Shown: positions 1 through 64,000 of the stretch, in pieces
How positions within the stretch are numbered: the stretch's first letter is position 1
How the letters are laid out: every line of letters begins with the position of its first letter
Assembly (NCBI GenBank): GCA_030390025.1
Contig: JASTWF010000327.1
Location: forward strand, 1-64,000
Direction of reading: 5' to 3'
Source: Squalus acanthias
Lineage: Eukaryota
Length of the DNA stretch: 64,000 bases
Made by a program: the position numbers and the translations under genes
Notes under the pieces: generated by a model
Told to the model about the DNA's origin: nothing
Database searches by the model: none
Seen by the model: the letters and a program-made list of their open reading frames with translations, nothing else

Positions 1-3000
1 AAGGGATGAAGGAGGCGAGTGTGCAGTGGAGAGTCAGGGTCGGGCTAGGTCACTGAGGGATGAAGGAGGCGAGTGTGCAGTGGAGAGTCAGGGTCGGGCT
101 AGGTCACTGAGGGATGAAGGAGGCGAGTGTGCAGTGGAGAGTCAGGGTCGGGCTAGGTCACTGAGGGATGAAGGAGGCGAGTGTGCAGTGGAGAGTCAGG
201 GTCGGGCTAGGTCACTGAGGGATGAAGGAGGCGAGTGTGCAGTGGAGAGTCAGGGTCGGGCTAGGTCACTGAGGGATGAAGGAGGCGAGTGTGCAGTGGA
301 GAGTCAGGGTCGGGCTAGGTCACTGAGGGATGAAGGAGGCGAGTGTGCAGTGGAGAGTCAGGGTCGGGCTAGGTCACTGAGGGATGAAGGAGGCGAGTGT
401 GCAGTGGAGAGTCAGGGTCGGGCTAGGTCACTGAGGGATGAAGGAGGCGAGTGTGCAGTGGAGAGTCAGGGTCGGGCTAGGTCACTGAGGGATGAAGGAG
501 GCGAGTGTGCAGTGGAGAGTCAGGGTCGGGCTAGGTCACTGAGGGATGAAGGAGGCGAGTGTGCAGTGGAGAGTCAGGGTCGGGCTAGGTCACTGAGGGA
601 TGAAGGAGGCGAGTGTGCAGTGGAGAGTCAGGGTCGGGCTAGGTCACTGAGGGATGAAGGAGGCGAGTGTGCAGTGGAGAGTCAGGGTCGGGCTAGGTCA
701 CTGAGGGATGAAGGAGGCGAGTGTGCAGTGGAGAGTCAGGGTCGGGCTAGGTCACTGAGGGATGAAGGAGGCGAGTGTGCAGTGGAGAGTCAGGGTCGGG
801 CTAGGTCACTGAGGGATGAAGGAGGCGAGTGTGCAGTGGAGAGTCAGGTCGGGGTCGGGCTAGGGTCACTGAGGGATGAAGGAGGCGAGTGTGCAGTGGA
901 GAGTCAGGGTCGGGCTAGGTCACTGAGGGATGAAGGAGGCGAGTGTGCAGTGGAGAGTCAGGGTCGGGCTAGGTCACTGAGGGATGAAGGAGGCGAGTGT
1001 GCAGTGGAGAGTCAGGGTCGGGCTAGGTCACTGAGGGATGAAGGAGGCGAGTGTGCAGTGGAGAGTCAGGGTCGGGCTAGGTCACTGGGATGAAGGAGGC
1101 GAGTGTGCAGTGGAGAGTCAGGGTCGGGCTAGGTCACTGAGGGATGAAGGAGGCGAGTGTGCAGTGGAGAGTCAGGGTCGGGCTAGGTCACTGAGGGATG
1201 AAGGAGGGAGAGTGTGCAGTGGAGAGTCAGGGTCGGGCTAGGTCACTGAGGGATGAAGGAGGCGAGTGTGCAGTGGAGAGTCAGGGTCGGGCTAGGTCAC
1301 TGAGGGATGAAGGAGGCGAGTGTGCAGTGGAGAGTCAGGGTCGGGCTAGGTCACTGAGGGATGAAGGAGGCGAGTGTGCAGTGGAGAGTCAGGGTCGGGC
1401 TAGGTCACTGAGGGATGAAGGAGGCGAGTGTGCAGTGGAGAGTCAGGGTCGGGCTAGGTCACTGAGGGATGAAGGAGGCGAGTGTGCAGTGGAGAGTCAG
1501 GGTCGGGCTAGGTCACTGAGGGATGAAGGAGGCGAGTGTGCAGTGGAGAGTCAGGGTCGGGCTAGGTCACTGAGGGATGAAGGAGGCGAGTGTGCAGTGG
1601 AGAGTCAGGGTCGGGCTAGGTCACTGAGGGATGAAGGAGGCGAGTGTGCAGTGGAGAGTCAGGGTCGGGCTAGGTCACTGAGGGATGAAGGAGGCGTGTG
1701 TGCAGTGGAGAGTCAGGGTCGGGCTAGGTCACTGAGGGATGAAGGAGGCGAGTGTGCAGTGGAGAGTCAGGGTCGGGCTAGGTCACTGAGGGATGAAGGA
1801 GGCGAGTGTGTGCAGTGGAGAGTCAGGGTCGGGCTAGGTCACTGAGGGATGAAGGAGGCGAGTGTGCAGTGGAGAGTCAGGGTCGGGCTAGGTCACTGAG
1901 GGATGAAGGAGGCGAGTGTGCAGTGGAGAGTCAGGGTCGGGCTAGGTCACTGAGGGATGAAGGAGGCGAGAGTGTGCAGTGGAGAGTCAGGGTCGGGCTA
2001 GGTCACTGAGGGATGAAGGAGGCGAGTGTGCAGTGGAGAGTCAGGGTCGGGCTAGGTCACTGAGGGATGAAGGAGGCGAGTGTGCAGTGGAGAGTCAGGG
2101 TCGGGCTAGGTCACTGAGGGATGAAGGAGGCGAGTGTGCAGTGGAGAGTCAGGGTCGGGCTAGGTCACTGAGGGATGAAGGAGGCGAGTGTGCAGTGGAG
2201 AGTCAGGGTCGGGCTAGGTCACTGAGGGATGAAGGAGGCGAGTGTGCAGTGGAGAGTCAGGGTCGGGCTAGGTCACTGAGGGATGAAGGAGGCGAGTGTG
2301 CAGTGGAGAGTCAGGGTCGGGCTAGGTCACTGAGGGATGAAGGAGGCGAGTGTGCAGTGGAGAGTCAGGGTCGGGCTAGGTCACTGAGGGATGAAGGAGG
2401 CGAGTGTGCAGTGGAGAGTCAGGGTCGGGCTAGGTCACTGAGGGATGAAGGAGGCGAGTGTGCAGTGGAGAGTCAGGGTCGGGCTAGGTCACTGAGGGAT
2501 GAAGGAGGCGAGTGTGCAGTGGAGAGTCAGGGTCGGGCTAGGTCACTGAGGGATGAAGGAGGCGAGTGTGCAGTGGAGAGTCAGGGTCGGGCTAGGTCAC
2601 TGAGGGATGAAGGAGGCGAGTGTGCAGTGGAGAGTCAGGGTCGGGCTAGGTCACTGAGGGATGAAGGAGGCGAGTGTGCAGTGGAGAGTCAGGGTCGGGC
2701 TAGGTCACTGAGGGATGAAGGAGGCGAGTGTGCAGTGGAGAGTCAGGGTCGGGCTAGGTCACTGAGGGATGAAGGAGGCGAGTGTGCAGTGGAGAGTCAG
2801 GGTCGGGCTAGGTCACTGAGGGATGAAGGAGGCGAGTGTGCAGTGGAGAGTCAGGGTCGGGCTAGGTCACTGAGGGATGAAGGAGGCGAGTGTGCAGTGG
2901 AGAGTCAGGGTCGGGCTAGGTCACTGAGGGATGAAGGAGGCGAGTGTGCAGTGGAGAGTCAGGGTCGGGCTAGGTCACTGAGGGATGAAGGAGGCGAGTG

Positions 3001-6000
3001 TGCAGTGGAGAGTCAGGGTCGGGCTAGGTCACTGAGGGATGAAGGAGGCGAGTGTGCAGTGGAGAGTCAGGGTCGGGCTAGGTCACTGAGGGATGAAGGA
3101 GGCGAGTGTGCAGTGGAGAGTCAGGGTCGGGCTAGGTCACTGAGGGATGAAGGAGGCGAGTGTGCAGTGGAGAGTCAGGGTCGGGCTAGGTCACTGAGGG
3201 ATGAAGGAGGCGAGTGTGCAGTGGAGAGTCAGGGTCGGGCTAGGTCACTGAGGGATGAAGGAGGCGAGTGTGCAGTGGAGAGTCAGGGTCGGGCTAGGTC
3301 ACTGAGGGATGAAGGAGGCGAGTGTGCAGTGGAGAGTCAGGGTCGGGCTAGGTCACTGAGGGATGAAGGAGGCGAGTGTGCAGTGGAGAGTCAGGGTCGG
3401 GCTAGGTCACTGAGGGATGAAGGAGGCGAGTGTGCAGTGGAGAGTCAGGGTCGGGCTAGGTCACTGAGGGATGAAGGAGGCGAGTGTGCAGTGGAGAGTC
3501 AGGGTCGGGCTAGGTCACTGAGGGATGAAGGAGGCGAGTGTGCAGTGGAGAGTCAGGGTCGGGCTAGGTCACTGAGGGATGAAGGAGGCGAGTGTGCAGT
3601 GGAGAGTCAGGGTCGGGCTAGGTCACTGAGGGATGAAGGAGGCGAGTGTGCAGTGGAGAGTCAGGGTCGGGCTAGGTCACTGAGGGATGAAGGAGGCGAG
3701 TGTGCAGTGGAGAGTCAGGGTCGGGCTAGGTCACTGAGGGATGAAGGAGGCGAGTGTGCAGTGGAGAGTCAGGGTCGGGCTAGGTCACTGAGGGATGAAG
3801 GAGGCGAGTGTGCAGTGGAGAGTCAGGGTCGGGCTAGGTCACTGAGGGATGAAGGAGGCGAGTGTGCAGTGGAGAGTCAGGGTCGGGCTAGGGACTGATG
3901 GAAGGAGGCGAGTGTGCAGTGGAGAGTCAGGGTCGGGCTAGGTCACTGAGGGATGAAGGAGGCGAGTGTGCAGTGGAGAGTCAGGGTCGGGCTAGGTCAC
4001 TGAGGGATGAAGGAGGCGAGTGTGCAGTGGAGAGTCAGGGTCGGGCTAGGTCACTGAGGGATGAAGGAGGCGAGTGTGCAGTGGAGAGTCAGGGTCGGGC
4101 TAGGTCACTGAGGGATGAAGGAGGCGAGTGTGCAGTGGAGAGTCAGGGTCGGGCTAGGTCACTGAGGGATGAAGGAGGCGAGTGTGCAGTGGAGAGTCAG
4201 GGTCGGGCTAGGTCACTGAGGGATGAAGGAGGCGAGTGTGCAGTGGAGAGTCAGGGTCGGGCTAGGTCACTGAGGGATGAAGGAGGCGAGTGTGCAGTGG
4301 AGAGTCAGGGTCGGGCTAGGTCACTGAGGGATGAAGGAGGCGAGTGTGCAGTGGAGAGTCAGGGTCGGGCTAGGTCACTGAGGGATGAAGGAGGCGAGTG
4401 TGCAGTGGAGAGTCAGGGTCGGGCTAGGTCACTGAGGGATGAAGGAGGCGAGTGTGCAGTGGAGAGTCAGGGTCGGGCTAGGTCACTGAGGGATGAAGGA
4501 GGCGAGTGTGCAGTGGAGAGTCAGGGTCGGGCTAGGTCACTGAGGGATGAAGGAGGCGAGTGTGCAGTGGAGAGTCAGGGTCGGGCTAGGTCACTGAGGG
4601 ATGAAGGAGGCGAGTGTGCAGTGGAGAGTCAGGGTCGGGCTAGGTCACTGAGGGATGAAGGAGGCGAGTGTGCAGTGGAGAGTCAGGGTCGGGCTAGGTC
4701 ACTGAGGGATGAAGGAGGCGAGTGTGCAGTGGAGAGTCAGGGTCGGGCTAGGTCACTGAGGGATGAAGGAGGCGAGTGTGCAGTGGAGAGTCAGGGTCGG
4801 GCTAGGTCACTGAGGGATGAAGGAGGCGAGTGTGCAGTGGAGAGTCAGGGTCGGGCTAGGTCACTGAGGGATGAAGGAGGCGAGTGTGCAGTGGAGAGTC
4901 AGGGTCGGGCTAGGTCACTGAGGGATGAAGGAGGCGAGTGTGCAGTGGAGAGTCAGGGTCGGGCTAGGTCACTGAGGGATGAAGGAGGCGAGTGTGCAGT
5001 GGAGAGTCAGGGTCGGGCTAGGTCACTGAGGGATGAAGGAGGCGAGTGTGCAGTGGAGAGTCAGGGTCGGGCTAGGTCACTGAGGGATGAAGGAGGCGAG
5101 TGTGCAGTGGAGAGTCAGGGTCGGGCTAGGTCACTGAGGGATGAAGGAGGCGAGTGTGCAGTGGAGAGTCAGGGTCGGGCTAGGTCACTGAGGGATGAAG
5201 GAGGCGAGTGTGCAGTGGAGAGTCAGGGTCGGGCTAGGTCACTGAGGGATGAAGGAGGCGAGTGTGCAGTGGAGAGTCAGGGTCGGGCTAGGTCACTGAG
5301 GGATGAAGGAGGCGAGTGTGCAGTGGAGAGTCAGGGTCGGGCTAGGTCACTGAGGGATGAAGGAGGCGAGTGTGCAGTGGAGAGTCAGGGTCGGGCTAGG
5401 TCACTGAGGGATGAAGGAGGCGAGTGTGCAGTGGAGAGTCAGGGTCGGGCTAGGTCACTGAGGGATGAAGGAGGCGAGTGTGCAGTGGAGAGTCAGGGTC
5501 GGGCTAGGTCACTGAGGGATGAAGGAGGCGAGTGTGCAGTGGAGAGTCAGGGTCGGGCTAGGTCACTGAGGGATGAAGGAGGCGAGTGTGCAGTGGAGAG
5601 TCAGGGTCGGGCTAGGTCACTGAGGGATGAAGGAGGCGAGTGTGCAGTGGAGAGTCAGGGTCGGGCTAGGTCACTGAGGGATGAAGGAGGCGAGTGTGCA
5701 GTGGAGAGTCAGGGTCGGGCTAGGTCACTGAGGGATGAAGGAGGCGAGTGTGCAGTGGAGAGTCAGGGTCGGGCTAGGTCACTGAGGGATGAAGGAGGGC
5801 GAGTGTGCAGTGGAGAGTCAGGGTCGGGCTAGGTCACTGAGGGATGAAGGAGGCGAGTGTGCAGTGGAGAGTCAGGGTCGGGCTAGGTCACTGAGGGATG
5901 AAGGAGGCGAGTGTGCAGTGGAGAGTCAGGGTCGGGCTAGGTCACTGAGGGATGAAGGAGGCGAGTGTGCAGTGGAGAGTCAGGGTCGGGCTAGGTCACT

Positions 6001-9000
6001 GAGGGATGAAGGAGGCGAGTGTGCAGTGGAGAGTCAGGGTCGGGCTAGGTCACTGAGGGATGAAGGAGGCGAGTGTGCAGTGGAGAGTCAGGGTCGGGCT
6101 AGGTCACTGAGGGATGAAGGAGGCGAGTGTGCAGTGGAGAGTCAGGGTCGGGCTAGGTCACTGAGGGATGAAGGAGGCGAGTGTGCAGTGGAGAGTCAGG
6201 GTCGGGCTAGGTCACTGAGAGGATGAAGGAGGCGAGTGTGCAGTGGAGAGTCAGGGTCGGGCTAGGTCACTGAGGGATGAAGGAGGCGAGTGTGCAGTGG
6301 AGAGTCAGGGTCGGGCTAGGTCACTGAGGGATGAAGGAGGCGAGTGTGCAGTGGAGAGTCAGGGTCGGGCTAGGTCACTGAGGGATGAAGGAGGCGAGTG
6401 TGCAGTGGAGAGTCAGGGTCGGGCTAGGTCACTGAGGGATGAAGGAGGCGAGTGTGCAGTGGAGAGTCAGGGTCGGGCTAGGTCACTGAGGGATGAAGGA
6501 GGCGAGTGTGCAGTGGAGAGTCAGGGTCGGGCTAGGTCACTGAGGGATGAAGGAGGCGTGTGTGCAGTGGAGAGTCAGGGTCGGGCTAGGTCACTGAGGG
6601 ATGAAGGAGGCGAGTGTGCAGTGGAGAGTCAGGGTCGGGCTAGGTCACTGAGGGATGAAGGAGGCGAGTGTGCAGTGGAGAGTCAGGGTCGGGCTAGGTC
6701 ACTGAGGGATGAAGGAGGCGAGTGTGCAGTGGAGAGTCAGGGTCGGGCTAGGTCACTGAGGGATGAAGGAGGCGAGTGTGCAGTGGAGAGTCAGGGTCGG
6801 GCTAGGTCACTGAGGGATGAAGGAGGCGAGTGTGCAGTGGAGAGTCAGGGTCGGGCTAGGTCACTGAGGGATGAAGGAGGCGAGTGTGCAGTGGAGAGTC
6901 AGGGTCGGGCTAGGTCACTGAGGGATGAAGGAGGCGAGTGTGCAGTGGAGAGTCAGGGTCGGGCTAGGTCACTGAGGGATGAAGGAGGCGAGTGTGCAGT
7001 GGAGAGTCAGGGTCGGGCTAGGTCACTGAGGGATGAAGGAGGCGAGTGTGCAGTGGAGAGTCAGGGTCGGGCTAGGTCACTGAGGGATGAAGGAGGCGAG
7101 TGTGCAGTGGAGAGTCAGGGTCGGGCTAGGTCACTGAGGGATGAAGGAGGCGAGTGTGCAGTGGAGAGTCAGGGTCGGGCTAGGTCACTGAGGGATGAAG
7201 GAGGCGAGTGTGCAGTGGAGAGTCAGGGTCGGGCTAGGTCACTGAGGGATGAAGGAGGCGAGTGTGCAGTGGAGAGTCAGGGTCGGGCTAGGTCACTGAG
7301 GGATGAAGGAGGCGAGTGTGCAGTGGAGAGTCAGGGTCGGGCTAGGTCACTGAGGGATGAAGGAGGCGAGTGTGCAGTGGAGAGTCAGGGTCGGGCTAGG
7401 TCACTGAGGGATGAAGGAGGCGAGTGTGCAGTGGAGAGTCAGGGTCGGGCTAGGTCACTGAGGGATGAAGGAGGCGCGAGTGTGCAGTGGAGAGTCAGGG
7501 TCGGGCTAGGTCACTGAGGGATGAAGGAGGCGTGTGTGCAGTGGAGAGTCAGGGTCGGGCTAGGTCACTGAGGGATGAAGGAGGCGAGTGTGCAGTGGAG
7601 AGTCAGGGTCGGGCTAGGTCACTGAGGGATGAAGGAGGCGAGTGTGCAGTGGAGAGTCAGGGTCGGGCTAGGTCACTGAGGGATGAAGGAGGCGAGTGTG
7701 CAGTGGAGAGTCAGGGTCGGGCTAGGTCACTGAGGGATGAAGGAGGCGAGTGTGCAGTGGAGAGTCAGGGTCGGGCTAGGTCACTGAGGGATGAAGGAGG
7801 CGAGTGTGCAGTGGAGAGTCAGGGTCGGGCTAGGTCACTGAGGGATGAAGGAGGCGAGTGTGCAGTGGAGAGTCAGGGTCGGGCTAGGTCACTGAGGGAT
7901 GAAGGAGGCGAGTGTGCAGTGGAGAGTCAGGGTCGGGCTAGGTCACTGAGGGATGAAGGAGGCGAGTGTGCAGTGGAGAGTCAGGGTCGGGCTAGGTCAC
8001 TGAGGGATGAAGGAGGCGAGTGTGCAGTGGAGAGTCAGGGTCGGGCTAGGTCACTGAGGGATGAAGGAGGCGAGTGTGCAGTGGAGAGTCAGGGTCGGGC
8101 TAGGTCACTGAGGGATGAAGGAGGCGAGTGTGCAGTGGAGAGTCAGGGTCGGGCTAGGTCACTGAGGGATGAAGGAGGCGAGTGTGCAGTGGAGAGTCAG
8201 GGGGGGGGCTAGGTCACTGAGGGATGAAGGAGGCGAGTGTGCAGTGGAGAGTCAGGGTCGGGCTAGGTCACTGAGGGATGAAGGAGGCGAGTGTGCAGTG
8301 GAGAGTCAGGGTCGGGCTAGGTCACTGAGGGATGAAGGAGGCGAGTAGTGGCGAGTGTGCAGTGGAGAGTCAGGGTCGGGTCGGGTCACTGAGGGATGAA
8401 GGAGGCGAGTGTGCAGTGGAGAGTCAGGGTCGGGCTAGGTCACTGAGGGATGAAGGAGGCGAGTGTGCAGTGGAGAGTCAGGGTCGGGCTAGGTCACTGA
8501 GGGATGAAGGAGGCGAGTGTGCAGTGGAGAGTGGGTCGGGCTAGGTCACTGAGGGATGAAGGAGGCGAGTGTGCAGTGGAGAGTCAGGGTCGGGCTAGGT
8601 CACTGAGGGATAAAATAGGCGAGTGTGCAGTGGAGAGTCAGGGTCGGGCTAGGTCACTGAGGGATGAAGGAGGCGAGTGTGCAGTGGAGAGTCAGGGTCG
8701 GGCTAGGTCACTGAGGGATGAAGGAGGCGAGTGTGCAGTGGAGAGTCAGGGTCGGGCTAGGTCACTGAGGGATGAAGGGGCGAGTGTGCAGTGGAGAGTC
8801 AGGGTCGGGCTAGGTCACTGAGGGATGAAGGAGGCGAGTGTGCAGTGGAGAGTCAGGGTCGGGCTAGGTCACTGAGGGATGAAGGAGGCGAGTGTGCAGT
8901 GGAGAGTCAGGGTCGGGCTAGGTCACTGAGGGATGAAGGAGGCGAGAGTGTGCAGTGGAGAGTCAGGGTCGGGCTAGGTCACTGAGGGATGAGGAGGGAG

Positions 9001-12000
9001 CGAGTGTGCAGTGGAGAGTCAGGGTCGGGCTAGGTCACTGAGGGATGAAGGAGGCGAGTGTGCAGTGGAGAGTCAGGGTCGGGCTAGGTCACTGAGGGAT
9101 GAAGGAGGCGAGTGTGCAGTGGAGAGTCAGGGTCGGGCTAGGTCACTGAGGGATGAAGGAGGCGAGTGTGCAGTGGAGAGTCAGGGTCGGGCTAGGTCAC
9201 TGAGGGATGAAGGAGGCGAGTGTGCAGTGGAGAGTCAGGGTCGGGCTAGGTCACTGAGGGATGAAGGAGGCGAGTGTGCAGTGGAGAGTCAGGGTCGGGC
9301 TAGGTCACTGAGGGATGAAGGAGGCGAGTGTGCAGTGGAGAGTCAGGGTCGGGCTAGGTCACTGAGGGATGAAGGAGGCGAGTGTGCAGTGGAGAGTCAG
9401 GGTCGGGCTAGGTCACTGAGGGATGAAGGAGGCGAGTGTGCAGTGGAGAGTCAGGGTCGGGCTAGGTCACTGAGGGATGAAGGAGGCGAGTGTGCAGTGG
9501 AGAGTCAGGGTCGGGCTAGGTCACTGAGGGATGAAGGAGGCGAGTGTGCAGTGGAGAGTCAGGGTCGGGCTAGGTCACTGAGGGATGAAGGAGGCGAGTG
9601 TGCAGTGGAGAGTCAGGGTCGGGCTAGGTCACTGAGGGATGAAGGAGGCGAGTGTGCAGTGGAGAGTCAGGGTCGGGCTAGGTCACTGAGGGATGAAGGA
9701 GGCGAGTGTGCAGTGGAGAGTCAGGGTCGGGCTAGGGAGATGAAGGAGGCGAGTGTGCAGTGGAGAGTCAGGGTCGGGCTAGGTCACTGAGGGATGAAGG
9801 AGGCGAGTGTGCAGTGGAGAGTCAGGGTCGGGCTAGGTCACTGAGGGATGAAGGAGGCGAGTGTAGTGTGCAGTGGAGAGTCAGGGTCGGGCTAGGTCAC
9901 TGAGGGATGAAGGAGGCGAGTGTGCAGTGGAGAGTCAGGGTCGGGCTAGGTCACTGAGGGATGAAGGAGGCGAGTGTGCAGTGGAGAGTCAGGGTCGGGC
10001 TAGGTCACTGAGGGATGAAGGAGGCGAGTGTGCAGTGGAGAGTCAGGGTCGGGCTAGGTCACTGAGGGATGAAGGAGGCGAGTGTGCAGTGGAGAGTCAG
10101 GGTCGGGCTAGGTCACTGAGGGATGAAGGAGGCGAGTGTGCAGTGGAGAGTCAGGGTCGGGCTAGGTCACTGAGGGATGAAGGAGGCGAGTGTGCAGTGG
10201 AGAGTCAGGGTCGGGCTAGGTCACTGAGGATGAAGGAGCGGAGGCGAGTGTGCAGTGGAGAGTCAGGGTCGGGCTAGGTCACTGAGGGATGAAGGAGGCG
10301 AGTGTGCAGTGGAGAGTCAGGGTCGGGCTAGGTCACTGAGGGATGAAGGAGGCGAGTGTGCAGTGGAGAGTCAGGGTCGGGCTAGGTCACTGAGGGATGA
10401 AGGAGGCGAGTGTGCAGTGGAGAGTCAGGGTCGGGCTAGGTCACTGAGGGATGAAGGAGGCGAGTGTGCAGTGGAGAGTCAGGGTCGGGCTAGGTCACTG
10501 AGGGATGAAGGAGGCGAGTGTGCAGTGGAGAGTCAGGGTCGGGCTAGGTCACTGAGGGATGAAGGAGGCGAGTGTGCAGTGGAGAGTCAGGGTCGGGCTA
10601 GGTCACTGAGGGATGAAGGGGAAGGCGAGTCACTTGGGATATGGAGGAGGTGCAGTGGAGAGTCAGGGTCGGGCTAGGTCACTGAGGGATGAAGGAGGGC
10701 GAGTGTGCAGTGGAGAGTCAGGGTCGGGCTAGGTCACTGAGGGATGAAGGAGGCGAGTGTGCAGTGGAGAGTCAGGGTCGGGCTAGGTCACTGAGGGATG
10801 AAGGAGGCGAGTGTGCAGTGGAGAGTCAGGGTCGGGCTAGGTCACTGAGGGATGAAGGAGGCGAGTGTGTGCAGTGGAGAGTCAGGGTCGGGCTAGGTCA
10901 CTGAGGGATGAAGGAGGCGAGTGTGCAGTGGAGAGTCAGGGTCGGGCTAGGTCACTGAGGGATGAAGGAGGCGAGTGTGCAGTGGAGAGTCAGGGTCGGG
11001 CTAGGTCACTGAGGGATGAAGGAGGCGAGTGTGCAGTGGAGAGTCAGGGTCGGGCTAGGTCACTGAGGGATGAAGGAGGCGAGTGTGCAGTGGAGAGTCA
11101 GGGTCGGGCTAGGTCACTGAGGGATGAAGGAGGCGAGTGTGCAGTGGAGAGTCAGGGTCGGGCTAGGTCACTGAGGGATGAAGGAGGCGAGTGTGCAGTG
11201 GAGAGTCAGGGTCGGGCTAGGTCACTGAGGGATGAAGGAGGCGAGTGTGCAGTGGAGAGTCAGGGTCGGGCTAGGTCACTGAGGGATGAAGGAGGCGAGT
11301 GTGCAGTGGAGAGTCAGGGTCGGGCTAGGTCACTGAGGGATGAGGAGGCGAGTAGAGTGTGCAGTGGAGAGTCAGGGTAGGGCTAGGTCATGAGGTTGTG
11401 ATGAGAGCAGGTCGAGAGAAGCGGTCACTGGAGAAGAAGGAGCGAGTGTGCAGTGGAGAGTCAGGGTCGGGCTAGGTCACTGAGGGATGAAGGAGGCGAG
11501 TGTGCAGTGGAGAGTCAGGGGGGGCTAGGTCACTGAGGGATGAAGGAGGCGAGTGTGCAGTGGAGAGTCAGGGTCGGGCTAGGTCACTGAGGGATGAAGG
11601 AGGCGAGTGTGCAGTGGAGAGTCAGGGTCGGGCTAGGTCACTGAGGGATGAAGGAGGCGAGTGTGCAGTGGAGAGTCAGGGTCGGGCTAGGTCACTGAGG
11701 GATGAAGGAGGCGAGTGTGCAGTGGAGAGTCAGGGTCGGGCTAGGTCACTGAGGGATGAAGGAGGCGAGTGTGCAGTGGAGAGTCAGGGTCGGGCTAGGT
11801 CACTGAGGGATGAAGGAGGCGAGTGTGCAGTGGAGAGTCAGGGTCGGCTAGGTCACTGAGGGATGAAGGAGGCGAGTGTGCAGTGGAGAGTCAGGGTCGG
11901 GCTAGGTCACTGAGGGATGAAGGAGGCGAGTGTGCAGTGGAGAGTCAGGGTCGGGCTAGGTCACTGAGGGATGAAGGAGGCGAGTGTGCAGTGGAGAGTC

Positions 12001-15000
12001 AGGGTCGGGCTAGGTCACTGAGGGATGAAGGAGGCGAGTGTGCAGTGGAGAGTCAGGGTCGGGCTAGGTCACTGAGGGATGAAGGAGGCGAGTGTGCAGT
12101 GGAGAGTCAGGGTCGGGCTAGGTCACTGAGGGATGAAGGAGGCGAGTGTGCAGTGGAGAGTCAGGGTCGGGCTAGGTCACTGAGGGATGAAGGAGGCGAG
12201 TGTGCAGTGGAGAGTCAGGGTCGGGCTAGGTCACTGAGGGATGAAGGAGGCGAGTGTGCAGTGGAGAGTCAGGGTCGGGCTAGGTCACTGAGGGATGAAG
12301 GAGGCGAGTGTGCAGTGGAGAGTCAGGGTCGGGCTAGGTCACTGAGGGATGAAGGAGGCGAGTGTGCAGTGGAGAGTCAGGGTCGGGCTAGGTCACTGAG
12401 GGATGAAGGAGGCGAGTGTGCAGTGGAGAGTCAGGGTCGGGCTAGGTCACTGAGGGATGAAGGAGGCGAGTGTGCAGTGGAGAGTCAGGGTCGGGCTAGG
12501 TCACTGAGGGATGAAGGAGGCGAGTGTGCAGTGGAGAGTCAGGGTCGGGCTAGGTCACTGAGGGATGAAGGAGGCGAGTGTGCAGTGGAGAGTCAGGGTC
12601 GGGCTAGGTCACTGAGGGATGAAGGAGGCGAGTGTGCAGTGGAGAGTCAGGGTCGGGCTAGGTCACTGAGGGATGAAGGAGGCGAGTGTGCAGTGGAGAG
12701 TCAGGGTCGGGCTAGGTCACTGAGGGATGAAGGAGGCGAGTGTGCAGTGGAGAGTCAGGGTCGGGCTAGGTCACTGAGGGATGAAGGAGGCGAGTGTGCA
12801 GTGGAGAGTCAGGGTCGGGCTAGGTCACTGAGGGATGAAGGAGGCGAGTGTGCAGTGGAGAGTCAGGGTCGGGCTAGGTCACTGAGGGATGAAGGAGGCG
12901 AGTGTGCAGTGGAGAGTCAGGGTCGGGCTAGGTCACTGAGGGATGAAGGAGGCGAGTGTGCAGTGGAGAGTCAGGGTCGGGCTAGGTCACTGAGGGATGA
13001 AGGAGGCGAGTGTGCAGTGGAGAGTCAGGGTCGGGCTAGGTCACTGAGGGATGAAGGAGGCGAGTGTGCAGTGGAGAGTCAGGGTCGGGCTAGGTCACTG
13101 AGGGATGAAGGAGGCGAGTGTGCAGTGGAGAGTCAGGGTCGGGCTAGGTCACTGAGGGATGAAGGAGGCGAGTGTGCAGTGGAGAGTCAGGGTCGGGCTA
13201 GGTCACTGAGGGATGAAGGAGGCGAGTGTGCAGTGGAGAGTCAGGGTCGGGCTAGGTCACTGAGGGATGAAGGAGGCGAGTGTGCAGTGGAGAGTCAGGG
13301 TCGGGCTAGGTCACTGAGGGATGAAGGAGGGCGAGTGTGCAGTGGAGAGTCAGGGTCGGGCTAGGTCACTGAGGGATGAAGGAGGCGAGTGTGCAGTGGA
13401 GAGTCAGGGTCGGGCTAGGTCACTGAGGGATGAAGGAGGCGAGTGTGCAGTGGAGAGTCAGGGTCGGGCTAGGTCACTGAGGGATGAAGGAGGCGAGTGT
13501 GCAGTGGAGAGTCAGGGTCGGGCTAGGTCACTGAGGGATGAAGGAGGCGAGTGTGCAGTGGAGAGTCAGGGTCGGGCTAGGTCACTGAGGGATGAAGGAG
13601 GCGAGTGTGCAGTGGAGAGTCAGGGTCGGGCTAGGTCACTGAGGGATGAAGGAGGCGAGTGTGCAGTGGAGAGTCAGGGTCGGGCTAGGTCACTGAGAGG
13701 ATGAAGGACGAGTGTGCAGTGGAGAGTCAGGGTCGGGCTAGGTCACTGAGGGATGAAGGAGGCGAGTGTGCAGTGGAGAGTCAGGGTCGGGCTAGGTCAC
13801 TGAGGGATGAAAGGCGAGTGTGCAGTGGAGAGTCAGGGTCGGGCAAGGTCACTGAGGGATGAAGGAGGCGAGTGTGCAGTGGAGAGTCAGGGTCGGGCTA
13901 GGTCACTGAGGGATGAAGGAGCGAGTGTGCAGTGGAGAGTCAGGGTCGGCTAGGTCACTGAGGGATGAAGGAGGCGAGTGTGCAGTGGAGAGTCAGGTCG
14001 GGCTAGGTCACTGAGGGATGAAGGAGGCGAGTGTGCAGTGGAGAGTCAGGGTCGGGCTAGGTCACTGAGGGATGAAGGAGGCGAGTGTGCAGTGGAGAGT
14101 CAGGGTCGGGCTAGGTCACTGAGGGATGAAGGAGGCGAGTGTGCAGTGGAGAGTCAGGGTCGGGCTAGGTCACTGAGGGATGAAGGAGGCGAGTGTGCAG
14201 TGGAGAGTCAGGGTCGGGCTAGGTCACTGAGGGATGAAGGAGGCGAGTGTGCAGTGGAGAGTCAGGGTCGGGCTAGGTCACTGAGGGATGAAGGAGGCGA
14301 GTGTGCAGTGGAGAGTCAGGGTCGGGCTAGGTCACTGAGGGATGAAGGAGGCGAGTGTGCAGTGGAGAGTCAGGGTCGGGCTAGGTCACTGAGGGATGAA
14401 GGAGGCGAGTGTGCAGTGGAGAGTCAGGGTCGGGCTAGGTCACTGAGGGATGAAGGAGGCGAGTGTGCAGTGGAGAGTCAGGGTCGGGCTAGGTCACTGA
14501 GGGATGAAGGAGGCGAGTGTGCAGTGGAGAGTCAGGGTCGGGCTAGGTCACTGAGGGATGAAGGAGGCGAGTGTGCAGTGGAGAGTCAGGGTCGGGCTAG
14601 GTCACTGAGGGATGAAGAGGCGAGTGTGCAGTGGAGAGTCAGGGTCGGGCTAGGTCACTGAGGGATGAAGGAGGCGAGTGTGCAGTGGAGAGTCAGGGTC
14701 GGGCTAGGTCACTGAGGGATGAAGGAGGCGAGTGTGCAGTGGAGAGTCAGGGTCGGGCTAGGTCACTGAGGGATGAAGGAGGCGAGTGTGCAGTGGAGAG
14801 TCAGGGTCGGGCTAGGTCACTGAGGATGAAGGAGGCGAGTGTGCAGTGGAGAGTCAGGGTCGGGCTAGGTCACTGAGGGATGAAGGAGGCGAGTGTGCAG
14901 TGGAGAGTCAGGGTCGGGCTAGGTCACTGAGGGATGAAGGAGGCGAGTGTGCAGTGGAGAGTCAGGGTCGGGCTAGGTCACTGAGGGATGAAGGAGGCGA

Positions 15001-18000
15001 GTGTGCAGTGGAGAGTCAGGGTCGGGCTAGGTCACTGAGGGATGAAGGAGGCGAGTGTGCAGTGGAGAGTCAGGGTCGGGTCGGGAGATGAAGGAGGCGA
15101 GTGTGCAGTGGAGAGTCAGGGTCGGGCTAGGTCACTGAGGGATGAAGGAGGCGAGTGTGCAGTGGAGAGTCAGGGTCGGGCTAGGTCACTGAGGGATGAA
15201 GGAGGCGTGTGCAGTGGAGAGTCAGGGTCGGGCTAGGTCACTGAGGGATGATGAAGGAGCGAGTGTGCAGTGGAGAGTCAGGGTCGGGCTAGGTCACTGA
15301 GGGATGAAGGAGGCGAGTGTGCAGTGGAGAGTCAGGGTCGGGCTAGGTCACTGAGGGATGAAGGAGGCGAGTGTGCAGTGGAGAGTCAGGGTCGGGCTAG
15401 GTCACTGAGGGATGAAGGAGGCGAGTGTGCAGTGGAGAGTCAGGGTCGGGCTAGGTCACTGAGGGATGAAGGAGGCGAGTGTGCAGTGGAGAGTCAGGGT
15501 CGGGCTAGGTCACTGAGGGATGAAGGAGGCGAGTGTGCAGTGGAGAGTCAGGGTCGGGCTAGGTCACTGAGGGATGAAGGAGGCGAGTGTGCAGTGGAGA
15601 GTCAGGGTCGGGCTAGGTCACTGAGGGATGAAGGAGGCGAGTGTGCAGTGGAGAGTCAGGGTCGGGCTAGGTCACTGAGGGATGAAGGAGGCGAGTGTGC
15701 AGTGGAGAGTCAGGGTCGGGCTAGGTCACTGAGGGATGAAGGAGGCGAGTGTGCAGTGGAGAGTCAGGGTCGGGCTAGGTCACTGAGGGATGAAGGAGGC
15801 GAGTGTGCAGTGGAGAGTCAGGGTCGGGCTAGGTCACTGAGGGATGAAGGAGGCGAGTGTGCAGTGGAGAGTCAGGGTCGGGCTAGGTCACTGAGGGATG
15901 AAGGAGGCGAGTGTGCAGTGGAGAGTCAGGGTCGGGCTAGGTCACTGAGGGATGAAGGAGGCGAGTGTGCAGTGGAGAGTCAGGGTCGGGCTAGGTCACT
16001 GAGGGATGAAGGAGGCGAGTGTGCAGTGGAGAGTCAGGGTCGGGCTAGGTCACTGAGGGATGAAGGAGGCGAGTGTGCAGTGGAGAGTCAGGGTCGGGCT
16101 AGGTCACTGAGGGATGAAGGAGGCGAGTGTGCAGTGGAGAGTCAGGGTCGGGCTAGGTCACTGAGGGATGAAGGAGGCGAGTGTGCAGTGGAGAGTCAGG
16201 GTCGGGCTAGGTCACTGAGGGATGAAGGAGGCGAGTGTGCAGTGGAGAGTCAGGGTCGGGCTAGGTCACTGAGGGATGAAGGAGGCGAGTGTGCAGTGGA
16301 GAGTCAGGGTCGGGCTAGGTCACTGAGGGATGAAGGAGGCGAGTGTGCAGTGGAGAGTCAGGGTCGGGCTAGGTCACTGAGGGATGAAGGAGGCGAGTGT
16401 GCAGTGGAGAGTCAGGGTAGGGCTAGGTCACTGAGGGATGAAGGAGGCGAGTGTGCAGTGGAGAGTCAGGGTCGGGCTAGGTCACTGAGGGATGAAGGAG
16501 GCGAGTGTGCAGTGGAGAGTCAGGGTCGGGCTAGGTCACTGAGGGATGAAGGAGGCGAGTGTGCAGTGGAGAGTCAGGGTCGGGCTAGGTCACTGAGGGA
16601 TGAAGGAGGCGAGTGTGCAGTGGAGAGTCAGGGTCGGGCTAGGTCACTGAGGGATGAAGGAGGCGAGTGTGCAGTGGAGAGTCAGGGTCGGGCTAGGTCA
16701 CTGAGGGATGAAGGAGGCGAGTGTGCAGTGGAGAGTCAGGGTCGGGCTAGGTCACTGAGGGATGAAGGAGGCGAGTGTGCAGTGGAGAGTCAGGGTCGGG
16801 CTAGGTCACTGAGGGATGAAGGAGGCGAGTGTGCAGTGGAGAGTCAGGGTCGGGCTAGGTCACTGAGGGATGAAGGAGGCGAGTGTGCAGTGGAGAGTCA
16901 GGGTCGGGCTAGGTCACTGAGGGATGAAGGAGGCGAGTGTGCAGTGGAGAGTCAGGGTCGGGCTAGGTCACTGAGGGATGAAGGAGGCGAGTGTGCAGTG
17001 GAGAGTCAGGGTCGGGCTAGGTCACTGAGGGATGAAGGAGGCGAGTGTGCAGTGGAGAGTCAGGGTCGGGCTAGGTCACTGAGGGATGAAGGAGGCGAGT
17101 GTGCAGTGGAGAGTCAGGGTCGGGCTAGGTCACTGAGGGATGAAGGAGGCGAGTGTGCAGTGGAGAGTCAGGGTCGGGCTAGGTCACTGAGGGATGAAGG
17201 AGGCGAGTGTGCAGTGGAGAGTCAGGGTCGGGCTAGGTCACTGAGGGATGAAGGAGGCGAGTGTGCAGTGGAGAGTCAGGGTCGGGCTAGGTCACTGAGG
17301 GATGAAGGAGGCGAGTGTGCAGTGGAGAGTCAGGGTCGGGCTAGGTCACTGAGGGATGAAGGAGGCGAGTGTGCAGTGGAGAGTCAGGGTCGGGCTAGGT
17401 CACTGAGGGATGAAGGAGGCGAGTGTGCAGTGGAGAGTCAGGGTCGGGCTAGGTCACTGAGGGATGAAGGAGGCGAGTGTGCAGTGGAGAGTCAGGGTCG
17501 GGCTAGGTCACTGAGGGATGAAGGAGGCGAGTGTGCAGTGGAGAGTCAGGGTCGGGCTAGGTCACTGAGGGATGAAGGAGGCGAGTGTGCAGTGGAGAGT
17601 CAGGGTCGGGCTAGGTCACTGAGGGATGAAGGAGGCGAGTGTGCAGTGGAGAGTCAGGGTCGGGCTAGGTCACTGAGGGATGAAGGAGGCGAGTGTGCAG
17701 TGGAGAGTCAGGGTCGGGCTAGGTCACTGAGGGATGAAGGAGGCGAGTGTGCAGTGGAGAGTCAGGGTCGGGCTAGGTCACTGAGGGATGAAGGAGGCGA
17801 GTGTGCAGTGGAGAGTCAGGGTCGGGCTAGGTCACTGAGGGATGAAGGAGGCGAGTGTGCAGTGGAGAGTCAGGGTCGGGCTAGGTCACTGAGGGATGAA
17901 GGAGGCGAGTGTGCAGTGGAGAGTCAGGGTCGGGCTAGGTCACTGAGGGATGAAGGAGGCGAGTGTGCAGTGGAGAGTCAGGGTCGGGCTAGGTCACTGA

Positions 18001-21000
18001 GGGATGAAGGAGGCGAGTGTGCAGTGGAGAGTCAGGGTCGGGCTAGGTCACTGAGGGATGAAGGAGGCGAGTGTGCAGTGGAGAGTCAGGGTCGGGCTAG
18101 GTCACTGAGGGATGAAGGAGGCGAGTGTGCAGTGGAGAGTCAGGGTCGGGCTAGGTCACTGAGGGATGAAGGAGGCGAGTGTGCAGTGGAGAGTCAGGGT
18201 CGGGCTAGGTCACTGAGGGATGAAGGAGGCGAGTGTGCAGTGGAGAGTCAGGGTCGGGCTAGGTCACTGAGGGATGAAGGAGGCGAGTGTGCAGTGGAGA
18301 GTCAGGGTCGGGCTAGGTCACTGAGGGATGAAGGAGGCGAGTGTGCAGTGGAGAGTCAGGGTCGGGCTAGGTCACTGAGGGATGAAGGAGGCGAGTGTGC
18401 AGTGGAGAGTCAGGGTCGGGCTAGGTCACTGAGGGATGAAGGAGGCGAGTGTGCAGTGGAGAGTCAGGGTCGGGCTAGGTCACTGAGGGATGAAGGAGGC
18501 GAGTGTGCAGTGGAGAGTCAGGGTCGGGCTAGGTCACTGAGGGATGAAGGAGGCGAGTGTGCAGTGGAGAGTCAGGGTCGGGCTAGGTCACTGAGGGATG
18601 AAGGAGGCGAGTGTGCAGTGGAGAGTCAGGGTCGGGCTAGGTCACTGAGGGATGAAGGAGGCGAGTGTGCAGTGGAGAGTCAGGGTCGGGCTAGGTCACT
18701 GAGGGATGAAGGAGGCGAGTGTGCAGTGGAGAGTCAGGGTCGGGCTAGGTCACTGAGGGATGAAGGAGGCGAGTGTGCAGTGGAGAGTCAGGGTCGGGCT
18801 AGGTCACTGAGGGATGAAGGAGGCGAGTGTGCAGTGGAGAGTCAGGGTCGGGCTAGGTCACTGAGGGATGAAGGAGGCGAGTGTGCAGTGGAGAGTCAGG
18901 GTCGGGCTAGGTCACTGAGGGATGAAGGAGGCGAGTGTGCAGTGGAGAGTCAGGGTCGGGCTAGGTCACTGAGGGATGAAGGAGGCGAGTGTGCAGTGGA
19001 GAGTCAGGGTCGGGCTAGGTCACTGAGGGATGAAGGAGGCGAGTGTGCAGTGGAGAGTCAGGGTCGGGCTAGGTCACTGAGGGATGAAGGAGGCGAGTGT
19101 GCAGTGGAGAGTCAGGGTCGGGCTAGGTCACTGAGGGATGAAGGAGGCGAGTGTGCAGTGGAGAGTCAGGGTCGGGCTAGGTCACTGAGGGATGAAGGAG
19201 GCGAGTGTGCAGTGGAGAGTCAGGGTCGGGCTAGGTCACTGAGGGATGAAGGAGGCGAGTGTGCAGTGGAGAGTCAGGGTCGGGCTAGGTCACTGAGGGA
19301 TGAAGGAGGCGAGTGTGCAGTGGAGAGTCAGGGTCGGGCTAGGTCACTGAGGGATGAAGGAGGCGAGTGTGCAGTGGAGAGTCAGGGTCGGGCTAGGTCA
19401 CTGAGGGATGAAGGAGGCGAGTGTGCAGTGGAGAGTCAGGGTCGGGCTAGGTCACTGAGGGATGAAGGAGGCGAGTGTGCAGTGGAGAGTCAGGGTCGGG
19501 CTAGGTCACTGAGGGATGAAGGAGGCGAGTGTGCAGTGGAGAGTCAGGGTCGGGCTAGGTCACTGAGGGATGAAGGAGGCGAGTGTGCAGTGGAGAGTCA
19601 GGGTCGGGCTAGGTCACTGAGGGATGAAGGAGGCGAGTGTGCAGTGGAGAGTCAGGGTCGGGCTAGGTCACTGAGGGATGAAGGAGGCGAGTGTGCAGTG
19701 GAGAGTCAGGGTCGGGCTAGGTCACTGAGGGATGAAGGAGGCGAGTGTGCAGTGGAGAGTCAGGGTCGGGCTAGGTCACTGAGGGATGAAGGAGGCGAGT
19801 GTGCAGTGGAGAGTCAGGGTCGGGCTAGGTCACTGAGGGATGAAGGAGGCGAGTGTGCAGTGGAGAGTCAGGGTCGGGCTAGGTCACTGAGGGATGAAGG
19901 AGGCGAGTGTGCAGTGGAGAGTCAGGGTCGGGCTAGGTCACTGAGGGATGAAGGAGGCGAGTGTGCAGTGGAGAGTCAGGGTCGGGCTAGGTCACTGAGG
20001 GATGAAGGAGGCGAGTGTGCAGTGGAGAGTCAGGGTCGGGCTAGGTCACTGAGGGATGAAGGAGGCGAGTGTGCAGTGGAGAGTCAGGGTCGGGCTAGGT
20101 CACTGAGGGATGAAGGAGGCGAGTGTGCAGTGGAGAGTCAGGGTCGGGCTAGGTCACTGAGGGATGAAGGAGGCGAGTGTGCAGTGGAGAGTCAGGGTCG
20201 GGCTAGGTCACTGAGGGATGAAGGAGGCGAGTGTGCAGTGGAGAGTCAGGGTCGGGCTAGGTCACTGAGGGATGAAGGAGGCGAGTGTGCAGTGGAGAGT
20301 CAGGGTCGGGCTAGGTCACTGAGGGATGAAGGAGGCGAGTGTGCAGTGGAGAGTCAGGGTCGGGCTAGGTCACTGAGGGATGAAGGAGGCGAGTGTGCAG
20401 TGGAGAGTCAGGGTCGGGCTAGGTCACTGAGGGATGAAGGAGGCGAGTGTGCAGTGGAGAGTCAGGGTCGGGCTAGGTCACTGAGGGATGAAGGAGGCGA
20501 GTGTGCAGTGGAGAGTCAGGGTCGGGCTAGGTCACTGAGGGATGAAGGAGGCGAGTGTGCAGTGGAGAGTCAGGGTCGGGCTAGGTCACTGAGGGATGAA
20601 GGAGGCGAGTGTGCAGTGGAGAGTCAGGGTCGGGCTAGGTCACTGAGGGATGAAGGAGGCGAGTGTGCAGTGGAGAGTCAGGGTCGGGCTAGGTCACTGA
20701 GGGATGAAGGAGGCGAGTGTGCAGTGGAGAGTCAGGGTCGGGCTAGGTCACTGAGGGATGAAGGAGGCGAGTGTGCAGTGGAGAGTCAGGGTCGGGCTAG
20801 GTCACTGAGGGATGAAGGAGGCGAGTGTGCAGTGGAGAGTCAGGGTCGGGCTAGGTCACTGAGGGATGAAGGAGGCGAGTGTGCAGTGGAGAGTCAGGGT
20901 CGGGCTAGGTCACTGAGGGATGAAGGAGGCGAGTGTGCAGTGGAGAGTCAGGGTCGGGCTAGGTCACTGAGGGATGAAGGAGGCGAGTGTGCAGTGGAGA

Positions 21001-24000
21001 GTCAGGGTCGGGCTAGGTCACTGAGGGATGAAGGAGGCGAGTGTGCAGTGGAGAGTCAGGGTCGGGCTAGGTCACTGAGGGATGAAGGAGGCGAGTGTGC
21101 AGTGGAGAGTCAGGGTCGGGCTAGGTCACTGAGGGATGAAGGAGGCGAGTGTGCAGTGGAGAGTCAGGGTCGGGCTAGGTCACTGAGGGATGAAGGAGGC
21201 GAGTGTGCAGTGGAGAGTCAGGGTCGGGCTAGGTCACTGAGGGATGAAGGAGGCGAGTGTGCAGTGGAGAGTCAGGGTCGGGCTAGGTCACTGAGGGATG
21301 AAGGAGGCGAGTGTGCAGTGGAGAGTCAGGGTCGGGCTAGGTCACTGAGGGATGAAGGAGGCGAGTGTGCAGTGGAGAGTCAGGGTCGGGCTAGGTCACT
21401 GAGGGATGAAGGAGGCGAGTGTGCAGTGGAGAGTCAGGGTCGGGCTAGGTCACTGAGGGATGAAGGAGGCGAGTGTGCAGTGGAGAGTCAGGGTCGGGCT
21501 AGGTCACTGAGGGATGAAGGAGGCGAGTGTGCAGTGGAGAGTCAGGGTCGGGCTAGGTCACTGAGGGATGAAGGAGGCGAGTGTGCAGTGGAGAGTCAGG
21601 GTCGGGCTAGGTCACTGAGGGATGAAGGAGGCGAGTGTGCAGTGGAGAGTCAGGGTCGGGCTAGGTCACTGAGGGATGAAGGAGGCGAGTGTGCAGTGGA
21701 GAGTCAGGGTCGGGCTAGGTCACTGAGGGATGAAGGAGGCGAGTGTGCAGTGGAGAGTCAGGGTCGGGCTAGGTCACTGAGGGATGAAGGAGGCGAGTGT
21801 GCAGTGGAGAGTCAGGGTCGGGCTAGGTCACTGAGGGATGAAGGAGGCGAGTGTGCAGTGGAGAGTCAGGGTCGGGCTAGGTCACTGAGGGATGAAGGAG
21901 GCGAGTGTGCAGTGGAGAGTCAGGGTCGGGCTAGGTCACTGAGGGATGAAGGAGGCGAGTGTGCAGTGGAGAGTCAGGGTCGGGCTAGGTCACTGAGGGA
22001 TGAAGGAGGCGAGTGTGCAGTGGAGAGTCAGGGTCGGGCTAGGTCACTGAGGGATGAAGGAGGCGAGTGTGCAGTGGAGAGTCAGGGTCGGGCTAGGTCA
22101 CTGAGGGATGAAGGAGGCGAGTGTGCAGTGGAGAGTCAGGGTCGGGCTAGGTCACTGAGGGATGAAGGAGGCGAGTGTGCAGTGGAGAGTCAGGGTCGGG
22201 CTAGGTCACTGAGGGATGAAGGAGGCGAGTGTGCAGTGGAGAGTCAGGGTCGGGCTAGGTCACTGAGGGATGAAGGAGGCGAGTGTGCAGTGGAGAGTCA
22301 GGGTCGGGCTAGGTCACTGAGGGATGAAGGAGGCGAGTGTGCAGTGGAGAGTCAGGGTCGGGCTAGGTCACTGAGGGATGAAGGAGGCGAGTGTGCAGTG
22401 GAGAGTCAGGGTCGGGCTAGGTCACTGAGGGATGAAGGAGGCGAGTGTGCAGTGGAGAGTCAGGGTCGGGCTAGGTCACTGAGGGATGAAGGAGGCGAGT
22501 GTGCAGTGGAGAGTCAGGGTCGGGCTAGGTCACTGAGGGATGAAGGAGGCGAGTGTGCAGTGGAGAGTCAGGGTCGGGCTAGGTCACTGAGGGATGAAGG
22601 AGGCGAGTGTGCAGTGGAGAGTCAGGGTCGGGCTAGGTCACTGAGGGATGAAGGAGGCGAGTGTGCAGTGGAGAGTCAGGGTCGGGCTAGGTCACTGAGG
22701 GATGAAGGAGGCGAGTGTGCAGTGGAGAGTCAGGGTCGGGCTAGGTCACTGAGGGATGAAGGAGGCGAGTGTGCAGTGGAGAGTCAGGGTCGGGCTAGGT
22801 CACTGAGGGATGAAGGAGGCGAGTGTGCAGTGGAGAGTCAGGGTCGGGCTAGGTCACTGAGGGATGAAGGAGGCGAGTGTGCAGTGGAGAGTCAGGGTCG
22901 GGCTAGGTCACTGAGGGATGAAGGAGGCGAGTGTGCAGTGGAGAGTCAGGGTCGGGCTAGGTCACTGAGGGATGAAGGAGGCGAGTGTGCAGTGGAGAGT
23001 CAGGGTCGGGCTAGGTCACTGAGGGATGAAGGAGGCGAGTGTGCAGTGGAGAGTCAGGGTCGGGCTAGGTCACTGAGGGATGAAGGAGGCGAGTGTGCAG
23101 TGGAGAGTCAGGGTCGGGCTAGGTCACTGAGGGATGAAGGAGGCGAGTGTGCAGTGGAGAGTCAGGGTCGGGCTAGGTCACTGAGGGATGAAGGAGGCGA
23201 GTGTGCAGTGGAGAGTCAGGGTCGGGCTAGGTCACTGAGGGATGAAGGAGGCGAGTGTGCAGTGGAGAGTCAGGGTCGGGCTAGGTCACTGAGGGATGAA
23301 GGAGGCGAGTGTGCAGTGGAGAGTCAGGGTCGGGCTAGGTCACTGAGGGATGAAGGAGGCGAGTGTGCAGTGGAGAGTCAGGGTCGGGCTAGGTCACTGA
23401 GGGATGAAGGAGGCGAGTGTGCAGTGGAGAGTCAGGGTCGGGCTAGGTCACTGAGGGATGAAGGAGGCGAGTGTGCAGTGGAGAGTCAGGGTCGGGCTAG
23501 GTCACTGAGGGATGAAGGAGGCGAGTGTGCAGTGGAGAGTCAGGGTCGGGCTAGGTCACTGAGGGATGAAGGAGGCGAGTGTGCAGTGGAGAGTCAGGGT
23601 CGGGCTAGGTCACTGAGGGATGAAGGAGGCGAGTGTGCAGTGGAGAGTCAGGGTCGGGCTAGGTCACTGAGGGATGAAGGAGGCGAGTGTGCAGTGGAGA
23701 GTCAGGGTCGGGCTAGGTCACTGAGGGATGAAGGAGGCGAGTGTGCAGTGGAGAGTCAGGGTCGGGCTAGGTCACTGAGGGATGAAGGAGGCGAGTGTGC
23801 AGTGGAGAGTCAGGGTCGGGCTAGGTCACTGAGGGATGAAGGAGGCGAGTGTGCAGTGGAGAGTCAGGGTCGGGCTAGGTCACTGAGGGATGAAGGAGGC
23901 GAGTGTGCAGTGGAGAGTCAGGGTCGGGCTAGGTCACTGAGGGATGAAGGAGGCGAGTGTGCAGTGGAGAGTCAGGGTCGGGCTAGGTCACTGAGGGATG

Positions 24001-27000
24001 AAGGAGGCGAGTGTGCAGTGGAGAGTCAGGGTCGGGCTAGGTCACTGAGGGATGAAGGAGGCGAGTGTGCAGTGGAGAGTCAGGGTCGGGCTAGGTCACT
24101 GAGGGATGAAGGAGGCGAGTGTGCAGTGGAGAGTCAGGGTCGGGCTAGGTCACTGAGGGATGAAGGAGGCGAGTGTGCAGTGGAGAGTCAGGGTCGGGCT
24201 AGGTCACTGAGGGATGAAGGAGGCGAGTGTGCAGTGGAGAGTCAGGGTCGGGCTAGGTCACTGAGGGATGAAGGAGGCGAGTGTGCAGTGGAGAGTCAGG
24301 GTCGGGCTAGGTCACTGAGGGATGAAGGAGGCGAGTGTGCAGTGGAGAGTCAGGGTCGGGCTAGGTCACTGAGGGATGAAGGAGGCGAGTGTGCAGTGGA
24401 GAGTCAGGGTCGGGCTAGGTCACTGAGGGATGAAGGAGGCGAGTGTGCAGTGGAGAGTCAGGGTCGGGCTAGGTCACTGAGGGATGAAGGAGGCGAGTGT
24501 GCAGTGGAGAGTCAGGGTCGGGCTAGGTCACTGAGGGATGAAGGAGGCGAGTGTGCAGTGGAGAGTCAGGGTCGGGCTAGGTCACTGAGGGATGAAGGAG
24601 GCGAGTGTGCAGTGGAGAGTCAGGGTCGGGCTAGGTCACTGAGGGATGAAGGAGGCGAGTGTGCAGTGGAGAGTCAGGGTCGGGCTAGGTCACTGAGGGA
24701 TGAAGGAGGCGAGTGTGCAGTGGAGAGTCAGGGTCGGGCTAGGTCACTGAGGGATGAAGGAGGCGAGTGTGCAGTGGAGAGTCAGGGTCGGGCTAGGTCA
24801 CTGAGGGATGAAGGAGGCGAGTGTGCAGTGGAGAGTCAGGGTCGGGCTAGGTCACTGAGGGATGAAGGAGGCGAGTGTGCAGTGGAGAGTCAGGGTCGGG
24901 CTAGGTCACTGAGGGATGAAGGAGGCGAGTGTGCAGTGGAGAGTCAGGGTCGGGCTAGGTCACTGAGGGATGAAGGAGGCGAGTGTGCAGTGGAGAGTCA
25001 GGGTCGGGCTAGGTCACTGAGGGATGAAGGAGGCGAGTGTGCAGTGGAGAGTCAGGGTCGGGCTAGGTCACTGAGGGATGAAGGAGGCGAGTGTGCAGTG
25101 GAGAGTCAGGGTCGGGCTAGGTCACTGAGGGATGAAGGAGGCGAGTGTGCAGTGGAGAGTCAGGGTCGGGCTAGGTCACTGAGGGATGAAGGAGGCGAGT
25201 GTGCAGTGGAGAGTCAGGGTGGGCTAGGTCACTGAGGGATGAAGGAGGCGAGTGTGCAGTGGAGAGTCAGGGTCGGGCTAGGTCACTGAGGGATGAAGGA
25301 GGCGAGTGTGCAGTGGAGAGTCAGGGTCGGGCTAGGTCACTGAGGGATGAAGGAGGCGAGTGTGCAGTGGAGAGTCAGGGTCGGGCTAGGTCACTGAGGG
25401 ATGAAGGAGGCGAGTGTGCAGTGGAGAGTCAGGGTCGGGCTAGGTCACTGAGGGATGAAGGAGGCGAGTGTGCAGTGGAGAGTCAGGGTCGGGCTAGGTC
25501 ACTGAGGGATGAAGGAGGCGAGTGTGCAGTGGAGAGTCAGGGTCGGGCTAGGTCACTGAGGGATGAAGGAGGCGAGTGTGCAGTGGAGAGTCAGGGTCGG
25601 GCTAGGTCACTGAGGGATGAAGGAGGCGAGTGTGCAGTGGAGAGTCAGGGTCGGGCTGGTCACTGAGGGATGAAGGAGGCGAGTGTGCAGTGGAGAGTCA
25701 GGGTCGGGCTAGGTCACTGAGGGATGAAGGAGGCGAGTGTGCAGTGGAGAGTCAGGGTCGGGCTAGGTCACTGAGGGATGAAGGAGGCGAGTGTGCAGTG
25801 GAGAGTCAGGGTCGGGCTAGGTCACTGAGGGATGAAGGAGGCGAGTGTGCAGTGGAGAGTCAGGGTCGGGCTAGGTCACTGAGGGATGAAGGAGGCGAGT
25901 GTGCAGTGGAGAGTCAGGGTCGGGCTAGGTCACTGAGGGATGAAGGAGGCGAGTGTGCAGTGGAGAGTCAGGGTCGGGCTAGGTCACTGAGGGATGAAGG
26001 AGGCGAGTGTGCAGTGGAGAGTCAGGGTCGGGCTAGGTCACTGAGGGATGAAGGAGGCGAGTGTGCAGTGGAGAGTCAGGGTCGGGCTAGGTCACTGAGG
26101 GATGAAGGAGGCGAGTGTGCAGTGGAGAGTCAGGGTCGGGCTAGGTCACTGAGGGATGAAGGAGGCGAGTGTGCAGTGGAGAGTCAGGGTCGGGCTAGGT
26201 CACTGAGGGATGAAGGAGGCGAGTGTGCAGTGGAGAGTCAGGGTCGGGCTAGGTCACTGAGGGATGAAGGAGGCGAGTGTGCAGTGGAGAGTCAGGGTCG
26301 GGCTAGGTCACTGAGGGATGAAGGAGGCGAGTGTGCAGTGGAGAGTCAGGGTCGGGCTAGGTCACTGAGGGATGAAGGAGGCGAGTGTGCAGTGGAGAGT
26401 CAGGGTCGGGCTAGGTCACTGAGGGATGAAGGAGGCGAGTGTGCAGTGGAGAGTCAGGGTCGGGCTAGGTCACTGAGGGATGAAGGAGGCGAGTGTGCAG
26501 TGGAGAGTCAGGGTCGGGCTAGGTCACTGAGGGATGAAGGAGGCGAGTGTGCAGTGGAGAGTCAGGGTCGGGCTAGGTCACTGAGGGATGAAGGAGGCGA
26601 GTGTGCAGTGGAGAGTCAGGGTCGGGCTAGGTCACTGAGGGATGAAGGAGGCGAGTGTGCAGTGGAGAGTCAGGGTCGGGCTAGGTCACTGAGGGATGAA
26701 GGAGGCGAGTGTGCAGTGGAGAGTCAGGGTCGGGCTAGGTCACTGAGGGATGAAGGAGGCGAGTGTGCAGTGGAGAGTCAGGGTCGGGCTAGGTCACTGA
26801 GGGATGAAGGAGGCGAGTGTGCAGTGGAGAGTCAGGGTCGGGCTAGGTCACTGAGGGATGAAGGAGGCGAGTGTGCAGTGGAGAGTCAGGGTCGGGCTAG
26901 GTCACTGAGGGATGAAGGAGGCGAGTGTGCAGTGGAGAGTCAGGGTCGGGCTAGGTCACTGAGGGATGAAGGAGGCGAGTGTGCAGTGGAGAGTCAGGGT

Positions 27001-30000
27001 CGGGCTAGGTCACTGAGGGATGAAGGAGGCGAGTGTGCAGTGGAGAGTCAGGGTCGGGCTAGGTCACTGAGGGATGAAGGAGGCGAGTGTGCAGTGGAGA
27101 GTCAGGGTCGGGCTAGGTCACTGAGGGATGAAGGAGGCGAGTGTGCAGTGGAGAGTCAGGGTCGGGCTAGGTCACTGAGGGATGAAGGAGGCGAGTGTGC
27201 AGTGGAGAGTCAGGGTCGGGCTAGGTCACTGAGGGATGAAGGAGGCGAGTGTGCAGTGGAGAGTCAGGGTCGGGCTAGGTCACTGAGGGATGAAGGAGGC
27301 GAGTGTGCAGTGGAGAGTCAGGGTCGGGCTAGGTCACTGAGGGATGAAGGAGGCGAGTGTGCAGTGGAGAGTCAGGGTCGGGCTAGGTCACTGAGGGATG
27401 AAGGAGGCGAGTGTGCAGTGGAGAGTCAGGGTCGGGCTAGGTCACTGAGGGATGAAGGAGGCGAGTGTGCAGTGGAGAGTCAGGGTCGGGCTAGGTCACT
27501 GAGGGATGAAGGAGGCGAGTGTGCAGTGGAGAGTCAGGGTCGGGCTAGGTCACTGAGGGATGAAGGAGGCGAGTGTGCAGTGGAGAGTCAGGGTCGGGCT
27601 AGGTCACTGAGGGATGAAGGAGGCGAGTGTGCAGTGGAGAGTCAGGGTCGGCTAGGTCACTGAGGGATGAAGGAGGCGAGTGTGCAGTGGAGAGTCAGGG
27701 TCGGCTAGGTCACTGAGGGATGAAGGAGGCGAGTGTGCAGTGGAGAGTCAGGGTCGGGCTAGGTCACTGAGGGATGAAGGAGGCGAGTGTGCAGTGGAGA
27801 GTCAGGGTCGGGCTAGGTCACTGAGGGATGAAGGAGGCGAGTGTGCAGTGGAGAGTCAGGGTCGGGCTAGGTCACTGAGGGATGAAGGAGGCGAGTGTGC
27901 AGTGGAGAGTCAGGGTCGGGCTAGGTCACTGAGGGATGAAGGAGGCGAGTGTGCAGTGGAGAGTCAGGGTCGGGCTAGGTCACTGAGGGATGAAGGAGGC
28001 GAGTGTGCAGTGGAGAGTCAGGGTCGGGCTAGGTCACTGAGGGATGAAGGAGGCGAGTGTGCAGTGGAGAGTCAGGGTCGGGCTAGGTCACTGAGGGATG
28101 AAGGAGGCGAGTGTGCAGTGGAGAGTCAGGGTCGGGCTAGGTCACTGAGGGATGAAGGAGGCGAGTGTGCAGTGGAGAGTCAGGGTCGGGCTAGGTCACT
28201 GAGGGATGAAGGAGGCGAGTGTGCAGTGGAGAGTCAGGGTCGGGCTAGGTCACTGAGGGATGAAGGAGGCGAGTGTGCAGTGGAGAGTCAGGGTCGGGCT
28301 AGGTCACTGAGGGATGAAGGAGGCGAGTGTGCAGTGGAGAGTCAGGGTCGGGCTAGGTCACTGAGGGATGAAGGAGGCGAGTGTGCAGTGGAGAGTCAGG
28401 GTCGGGCTAGGTCACTGAGGGATGAAGGAGGCGAGTGTGCAGTGGAGAGTCAGGGTCGGGCTAGGTCACTGAGGGATGAAGGAGGCGAGTGTGCAGTGGA
28501 GAGTCAGGGTCGGGCTAGGTCACTGAGGGATGAAGGAGGCGAGTGTGCAGTGGAGAGTCAGGGTCGGGCTAGGTCACTGAGGGATGAAGGAGGCGAGTGT
28601 GCAGTGGAGAGTCAGGGTCGGGCTAGGTCACTGAGGGATGAAGGAGGCGAGTGTGCAGTGGAGAGTCAGGGTCGGGCTAGGTCACTGAGGGATGAAGGAG
28701 GCGAGTGTGCAGTGGAGAGTCAGGGTCGGGCTAGGTCACTGAGGGATGAAGGAGGCGAGTGTGCAGTGGAGAGTCAGGGTCGGGCTAGGGAGATGAAGGA
28801 GGCGAGTGTGCAGTGGAGAGTCAGGGTCGGGCTAGGTCACTGAGGGATGAAGGAGGCGAGTGTGCAGTGGAGAGTCAGGGTCGGGCTAGGTCACTGAGGG
28901 ATGAAGGAGGCGAGTGTGCAGTGGAGAGTCAGGGTCGGGCTAGGTCACTGAGGGATGAAGGAGGCGAGTGTGCAGTGGAGAGTCAGGGTCGGGCTAGGTC
29001 ACTGAGGGATGAAGGAGGCGAGTGTGCAGTGGAGAGTCAGGGTCGGGCTAGGTCACTGAGGGATGAAGGAGGCGAGTGTGCAGTGGAGAGTCAGGGTCGG
29101 GCTAGGTCACTGAGGGATGAAGGAGGCGAGTGTGCAGTGGAGAGTCAGGGTCGGGCTAGGTCACTGAGGGATGAAGGAGGCGAGTGTGCAGTGGAGAGTC
29201 AGGGTCGGGCTAGGTCACTGAGGGATGAAGGAGGCGAGTGTGCAGTGGAGAGTCAGGGTCGGGCTAGGTCACTGAGGGATGAAGGAGGCGAGTGTGCAGT
29301 GGAGAGTCAGGGTCGGGCTAGGTCACTGAGGGATGAAGGAGGCGAGTGTGCAGTGGAGAGTCAGGGTCGGGCTAGTCACTGAGGGATGAAGGAGGCGAGT
29401 GTGCAGTGGAGAGTCAGGGTCGGGCTAGGTCACTGAGGGATGAAGGAGGCGAGTGTGCAGTGGAGAGTCAGGGTCGGGCTAGGTCACTGAGGGATGAAGG
29501 AGGCGAGTGTGCAGTGGAGAGTCAGGGTCGGGCTAGGTCACTGAGGGATGAAGGAGGCGAGTGTGCAGTGGAGAGTCAGGGTCGGGCTAGGTCACTGAGG
29601 GATGAAGGAGGCGAGTGTGCAGTGGAGAGTCAGGGTCGGGCTAGGTCACTGAGGGATGAAGGAGGCGAGTGTGCAGTGGAGAGTCAGGGTCGGGCTAGGT
29701 CACTGAGGGATGAAGGAGGCGAGTGTGCAGTGGAGAGTCAGGGTCGGGCTGGGTCACTGAGGGATGAAGGAGGCGAGTGTGCAGTGGAGAGTCAGGGTCG
29801 GGCTAGGTCACTGAGGGATGAAGGAGGCGAGTGTGCAGTGGAGAGTCAGGGTCGGGCTGGTCACTGAGGGATGAAGGAGGCGAGTGTGCAGTGGAGAGTC
29901 AGGGTCGGGCTAGGTCACTGAGGGATGAAGGAGGCGAGTGTGCAGTGGAGAGTCAGGGTCGGGCTAGGTCACTGAGGGATGAAGGAGGCGAGTGTGCAGT

Positions 30001-33000
30001 GGAGAGTCAGGGTCGGGCTAGGTCACTGAGGGATGAAGGAGGCGAGTGTGCAGTGGAGAGTCAGGGTCGGGCTAGGTCACTGAGGGATGAAGGAGGCGAG
30101 TGTGCAGTGGAGAGTCAGGGTCGGGCTAGGTCACTGAGGGATGAAGGAGGCGAGTGTGCAGTGGAGAGTCAGGGTCGGGCTAGGTCACTGAGGGATGAAG
30201 GAGGCGAGTGTGCAGTGGAGAGTCAGGGTCGGGCTAGGTCACTGAGGGATGAAGGAGGCGAGTGTGCAGTGGAGAGTCAGGGTCGGGCTAGGTCACTGAG
30301 GGATGAAGGAGGCGAGTGTGCAGTGGAGAGTCAGGGTCGGGCTAGGTCACTGAGGGATGAAGGAGGCGAGTGTGCAGTGGAGAGTCAGGGTCGGGCTAGG
30401 TCACTGAGGGATGAAGGAGGCGAGTGTGCAGTGGAGAGTCAGGGTCGGGCTAGGTCACTGAGGGATGAAGGAGGCGAGTGTGCAGTGGAGAGTCAGGGTC
30501 GGGCTAGGTCACTGAGGGATGAAGGAGGCGAGTGTGCAGTGGAGAGTCAGGGTCGGGCTAGGTCACTGAGGGATGAAGGAGGCGAGTGTGCAGTGGAGAG
30601 TCAGGGTCGGGCTAGGTCACTGAGGGATGAAGGAGGCGAGTGTGCAGTGGAGAGTCAGGGTCGGGCTAGGTCACTGAGGGATGAAGGAGGCGAGTGTGCA
30701 GTGGAGAGTCAGGGTCGGGCTAGGTCACTGAGGGATGAAGGAGGCGAGTGTGCAGTGGAGAGTCAGGGTCGGGCTAGGTCACTGAGGGATGAAGGAGGCG
30801 AGTGTGCAGTGGAGAGTCAGGGTCGGGCTAGGTCACTGAGGGATGAAGGAGGCGAGTGTGCAGTGGAGAGTCAGGGTCGGGCTAGGTCACTGAGGGATGA
30901 AGGAGGCGAGTGTGCAGTGGAGAGTCAGGGTCGGGCTAGGTCACTGAGGGATGAAGGAGGCGAGTGTGCAGTGGAGAGTCAGGGTCGGGCTAGGTCACTG
31001 AGGGATGAAGGAGGCGAGTGTGCAGTGGAGAGTCAGGGTCGGGCTAGGTCACTGAGGGATGAAGGAGGCGAGTGTGCAGTGGAGAGTCAGGGTCGGGCTA
31101 GGTCACTGAGGGATGAAGGAGGCGAGTGTGCAGTGGAGAGTCAGGGTCGGGCTAGGTCACTGAGGGATGAAGGAGGCGAGTGTGCAGTGGAGAGTCAGGG
31201 TCGGGCTAGGTCACTGAGGGATGAAGGAGGCGAGTGTGCAGTGGAGAGTCAGGGTCGGGCTAGGTCACTGAGGGATGAAGGAGGCGAGTGTGCAGTGGAG
31301 AGTCAGGGTCGGGCTAGGTCACTGAGGGATGAAGGAGGCGAGTGTGCAGTGGAGAGTCAGGGTCGGGCTAGGTCACTGAGGGATGAAGGAGGCGAGTGTG
31401 CAGTGGAGAGTCAGGGTCGGGCTAGGTCACTGAGGGATGAAGGAGGCGAGTGTGCAGTGGAGAGTCAGGGTCGGGCTAGGTCACTGAGGGATGAAGGAGG
31501 CGAGTGTGCAGTGGAGAGTCAGGGTCGGGCTCGGTCACTGAGGGATGAAGGAGGCGAGTGTGCAGTGGAGAGTCAGGGTCGGGCTAGGTCACTGAGGGAT
31601 GAAGGAGGCAAGTGTGCAGTGGAGAGTCAGGGTCGGCTCGGTCACTGAGGGATGAAGGAGCCGAGTGTGCAGTGGAGAGTCAGGTCGGGCTAGGTCACTG
31701 AGGGATGAAGGAGGCGAGTGTGCAGTGGAGAGTCAGGGTAGGGCTAGGTCACTGAGGGATGAAGGAGGCGAGTGTGCAGTGGAGAGTCAGGGTAGGGCTA
31801 GGTCACTGAGGGATGAAGGAGGCGAGTGTGCAGTGGAGAGTCAGCGTAGGGCTAGGTCACTGAGGGATGAAGGAGGCGAGTGTGCAGTGGAGAGTCAGGG
31901 TCGGGCTAGGTCACTGTGGGATGAAGGAGGCGACTGTGCAGTGGAGAGTCAGGGTAGGGCTAGGTCACTGAGGGATGAAGGAGGCGAGTGTGCACTGGAG
32001 AGTCAGGGTCGGGCAAGGTCACTGAGGGATGAAGGAGGCGAGTGTGCAGTGGAGAGTCAGGGTCGGGCTAGGTCACTGAGGGATGAAGGAGGCGAGTGTG
32101 CAGTGGAGAGTCAGGGTCTGGCTGGGTCACTGAGGGATGAAGGAGGCGAGTGTGCAGTGGAGAGTCAGGGTCGGGCTAGGTCACTGAGGGATGAAGGAGG
32201 CGAGTGTGCAGTGGAGAGTCAGGGTCGGGCTAGGTCACTGAGGGATGAAGGAGGCAAGTGTGCAGTGGAGAGTCAGGGTCGGGCTCGGTCACTGAGGGAT
32301 GAAGGAGCCGAGTGTGCAGTGGAGAGTCAGGGTCGGGCTAGGTCACTGAGGGATGAAGGAGGCGAGTGTGCAGTGGAGAGTCAGCGTAGGGCTAGGTCAC
32401 TGAGGGATGAAGGAGCCGAGTGTGCAGTGGAGAGTCAGGGTCGGGCTAGGTCAGTGAGGGATGAAGGAGGTGAGTGTGCAGTGGAGAGTCAGGGTCGGGC
32501 TAGGTCAGTGAGGGATGAAGGAGGTGAGTGTGCAGTGGAGAGTCAGGGTCGGGCTAGGTCAGTGAGGGATGAAGGAGGTGAGTGTGCAGTGGAGAGTCAG
32601 GGTCGGGCTAGGTCACTGAGGGATGAAGGAGGCGAGTGTGTAGTGGAGAGTCAGGGTCGGGCTAGGTCAGTGAGGGATGAAGGAGGTGAGTGTGCAGTGG
32701 AGAGTCAGGGTCGGGCTAGGTCAGTGAGGGATGAAGGAGTGAGTGTGCAGTGGAGAGTCAGGGTCGGGCTAGGTCAGTGAGGGATGAAGGAGGTGAGTGT
32801 GCAGTGGAGAGTCAGGGTCGGGCTGGGTCACTGAGGGATGAAGGAGGCGAATGTGCAGTGGAGAGTCAGAGTCGGGCTCGGTCACTGAGGGATGAAGGAG
32901 GCGAGTGTGCAGTGGAGAGTCAGGGTCAGGCTAGCTCACTGAGGGATGAAGGAGGCGAGTGTGCAGTGGAGAGTCAGGGTCGGGCTAGGTCACTGAGGGA

Positions 33001-36000
33001 TGAAGGAGGCGAGTGTGCAGTGGAGAGTCAGGGTCGGGCTAGGTCACTGAGGGATGAAGGAGGCGAGTGTGCAGTGGAGAGTCAGGGTCGGGCTAGGTCA
33101 CTGAGGATGAAGGAGGCGAGTGTGCAGTGGAGAGTCAGGGTCGGGCTCGGTCACTGAGGGATGAAGGAGGCGAGTGTGCAGTGGAGAGTCAGGGTCGGGC
33201 TAGGTCACTGAGGGATGAAGGAGGCGAGTGTGCAGTGGAGAGTCAGGGTCGGGCTAGGTCACTGAGTGATGAAGGAGGTGAGTGTGCACTGGAGAGTCAG
33301 GGTCGGGCTAGGTCACTGAGGGATGAAGGAGGCGAGTGTGCAGTGGAGGTCAGTGTCGGGCTAGGTCACTGAGTGATGAAGGAGGCGAGTGTGCAGTGGA
33401 GAGTCAGGGTCGGGCTAGGTTACTCAGGGATGAAGGAGGTGAGTGTGCAGTGGAGAGTCAGTGTAGGGCTCGGTCACTGAGGGATGAAGGAGGCGAGTGT
33501 GCAGTGGAGAGTCAGGGTCGGGCTAGGTCACTGAGGGATGAAGGAGGCGAGTATGCAGTGGAGAGTCAGGGTCGGGCTGGGTCACTGAGGGATGAAGGAG
33601 GCGAGTGTGCAGTGGAGAGTCAGGGTAGGGCTGGGTCACTGAGGAATGAAGGAGGCGAGTGTGCAGTGGAGACTCAGGGTCGGACTAGGTCACTGAGGGA
33701 TGAAGGAGGCGAGTGTGCAGTGGAGAGTCAGGGTCGGGCTGGGTCACTGAGGGATGAAGGAGGCGAGTGTGCAGTGGAGAGTCAGGGTCGGGCTCGGTCA
33801 CTGAGGGATGAAGGAGGCGAGTGTGCAGTGGAGAGTCAGGGTCGGGCTCGATCACTGAGGGATGAAGGAGGCGAGTGTGCAGTGGAGAGTCAGGGTAGAG
33901 CTAGGTTACTGCGGAATGAAGGAGGCAAGTGTGCAGTGGAGAGTCAGGGTAGGGCTAGGTCACTGAGGGATGAAGGAGGCGAGTGTGCAGTGGAGAGTCA
34001 GGGTCGGGCTAGGTCACTGAGGGATGAAGGAGGCGAGTGTGCAGTGGAGAGTCAGGGTCGGGCTAGGTCACTGAGGGATGAAGGAGGCGAGTGTGCAGTG
34101 GAGAGTCAGGGTCGGGCTAGGTCACTGAGGGATGAAGGAGGCGAGTGTGCAGTGGAGAGTCAGGGTCGGGCTAGGTCACTGAGGGATGAAGGAGGCGAGT
34201 GTGCAGTGGAGAGTCAGGGACGGGCTAGGTCACTGAGGGATGAAGGAGGCGAGTATGCAGTGGAGAGTCAGGGTCGGGCTGGGTCACTGAAGGATGAAGG
34301 AGGCGAGTGTGCAGTGGAGAGTCAGCGTTGGGCTAGGTCACTGAGGGATGAAGGAGGCGAGTGTGCACTGGAGAGTCAGGGTCGGGCTGGGTCACTGAAG
34401 GATGAAGGAGGCAAGTGTGCAGTGGAGAGTCAGGGTCGGGCTAGGTCACTGAGGGATGAAGGAGGCGAGTGTGCAGTGGAGAGTCAGCGTCGGGCTAGGT
34501 CACTGAGGGATGAAGGAGGCGAGTGTGCACTGGAGAGTCAGGGTCGGGCTAGGTCACTGAGGGATGAAGGAGGCGAGTGTGCAGTGGAGAGTCAGGGTCG
34601 GGCTAGGTCACTGTGGGATGAAGGAGGCGACTGTGCAGTGGAGAGTCAGGGTAGGGCTAGGTCACTGAGGGATGAAGGAGGCGAGTGTGCACTGGAGAGT
34701 CAGGGTCGGGCAAGGTCACTGAGGGATGAAGGAGGCGAGTGTGCAGTGGAGAGTCAGGGTCGGGCTAGGTCACTGAGGGATGAAGGAGGCGAGTGTGCAG
34801 TGGAGAGTCAGGGTCTGGCTTGGTCACTGAGGGATGAAGGAGGCAAGTGTGCAGTGGAGAGTCAGGGTCGGGCTCGGTCACTGAGGGATGAAGGAGCCGA
34901 GTGTGCAGTGGAGAGTCAGGGTCGGGCTAGGTCACTGAGGGATGAAGGAGGCGAGTGTGCAGTGGAGAGTCAGCGTAGGGCTAGGTCACTGAGGGATGAA
35001 GGAGGCCGAGTGTGCAGTGGAGAGTCAGGGTCGGGCTAGGTCAGTGAGGGATGAAGGAGGTGAGTGTGCAGTGGAGAGTCAGGGTCGGGCTAGGTCAGTG
35101 AGGGATGAAGGAGGCGAGTGTGCAGTGGAGAGTCAGGGTCGGGCTAGGTCACTGAGGGATGAAGGAGGCGAGTGTGTAGTGGAGAGTCAGGGTCGGGCTA
35201 GGTCAGTGAGGGATGAAGGAGGTGAGTGTGCAGTGGAGAGTCAGGGTCGGGCTAGGTCAGTGAGGGATGAAGGAGGTGAGTGTGCAGTGGAGAGTCAGGG
35301 TCGGGCTAGGTCAGTGAGGGATGAAGGAGGTGAGTGTGCAGTGGAGAGTCAGGGTCGGGCTGGGTCACTGAGGGATGAAGGAGGCGAGTGTGCAGTGGAG
35401 AGTCAGAGTCGGGCTCGGTCACTGAGGGATGAAGGAGGCGAGTGTGCAGTGGAGAGTCAGGGTCAGGCTAGCTCACTGAGGGATGAAGGAGGCGAGTGTG
35501 CAGTGGAGAGTCAGGGTCGGGCTAGGTCACTGAGGGATGAAGGAGGCGAGTGTACAGTGGAGAGTCAGCGTCGGGCTAGGTCACTGAGGGATGAAGGAGG
35601 CGAGTGTGCAGTGGAGAGTCAGGGTCGGGCAAGGTCACTGAGGGATGAAGGAGGCGAGTGTGCAGTGGAGAGTCAGGGTCGGGCTAGGTCACTGAGGGAT
35701 GAAGGAGGCGAGTGTGCAGTGGAGAGTCAGGGTAGGGCTAGGTCACTGAGGGATGAAGGAGGCGAGTGTGCAGTGGAGAGTCAGGGTCGGGCTGGGTCAC
35801 TGAGGGATGAATGAGGCGAGTGTGCAGTGGAGAGTCAGGGTCGGGCTCGGTCACTGAGGGATGAAGGAGGCGAGTGTGCAGTGGAGAGTCAGGGTCGGGC
35901 TAGGTCACCGAGCGATGAAGGAGGCGAGTGTGCAGTGGAGAGTCAGGGTCGGGCTCGGTCACTGAGGGATGAAGGATGCAAGTGTGCAGTGGAGAGTCAG

Positions 36001-38760
36001 GGTCGGGCAAGGTCACTGAGGGATGAAGGAGGCGAGTGTGCAGTGGAGAGTCAGGGTCGGGCTCGGTCACTGAGGGATGAAGGAGGCGAGTGTGCAGTGG
36101 AGAGTCAGGGTCGGGCTAGGTCACTGAGGGATGAAGGAGGCAAGTGTGCAGTGGAGAGTCAGGGTCGGGCTCGGTCACTGAGGGATGAAGGAGCCGAGTG
36201 TGCAGTGGAGAGTCAGGGTCGGGCTAGGTCACTGAGGGATGAAGGAGGCGAGTGTGCAGTGGAGAGTCAGGGTAGGGCTAGGTCACTGAGGGATGAAGGA
36301 GGCGAGTGTGCAGTGGAGAGTCAGGGTAGGGCTAGGTCACTGAGGGATGAAGGAGGCGAGTGTGCAGTGGAGAGTCAGCGTAGGGCTAGGTCACTGATGG
36401 ATGAAGGAGGCGAGTGTGCAGTGGAGAGTCAGGGTCGGGCTAGGTCACTGTGGGATGAAGGAGGCGACTGTGCAGTGGAGAGTCAGGGTAGGGCTAGGTC
36501 ACTGAGGGATGAAGGAGGCGAGTGTGCACTGGAGAGTCAGGGTCGGGCAAGGTCACTGAGGGATGAAGGAGGCGAGTGTGCAGTGGAGAGTCAGGGTCGG
36601 GCTAGGTCACTGAGGGATGAAGGAGGCGAGTGTGCAGTGGAGAGTCAGGGTCTGGCTGGGTCACTGAGGGATGAAGGAGGCGAGTGTGCAGTGGAGAGTC
36701 AGGGTCGGGCTAGGTCACTGAGGGATGAAGGAGGCGAGTGTGCAGTGGAGAGTCAGGGTCGGGCTAGGTCACTGAGGGATGAAGGAGGCAAGTGTGCAGT
36801 GGAGAGTCAGGGTCGGGCTCGGTCACTGAGGGATGAAGGAGCGAGTGTGCAGTGGAGAGTCAGGGTCGGGCTAGGTCACTGAGGGATGAAGGAGGCGAGT
36901 GTGCAGTGGAGAGTCAGCGTAGGGCTAGGTCACTGAGGGATGAAGGAGCCGAGTGTGCAGTGGAGAGTCAGGGTCGGGCTAGGTCAGTGAGGGATGAAGG
37001 AGGTGAGTGTGCAGTGGAGAGTCAGGGTCGGGCTAGGTCAGTGAGGGATGAAGGAGGTGAGTGTGCAGTGGAGAGTCAGGGTCGGGCTAGGTCAGTGAGG
37101 GATGAAGGAGGTGAGTGTGCAGTGGAGAGTCAGGGTCGGGCTAGGTCACTGAGGGATGAAGGAGGCGAGTGTGCAGTGGAGAGTCAGGGTCGGGCTAGGT
37201 CAGTGAGGGATGAAGGAGGTGAGTGTGCAGTGGAGAGTCAGGGTCGGGCTAGGTCAGTGAGGGATGAAGGAGGTGAGTGTGCAGTGGAGAGTCAGGGTCG
37301 GGCTAGGTCAGTGAGGGATGAAGGAGGTGAGTGTGCAGTGGAGAGTCAGGGTCGGGCTGGTCACTGAGGGATGAAGGAGGCGAATGTGCAGTGGAGAGTC
37401 AGAGTCGGGCTCGGTCACTGAGGGATGAAGGAGGCGAGTGTGCAGTGGAGAGTCAGGGTCAGGGCTAGCTCACTGAGGGATGAAGGAGGCGAGTGTGCAG
37501 TGGAGAGTCAGGGTCGGGCTAGGTCACTGAGGGATGAAGGAGGCGAGTGTGCAGTGGAGAGTCAGGGTCGGGCTAGGTCACTGAGGGATGAAGGAGGCGA
37601 GTGTGCAGTGGAGAGTCAGGGTCGGGCTAGGTCACTGAGGGATGAAGGAGGCGAGTGTGCAGTGGAGAGTCAGGGTCGGGCTCGGTCACTGAGGGATGAA
37701 GGAGGCGAGTGTGCAGTGGAGAGTCAGGGTCGGGCTAGGTCACTGAGGGATGAAGGAGGCGAGTGTGCAGTGGAGAGTCAGGGTCGGGCTAGGTCACTGA
37801 GTGATGAAGGAGGTGAGTGTGCAGTGGAGAGTCAGGGTCGGGCTAGGTCACTGAGGGATGAAGGAGGCGAGTGTGCAGTGGAGAGTCAGTGTCGGGCTAG
37901 GTCACTGAGTGATGAAGGAGGCGAGTGTGCAGTGGAGAGTCAGGGTCGGGCTAGGTTACTCAGGGATGAAGGAGGTGAGTGTGCAGTGGAGAGTCAGTGT
38001 AGGGCTCGGTCACTGAGGGATGAAGGAGGCGAGTGTGCAGTGGAGAGTCAGGGTCGGGCTAGGTCACTGAGGGATGAAGGAGGCGAGTATGCAGTGGAGA
38101 GTCAGGGTCGGGCTGGGTCACTGAGGGATGAAGGAGGCGAGTGTGCAGTGGAGAGTCAGGGTAGGGCTGGGTCACTGAGGAATGAAGGAGGCGAGTGTGC
38201 AGTGGAGACTCAGGGTCGGACTAGGTCACTGAGGGATGAAGGAGGCGAGTGTGCAGTGGAGAGTCAGGGTCGGGCTGGGTCACTGAGGGATGAAGGAGGC
38301 GAGTGTGCAGTGGAGAGTCAGGGTCGGGCTCGGTCACTGAGGGATGAAGGAGGCGAGTGTGCAGTGGAGAGTCAGGGTCGGGCTCGATCACTGAGGGATG
38401 AAGGAGGCGAGTGTGCAGTGGAGAGTCAGGGTAGAGCTAGGTTACTGCGGAATGAAGGAGGCAAGTGTGCGGTGGAGAGTCAGGGTCGGGCTAGGTCACT
38501 GAGGGATGAAGGAGGCGAGTGTGCAGTGGAGAGTCAGGGTCGGGCTAGGTCACTGAGGGATGAAGGAGGCGAGTGTGCAGTGGAGAGTCAGGGTCGGGCT
38601 AGGTCACTGAGGGATGAAGGAGGCGAGTGTGCAGTGGAGAGTCAGGGTCAGGCTAGGTCACTGAGGGATGAAGGAGGCGAGTGTGCAGTGGAGAGTCAGG
38701 GTCGGGCTAGGTCACTGAGGGATGAAGGAGGCGAGTGTGCAGTGGAGAGTCAGGGTCGGG
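1..38760. repeat. 54-bp tandem satellite, about 718 copies; unit GAGGGATGAAGGAGGCGAGTGTGCAGTGGAGAGTCAGGGTCGGGCTAGGTCACT
   Basis: Unit read directly and repeated head-to-tail from base 1 (truncated by the window) to 38760. Unit composition is G26 A12 T9 C7, with 2 CpG per unit. Confidence 0.99.
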
Positions 38761-38801
38761 CTCGCCTCCTTCATCCCTCAGTGACCTCACTCTGCCCTGA
38801 C
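38761..38801 (-). repeat. Single inverted, partly diverged copy of the satellite unit at the array boundary
   Basis: 38761-38787 CTCGCCTCCTTCATCCCTCAGTGACCT is the exact reverse complement of 38709-38735. After 7 largely mismatched bases, CCCTGAC again matches in register. Confidence 0.95.
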
Positions 38802-39400
38802 ACGCGCCCAGTGGGCGGGGTCTGAGCCCGCTGTTTCCGGTCACTCCTCCCGGAGGCCCCTACCCTGCTCAGACCCACGTGACCCTCCGCCCGCCAGCGG
38901 TCCGCACGGCGCATGCTCAGGCCACACCCTGGGACTGTCAATCATCCTCCCCTGCGCATGCACACTGTGCCCCGGAGGCCGCCGCGCGGGGCTTTCTTTG
39001 TCAAGTCAGTGTTGGTTAAGCGCCGTGATCAGTGAGGGAAAGTGAATTTTCCCCGAGATCTGACTGAGATCAGAGTGGGAGAGAGAATAAAGAGAAATAC
39101 AAACCTGAGAGTCCGCGGATCCGGGCCCCAAGCCGAGCTTCTTCAGTTTTACGTATCGCACGCGAGGAACACGTGACCCGGGCCCACGCCCTGATTGACG
39201 TGAGCTTCCGACCAATAGGGAGCGAGCGGGGCGGGGCTGGAGGAGCGAGCCGGCGGCGGGTCCTCCAACCAATCGGGGAGCCCGAGGGGCGGGACTAGCG
39301 CCGGCTGATTGTCTGATCCGCGGGGCAGCGAGTTTCTCCAGTCCCTTGTTCAGGGCCCGGGGCCAGGGGAGGCTGTGGGCCTTTATTCCCCTTATTGGAC
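38790..39400. promoter_or_regulatory. CpG-island / housekeeping-type promoter region
   Basis: GC- and CpG-rich. Contains NRF1-like GCGCATGC motifs (~38910, ~38954), CCAAT boxes (~39212, ~39269), GC boxes (GGGGCGGG ~39227, ~39287), a CRE-like TGACGTGA (~39196) and an E-box CACGTG (~39170). A possible minus-strand splice donor CAG|GTTTGT lies at 39105/39104. Confidence 0.6.
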
Positions 39401-39444
39401 ACAAGGCTCTTTGTCTCACAACACACTGGCTCAGGTTTTAATAG

Positions 39445-39594
39445 AGTCCAAAAATGTGTGGGTTAGGTTGATTTGGCTATGATAAATTGACCCTTAGTGT
39501 TAGGGGGGGATTAAATATGTGGGGTTATGGGGATAGGATGGGATATGTTAGGGGGAATTAAATACGTGGGGTTACGGGGGTAGGGTGGGATATG
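39445..39594 (+). mobile_element. V-SINE / HE1-like SINE fragment with a ~47-bp internal tandem duplication
   Basis: AGTCCAAAAATGTGTGGGTTAGGTTGATTTGGCTATGATAAATTGACCCTTAGTGT resembles the V-SINE/HE1 core (recognised from memory). 39500-39547 is imperfectly repeated at 39548-39594. Confidence 0.6.
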
Positions 39595-39597
39595 TGT

Positions 39598-39722
39598 ACT
39601 GTTGGGATTAAAGCAGGGACAGGGTACTGGATTTGGATGATCAGCCATGATCGTATTGAATGGTGGAGCAGGCTCGACGGGCCGAATGGCCCACTCCTGC
39701 TCCTAGATTCTATGTTTCTATG
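39598..39722 (+). mobile_element. CR1-clade (HER1-like) LINE 3' tail
   Basis: GATCAGCCATGATCGTATTGAATGGTGGAGCAGGCTCGACGGGCCGAATGGCCCACTCCTGCTCC followed by a TTCTATG-type tail. Closely similar to the 3' end of the CR1 at 59919-60001. Confidence 0.85.
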
Positions 39723-39774
39723 AATAACAGCAGATAAACCCCGTGCTCTGTGGCACAAACTTTCTAATATTTTA

Positions 39775-40018
39775 CAGAATCATAGAATGGTTCCAGCACA
39801 GAAGGAGGCCATTCAGCCCGTCGAGCCCGTGCCGGCTCTCTGCAAGAGCACTTCAGCTAGTCCCACTCCCCCGCCCTTTCCCCGTAGCCCTGCAAATTTC
39901 TTTCCTTCAGGTACTTATCCAATTCCCTTTTGAAAGCCGTGATTGAATCTGCCTCCACCACCCTTTCAGGCAGTGCATTCCAGATCCTAACCACTCGCTG
40001 CGTAAAAAAGTTTCCCCT
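39775..40018 (-). mobile_element. 5'-truncated CR1 LINE 3' fragment
   Basis: AGAATCATAGAATGG terminal repeat plus the ORF2 C-terminal end. Highly similar to 40798-41040. Confidence 0.85.
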
Positions 40019-40019
40019 T

Positions 40020-40797
40020 ACGCCATTAATCTAGTCTCATACTCTCTCTTTGTCCCTCTTATTCCCTTTTAAATCTCCTCTGTACATTCTATATTCAGCT
40101 TGGTTCTCTACTGTATTCTGTCATAAGCTTCATTTTCTGTCTCATTTTAACCTCTCTATATCTTTTGTCATCGAGAGAGCTCTAGCTTTGGATGCCCCTC
40201 CTTGCCCCCTTGTGGGAATGTGTCTACTCTGTACTCGAACTATGTCCTGGTTGAAGGCCTCCCATTGTTCAATTACTGTTTTGCCGACCAATTTTTGATT
40301 CCAATCCACCTGGGTCAGATCCCTTTTTAACTCCTTCAAGTTAGCACTCCTCCGGTTAAGTATTTTTATGCTTGATTGTTCCTTGTTCTTTTCTGTAACT
40401 ATTCTAAACCTGATGACATTATGATCAGTGTTCCTCAAATGCTCCCACACTGAAACATGCTCCACTTGCCCCATTTCATTCCCCAGAACTAGATCCAGCT
40501 CTGCTTCTTTCCTCGTTGGGCTGGAAACAGTGTTTAAGAAAGTTCTCTTGTACACATTTCAGTAATTTCTCCCCCTCTATGTCCTTTACACTGTTACTAT
40601 CGCAGTCTATATTAGGATAATTGAAGTCTTCCATTATCACTACGCCGTTGTTCCTGTATCTTTCTGTAATTTGTCTGCAAACTTGCTTCTCTCTCTCCTT
40701 CCCATTGTTTGGCGACCTATAGTATACACCCAGTAGCATAATAGCTCCTCTATTGTTCCTTAAATCGAACCAAATAGATTCTGTTTTTGACCTCTCA
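40020..40797 (-). mobile_element. Old CR1 LINE ORF2, APE endonuclease region (downstream part), frameshifted
   Basis: Minus-strand translations ESIWFDLRN..LLGVYYRSPN, EDFNYPNID, PTRKEAELDLVLGN and DHNVIRF are typical CR1 endonuclease motifs. Confidence 0.85.
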
Positions 40798-41785
40798 CAT
40801 AGAATCATAGAATGGTTACAGCACAGAAGGAGGCCATTTGGCCCGTCGAGCCCATGCTGGCTCTGTGCAAGTGTACTTCAGCTAGTCAGACTCCCCCACC
40901 CTTTCCCCGTAGCCCTGGAAAAAAATTTCCTTCAGGTACTTATCTAATTCCCTTTTGAAAGCCACGATTGAATCTGCCTCCACCACCCTTTCAGGCAGTG
41001 CATTCCAGATCATAACTACTCGCTGCGTAAAAAAGTTTTTCCTCATGTCGCCTTTGGTTCTTCTGCCAATCACCTTAAATCTGTGTCCTCTGGTTCTCGA
41101 CCCTTCCGCCAATGGGAACAGTTTCTCTCTATCTACTCTGTCGAGACCCCTCGTGATTTTGAACACCTCTATCAAATCTCCTCTCAACCTTCTCTGTTCT
41201 AAGGAGAACAACCCCAGCTTCTCCAGTCTATCCACGTAACTGAAGTCCCTCATCCCTGGAACCATTATTGTAAATCTTTTCTGCACCATCTCCAAGGCCT
41301 TCACATCCTTCCTAAAGTACAGTGTCCAGAATTGGGCTCAATACTCCAGTTGAGGCAGAACCAGTGTTTTATAAAGGTTCATCATAACTTCCTTGCTTTT
41401 GTACTCTATGCCACTATTTATGAAACCCAGGATCCTGTATGCTTTTTTAACTGCTTTCTCAACCTGCCCTGCCACCTTAATGATTTGTGCACATATACCC
41501 CCAGGTCTCTCTGTTCATACACCCCCTTTAGAATTGTACCCTTTAGTTTATATTGCCTCTCCTCATTCTTTCTACCAAAATGTATCAATTCGCATCTTTC
41601 TGCATTAAATTTCATCTGCCATGTGTCCGCCCATTCCACCAGCCTGTCTATGTCCTCTTGAAGTCTATCACTATCCTCCTCACTGTTGCCTATACTTCCA
41701 AGTTTTGTGTCATCTGCAAGTTTTGAAATTGTGCCCAAGTGCAAGTCATTAATATATATCAGGAAAAGCAGTGGTCCTAGTCCCT
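40798..41785 (-). mobile_element. Younger CR1 3' fragment (RT C-terminus + 3' UTR) nested in the older CR1
   Basis: GPLLFLIYINDL, ADDTKLG, WQMKFN, DLGVYVH, RRLRGDLIEVFK, SRTRGH and FFTQRVV motifs, with a CATAGAATCATAGAA tail at 40798. Confidence 0.9.
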
Positions 41786-42050
41786 CTCCAGTGCTATAAT
41801 AGTTTATTTGATCAATACTGCACCCCTCCTTTTCTCCTTTCCTATCTTTCCTGAATACCTTGTAGCCAATCCTCCCCTTGTTTGAGCCAGCTCTCTGTTA
41901 TTACCACTATATCATAGTCCCATGTGGGTACTTGTGCCTGCAGTTCACCAATGTTATGTACCACGCTCCGTGCATTTACACACATGCACTCCAACTCCAT
42001 CTTAGAATGCCTCAAACCTGGCCCCTGTCTGATCCCTCCTATGTCTGAAT
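41786..42050 (-). mobile_element. Old CR1 ORF2 endonuclease N-terminus (upstream part of the 40020-40797 element)
   Basis: Minus strand reads CMCVNARSVVHNIGELQAQ..WDYDIVVITE, the conserved start of CR1 ORF2. Confidence 0.75.
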
Positions 42051-42189
42051 ATTAAAAATCATTTATATAGTGATTTTGTTTATTGCTCCTCCGGCCCCAA
42101 CTTCAATGGGATGACAAAAGATCTGTCCACCAATTGGGGGTGTAAATTGTGGTGAATTAACCCAGAATCCTCCGCGAGGTGTAAAGTGC

Positions 42190-42580
42190 CCCATCAGTGA
42201 CGACAGGAGCCCAGTGCGCCGGCGCAGTAACTGGGTGTGCTCTGAGCATGCGCAGTGCGTGTGGTGCTGTTGGATTGAGCGGAACAGGCGGGACAGCGGC
42301 CGGGAGGCGGGAGGAGATTGTGGTCGCAGGGGATAGGATTGGACCAGCGCGTGAGTTTAAAAGCTTTATAAACACCTGGTGTAGGCCTGAGGCCCCGAAT
42401 AAGAGCCCACAGGCCCCGTGTTTCCCCGGTTACAGGCCCGGTCAGTGACCGCCCGGGTGATCCGGGTCACTGGCCGCCATCTTGGACAAGACGGGTCTCA
42501 CGGCGCATGCGCGGTACATTGGCCAGGAACAAAGAGTGGGCGGGGCTTCAGGGTCTCTGTCAGTTTGATTGGACCACATG
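42190..42580 (+). promoter_or_regulatory. CpG-rich promoter and probable non-coding first exon of the zinc-finger gene
   Basis: NRF1-type GAGCATGCGCA (42244-42254) and GCGCATGCGC (42503-42512); YY1 motif GCCGCCATCTTG (42473-42484); splice donor GTGAGT at 42351-42356; candidate acceptor TTCTTTTTACAG ending at 42984. Confidence 0.6.
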
Positions 42581-43105
42581 TTTCTCCCATATTAGTGGCC
42601 CCTGAAAGGGAGCCTTGTTGGGCTGATTCTTGTTTGGTGACCCTGGGGCAACCCAGTCTCACCCTATTGGTCCATCCAAAAAGGCCCAGTGACCAGCAGA
42701 GACAATCATTGACTCATTGATTTTATTCTCACTCTGCACACAGCGGGTGTGGAACTGAACCCAACCAGAGTAGAGGGAGGGAGAAAACTGGGAGTGGAGG
42801 AAAGAAATGTTGGAGATGGTGCGATGGGTTTGGATTTCAGCACAGGGAGGAGGGAGAGTGTGTGGGACGGGGATTTACAGCTTTGGGGGAACAAGAGAGG
42901 AAAGAATGTTCCACGGAAACTAGAATTGTCTGTTCTGAATTTCTATCCTGTACTTAGTGATGATTTTGTAAATTCTTTTTACAGGCTATTAGAAGGGGAA
43001 AATATGCAAACGGGAAACTGAAACCAAACATCATGTGAAGAGCTGACAGATTCACTCGATTGATCAGGACCTGAATATCATCGCGCTTTGAATGTGGAAG
43101 GAGAA

Positions 43106-43473
43106 ATGTTCGTCTCTTCTGTCTGTGGGAAAAGATTTCAAACATCAGTGTGACTGGAAAAGCACCGAGACACACACACCCAAGTGAGAGTGTTCCAGTG
43201 CACTGACTGTGGAAAGAGCTTTAACCAGTTACACAGCCTGAAAAAACATCGCACCGTTCACAGCGGGGAGAAACCGTACACGTGTTCTGTGTGTGGACGA
43301 GGGTTCAACTGATCATCCAACCTGGAGAGACACAAGGACACCCGCACCACGGAGAAACCATGGAAATGTGGGGACTGTGGGAAGGGATTCAGTGAACAGT
43401 CCCAGCTGGAGACCGGGGATAGGCTGTTCACCTGCTCTCTCTCTCTCGGAAGGGATTTACTCAATTATCCAGC
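43106..43473 (+). pseudogene. Decayed C2H2 fingers upstream of the main zinc-finger ORF
   Basis: Frame from ATG 43106 reads [85 protein letters not shown] stops at 43151 and 43310, then a truncated finger and a frameshift at the (CT)n run near 43436-43447. Confidence 0.8.
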
Positions 43474-45657
43474 ATGCTGACACGCCAGCGAGCTCGCAAT
43501 AGGGAGAGGCCGTTCTCCTGCTCTGTGTGTGGGAAGGGAGTCACTTGTTCATCCCACCTCACTGCACACCAACTTGATCATGCTGATGAGAGACCTTTTA
43601 AATGCTCTGACTGTGGGAACAGCTTTAAAACCTCTGAGGAACTGATTAAACACCAGGGAGTTCACGCTGACGAGAGACCGTTCTGTTGCTCTCACTGCGG
43701 GAAGAGGTTCCAGCAGTCATTCCGTCTGGCTGAACACCAGCTCCTTCACACTCATGAGAGTCCATTCAGTTGCTCTCACTGTGGGGAGAGGTTCACCCAG
43801 TCATTGCAACTAGCTGAACACCAGCAAGTTCACATCAAGGAGAGACCGTTCAACTGCTTCGTGTGTGGGAAGGGATTCACTCGTTTAGCCCAACTTATGT
43901 CACATGAGGACATTCACACTACGGAATGGCCGTTCTACTGCTCCGTGTGTGGGAAGGGATTCACTCGTTTCGTCCGCCTTTTGACACACAAGCGAGTTCA
44001 CACAGGGGCGAGGCCGTTCCCATGTTCAGTGTGTGGGAAGAGATTTACTTGTTCAAGCCACCTTTTGGAGCACAAGCGAGTTCACACCAGGGAGAGGCCG
44101 TTCACCTGTTCCATCTGTGGGAAGAGTTTCCCTTCTTCATCCCACCTCTTGATACACCAGCGAGTTCACACCAGGGGGAGGCCGTTTACCTGTTCCGTCT
44201 GTGGGAAGAGTTTCCCTTCTTCATCCCACCTCTTGATACACAAGCGAGTTCACACTGGGGAGAGGCCGTTCACCTGTTCCGTCTGTGGGAAGAGTTTCCG
44301 TCGTTCATCCCACCTCTTGATACACCAGCGAGTTCACACTGGGGAGAGGCCGTTCACCTGCTCCGTGTGTGGGAAGAGATTCGCTCAGTCATCAACCCTG
44401 CTGAGACACCAGCAAGTTCACTCTGATAAGAGACCTTTTAAATGTTCTGACTGTGAGAAGAGCTTTAAAAGAAGCAATGATCTGCTGACACACCAACGCA
44501 CTCACACCGGGGAGAATCTGTTCACCTGCTCTGTGTGTCAGAAAGGATTTACTGATTCATCCCACCTGCTGAGACACCAGCGAGTTCACACTGGGGAGAG
44601 GCCGTTCATCTGCTTTGTGTGTGGGAAGAGATTCATTGAATCATCCCACCTACTGAGACACCAGCGCACTCACACTGAGGAGAGGTCGTTCACCTGCTCC
44701 GAGTGTGGGAAGGGATTCACTCAGTCATCCAGCCTGCTGGCACACCGGCGAATTCACACTGGGGAGAAGACATTCACCTGCTCCGTGTGTGGGAAGAGAT
44801 TCGCTCAGTCATCAACCCTGCTGAGACACCAGCAAGTTCACTCTGATAAGAGACCTTTTAAATGTTCTGACTGTGAGAAGACCTTTAAAAGCAGCAGAGA
44901 TCTGCTGAGACACCAGCGCACTCACACCGGGGAGCAGCCGTTCACCTGCTCCGTGTGTCAGAAGGGATTCACTGATTCATCCCACCTACTGACCCACCAG
45001 CGAGTTCACACTGGGGAGAGGCCGTTCACCTGCTCCGTGTGTGGGAAGAGATTCGCTCAGTCATCAACCCTGCTGACACACCAGCAAGTTCACTCTGATA
45101 AGCGACCTTTTAAATGTTCTGACTGTGAGAAGAGCTTTAAAAGCAGCAATGATCTGCTGAGACACCAACGCACTCACACCGGGGAGAGGCCGTTCACCTG
45201 CTCCGTGTGTCGGAAGAGATTCACAGATTCATCCCACCTACTGACACACCAGCAAGTTCACTCTGATAAGAGACCTTTTAAATGTTCTGACTGTCAGAAG
45301 AGCTTTAAAAGAAGCAATGATCTGCTGAGACACCAACGCACTCACACCGGGGTGAATCCGTTCACCTGCTCCGTGTGTCAGAAGAGATTCAGTGACTCAT
45401 CCCACCTAAAGATACACCAGCGAGTTCACACTGGGGAGAGGCCATTCACCTGCTCCGTGTGTCAGAAGAGATTCAGTGATTCATCCCACCTAAAGAGACA
45501 CCAGCGAGTTCACACTGGAGAGAGGCCGTTCACCTGCTCCGTGTGTGGGAAGGGATTCATTCAGGCATCCAACCTGCGGACACACCAGCGAGTTCACACG
45601 TTACTGCCGAAATTGGATTCTGCTGTTATTGCTGCTGATAATCACATCCAGGACTGA
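43474..45657 (+). CDS. Tandem C2H2 (Kruppel-type) zinc-finger protein, 727 aa, 25 fingers
   Basis: Uninterrupted ORF with 25 C-x2-C-x12-H-x3-H units and TGERPF-type linkers. No KRAB/SCAN/BTB domain is visible. AATAAA at 45748-45753. Confidence 0.9.
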
Positions 45658-45747
45658 ACCATGTTCATTCTGACAGTTGGGGTTTGTTTCTGTTGATGTT
45701 AATGACCCTATAACTGGGCTGGAGATTAATATTCTGGATCAATGTCA

Positions 45748-45753
45748 AATAAA
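45748..45753 (+). terminator. Candidate polyadenylation signal of the zinc-finger gene
   Basis: AATAAA ~90 nt after the stop codon, followed by GT-rich sequence. Confidence 0.5.
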
Positions 45754-46247
45754 TCGGCATTGTTTCAAACACACAGTGTGTCGAGTGTTTGATTTCTCCA
45801 AGATAAGAGGAGATTAATTGATGTCCTGTTACTGACTGCTCCATTTTTGAGCCTTTTCTCCTTTCTAACTCTAGATTATTTCAGTTCTCATACCTTCGGT
45901 TACTCTCATGGACAAGTCCCAGCTCCCCATACATTCCAGAGTGCCTCTCCCAGCCTTGGTATCCAGGGAAACTATCGGTAACACGCCCGGGATCACTAAA
46001 CACAAAACCCAGTCTGTTAATCACTTTCAGCTACTGGACTTAGCGTCTGCCCCACAGCATCTCTCTCACCTTCGATGTGTGAATAGAGCATCACGCCTGC
46101 AAACCTGGTTTAGATTTAAATGCACTCAGCAAAAACTCAATCAGAATCAGAGCAGCCGGGCCCGGCGGACGTGCGGCCAGGGCCCCGGCACCAGGAAACC
46201 CAGGGTGCAGCGCCTCCCCCATCCGAGCTGCCGCTTCCTGGTTTCTC

Positions 46248-47129
46248 ATACGGACCAGGGTCAAGCAAGGCTGTGTCATCGCACCAACGCTCTTCTCGAT
46301 CTTCCTGGCTGCAATGCTCCATCTCACCCTCAGTAAGCTGCCCGCTGGAGTGGAGCTAATCTTCAGAACAAACAGGAAACTGTTCAACCTCCATCGTCTC
46401 CAGTCCAGATCCAAGGTCGTCCCATCCTCTGTCATCGAATTACAGTATGCAGACGCCGCTTGCGTCTGTGCACACTCGGAGGTCAAACTCCAAACCATCA
46501 TCAACACCATCACCGAAGCGTACGAGAGCATGGGCCTTACACTAAACATCCGTAAGACAAAGGACCTCTACCAACCTGCCCCCGCCACACAATACTGCCC
46601 CCAGATTATCAAAATCCACGACGAGGCCTTGGACAACGTGGACCACTTTCCATACCTCGGGAGCTGACTGTCATCAAGGGCAGACATCGATGACGAAGTC
46701 CAACACTGCCTTCAGTGTGCCAGTGCAGCCTTCGGTCGCCTGAGGAAGAGAGTGTTTGAAGACCAGGACCTCAAACCCGGCACTAAGCTCATGGTCTACA
46801 GAACAGTAGTGATACCCGCCCTCCTGTATGCTTCAGAGACATGGACCATGTACAGCAAGCACCTCAAAGCACTGGAGAGGTACCACCAATGCTGCCTCCG
46901 CAAGATCCTGCAAATTCATTGGCAGGTTAGGCGCACCAACGTCAGTGTGCTCGCTCAGGCCAACATCCCCAGCATTGAAGCTTTGACTCTGCTCGATCAG
47001 CTCCGATGGCCACATCGTCCGCATGCCCGATACAAGACTCCCAAAACAAGCGCTCTACTCCGAGCTCCGACATGGCAAGAGAGCCCCAGGTGGGCAGAGG
47101 AAATGCTTCAAGGACACCCTCAAAGCCTC
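46248..47129 (+). mobile_element. RTE-clade LINE fragment (RT domain to C-terminus), decayed and interrupted by the ERV
   Basis: VKQGCVIAPTLFSIF, ELQYADA, VDHFPYLGS, AFGRLRKRVF, LLYASETWT and RLPKQALYSELRHGKRAPGGQRKCFKDTLKAS are RTE/BovB-type motifs. Similarity ends abruptly at the TG of 47130. Confidence 0.85.
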
Positions 47130-47335
47130 TGAAAGGGTTAAAAGGGCTAAAATGAGGATTAACGAACAGGGCATTCGTCCCCGGATGAATGTCTCCCCTG
47201 TCGACTTGTAATAAAGTTGATTTACTGAATGAACCTCCAGACTCTGAGTGATTGATTGGGAATAAGGCGGACGTCGACCCTTTATATCAGAGGGTCCGTC
47301 TCGGGGAGAAGAAGCTCTCCCGGTTTACCCTTACA
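47130..47335 (+). mobile_element. ERV 5' LTR (206 bp)
   Basis: Starts TG and ends CA, with imperfect terminal inverted repeats (TGAAAGGGTTAA ... TTTACCCTTACA). AATAAA at 47210-47215. Followed 3 nt later by a PBS. Confidence 0.85.
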
Positions 47336-47338
47336 TCT

Positions 47339-47356
47339 TGGTGTAGTTGGCAGGAT
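47339..47356 (+). promoter_or_regulatory. Primer-binding site, tRNA-Ser
   Basis: TGGTGTAGTTGGCAGGAT equals the complement of the vertebrate tRNA-Ser 3' end (TGGCGTAGTCGGCAGGAT) with two CpG-type C>T changes. Confidence 0.85.
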
Positions 47357-47383
47357 CTACCGGACGGGCTGAGTAGAGACATT

Positions 47384-48276
47384 GGGGTAAAAATTCAGTT
47401 GGTTGCGCCTCCCGTTAGCGCCTTAAGAGGGCGCTAATGGGGCGCAAAGCCGCTAACGCCCGGGCGCAGCGATGTTTGCGCCGCTCGGGAACTTAACTAG
47501 ACATTGTGCGGCGGCACTAAACTTTACCGCTGCGACCACCTGCGCGCGCAGATTGTGACGTCATTCCATGGTGCAACGCCCTTGTGGCGCCCCGGAGCGG
47601 AAATTGAGTGGCGCCCCCTGCCTTACCGCCTGACGCTAGCAACGACAGGTTGAGGGGAGCGTTCTGCAGTCATGAAGGGAAAGGGGGAGCGCTATTTAAA
47701 GGTGACCGCTTCCTGCCTTTTATTGTTGGTGGCATTTTTGAACTACGCATTCTGAGAGAGAGAGGGAGAGACTTCTGGAGAGATTCAACGTTGTGTGAAG
47801 GCGTTTTGGGTACTGAGCAGCACTTTGCAGGTTCATTTTGATTTGCCATTCCTTGTATCGATTTAGCAGAGACTGTGGGAGCTGCACTCTGAGCTCTTTG
47901 CCTGGTACTCTCCATTGTTCTTTCCAGCACATTTGATGTGCAAGTCTCTCCAGGCCGAGATTCAAGGCTGCAATGAACAGGATGTGGATGGAAAGCAAGA
48001 TTAACCATCCCCTTTAAGAACTGGCCCGTGCCATTGTGTGTGTGTTCCATTGCTGACTGACATTACATGAGCTTCGCCAGCACTCTGAGTTAGCGCCTCA
48101 CTCCTTGGCCTTTGCGCCTTAAGACAGGTGTGCAGCGCCTGATTTAGCGCTCCACTCACCTCCCGGGGCGGTAAAAGTGAAGTTTCCAGTCAGTGGCGAT
48201 AATTAGCGCCAGGCGCTAATATTTGCGTCCAGATGATATTTGCGCCCCAAATGGGGCGCGACCTAATTTCCCCCCC
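47384..48276. mobile_element. Non-autonomous TIR DNA element (PIF/Harbinger-like) in the ERV leader
   Basis: Ends GGGGTAAAAATT...AATTTCCCCCCC (imperfect TIRs), 3-bp duplication ATT (47381-83 / 48277-79), subterminal TTAGCGCC/GGCGCTAA repeats. The superfamily assignment is inference from the 3-bp TSD and G-rich TIR. Confidence 0.65.
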
Positions 48277-48679
48277 ATTGTCTCCTCGCATCAAAGCCCA
48301 AGGCCGGGGATCCAACGAATCTGAGGCGGTGTCCGGATACGTGAGTAAAACAACTTAGGTGCGCGTTAGGACATTGTAAAAATGAAAATGTCTGAATAAG
48401 TGGAGGAGCTCGGGTTATATAGGATTGGATATAGGGAAGATCCAATCTAGGCAGAGTTAAAACCGCGTAAGCAGGGAAAAGTCCCTGAAGGTCTGGGGGA
48501 GTCCCGGAGGTAACAAAAGGGGGAAACTAGCAAATCCACCCGAAAAGAATGGCGAACAAAGAGGACCAAAAGATCTAAACTCCCGTCCGAGTTTGTACGA
48601 GACAAATATGAAAAGATGAAGAAAAAGATGATTAAGAAATGGTATGAGTCAGAACACAAACCAGAATGGAGAAATAACT

Positions 48680-49741
48680 ACGATAGCAAAATACTGCGGA
48701 TGCTGGAAAATTGAAACAACAGAAAAGGCTGGAAAAACTCAGCAGGCCAGGCAACATCCGTGGAGAGAGAAACAGAGTTAACGTTTCAGGTCGAAAACCC
48801 TTCGTCAGAACTGAGAAAAAAGCAGGAAATGAAACAGATAAAAAAGCAAGTGGGAGGCTGGGGGGAGGAATAAAAGAACAAAAGGGGAGGTCTATGGTAA
48901 GTAGAGACATTAAGAGATGCTCAAGGCAAGACGAGATGGTAATGGGACAGGTTAAGAAACAAAAGGTGGCTCAGAAGTGTGAAATGTGAAATGCTGGCAG
49001 AATGAGAGACAGCTGCCGTGGGGGGGAGAGAGAGGGAAAAGGCACAAACCAAAAGGGTGGATAAAATGTGTGTGTGTGTATATATATGTGTGGTGGGGGC
49101 CGAGGTTATGATCTGAAATTGTTGAACTCGATATTGAGTCCGGAAGGCTGTAAAGTGCCTAATCAGAAGATGAGGTGCTGTTCCTCGAGCTTACGCTGAG
49201 CTTCCGTGGAACAATGCACGAGGCCGAGGACGGTGAGGTCTGAGTGGGCGTGGAGCGGTGAATTAAAATGACAAGCGACCGGAAGCTCGGGGTCCCCCTT
49301 ACGGACTGAACGGAGGTGTTCCGCAAAGCGGTCACCCAATCTGCGTTTGGTCTCCCCAATGTAGAGGAGACCACATCGTGAGCAGCGAATACAGTATACT
49401 AAATTGCAAGAAGTACAAGTAAATCGCTGTTACACCTGGAAGGGGTGTTTGGGGCCCTGGACAGTGGGAAGGGGGGAGGTATAAGGGCAGGTGTTGCATC
49501 TCCTGCGCTTGCACGGGAAGGTGCCGGGCGAAGGGGAAGGGGTGCTGGGGGTGATAGAGGAGTGGACCAGGGTGTCGTGGAGGGAGCGGTCCCTTCGGAA
49601 TGCTGCAAGGGGGTGGAGAGGAAGATGTGTTTGGTGGTGGGATCACGCTGGAGGTGGCGGAAATGGCGGAGGATGATCCATTGAATGTGGAGGCTGGTGG
49701 GGTGAAAGGTGATGACAAGGGGAACCCTATCGTGGTTCCGG
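48680..49741 (-). mobile_element. Penelope-like element (PLE), 5'-truncated: linker + GIY-YIG endonuclease + 3' terminal region
   Basis: Minus strand reads DRVPLVITFHPTSLHIQ..., FTCTSCNLVYCIRCSRCGLLYIGETKRRLGDRFAEH and LGTLQPSGLN. Flanked by the 9-bp direct repeat GAAATAACT (48671-79 / 49742-50). Confidence 0.9.
48776..48812 (-). ncRNA. Minimal type I hammerhead ribozyme motif in the PLE terminal region
   Basis: Minus strand AGUU-CUGACGA-AGG(guuuucga)CCU-GAAA-CG-UU-AACU: both core boxes, stem II AGG/CCU, stem I AGUU/AACU, and palindromic ACGU in place of stem III. Confidence 0.8.
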
Positions 49742-52234
49742 GAAATAACTGGTGGATGGAACAGAAGGGCAGTAAGGGAGATGAGTCCATAATTGTGTGT
49801 GTGGACAATGAACAGACTTACGCTCAGGGGAAAAAACAAATGGAAGGTTCGGTGCAAGCAGGCACAGGAAGACTTAAAACGAGCAAGTGAGGAAATGAAA
49901 AAAATGACCGGAGGAAAATGCTGGTGGGAAACAGACGCTGGCCTCCGCTTACCCGCGACTCCAAAGGCAGAGAGAGAAAAGGAAAGTCAGTAAAGGTAGT
50001 GAAGAGGAAAGTGAAGAGGAAGACATAGACGATGAACAAAAATGGGCGGTAAACCATAACCGGGATTTGTATCCAGTGGAGTACAAGCCCATATACCCCG
50101 ACCTTAAAGGGTTAGAGTTAGGACCAGAGGACAAAGGGGCAAAAATGGCCCCAATTACTGTGAAACATATATCGGACGGGAAGGATGACCAAGGGAAGGA
50201 TAAACCCAAGAAGAGAACCGAAACCCATAAACCTTTTAGCCCGCTGGAAAAGCCGGCCATATTGCAGGAACTCCCCCCGTTAAAACCAGCAAACGCAAAC
50301 CCAGAATTTTGGTCGAAATTAGAAGGGATGATTGAGGTGCACAATATGCATGAGAAGGACGGACACGCCCTGGTAAAAGCCCGATGCCCGCGAAGTACGT
50401 GGGAAGGAATGATGGACGGATAGAAGGAAGGGAACTGGGTGAGAAGAGAAGGAGAAAGGGCGGCTAAGATAGGGGACTTTGTTGAGGCGGTTCAGGATGC
50501 ACTGGGGGCGGGACAGAGTAATTGGGGAACCAGAATGAATGTACAACAAGGAAAGGACCAGACGGTAACAGACGATGCTGAGCCAAAATATCGCAGTTAC
50601 CAACAATACTCGGGGGTCCCAGATCCCAAACGGAACGATCCGGTGTTTTTTAAAATGTTAAAGGAAGGAATGAGCCCGCAGCATCAGGAGGTCCGGAAGC
50701 TCGGGATCTCGGTCGGTCAAAATTATGGGCAAGTAATGTCCTGGGCGGGAGAAATAGATGCCCGATGAATTTCGGACAGGGAAACCAAGGGAAAGACTAA
50801 GGCAGCGGCCCTGGAATATACAGCAGCAATAGCAACAAACCAGGGAACAGGACAGGGAAAATGTTATGGTGCGGCTCACCCCACCACCAGTTGAAAAATT
50901 ACCCCAGCAAAGGTACAGGGGCCCAGACCAAAACAGGACAGACGTATTGTGAGAAGAAAGGTCAATGGAAAACGAGGTTTGCAAGGGAAAGAAGAGATAA
51001 AGTTGTTAAAGGAAAAAGTAGCGTTGCTACAGACGGAACGTTTAATCAAAGGAGACCGAGTCCCCTTTGCAAAAGTGATAAACTTTATTCCGGAAAGTCT
51101 GTCTCAAAAAAAACACAACGGGTTAAGAGAGAAACATAGCCATGTGGTTAAGCATAAAGTTCAGGAGAGAGAGGGAGAGATAAAGAAGGAAAAACATCTA
51201 ATTTGCAGGCTAACCAATCTGAAAACTCAGCAAAGGAAGGGGGGGAAAAAAACCAGGGATTTGGAAAGCCAGGAAAAGCTGCTGAGACACCGATGTAAAA
51301 AAAAGAGACATTTAAAGTTTTCCCGACATGTAAGTTATTAATGTCTGTGCCGAGACAAATAAAACACAAGATTTGCTGAGTGAAAGGAACCTTAAAAAAT
51401 GCTGGAATTTCAGTTTGTGTGAAAGTGTGTGTTAAAAGGTTGAAAGTTGTCCTGACTGTGAATGTTTAAGAAGTTACATTATTCTTTTGTCTGAAAGTCT
51501 GTCTTTAAAAAAGTGTCTGTCATTTTTGTTTTAGCTCCACCCACTCTTTTGTACAGAGAGCTAAAAGCTGTTTAACCCTTTGAAGACTTGTCTTGAATGA
51601 TGGACAAGTGTGTGTTGTTTTAAGTTTGTTAATTGTTTTACAAAAGATAAGCTTCAGCCTTGAAGTCACAGTTGCCAACGTGCCTGGAAGAAAATGAATT
51701 TGAATGTTTACAAGGCATGGGTAATTGTTTCTTTGTTAATATGGTTTCTTTCTTTTCCAAGTGATACTGGTTAGTTTTTTAAAAATGATCTGGATTGAAT
51801 TGGAGTTATTGAGGTTAATTAACCTATTAATACCAGACTTTTATTGTGGCCACGGTGAAATTCTGGTTGGTGTAAATTTGTGTAGACCGCATCGAATAAG
51901 ATTGTGCACCCAGAATTGAAACAAAACTTCAAAGTACAATTTAAGTTAAGCTGGTGTGTAAAAACTGAGAAGAAAAACAAAAAGTTTGTTTAACAAAAGA
52001 TTAAGTTTCAGTCTAAGATTTAACCTTGGAGTCGCGGTTGCTATGGTGAAATCCTCCAAAGCACCCTGATTTGATTTGTTTAAATGTGAAAAACTAATTT
52101 TTCTCCAGTTGTAAGCAACAACTTTAGTATTGCTGAATGAAATTTAAAGATATTGGACATTATTAAATTTAAGTGTCTTAATTTTAAGTTAATATTTCCC
52201 CACAGTGACGGAAGGAAAATTAAGATTTGATAAA

Positions 52235-54174
52235 TTAACCCCTTGGGCTCTTAAACAGAACTATATCAGATAGCCGGAAAGCAAAGTGGGAAACAATCCT
52301 CTTACCAAGAGATGGATCAGTATTAATACAAAAACATACTGGAATAAACCCAGCATCCGGAATATTAACAGAAGGGGATAAGCATAGTTGCCAAGTAAAA
52401 CTAGAGGAAGAAGTAAGTAGTGGGGTAAAAGAGAACCCCCTCGAGAACCCGGATGAAGTAGTATACGTGGATGGATCAAGAAAATACATAAATGGAGAAC
52501 CTAGAACAGGATGGGCCGTGGTAAATCAGGAGGGGGAAACCTTAATGACTGGAGCACTATAGGGGGATAAATCAGCACAGGGGGCTGAATTGGTGGCCCT
52601 GATCAAAGCACTAGAATCAGCAAAGGACAAAAAAAATGAACATATACACGGACAGTCGATACGCATTTGGAGTGGTTCATGATTATATGACACTGTGGGC
52701 CCGAAGGAGTTATATGACCTCCACTGGAGAGGTAGTAAAACATGGAAAGCTAATAGAAAGGCTAGTTAAGGCGGCACAGGCACCTTTAGAGGCAGCGGTA
52801 ATTAAAATAAAGGCCCACACGAAGAAAGACATGGACTCACAGGAACCCCAGGATCAGGCCCCCATAGGGAATCGGAATGCAAATTTGGCCGCAAAACTAG
52901 CCACGGAGGAACTTAAACCAGAAGCCATGTTTAAACACGAGATAAATATGGTCATGACAGCCAGTGGGGTACAGGAAGTGAATATAGTGGAGGTACAAGA
53001 AAATACTAGTAAAGAGGAAAAGGAGAGATGGAAACAAGCTGGCGCACAGTTACAAGATGGAATTTGGAAATGGGGCCCACGTAACCAGGTGGTGGCACCG
53101 GAATGTTGTAGACAACAACTGATGGGGCTGTACCATGGTGTAACACATACCGGCAGAAGTAACATGTTGCACCTACTGTCACAGTACTGGTAGTGGCCAA
53201 AGATGGGTCGAGAGGTGGCGAAGTATTGTCACCGCTGTATAATATGTGCTAAGAATAATGTAGGACAGAGATGTAGAGTTAGAGCAGCAAACCAGCCCAG
53301 GCCCCAAGGACCCTGGGAAAACTTGCAGATTGACTTTAGCGCAGGACCGGGGGAAGAAACATTGCCTGGTAATAATCGACCAATTTACCAGGTGGGTGGA
53401 AGCCTTTGCCACCCGAGATTGCTCTGCGAAAACAGTTGCACTAATATTGGCTACCGAGGTTATACCCCGTTGGGGAGTGCCTCTGCAAATTGACTCAGAT
53501 AAAGGCACCCACTTTACCGGTAAAATAATGAAGGAAACTTGTAAGCTGTTAAATGTAACACAAAAATACCACATACCAGATCACCCCCAGAGCTCGGGGA
53601 TGGTAGAAAGAATGAATAGACACTGAAAAACACGCTGACAAAAGCCATCCAAGAAAGAGGGAAGGGATGGTCGGAATTACTACCCAGCATATTAATGAGG
53701 CTGCGAGCCACCCCAGGACGCACGACCGGACTGACCCCCAATGAATTAATGACAGGACAAGCTATGAGGCTGCCAGAGGATCTGGCTGGAGGGGTGGGAG
53801 AACCAGGACCAGTACAAGATAGACTAAGACAATACTTAGTACAACTAAACCAAGAGGTACAAGCACTAAATAGAGAAGTAAGGAACCAGCAACAGATTAA
53901 AGATCTAGAAAGACAAAATGCTGGACTTAAACCAGATGAGCTGCCCAAAATAGGCCAGCAGGGAATGACGCAAGTTATTGGAAGAAAGGGAATGGAACCC
54001 CGTTGGATGGGGCCGTATACCGTATTAATGACAAGCGATACATGTGTTTGTCTACAGGAACCGACGGGCATGCGATGGAAGCACTGGACCCAGGTGAAAC
54101 CATTTAACACTAAAGATCCCCATTCTACCCTCTCCTCTAGGGAAAAGAGCTCGGAAAATGACGGACTAAGATAA
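52235..54174 (+). pseudogene. pol: ERV pol remnant: end of tether domain, RNase H and integrase (stops and frameshifts)
   Basis: SDSRKAKWE..NPASG..HSC (tether); YVDGS (52464), SAQGAELVAL, IYTDSRYAFGVVHD, IKIKAH and GNRNAN (RNase H); HGVTH..CHRCIIC, LQIDF, IDSDKGTHFT, PQSSGMVERMN and PRWMGPY (integrase). Confidence 0.9.
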
Positions 54175-54226
54175 CCATACCATGAAGTTGCTGTGGATAA
54201 CACTAACCATAGCCATATGGCAGAGA

Positions 54227-57200
54227 GCCAGGGCGGTGGGAATACCATGGGCACAGATGGCCAGGGTGGTCGGAATACCAGGGGCACAGATGGCCAGGGC
54301 GGTGATAATACCAGGGGCACAGATGGCCAGGGCGGTCGGTACACCAGGGGGCACAGATGGCCAGGGCGGTGAGAATACCAGGGGGCACAGATGGCCAGGG
54401 CGGTGAGAATACCAGGGGGCACAGACGGCCAGGGCGGTGAGAATACCAGGGGCACAGATGGCCAGGGCGGTGAGAATACCAGGGGGCACAGACGGCCAGG
54501 GCGGTGAGAATACCAGGGGGCACAGACGGCCAGGGCGGTGAGAATGCCAGGGGGCACAGATGGTCAGGGCGGTCGGAATGCCAGGGGCACAGATGGCCAG
54601 GGCGGTGAGAATACCAGGGGGCACAGACGGTCAGGGCGGTGAGAATACCAGGGGCACAGATGGCCAGGGCGGTGAGAATACCAGGGGGCACAGACGGCCA
54701 CGGCGGTGAGAATACCAGGGGGCACAGATGGCCAGGGCGGTGAGAATACCAGGGGGCACAGACGGCCAGGGCGGTCGGAATACCAGGGGCACAGATGGCC
54801 AGGGCGGTGAGAATCCCAGGGGGCACAGACGGCCAGGGCGGTCGGAATACCAGGGGCACAGACGGCCAGGGCGGTGAGAATACCAGGGGGCACAGATGGT
54901 CAGGGCGGTCAGAATGCCAGGGGCACAGATGGCCAGGGCGGTGAGAATACCAGGGGGCACAGACGGCCAGGGCGGTGAGAATACCAGGGGGCACAGATGG
55001 TCAGGGCGGTGAGAATACCAGGGGCACAGATGGCCAGGGCGGTGAGAATACCAGGGGGCACAGATGGCCAGCGCGGAGAGAATACCAGGGGGACAGATGG
55101 CCAGGGCGGTGAGAATACCAGGGGGCACAGATGGCCAGGGCGGTGAGAATACCAGGGGGCACAGATGGCCAGGGCGGTGAGAATACCAGGTGGCACAGAT
55201 GGCCAGGGCGGTCGGAATACCAGGGGGCACAGATGGCCAGGGCGGTCGGAATACCAGGGGGCACAGACGGCCAGGGCGGTCGGAATACCAGGGGGCACAG
55301 ACGGCCAGGGCGGTCGGAATACCAGGGGCACAGATGGCCAGGGTGGTGAGAATACCAGGGGGCATTGACGGCCATGGCGGTGAGAATACCAGGGGCACAG
55401 ACGGCCATGGCGGTGAGAATACCAGGGGCACAGACGGCCAGGGCGGTCGGAATACCAGGGGCACAGACGGCCATGGCGGTGAGAATACCAGGGGCACAGA
55501 TGGCCAGGGCGGTGAGAATACCAGGGGCACAGATGGCCAGGGCGGTGAGAATACCAGGGGGCACAGACGGCCAGGGCGGTCGGAATACCAGGGGGCACAG
55601 ACGGTCAGGGCGGTGAGAATACCAGGGGCACAGATGGCCAGGGCGGTGAGAATACCAGGGGGCACAGATGGCCAGGGCGGTGAGAATACCAGGGGGCACA
55701 GATGGCCAGGGCGGTGAGAATACCAGGGCGCACAGATGGCCAGGGCGGTCGGAATACCAGGGGGCACAGACGGCCAGGGCGGTGAGAATACCAGGGGCAC
55801 AGATGGCCAGGGCGGTCGGAATACCAGGGGCACAGATGGCCAGGGCGGTGAGAATACCAGGGGGCACAGATGGCCAGGGCGGTGAGAATACCAGGGGCAC
55901 AGACGGCCATGGCGGTCGGAATACCAGGGGGCACAGATGGCCAGGGCGGTGAGAATACCAGGGGGCACAGATGGCCAGGGCGGTGAGAATACCAGGGGGC
56001 ACAGATGGCCAGGGCGGTGAGAATACCAGGGGGCACAGATGGCCAGGGCGGTGAGAATACCAGGGGGCACAGATGGCCAGGGCGGTGAGAATACCAGGGG
56101 GCACAGACGGCCAGGGCGGTGAGAATACCAGGGGGCACAGACGGCCAGGGCGGTGAGAATACCAGGGGGCACAGATGGCCAGGGTGGTCGGAATACCAGG
56201 GGCACAGATGGCCAGGGTGGTGAGAATACCAGGGGGCACAGACGGCCATGGCGGTGAGAATACCAGGGGCACAGACGGCCAGGGCGGTCGGAATACCAGG
56301 GGCACAGACGGCCATGGCGGTGAGAATACCAGGGGCACAGACGGCCAGGGCGGTGAGAATACCAGGGGCACAGATGGCCAGGGTGGTCGGAATACCAGGG
56401 GCACAGATGGCCAGGGCGGTGAGAATACCAGGGGCACAGACGGCCAGGGCGGTGAGAATACCAGGGGCACAGACGGCCATGGCGGTGAGAATACCAGGGG
56501 CACAGACGGCCATGGCGGTGAGAATACCAGTGGCACAGACGGCCAGGTCGGTCGGAATACCAGGGGCACAGATGGCCAGGGCGGTGAGAATACCAGGGGC
56601 ACAGACGGCCAGGGCGGTGAGAATACCAGGGGGCACAGATGGCCAGGGCGGTCAGAATACCAGGGGGCACAGATGGCCAGGGTGGTCAGAATACCAGGGG
56701 GCACAGATGGCCAGGGCGGTGAGAATACCAGGGGCACAGATGGCCAGGGCGGTCAGAATACCAGGGGGCACAGATGGCCAGGGCGGTGAGAATACCAGGG
56801 GCACAGACGGCCAGGGCGGTGAGAATACCAGGGGCACAGATGGCCAGGGCGGTCAGAATACCAGGGGGCACAGATGGCCAGGGCGGTGAGAATACCAGGG
56901 CGCACAGACGGCCAGGGCGGTGGGAATACCAGGGGGAACAGATGGCCAGGGCGGTGAGAATACCAGGGGCACAGACGGCCAGGGCCGTGAGAATACCAGG
57001 GGCACAGACGGCCAGAGCCGTGAGAATACCAGGGGCACAGATGGCCAGGGCGGTGAGAATACCAGGGGCACAGATGGCCAGGGCGGTCGGAATACCAGGG
57101 GCACAGATGGCCAGGGCGGTGAGAATACCAGGGGGCACAGACGGCCAGGGCGGTGAGAATACCAGGGGCACAGACGGCCATGGCGGTGAGAATACCAGGG

Positions 57201-57427
57201 GCACAGACGGCCAGGGCGGTGAGAATACCAGGGGCACAGATGGCCAGGGTGGTCGGAATACCAGGGGCACAGATGGCCAGGGCGGTGAGAATACCAGGGG
57301 CACAGACGGCCAGGGCGGTGGGAATACCAGGGGCACAGATGGCCAGGGTGGTCAGAATACCAGGGGGCACAGATGGCCAGGGCGGTGAGAATACCAGGGG
57401 CACAGATGGCCAGGGCGGTCAGAATAC
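54227..57427. repeat. 33/34-bp minisatellite, left arm (~96 units); unit GCCAGGGCGGTGAGAATACCAGGGG(G)CACAGA(T/C)G
   Basis: Direct reading. Unit length varies with the G4/G5 run. Confidence 0.97.
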
Positions 57428-60001
57428 TGAGGATGAGTTCATTGAGTGTATTAGGGATGGGTTTCTTGAGCAGTATGTAACTGAACCGACCAGGGGGCAA
57501 GCAACCTTAGATCTGGTCCTGTGTAACGAGACAGGATTAATTAAAAATGTCCTAGTGAAGGATCCCCTTGGAATGAGTGACCATAACATGGTTGAATTCC
57601 ATATTCAATTAGAGGGTGAGAAGGTTGGATCTCAAACAAGCGTGCTAAGCTTGAATAAAGGAGACTATGAAGGTATGCGAGCGGAATTGAGTAGAGTGGA
57701 TTGGGAAAATAGATTTAAGGGTAAGACGACACATGATCAGTGGTGTACATTCAAGGAGTTATTTTACAACTTCCAAAAAAAATATATTCCACTGAAAAGA
57801 AAAGGGTGTAAAAGAAAGGACAGTCATCCGTGGCTAAGTAAAGAAATTAAGGATAGTATTCGACTAAAAACAAGGGCATATAAGGTAGCGAAATCTAGTG
57901 GGAGGACAGAGGATTGGGAAAACTTTAAAAGGCAGCAAAAAATAACAAAAAGATTGATTAAGAAAGGGAAGATAGATTATGAAAGTAAATTAGCAAAAAA
58001 TATAAAAACAGATAGTAAGAGTTTTTATAGTTATATAAAAAGAAAAAGGGTGGCTAAAGTAAATGTTGGTCCCTTAGAGGATGACACCGGGAAATTAATG
58101 GTGGGAAATATGGAGATGGCAAAAACACTGAATGAATATTTTGTATCAGTCTTTACAGTAGAGGACACTAAGAATATCCCAACACTGGACAAACAGGGGG
58201 CTATAGGGGGAGAGGAGCTAAACACGATCAAAATCACTAAGGAAGTGGTACTCGGTAAAATAATGGGACTCAAGGCGGATAAATCACCTGGACCTGATGG
58301 CTTACATCCTAGAGTCTTGAAGGAAGTGGCGGTAGGGATTGTAGATGCATTGGTAATAATTTTTCAAAACTCCCTGGATTCCGCTAAGGTCCCGGCAGAC
58401 TGGAAAACTGCTAATGTAACACCCTTATTTAAAAAGGGCAGTAGACAGAAGGCTGGTAACTATAGACCGGTTAGCCTAACATCTGTGGTAGGTAAAATTT
58501 TGGAGTCCATTATTAAGGAAACAGTAACAGGACATTTGGATAATCATAATTTAATAGGACAAAGTCAGCATGGTTTTACGAAGGGGAAGTCATGTTTGAC
58601 AAATTTGCTGGAGTTCTTTGAGGAAGTAACATATAGAGTGGATAAAGGGGAACCAGTGGACGTAGTGTATTTAGACTTCCAAAAGGCATTTGACAAGGTG
58701 CCACACAAAAGATTATTGCTTAAGGTAAAAAATCACGGGATTGGGGGTAATATTCTGGCATGGATAGAGGATTGGCTATCTAACAGAAAGCAAAGAGTTG
58801 GGATAAATGGTTCATTCTCAGACTGGCAATCAGTAACTAGTGGTGTTCCACAGGGGTCAGTGCTGGGTCCCCAACTCTTCACAATCTATATTAACAATTT
58901 GGAGGAAGGGACCAAGTGTAACATATCAAAATTTGCAGATGATACAAAGATGGGAGGGAAAGTAGTGAGTGAGGAGGACATAAAAAACCTGCAAGGGGAC
59001 ATAGACAGGCTAAGTAAGTGGGCAGAGATTTGGCAGATGGAATACAACACTGGAAAGTGTGAGGTGATGCACTTTGGCAGGAAAAATCCTAGAGCAATTT
59101 ATTATCTTAATGGCAAGAAACTGGAGAGTACTGAAGTGCAAAGGGATCTGGGGGTCCTGGTGCACGAAACTCAAAAGGTTAGTATGCAGGTGCAGCAAGT
59201 GATTAAGAAGGCAAATGGAATGTTGGCTTTCATTGCTAGGGGGATAGAATATAAAAATAGGGAGGTATTGCTTCAGTTGTACAAGGTATTGATGAGACCG
59301 CACCTGGAATACTGCATACAGTTTTGGTGTCCTTACTTAAGGAAAGACATCCTTGCTCTCGAGGCAGTGCAAAAAAGGTTCACTCGGTTAATCCCGGGGA
59401 TGAGGGGGTGGTCATATGAGGAGAGGTTGGGTAGATTGGGACTCTACTCATTGGAGTTCAGAAGAATGAGAGGCGATCTTATTGAAACATATAAGATTGT
59501 GAAGGGGTTGGATCGGGTGGATGCGGGGAGGATGTTCCCGATGACGGGTGAGACGAGAACTAGGGGACATAGTCTTAGAATAAGGGGCTGCTCTTTCAAA
59601 ACTGAGATGAGGAGGAACTACTTCACTCAGAGGGTGGTAGGTCCATGGAATATGCTGCCACAAAAAGCTGTAGAAGCTACAACATTAATTAAATTTAAAA
59701 CAGAAATAGACAGTTTCCTAGAAGTAAAGGGCATTAAGGGTTACGGGGAGCGGGCAGGAATTTGGACATGAGTCTAGGTTCGGATCGGTCATGGCCCTGT
59801 GGGTAGTGGAGCGGGCCCAGGGACTGTGTAGCCTGATTCTGCTCCTATTTCGTGTGTGCAATTCTGTTAGATGCAGGAGATGGTTCTGTGATAGATAGTA
59901 GATTGGCGGTTAGGATCAGATCAGCCATGATCTTATTGAATGGCGGAGCAGGCTCGAGGGGCCGATTGGCCTACTCCTGCTCCTATTTCTTATGTTCTTA
60001 T
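57428..60001 (+). mobile_element. Young 5'-truncated CR1 LINE (end of EN, full RT, 3' UTR)
   Basis: About 780 codons open to the stop at 59771 (SDHNMV, KSPGPDG, GNYRPVSLTS, QHGF, YLDFQKAFD, GVPQGSVLGP, FADD). TTCTTATGTTCTTAT tail; 5-bp duplication AATAC (57423-27 / 60002-06). Confidence 0.95.
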
Positions 60002-61362
60002 AATACCAGGGGGCACAGATGGCCAGGGCGGTGAGAATACCAGGGGCACAGACGGCCAGGGCGGTGAGAATACCAGGGGCACAGATGGCCAGGGCGGTCA
60101 GAATACCAGGGGGCACAGATGGCCAGGGCGGTGAGAATACCAGGGCGCACAGACGGCCAGGGCGGTGGGAATACCAGGGGGCACAGACGGCCAGGGCGGT
60201 GAGAATACCAGGGGCACAGACGGCCAGGGCCGTGAGAATACCAGGGGCACAGACGGCCAGGGCCGTGAGAATACCAGGGGCACAGATGGCCAGGGCGGTG
60301 AGAATACCAGGGGCACAGATGGCCAGGGCGGTCGGAATACCAGGGGCACAGATGGCCAGGGCGGTGAGAATACCAGGGGGCACAGACGGCCAGGGCGGTG
60401 AGAATACCAGGGGCACAGACGGCCATGGCGGTCGGTACACCAGGGGGCACAGATGGCCAGGGCGGTCGGAATACCAGGGGGCACAGATGGCCAGGGCGGT
60501 GAGAATACCAGGGGGCACAGACGGCCAGGGCGGTCGGAATACCAGGGGCACAGATGGCCAGGGTGGTGAGAATACCAGGGGGCACAGACGGCCATGGCGG
60601 TGAGAATACCAGGGGCACAGACGGCCAGGGCGGTGAGAATACCAGGGGCACAGACGGCCAGGGCGGTCGGAATACCAGGGGCACAGATGGCCAGGGCGGT
60701 GAGAATACCAGGGGCACAGATGGCCAGGGCGGTCGGAATACCAGGGGGCACAGATGGTCAGGGCGGTGAGAATACCAGGGGGCACAGATGGTCAGGGCGG
60801 TGAGAATACCAGGGGGCACAGATGGTCAGGGCGGTGAGAATACCAGGGGGCACAGACGGCCAGGGCGGTGGGAATACCAGGGGGCACAGACGGCCAGGGC
60901 GGTGAGAATACCAGGGGCACAGACGGCCAGGGTGGTCAGAATACCAGGGGGAACAGACGGCCAGGGCGGTGAGAATACCAGGGGCACAGACGGCCAGGGC
61001 GGTGAGAATACCAGGGGCACAGATGGCCAGGGCGGTGAGAATACCAGGGGCACAGATGGCCAGGGCGGTGAGAATACCAGGGGCACAGATGGCCAGGGCG
61101 GTGAGAATGCCAGGGGGCACAGATGGCCAGGGCGGTCGGAATACAAGGGGCACAGATGGCCAGGGCGGTGAGAATACCAGGGGGCACAGATGGCCAGGGC
61201 GGTGAGAATACCAGGGGGCACAGACGGCCAGGGCGGTGAGAATACCAGGGGCACAGACGGCCATGGCGGTCGGTACACCAGGGGGCACAGATGGCCAGGG
61301 TGGTCGGAAATACCAGGGGCACAGATGGCCAGGGCGGTGAGAATACCAGGGGCACAGATGGC
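60002..61362. repeat. 33/34-bp minisatellite, right arm (~41 units)
   Basis: Same unit resumes in register after the CR1 and runs into env at GCACAGATGGCATGG. Confidence 0.97.
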
Positions 61363-63851
61363 ATGGAGGGATGGACCCTGCTGCATCCCCGCAATGGTAT
61401 TATATCAAACGATCCTGGGCTGGGGACCAGTCGCGGGTGGAGATAGCATGAGAGGTTGTGGGCGGCCACAAGGAGAGGAGTGCGTAACAATACAGGGAAA
61501 GGAGGGAGGAATGAGATGTTATAACTTGGGGCAGATGGGGAACAGACCCCAGGCTAGGCCTAGAAGGGATGTGATAAACAGAGGGCGCACTAAATCCAAA
61601 CCCGGTATGATTGTAGAAGGGAATTACATAACCAATAGCATCCGGGTTATTGAAGGAAACATCTACTATGGCCAATTCCCGGTGCCCGATCAAGAGTCCC
61701 CATACACGAAGTGGGTCGGATGTGACAAGGTCGTAACACTAAATACGATCAATGCCTTCTCGGATGAGCAGATGTGTATCACGGGTCCAGCCTCATACCC
61801 AATCCTCCTGAGCGTGGAGACATCAAGAAATGGCTCAGTCTGGTTGACAGAGCCTGGAACTTGGGTGTTGAGTGAAGGTACGAAGGACAGGAAACGATGT
61901 GTGATCCTGAAAGGAGATGTAATGACTAAATATGGATGTGCCGAGACAATAACCGGGAACTACTCCAACTAGAACAGGCCAATGGTCGAATGTATAGAAA
62001 CCTTATTAAAGGTCAGATGGGGAGGACCGCCTAAACCGACACCGGCTCAACCCACTACCTCAACTCCCAACACACAGAAAGAAGGAACAAGCGAACCAAC
62101 CATGTTACAATGCCCGGTTATGACACCTGGGCCCATGAATGGACCAGTATTATTTACCGAGGGAGAACAATTGTATGATAACGTGAGACATGAAATTGTA
62201 CCAGTACTAATAAACTTAACCATGTTACAATGGCCAGGATGTTGTGAAAGGTTCACTAAAACTAGAGAATTGTATGTATATATGATAAAGAATGTCATTA
62301 ACCAAGCTGCTGATGCGACAGGGCCACTAGTTTCAGGGGACATGCTGCATTCCACCAAAGGATTAAGAGGAGCTTAGGAACCAATGTACTCACGGGGATA
62401 AATACGGGGACATCGCTCATTAATGCCCTCGATATACAAGGAGTTCAGAGTCGTGTGGAATGACTACAAAGGGCAATACAACAGATTTTAGAGAAGGAAA
62501 CGGGTTTAGTTCAATAAGGGTCGGAGTTGGGAGAAGATATGATAAGGAAATTACTCGAGGGAATTAAGGTTATAGAGGACCATGCTAGCATTGTTAACAA
62601 ACTAAACCATAGAGATGAGGAACAGGCAAAAGACGGGGTAGGGAGAGGCTTGTGCCATGCCTATGGCCAATGGATCACCGGACAGTTAAAACACAATCTG
62701 GCACAGATACAGCGAGGTGAGGTACTAGACTGGATTAACAGCACACAGCTCTATGGCATGAGCCAGAATCCAGGCCCTCTGAGTGCTTGTACCCTCAAAG
62801 GGATGACCAGAGTATATCCAGTCATACAAAGATGTAAAGCAGAAGTGACAGCAATGATAGGCATGGTACTCCTGATACCGGTGGTGGGACTAGATACGGC
62901 TCCATACCCGCAGTACCAGGTAACAAACACAGGCCTAGTGAGGGGTGAGACATACCTCCACTACTACCCAATTGATACCTATGCCATCATAAAGAATGGT
63001 ACTATGAGAGGAGTCTCCCTAAACGGATGCCATGGGAAAGGTATGCTTACGATATGCCCACATCCGGTAGGAGAAGGCCCTAAGGATGAGTGCAGCTATA
63101 ATAAGACAGAGGAGTGTGTGTTGGAATTATCACATGTTGATCACTATCACACCCGCTCGGGATATAGAGGCGAAGGGGAGTATTGTACAGCCACCACAGA
63201 GACTGAGTACCAATATAGTAACCTTGTATGTGCAATCACAATGCCTAACTTCTGCTTTACGCCAAAGATCCCTGTGACAATTGGATACACCAGATTGGTG
63301 TATGTACATTCAAGGGAGGAGATAAAACTAACTGTGCTAGATAATTTAAGAGATGAGTTGATCAATTATGAAGATCCGGTAGAGACCCCAATACCCCGCC
63401 TGCAAGAAGATCTGCAAGAAATGAAAGAGGATTTAAGTAGAATGGTGAAACAATACGTAGTGTTGCGAAGGAACCTTGGGGAACTAGAAAGGGACATAGA
63501 AGTAGAACTACAGGAAACCTCATGGTATGAGGAGCTGTGGGATTGGGGGATGAATGTCAACATACACCCATGGATCCGCATCATCTCTCACATACTAGTT
63601 ATAGTACAGTTGGTTTTGGCAATAGGATTGGGGATAGCAGCATGCGCTGCCTGTAAAAAACATAGAAAACAAAAGAGAAAGAGAGAAATGGAAGAAACGT
63701 ACATGACATTGATAAAGTAGTAATGCATGCTGTTCGGTGGTAATTGTTGCAGAAATCTCCTGGGCAGATTCCCAGCGAGCAGACGGAATATTACTACGAA
63801 TAAGAGAAAGCTTGGGAGAAAGACTTGCTTAACGGATGTATGGTACTAACA

Positions 63852-64000
63852 GTCGATCGACAGTTCCGACGGGCCACAGCGAAAAACCGCATAGACCTCC
63901 TCAGAAGACGAACACGGGACACAACCAACAGAGTACCCTACGTCGTCCAGTACTTCCCCGGTGCGGAAAAACTACGCCATGTTCTTCGCAGCCTTCAACA
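63852..64000 (+). mobile_element. Second Penelope-like fragment (RT-to-GIY-YIG linker), truncated by the window
   Basis: Reads DRQFRRATAKNRIDLLRRRTRDTTNRVPYVVQYFPGAEKLRHVLRSLQ, homologous to the RVPLVITFHP linker of the PLE at 48680-49741. Confidence 0.7.

What the first reader, a model, noticed from the sequence alone, without database searches (positions are those of the whole stretch)
54182..61400. A ~4.5-kb minisatellite grown out of the retroviral env signal-peptide junction
Seen: env begins MKLLWITLTIAIWQRA-RAVGIPWAQMA, and the 33 bp encoding RAVGIPWAQMA are the first unit of the array. After ~137 copies the last unit (..GAQMA) runs directly into WRDGPCC of the env ectodomain. Collapsing the array to one unit restores a contiguous env N-terminus. 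Inference: the repeat is not a foreign insertion but a tandem amplification of 11 env codons at about the signal-peptidase site. The 33-bp unit is frame-preserving and has no stop in any + frame; only the G4/G5 slippage variants (34 bp) shift the frame. This could be post-integration satellite birth with the seed still in place. It could also be a runaway version of an in-frame VNTR at the N-terminus of the mature SU protein.
Basis: partly seen in the sequence, partly recalled or inferred. Interest (0 to 1): 0.75.

Follow-up and report, generated by a model that had tools for sequence, protein, structure and literature searches.

The report
Minisatellite born inside shark retrovirus env
A short stretch of a dead shark retrovirus envelope gene, present once in related virus copies, was amplified in the host genome into about 136 tandem repeats and later hit by a jumping gene; this is a clear new example of a known way that repeat DNA is born.

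Summary
The array is real: 136 units, about 4.56 kb, starting in the 5' end of a decayed shark retroviral env. The finding omits a 2.57-kb CR1-type LINE that splits it (57428-60001). The core inference holds: a contig from another run carries signal-peptide DNA, one unit, then the ectodomain, so the repeat is env's own DNA and not a foreign insertion. The frame argument fails. 66 of 135 whole units are 34 bp, 48 of 69 33-bp units carry a stop in another + frame, and env stops at 54404. In related copies the ectodomain frame joins the stretch in the register of the 34-bp units. The 34-bp form is therefore probably seed-like, and the window's in-frame GAQMA-WRDGPCC look is probably a by-product of two offsetting length changes. 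That argues against a runaway in-frame VNTR. Best reading: a germline minisatellite grown in an already dead provirus, then a 20-unit block duplication, then the LINE insertion. Tandem repeats derived from endogenous retroviruses are well documented, so this is a new member of a known kind.

The parts
52615..53190 (+). RNase H remnant of the provirus pol
   Evidence: PF00075 E 1.6e-9; best PDB hits retroviral RT/RNase H p80 chains, E 7e-10
53264..54171 (+). Integrase remnant, in two frames
   Evidence: PF00665 E 1.4e-13 and PF18697 E 7.9e-5; retroviral integrases in PDB
54182..54235 (+). env start and probable signal peptide; the A-x-A site falls two codons into the first unit
   Evidence: Translation; 9-residue hydropathy up to 2.3; cleavage site is inference
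54230..57427 (+). Minisatellite, 5' arm: 95 whole units of 33 or 34 bp plus the first part of the split unit
56679..60391 (+). Higher-order duplication: units 74-88 (from 56679) repeated as units 94-108 (from 57345); the second copy is cut by the LINE
   Evidence: 3 differences in about 501 bp; score 11 vs at most 5 in 300 shuffles; end coordinate approximate
57428..60001 (+). 5'-truncated CR1-type LINE inserted in one unit, flanked by a 5-bp target-site duplication (57423-57427, 60002-60006)
   Evidence: 780 codons without a stop; PF00078 E 6.3e-31; junctions; the CR1 label is recalled, no tree built
60002..61363 (+). Minisatellite, 3' arm: rest of the split unit plus 40 whole units
61364..62323 (+). 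env ectodomain, N-terminal part; broken by a stop at 61970 and a frame change near 62323
   Evidence: no protein homologue found for 61364-61969; matched by contigs of all 4 runs laid
62323..63720 (+). env C-terminal part: RIKR site (62359-62370), F-like fusion fold, transmembrane segment; stops at 62461 and 62515
   Evidence: 39-48% identity to shark proteins; Foldseek best hits pneumo/paramyxovirus F, E 6e-7; stops

Best explanation
A host-germline minisatellite born from a single G-rich stretch at the end of the signal peptide of an endogenous retrovirus env in a shark-type genome. Steps: (1) shown: related copies hold the stretch once. (2) inferred: slippage or unequal repair between imperfect short direct repeats that flank the stretch made the first duplication, at a 34-bp period that breaks the env frame. 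(3) shown from unit order: the array grew by local and block duplications while the G run flipped between four and five G, giving 33- and 34-bp units. (4) shown: a young LINE inserted after a 20-unit block duplication. (5) inferred: all this happened in an integrated, non-functional provirus, in a neighbourhood prone to repeat growth. The array most likely has no function.
For: Single-unit copies: X10 contig 1 (522 letters) has 216 upstream letters, whose last 30 match window 54191-54220 at 29 of 30, then one unit and 267 bp of ectodomain; one X3 contig shows the same 30 letters (tables 7 and 8; window letters). Register: all X3 depth at 61364 (319.4) comes from 3 contigs that differ in length from the window just behind the last unit by a non-multiple of three; 4 X14 contigs join a five-G unit in frame to the ectodomain; the X10 contig differs by a multiple of three over the whole span. 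Dead provirus: no protease or RT seen in 50700-52240, stops and frame changes in pol and env. Order of events: block duplication straddles the LINE. Neighbourhood: a 38.7-kb 54-bp satellite in the same window. No unit-like sequence elsewhere in the window. Known process: PMC3389668.
Against: No genome was held, so proviruses could not be counted one by one. Contigs break at tandem repeats, so copies with 2-5 units would not show as such. The letters of the single unit in relatives were not displayed; the five-G reading is deduced from clipping, gap counts and joint positions, and 17 indel rows and 305 letter rows were hidden. The first three and the last unit of the array are 33 bp, which fits a G loss before the first duplication as well. 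The flanking direct repeat is imperfect (6-7 of 9 letters). G4Hunter score is only 0.77, so a quadruplex cause is not shown.
Confidence: 0.84

Rival explanations
1. A replicating viral sub-lineage carried a compensated frameshift around this stretch and tolerated in-frame 33-bp duplications at the start of mature SU (a coding VNTR); one integrated copy then ran away and gained 34-bp units.
For: Units 1-3 and the last unit are 33 bp and read through without a stop in the entry frame; 0 of 69 33-bp units have a stop in that frame; the last unit is in frame with the ectodomain.
Against: No X3 contig at 61364 shows the window's junction; all depth there is of the other types (contigs drop rare variants, so this is weak). 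66 of 135 units are 34 bp and the frame shifts at unit 4. Reverse transcription tends to delete tandem repeats (recalled).
Confidence: 0.07
2. The repeat started in a defective, complemented element and was carried to several loci as short arrays (as with LTR12 or Ogre elements); this locus is only the longest.
For: The copy lacks a recognisable RT; unit-to-unit junctions occur in runs labelled as two organisms, A and B. Precedent: PMC3389668 (LTR12), PMC7004042 (abstract).
Against: Summed depth on the units is only about 5 to 14 times the flank depth in X3, X2 and X10, the order expected from one or a few arrays in a multi-copy family; depth is no copy number, so this is a hint only. A look-up with the repeat found no look-alike in this genome's earlier notes (notes cover part of the genome).
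Confidence: 0.07
3. An unrelated satellite was inserted into env and only happens to read in frame.
For: The genome is rich in satellites (earlier notes).
Against: Related copies contain one unit at exactly this place; no target-site duplication at the array ends; no copy elsewhere in the window.
Confidence: 0.01
4. The array or its 33/34-bp mix is an assembly or homopolymer artefact.
For: G-run length is a typical long-read error (recalled).
Against: The 33/34 pattern is kept across a 15-unit duplicated block; contigs of other runs show unit-to-unit junctions, five-G clipping and a variant that occurs once in the window.
Confidence: 0.01

Closest known systems
TE-derived human minisatellites (Ahmed and Liang 2012, PMC3389668; abstract and passages read)
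   Same: Tandem repeat that overlaps and derives from a retroelement; starts at or after insertion and grows by local duplication; 1,597 of their 7,276 cases are ERV-associated, internal viral sequence included.
   Different: Most of their cases have two units; this one has 136. Here the single-copy state is seen in related copies. The passages read do not single out env; their supplementary list was not read and may hold env cases.
Mouse Ms6-hm and Hm-2 (in MaLR LTRs; seen only as table rows and references in PMC9659126 and PMC6947457)
   Same: Long, G-rich arrays expanded inside an LTR element in a vertebrate germline.
   Different: Seeded in the LTR, not coding DNA; much shorter units (recalled); instability measured there, not here.
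Satellites from TE reading frames: chicken HinfI/CR1 ORF2, Phodopus PROsat/L1 ORF2, rye E900/gag (PMC9659126 section 2.2 read)
   Same: Repeat unit derives from coding DNA of a retroelement.
   Different: None of those listed is from env; those are multi-locus satellites, this one sits in its parent gene.
Retrotransposon-derived arrays of Lathyrus sativus (PMC7004042; abstract only)
   Same: A short element-borne motif expands at one locus in a favourable chromosomal region.
   Different: There the elements already carry short arrays; here the related copies seen carry one unit.
Lokiretrovirus Env (Wang and Han 2020, PMC7947760; abstract, section 5 and passages read)
   Same: Signal peptide, RXKR site, F-like fusion fold, transmembrane segment; retroviral RNase H and integrase upstream.
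   Different: Defined by RT phylogeny, which cannot be tested here; 'shark' and 'cartilaginous' do not occur in its main text; no PF00523 hit by sequence; the fold also matches foamy and walleye retrovirus Env.

Membership tests
TE-derived minisatellite | Head-to-tail array of units of tens of bases | tested here: met
   136 units of 33/34 bp, 92% matches
TE-derived minisatellite | Unit is part of the element's own sequence | tested here: met
   One unit between signal peptide and ectodomain in X10 contig 1; same upstream letters in one X3 contig
TE-derived minisatellite | Seed flanked by 5-20 bp direct repeats (Haber-Louis model, as cited) | tested here: inconclusive
   Only an imperfect 9-bp repeat, 6-7 of 9 letters, at the array ends
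TE-derived minisatellite | Length polymorphism among individuals (VNTR) | not testable with these tools
   Only contigs were available; they break at the repeat
In-frame coding VNTR | All units a multiple of three | tested here: not met
   66 of 135 whole units are 34 bp
In-frame coding VNTR | Host reading frame stays open | tested here: not met
   Frame shift at unit 4, stop at 54404; further env breaks downstream
In-frame coding VNTR | Low-copy in-frame alleles in related copies | tested here: inconclusive
   None seen, but contigs cannot show them
Lokiretrovirus | Env related to paramyxo/pneumovirus F | tested here: met
   Foldseek: hMPV, measles and RSV F, best E 6e-7, TM 0.3-0.38, model pLDDT 69, pTM 0.38; no PF00523 hit in 0 of 26 members' listed families
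Lokiretrovirus | RXKR cleavage site, signal peptide, TM | tested here: met
   RIKR at 62359; RSKR/RNKR/RRKR in 6 of 7 homologues inspected; signal and TM by inspection
Lokiretrovirus | RT phylogeny sister to sampled retroviruses | not testable with these tools
   No RT recognised in this copy; no genome held
CR1 LINE (the insert) | RT frame, 5' truncation, target-site duplication | tested here: met
CR1 LINE (the insert) | RT clade placement | not tested
   Label rests on recalled motifs and tail

The most novel reading that the evidence does not exclude
A shark retrovirus lineage with an F-type Env carried a compensated frameshift and a variable, in-frame 11-residue repeat at the very start of its mature surface protein, and this locus is a fossil of that viral VNTR which then ran away in the germline.
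Probability: 0.07. Interest if true: 0.55.

Novelty: new member of a known kind. Interest (0 to 1): 0.27.

Why it matters
How minisatellites start is still poorly explained: known mechanisms covered only 6% of TE-derived cases in the human survey (PMC3389668). Here the pre-expansion state survives in related provirus copies, and the array has internal time marks (block duplication, LINE insertion), so its birth and growth can be ordered and dated across shark species. With other arrays born from LINE coding DNA noted in the same genome (unchecked notes), it suggests sharks as a good system for this question. It is also a caution: an in-frame look across a repeat need not be the ancestral frame. 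No function for host or virus is indicated.

Tried and rejected
No whole genome was held, so paralogues could not be counted directly. No listed run is on record as RNA; X2 is only guessed to be RNA, so nothing is claimed about expression. X14 (organism E) has no contig on 61308-61352 and no listed unit-to-unit end; contigs show presence, not absence, so a lineage without the array is a lead only. What lies upstream of the unit in the X14 contigs was not shown. Protein searches for the env N-terminal part found nothing (lengths 111-354 only), and none of 61 fetched proteins held the unit peptide: these homologues have a different N-terminal region. Sequence searches of the env C-half against Pfam and PDB gave no meaningful hit. 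G-quadruplex as cause: G4Hunter 0.77, 58 long-loop motifs, not persuasive. No tRNA gene. No 3' LTR partner inside the window. Searches listed no paper on an env-seeded array (listings and abstract starts only; most subscription papers are not in the library). One search on shark repeat landscapes gave nothing relevant. Earlier-finding look-ups were empty; one search gave three irrelevant microbial hits.

Full report
Observation. The frame from ATG 54182 reads MKLLWITLTIAIWQRA-RAVGIPWAQMA, and the last unit runs into WRDGPCC at 61364. In codon register there are 95 whole units at 54230-57411, one split unit, and 40 whole units up to 61363: 136 in all, about 4.56 kb (TRF 95.6 + 40.6 copies). The finding leaves out that the array is cut by a 2,574-bp LINE at 57428-60001. 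It has 780 codons without a stop, an RT domain (PF00078, E 6e-31) and a 5-bp target-site duplication. Its CR1 label is recalled from motifs. Two statements are wrong or understated. 48 of 69 33-bp units have a stop in another + frame (0 of 69 in the entry frame), and 66 of 135 whole units are 34 bp. The env frame shifts at unit 4 and stops at 54404.

The host element. Upstream lie RNase H and integrase remnants; no protease or RT was recognised in 50700-52240. The env C-half matches shark proteins at 39-48% identity (Mustelus, Pristiophorus, Chiloscyllium), with weaker relatives in Heterodontus and frogs. A model of moderate quality (pLDDT 69, pTM 0.38) matches pneumo- and paramyxovirus F proteins best (E 6e-7), and also foamy and walleye retrovirus Env. 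With the RIKR site this resembles lokiretrovirus Env (PMC7947760), but membership needs RT. Env is broken beyond the array by stops at 61970, 62461 and 62515 and a frame change near 62323. The provirus is dead.

Is the unit env's own DNA? No genome was held. I laid contigs of 4 of 20 listed runs on 61263-62600. X10 (organism B) contig 1 has 216 letters of upstream sequence, whose last 30 match window 54191-54220 at 29 of 30 (compared by eye), then one unit and 267 bp of ectodomain. One X3 contig (organism A) shows the same 30 letters; its extent was not listed. Four X14 contigs (organism E) join 26-28 unit-like letters directly to the ectodomain; what lies further upstream was not shown. So single-unit copies exist, and a foreign insertion is ruled out. 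X3, X2 and X10 also show unit-to-unit junctions, with summed depth 5500, 105 and 56 on the units against about 590-990, 7 and 11 on the next two bins. That is the order of one or a few arrays, but depth is no copy number. X14 has no depth there; contigs cannot prove absence.

Which frame was ancestral? In X3, all depth at 61364 (208.5 + 110.9 = 319.4; 3 contigs) comes from copies whose length differs from the window just behind the last unit by a non-multiple of three. The four X14 contigs were aligned to a five-G, 34-bp unit, and coordinate arithmetic puts that unit's start in frame with the ectodomain. The X10 contig has 5 gaps and differs by a multiple of three over the whole span. Three runs thus agree that the frame enters from the signal peptide and leaves the stretch in the register of the 34-bp units. 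The 33-bp form is then the derived one, and the window's GAQMA-WRDGPCC continuity comes from two offsetting length changes. This is a deduction, at about 75%: the unit's letters in relatives were not displayed, and 17 indel rows, 305 letter rows, 56 loose ends and 685 pieces were hidden. Against it, units 1-3 and the last unit of the array are 33 bp, so a G may have been lost before the first duplication. Either way env was out of its family frame at or before the start of the array.

History of the array. Units differ by 2.7 changes on average. Units 74-88 recur as units 94-108 with 3 differences in about 501 bp (score 11; best of 300 shuffles 5), with the 33/34 pattern intact. The LINE sits inside the second copy, so it came after that duplication; its open frame suggests it is young. 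The array ends share an imperfect 9-bp repeat (6-7 of 9 letters), a weak fit to the Haber-Louis slippage model (as cited in PMC6947457 and PMC3389668). G4Hunter is 0.77, so a quadruplex cause is not shown. The window also holds a 38.7-kb 54-bp satellite and a zinc-finger exon. The position at the signal-peptidase site is probably incidental: the stretch is G-rich (inference).

Comparison. In the human survey 7,276 minisatellites derive from TEs, 1,597 from ERVs including internal sequence (PMC3389668, passages; supplement not read). Coding-derived satellites are known from CR1, L1 and gag (PMC9659126 section 2.2). Plant LTR elements seed arrays that expand locally (PMC7004042, abstract). Searches listed no env-seeded case, within the library's limits. 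Unchecked earlier notes report similar arrays born from LINE coding DNA in this genome and F-type Env in its retroviruses.

Verdict. A real, well-preserved env-seeded germline minisatellite (0.84); a new member of a known kind; interest 0.27. The most novel reading left, a viral in-frame VNTR on a compensated frameshift, has about 0.07.

Noticed in passing
window 57428-60001: Young 5'-truncated CR1-type LINE with a 780-codon open frame; its tail has an 87% match at 39639-39730.
   Followed up: yes
window 2-38762: 54-bp G-rich satellite, 718 copies, 98% matches; ends in what looks like a short inverted piece of the unit at about 38765. Origin not examined.
   Followed up: no
window 43423-45657: C2H2 zinc-finger exon, about 21 fingers in a 744-codon open frame.
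   Followed up: no
window 47130-47356: Candidate short 5' LTR (TG...CA, AATAAA at 47210) followed by a primer-binding-site-like 18-mer resembling tRNA-Ser (by eye; tRNA match recalled). No 3' partner in the window.
   Followed up: partly
window 49908-52240: Probable gag remnants without Pfam hits, then an AT-rich non-coding stretch where protease and RT would be.
   Followed up: partly
window 62323-63720: Env folds like paramyxo/pneumovirus F; lokiretrovirus-like Env in a shark-type genome, a host group not named in the main text of PMC7947760. Already noted for this genome by earlier agents.
   Followed up: yes
run X2 contig, window 53005 / 61798: A contig joins pol to mid-env at a 4-bp microhomology: another copy that lacks integrase and the env 5' part.
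   Followed up: no
window 54340, 60436, 61274: Three rare five-G units share a variant; organism E's contigs were aligned to this type. It may be the most seed-like unit, or an alignment accident.
   Followed up: partly
window 63850-64000: A different element begins after env, resembling a Penelope-like retroelement (recalled); the 3' LTR is not in the window.
   Followed up: no
window 45875-47130: Decayed LINE (RTE-like, recalled) into which the provirus appears to have inserted.
   Followed up: no
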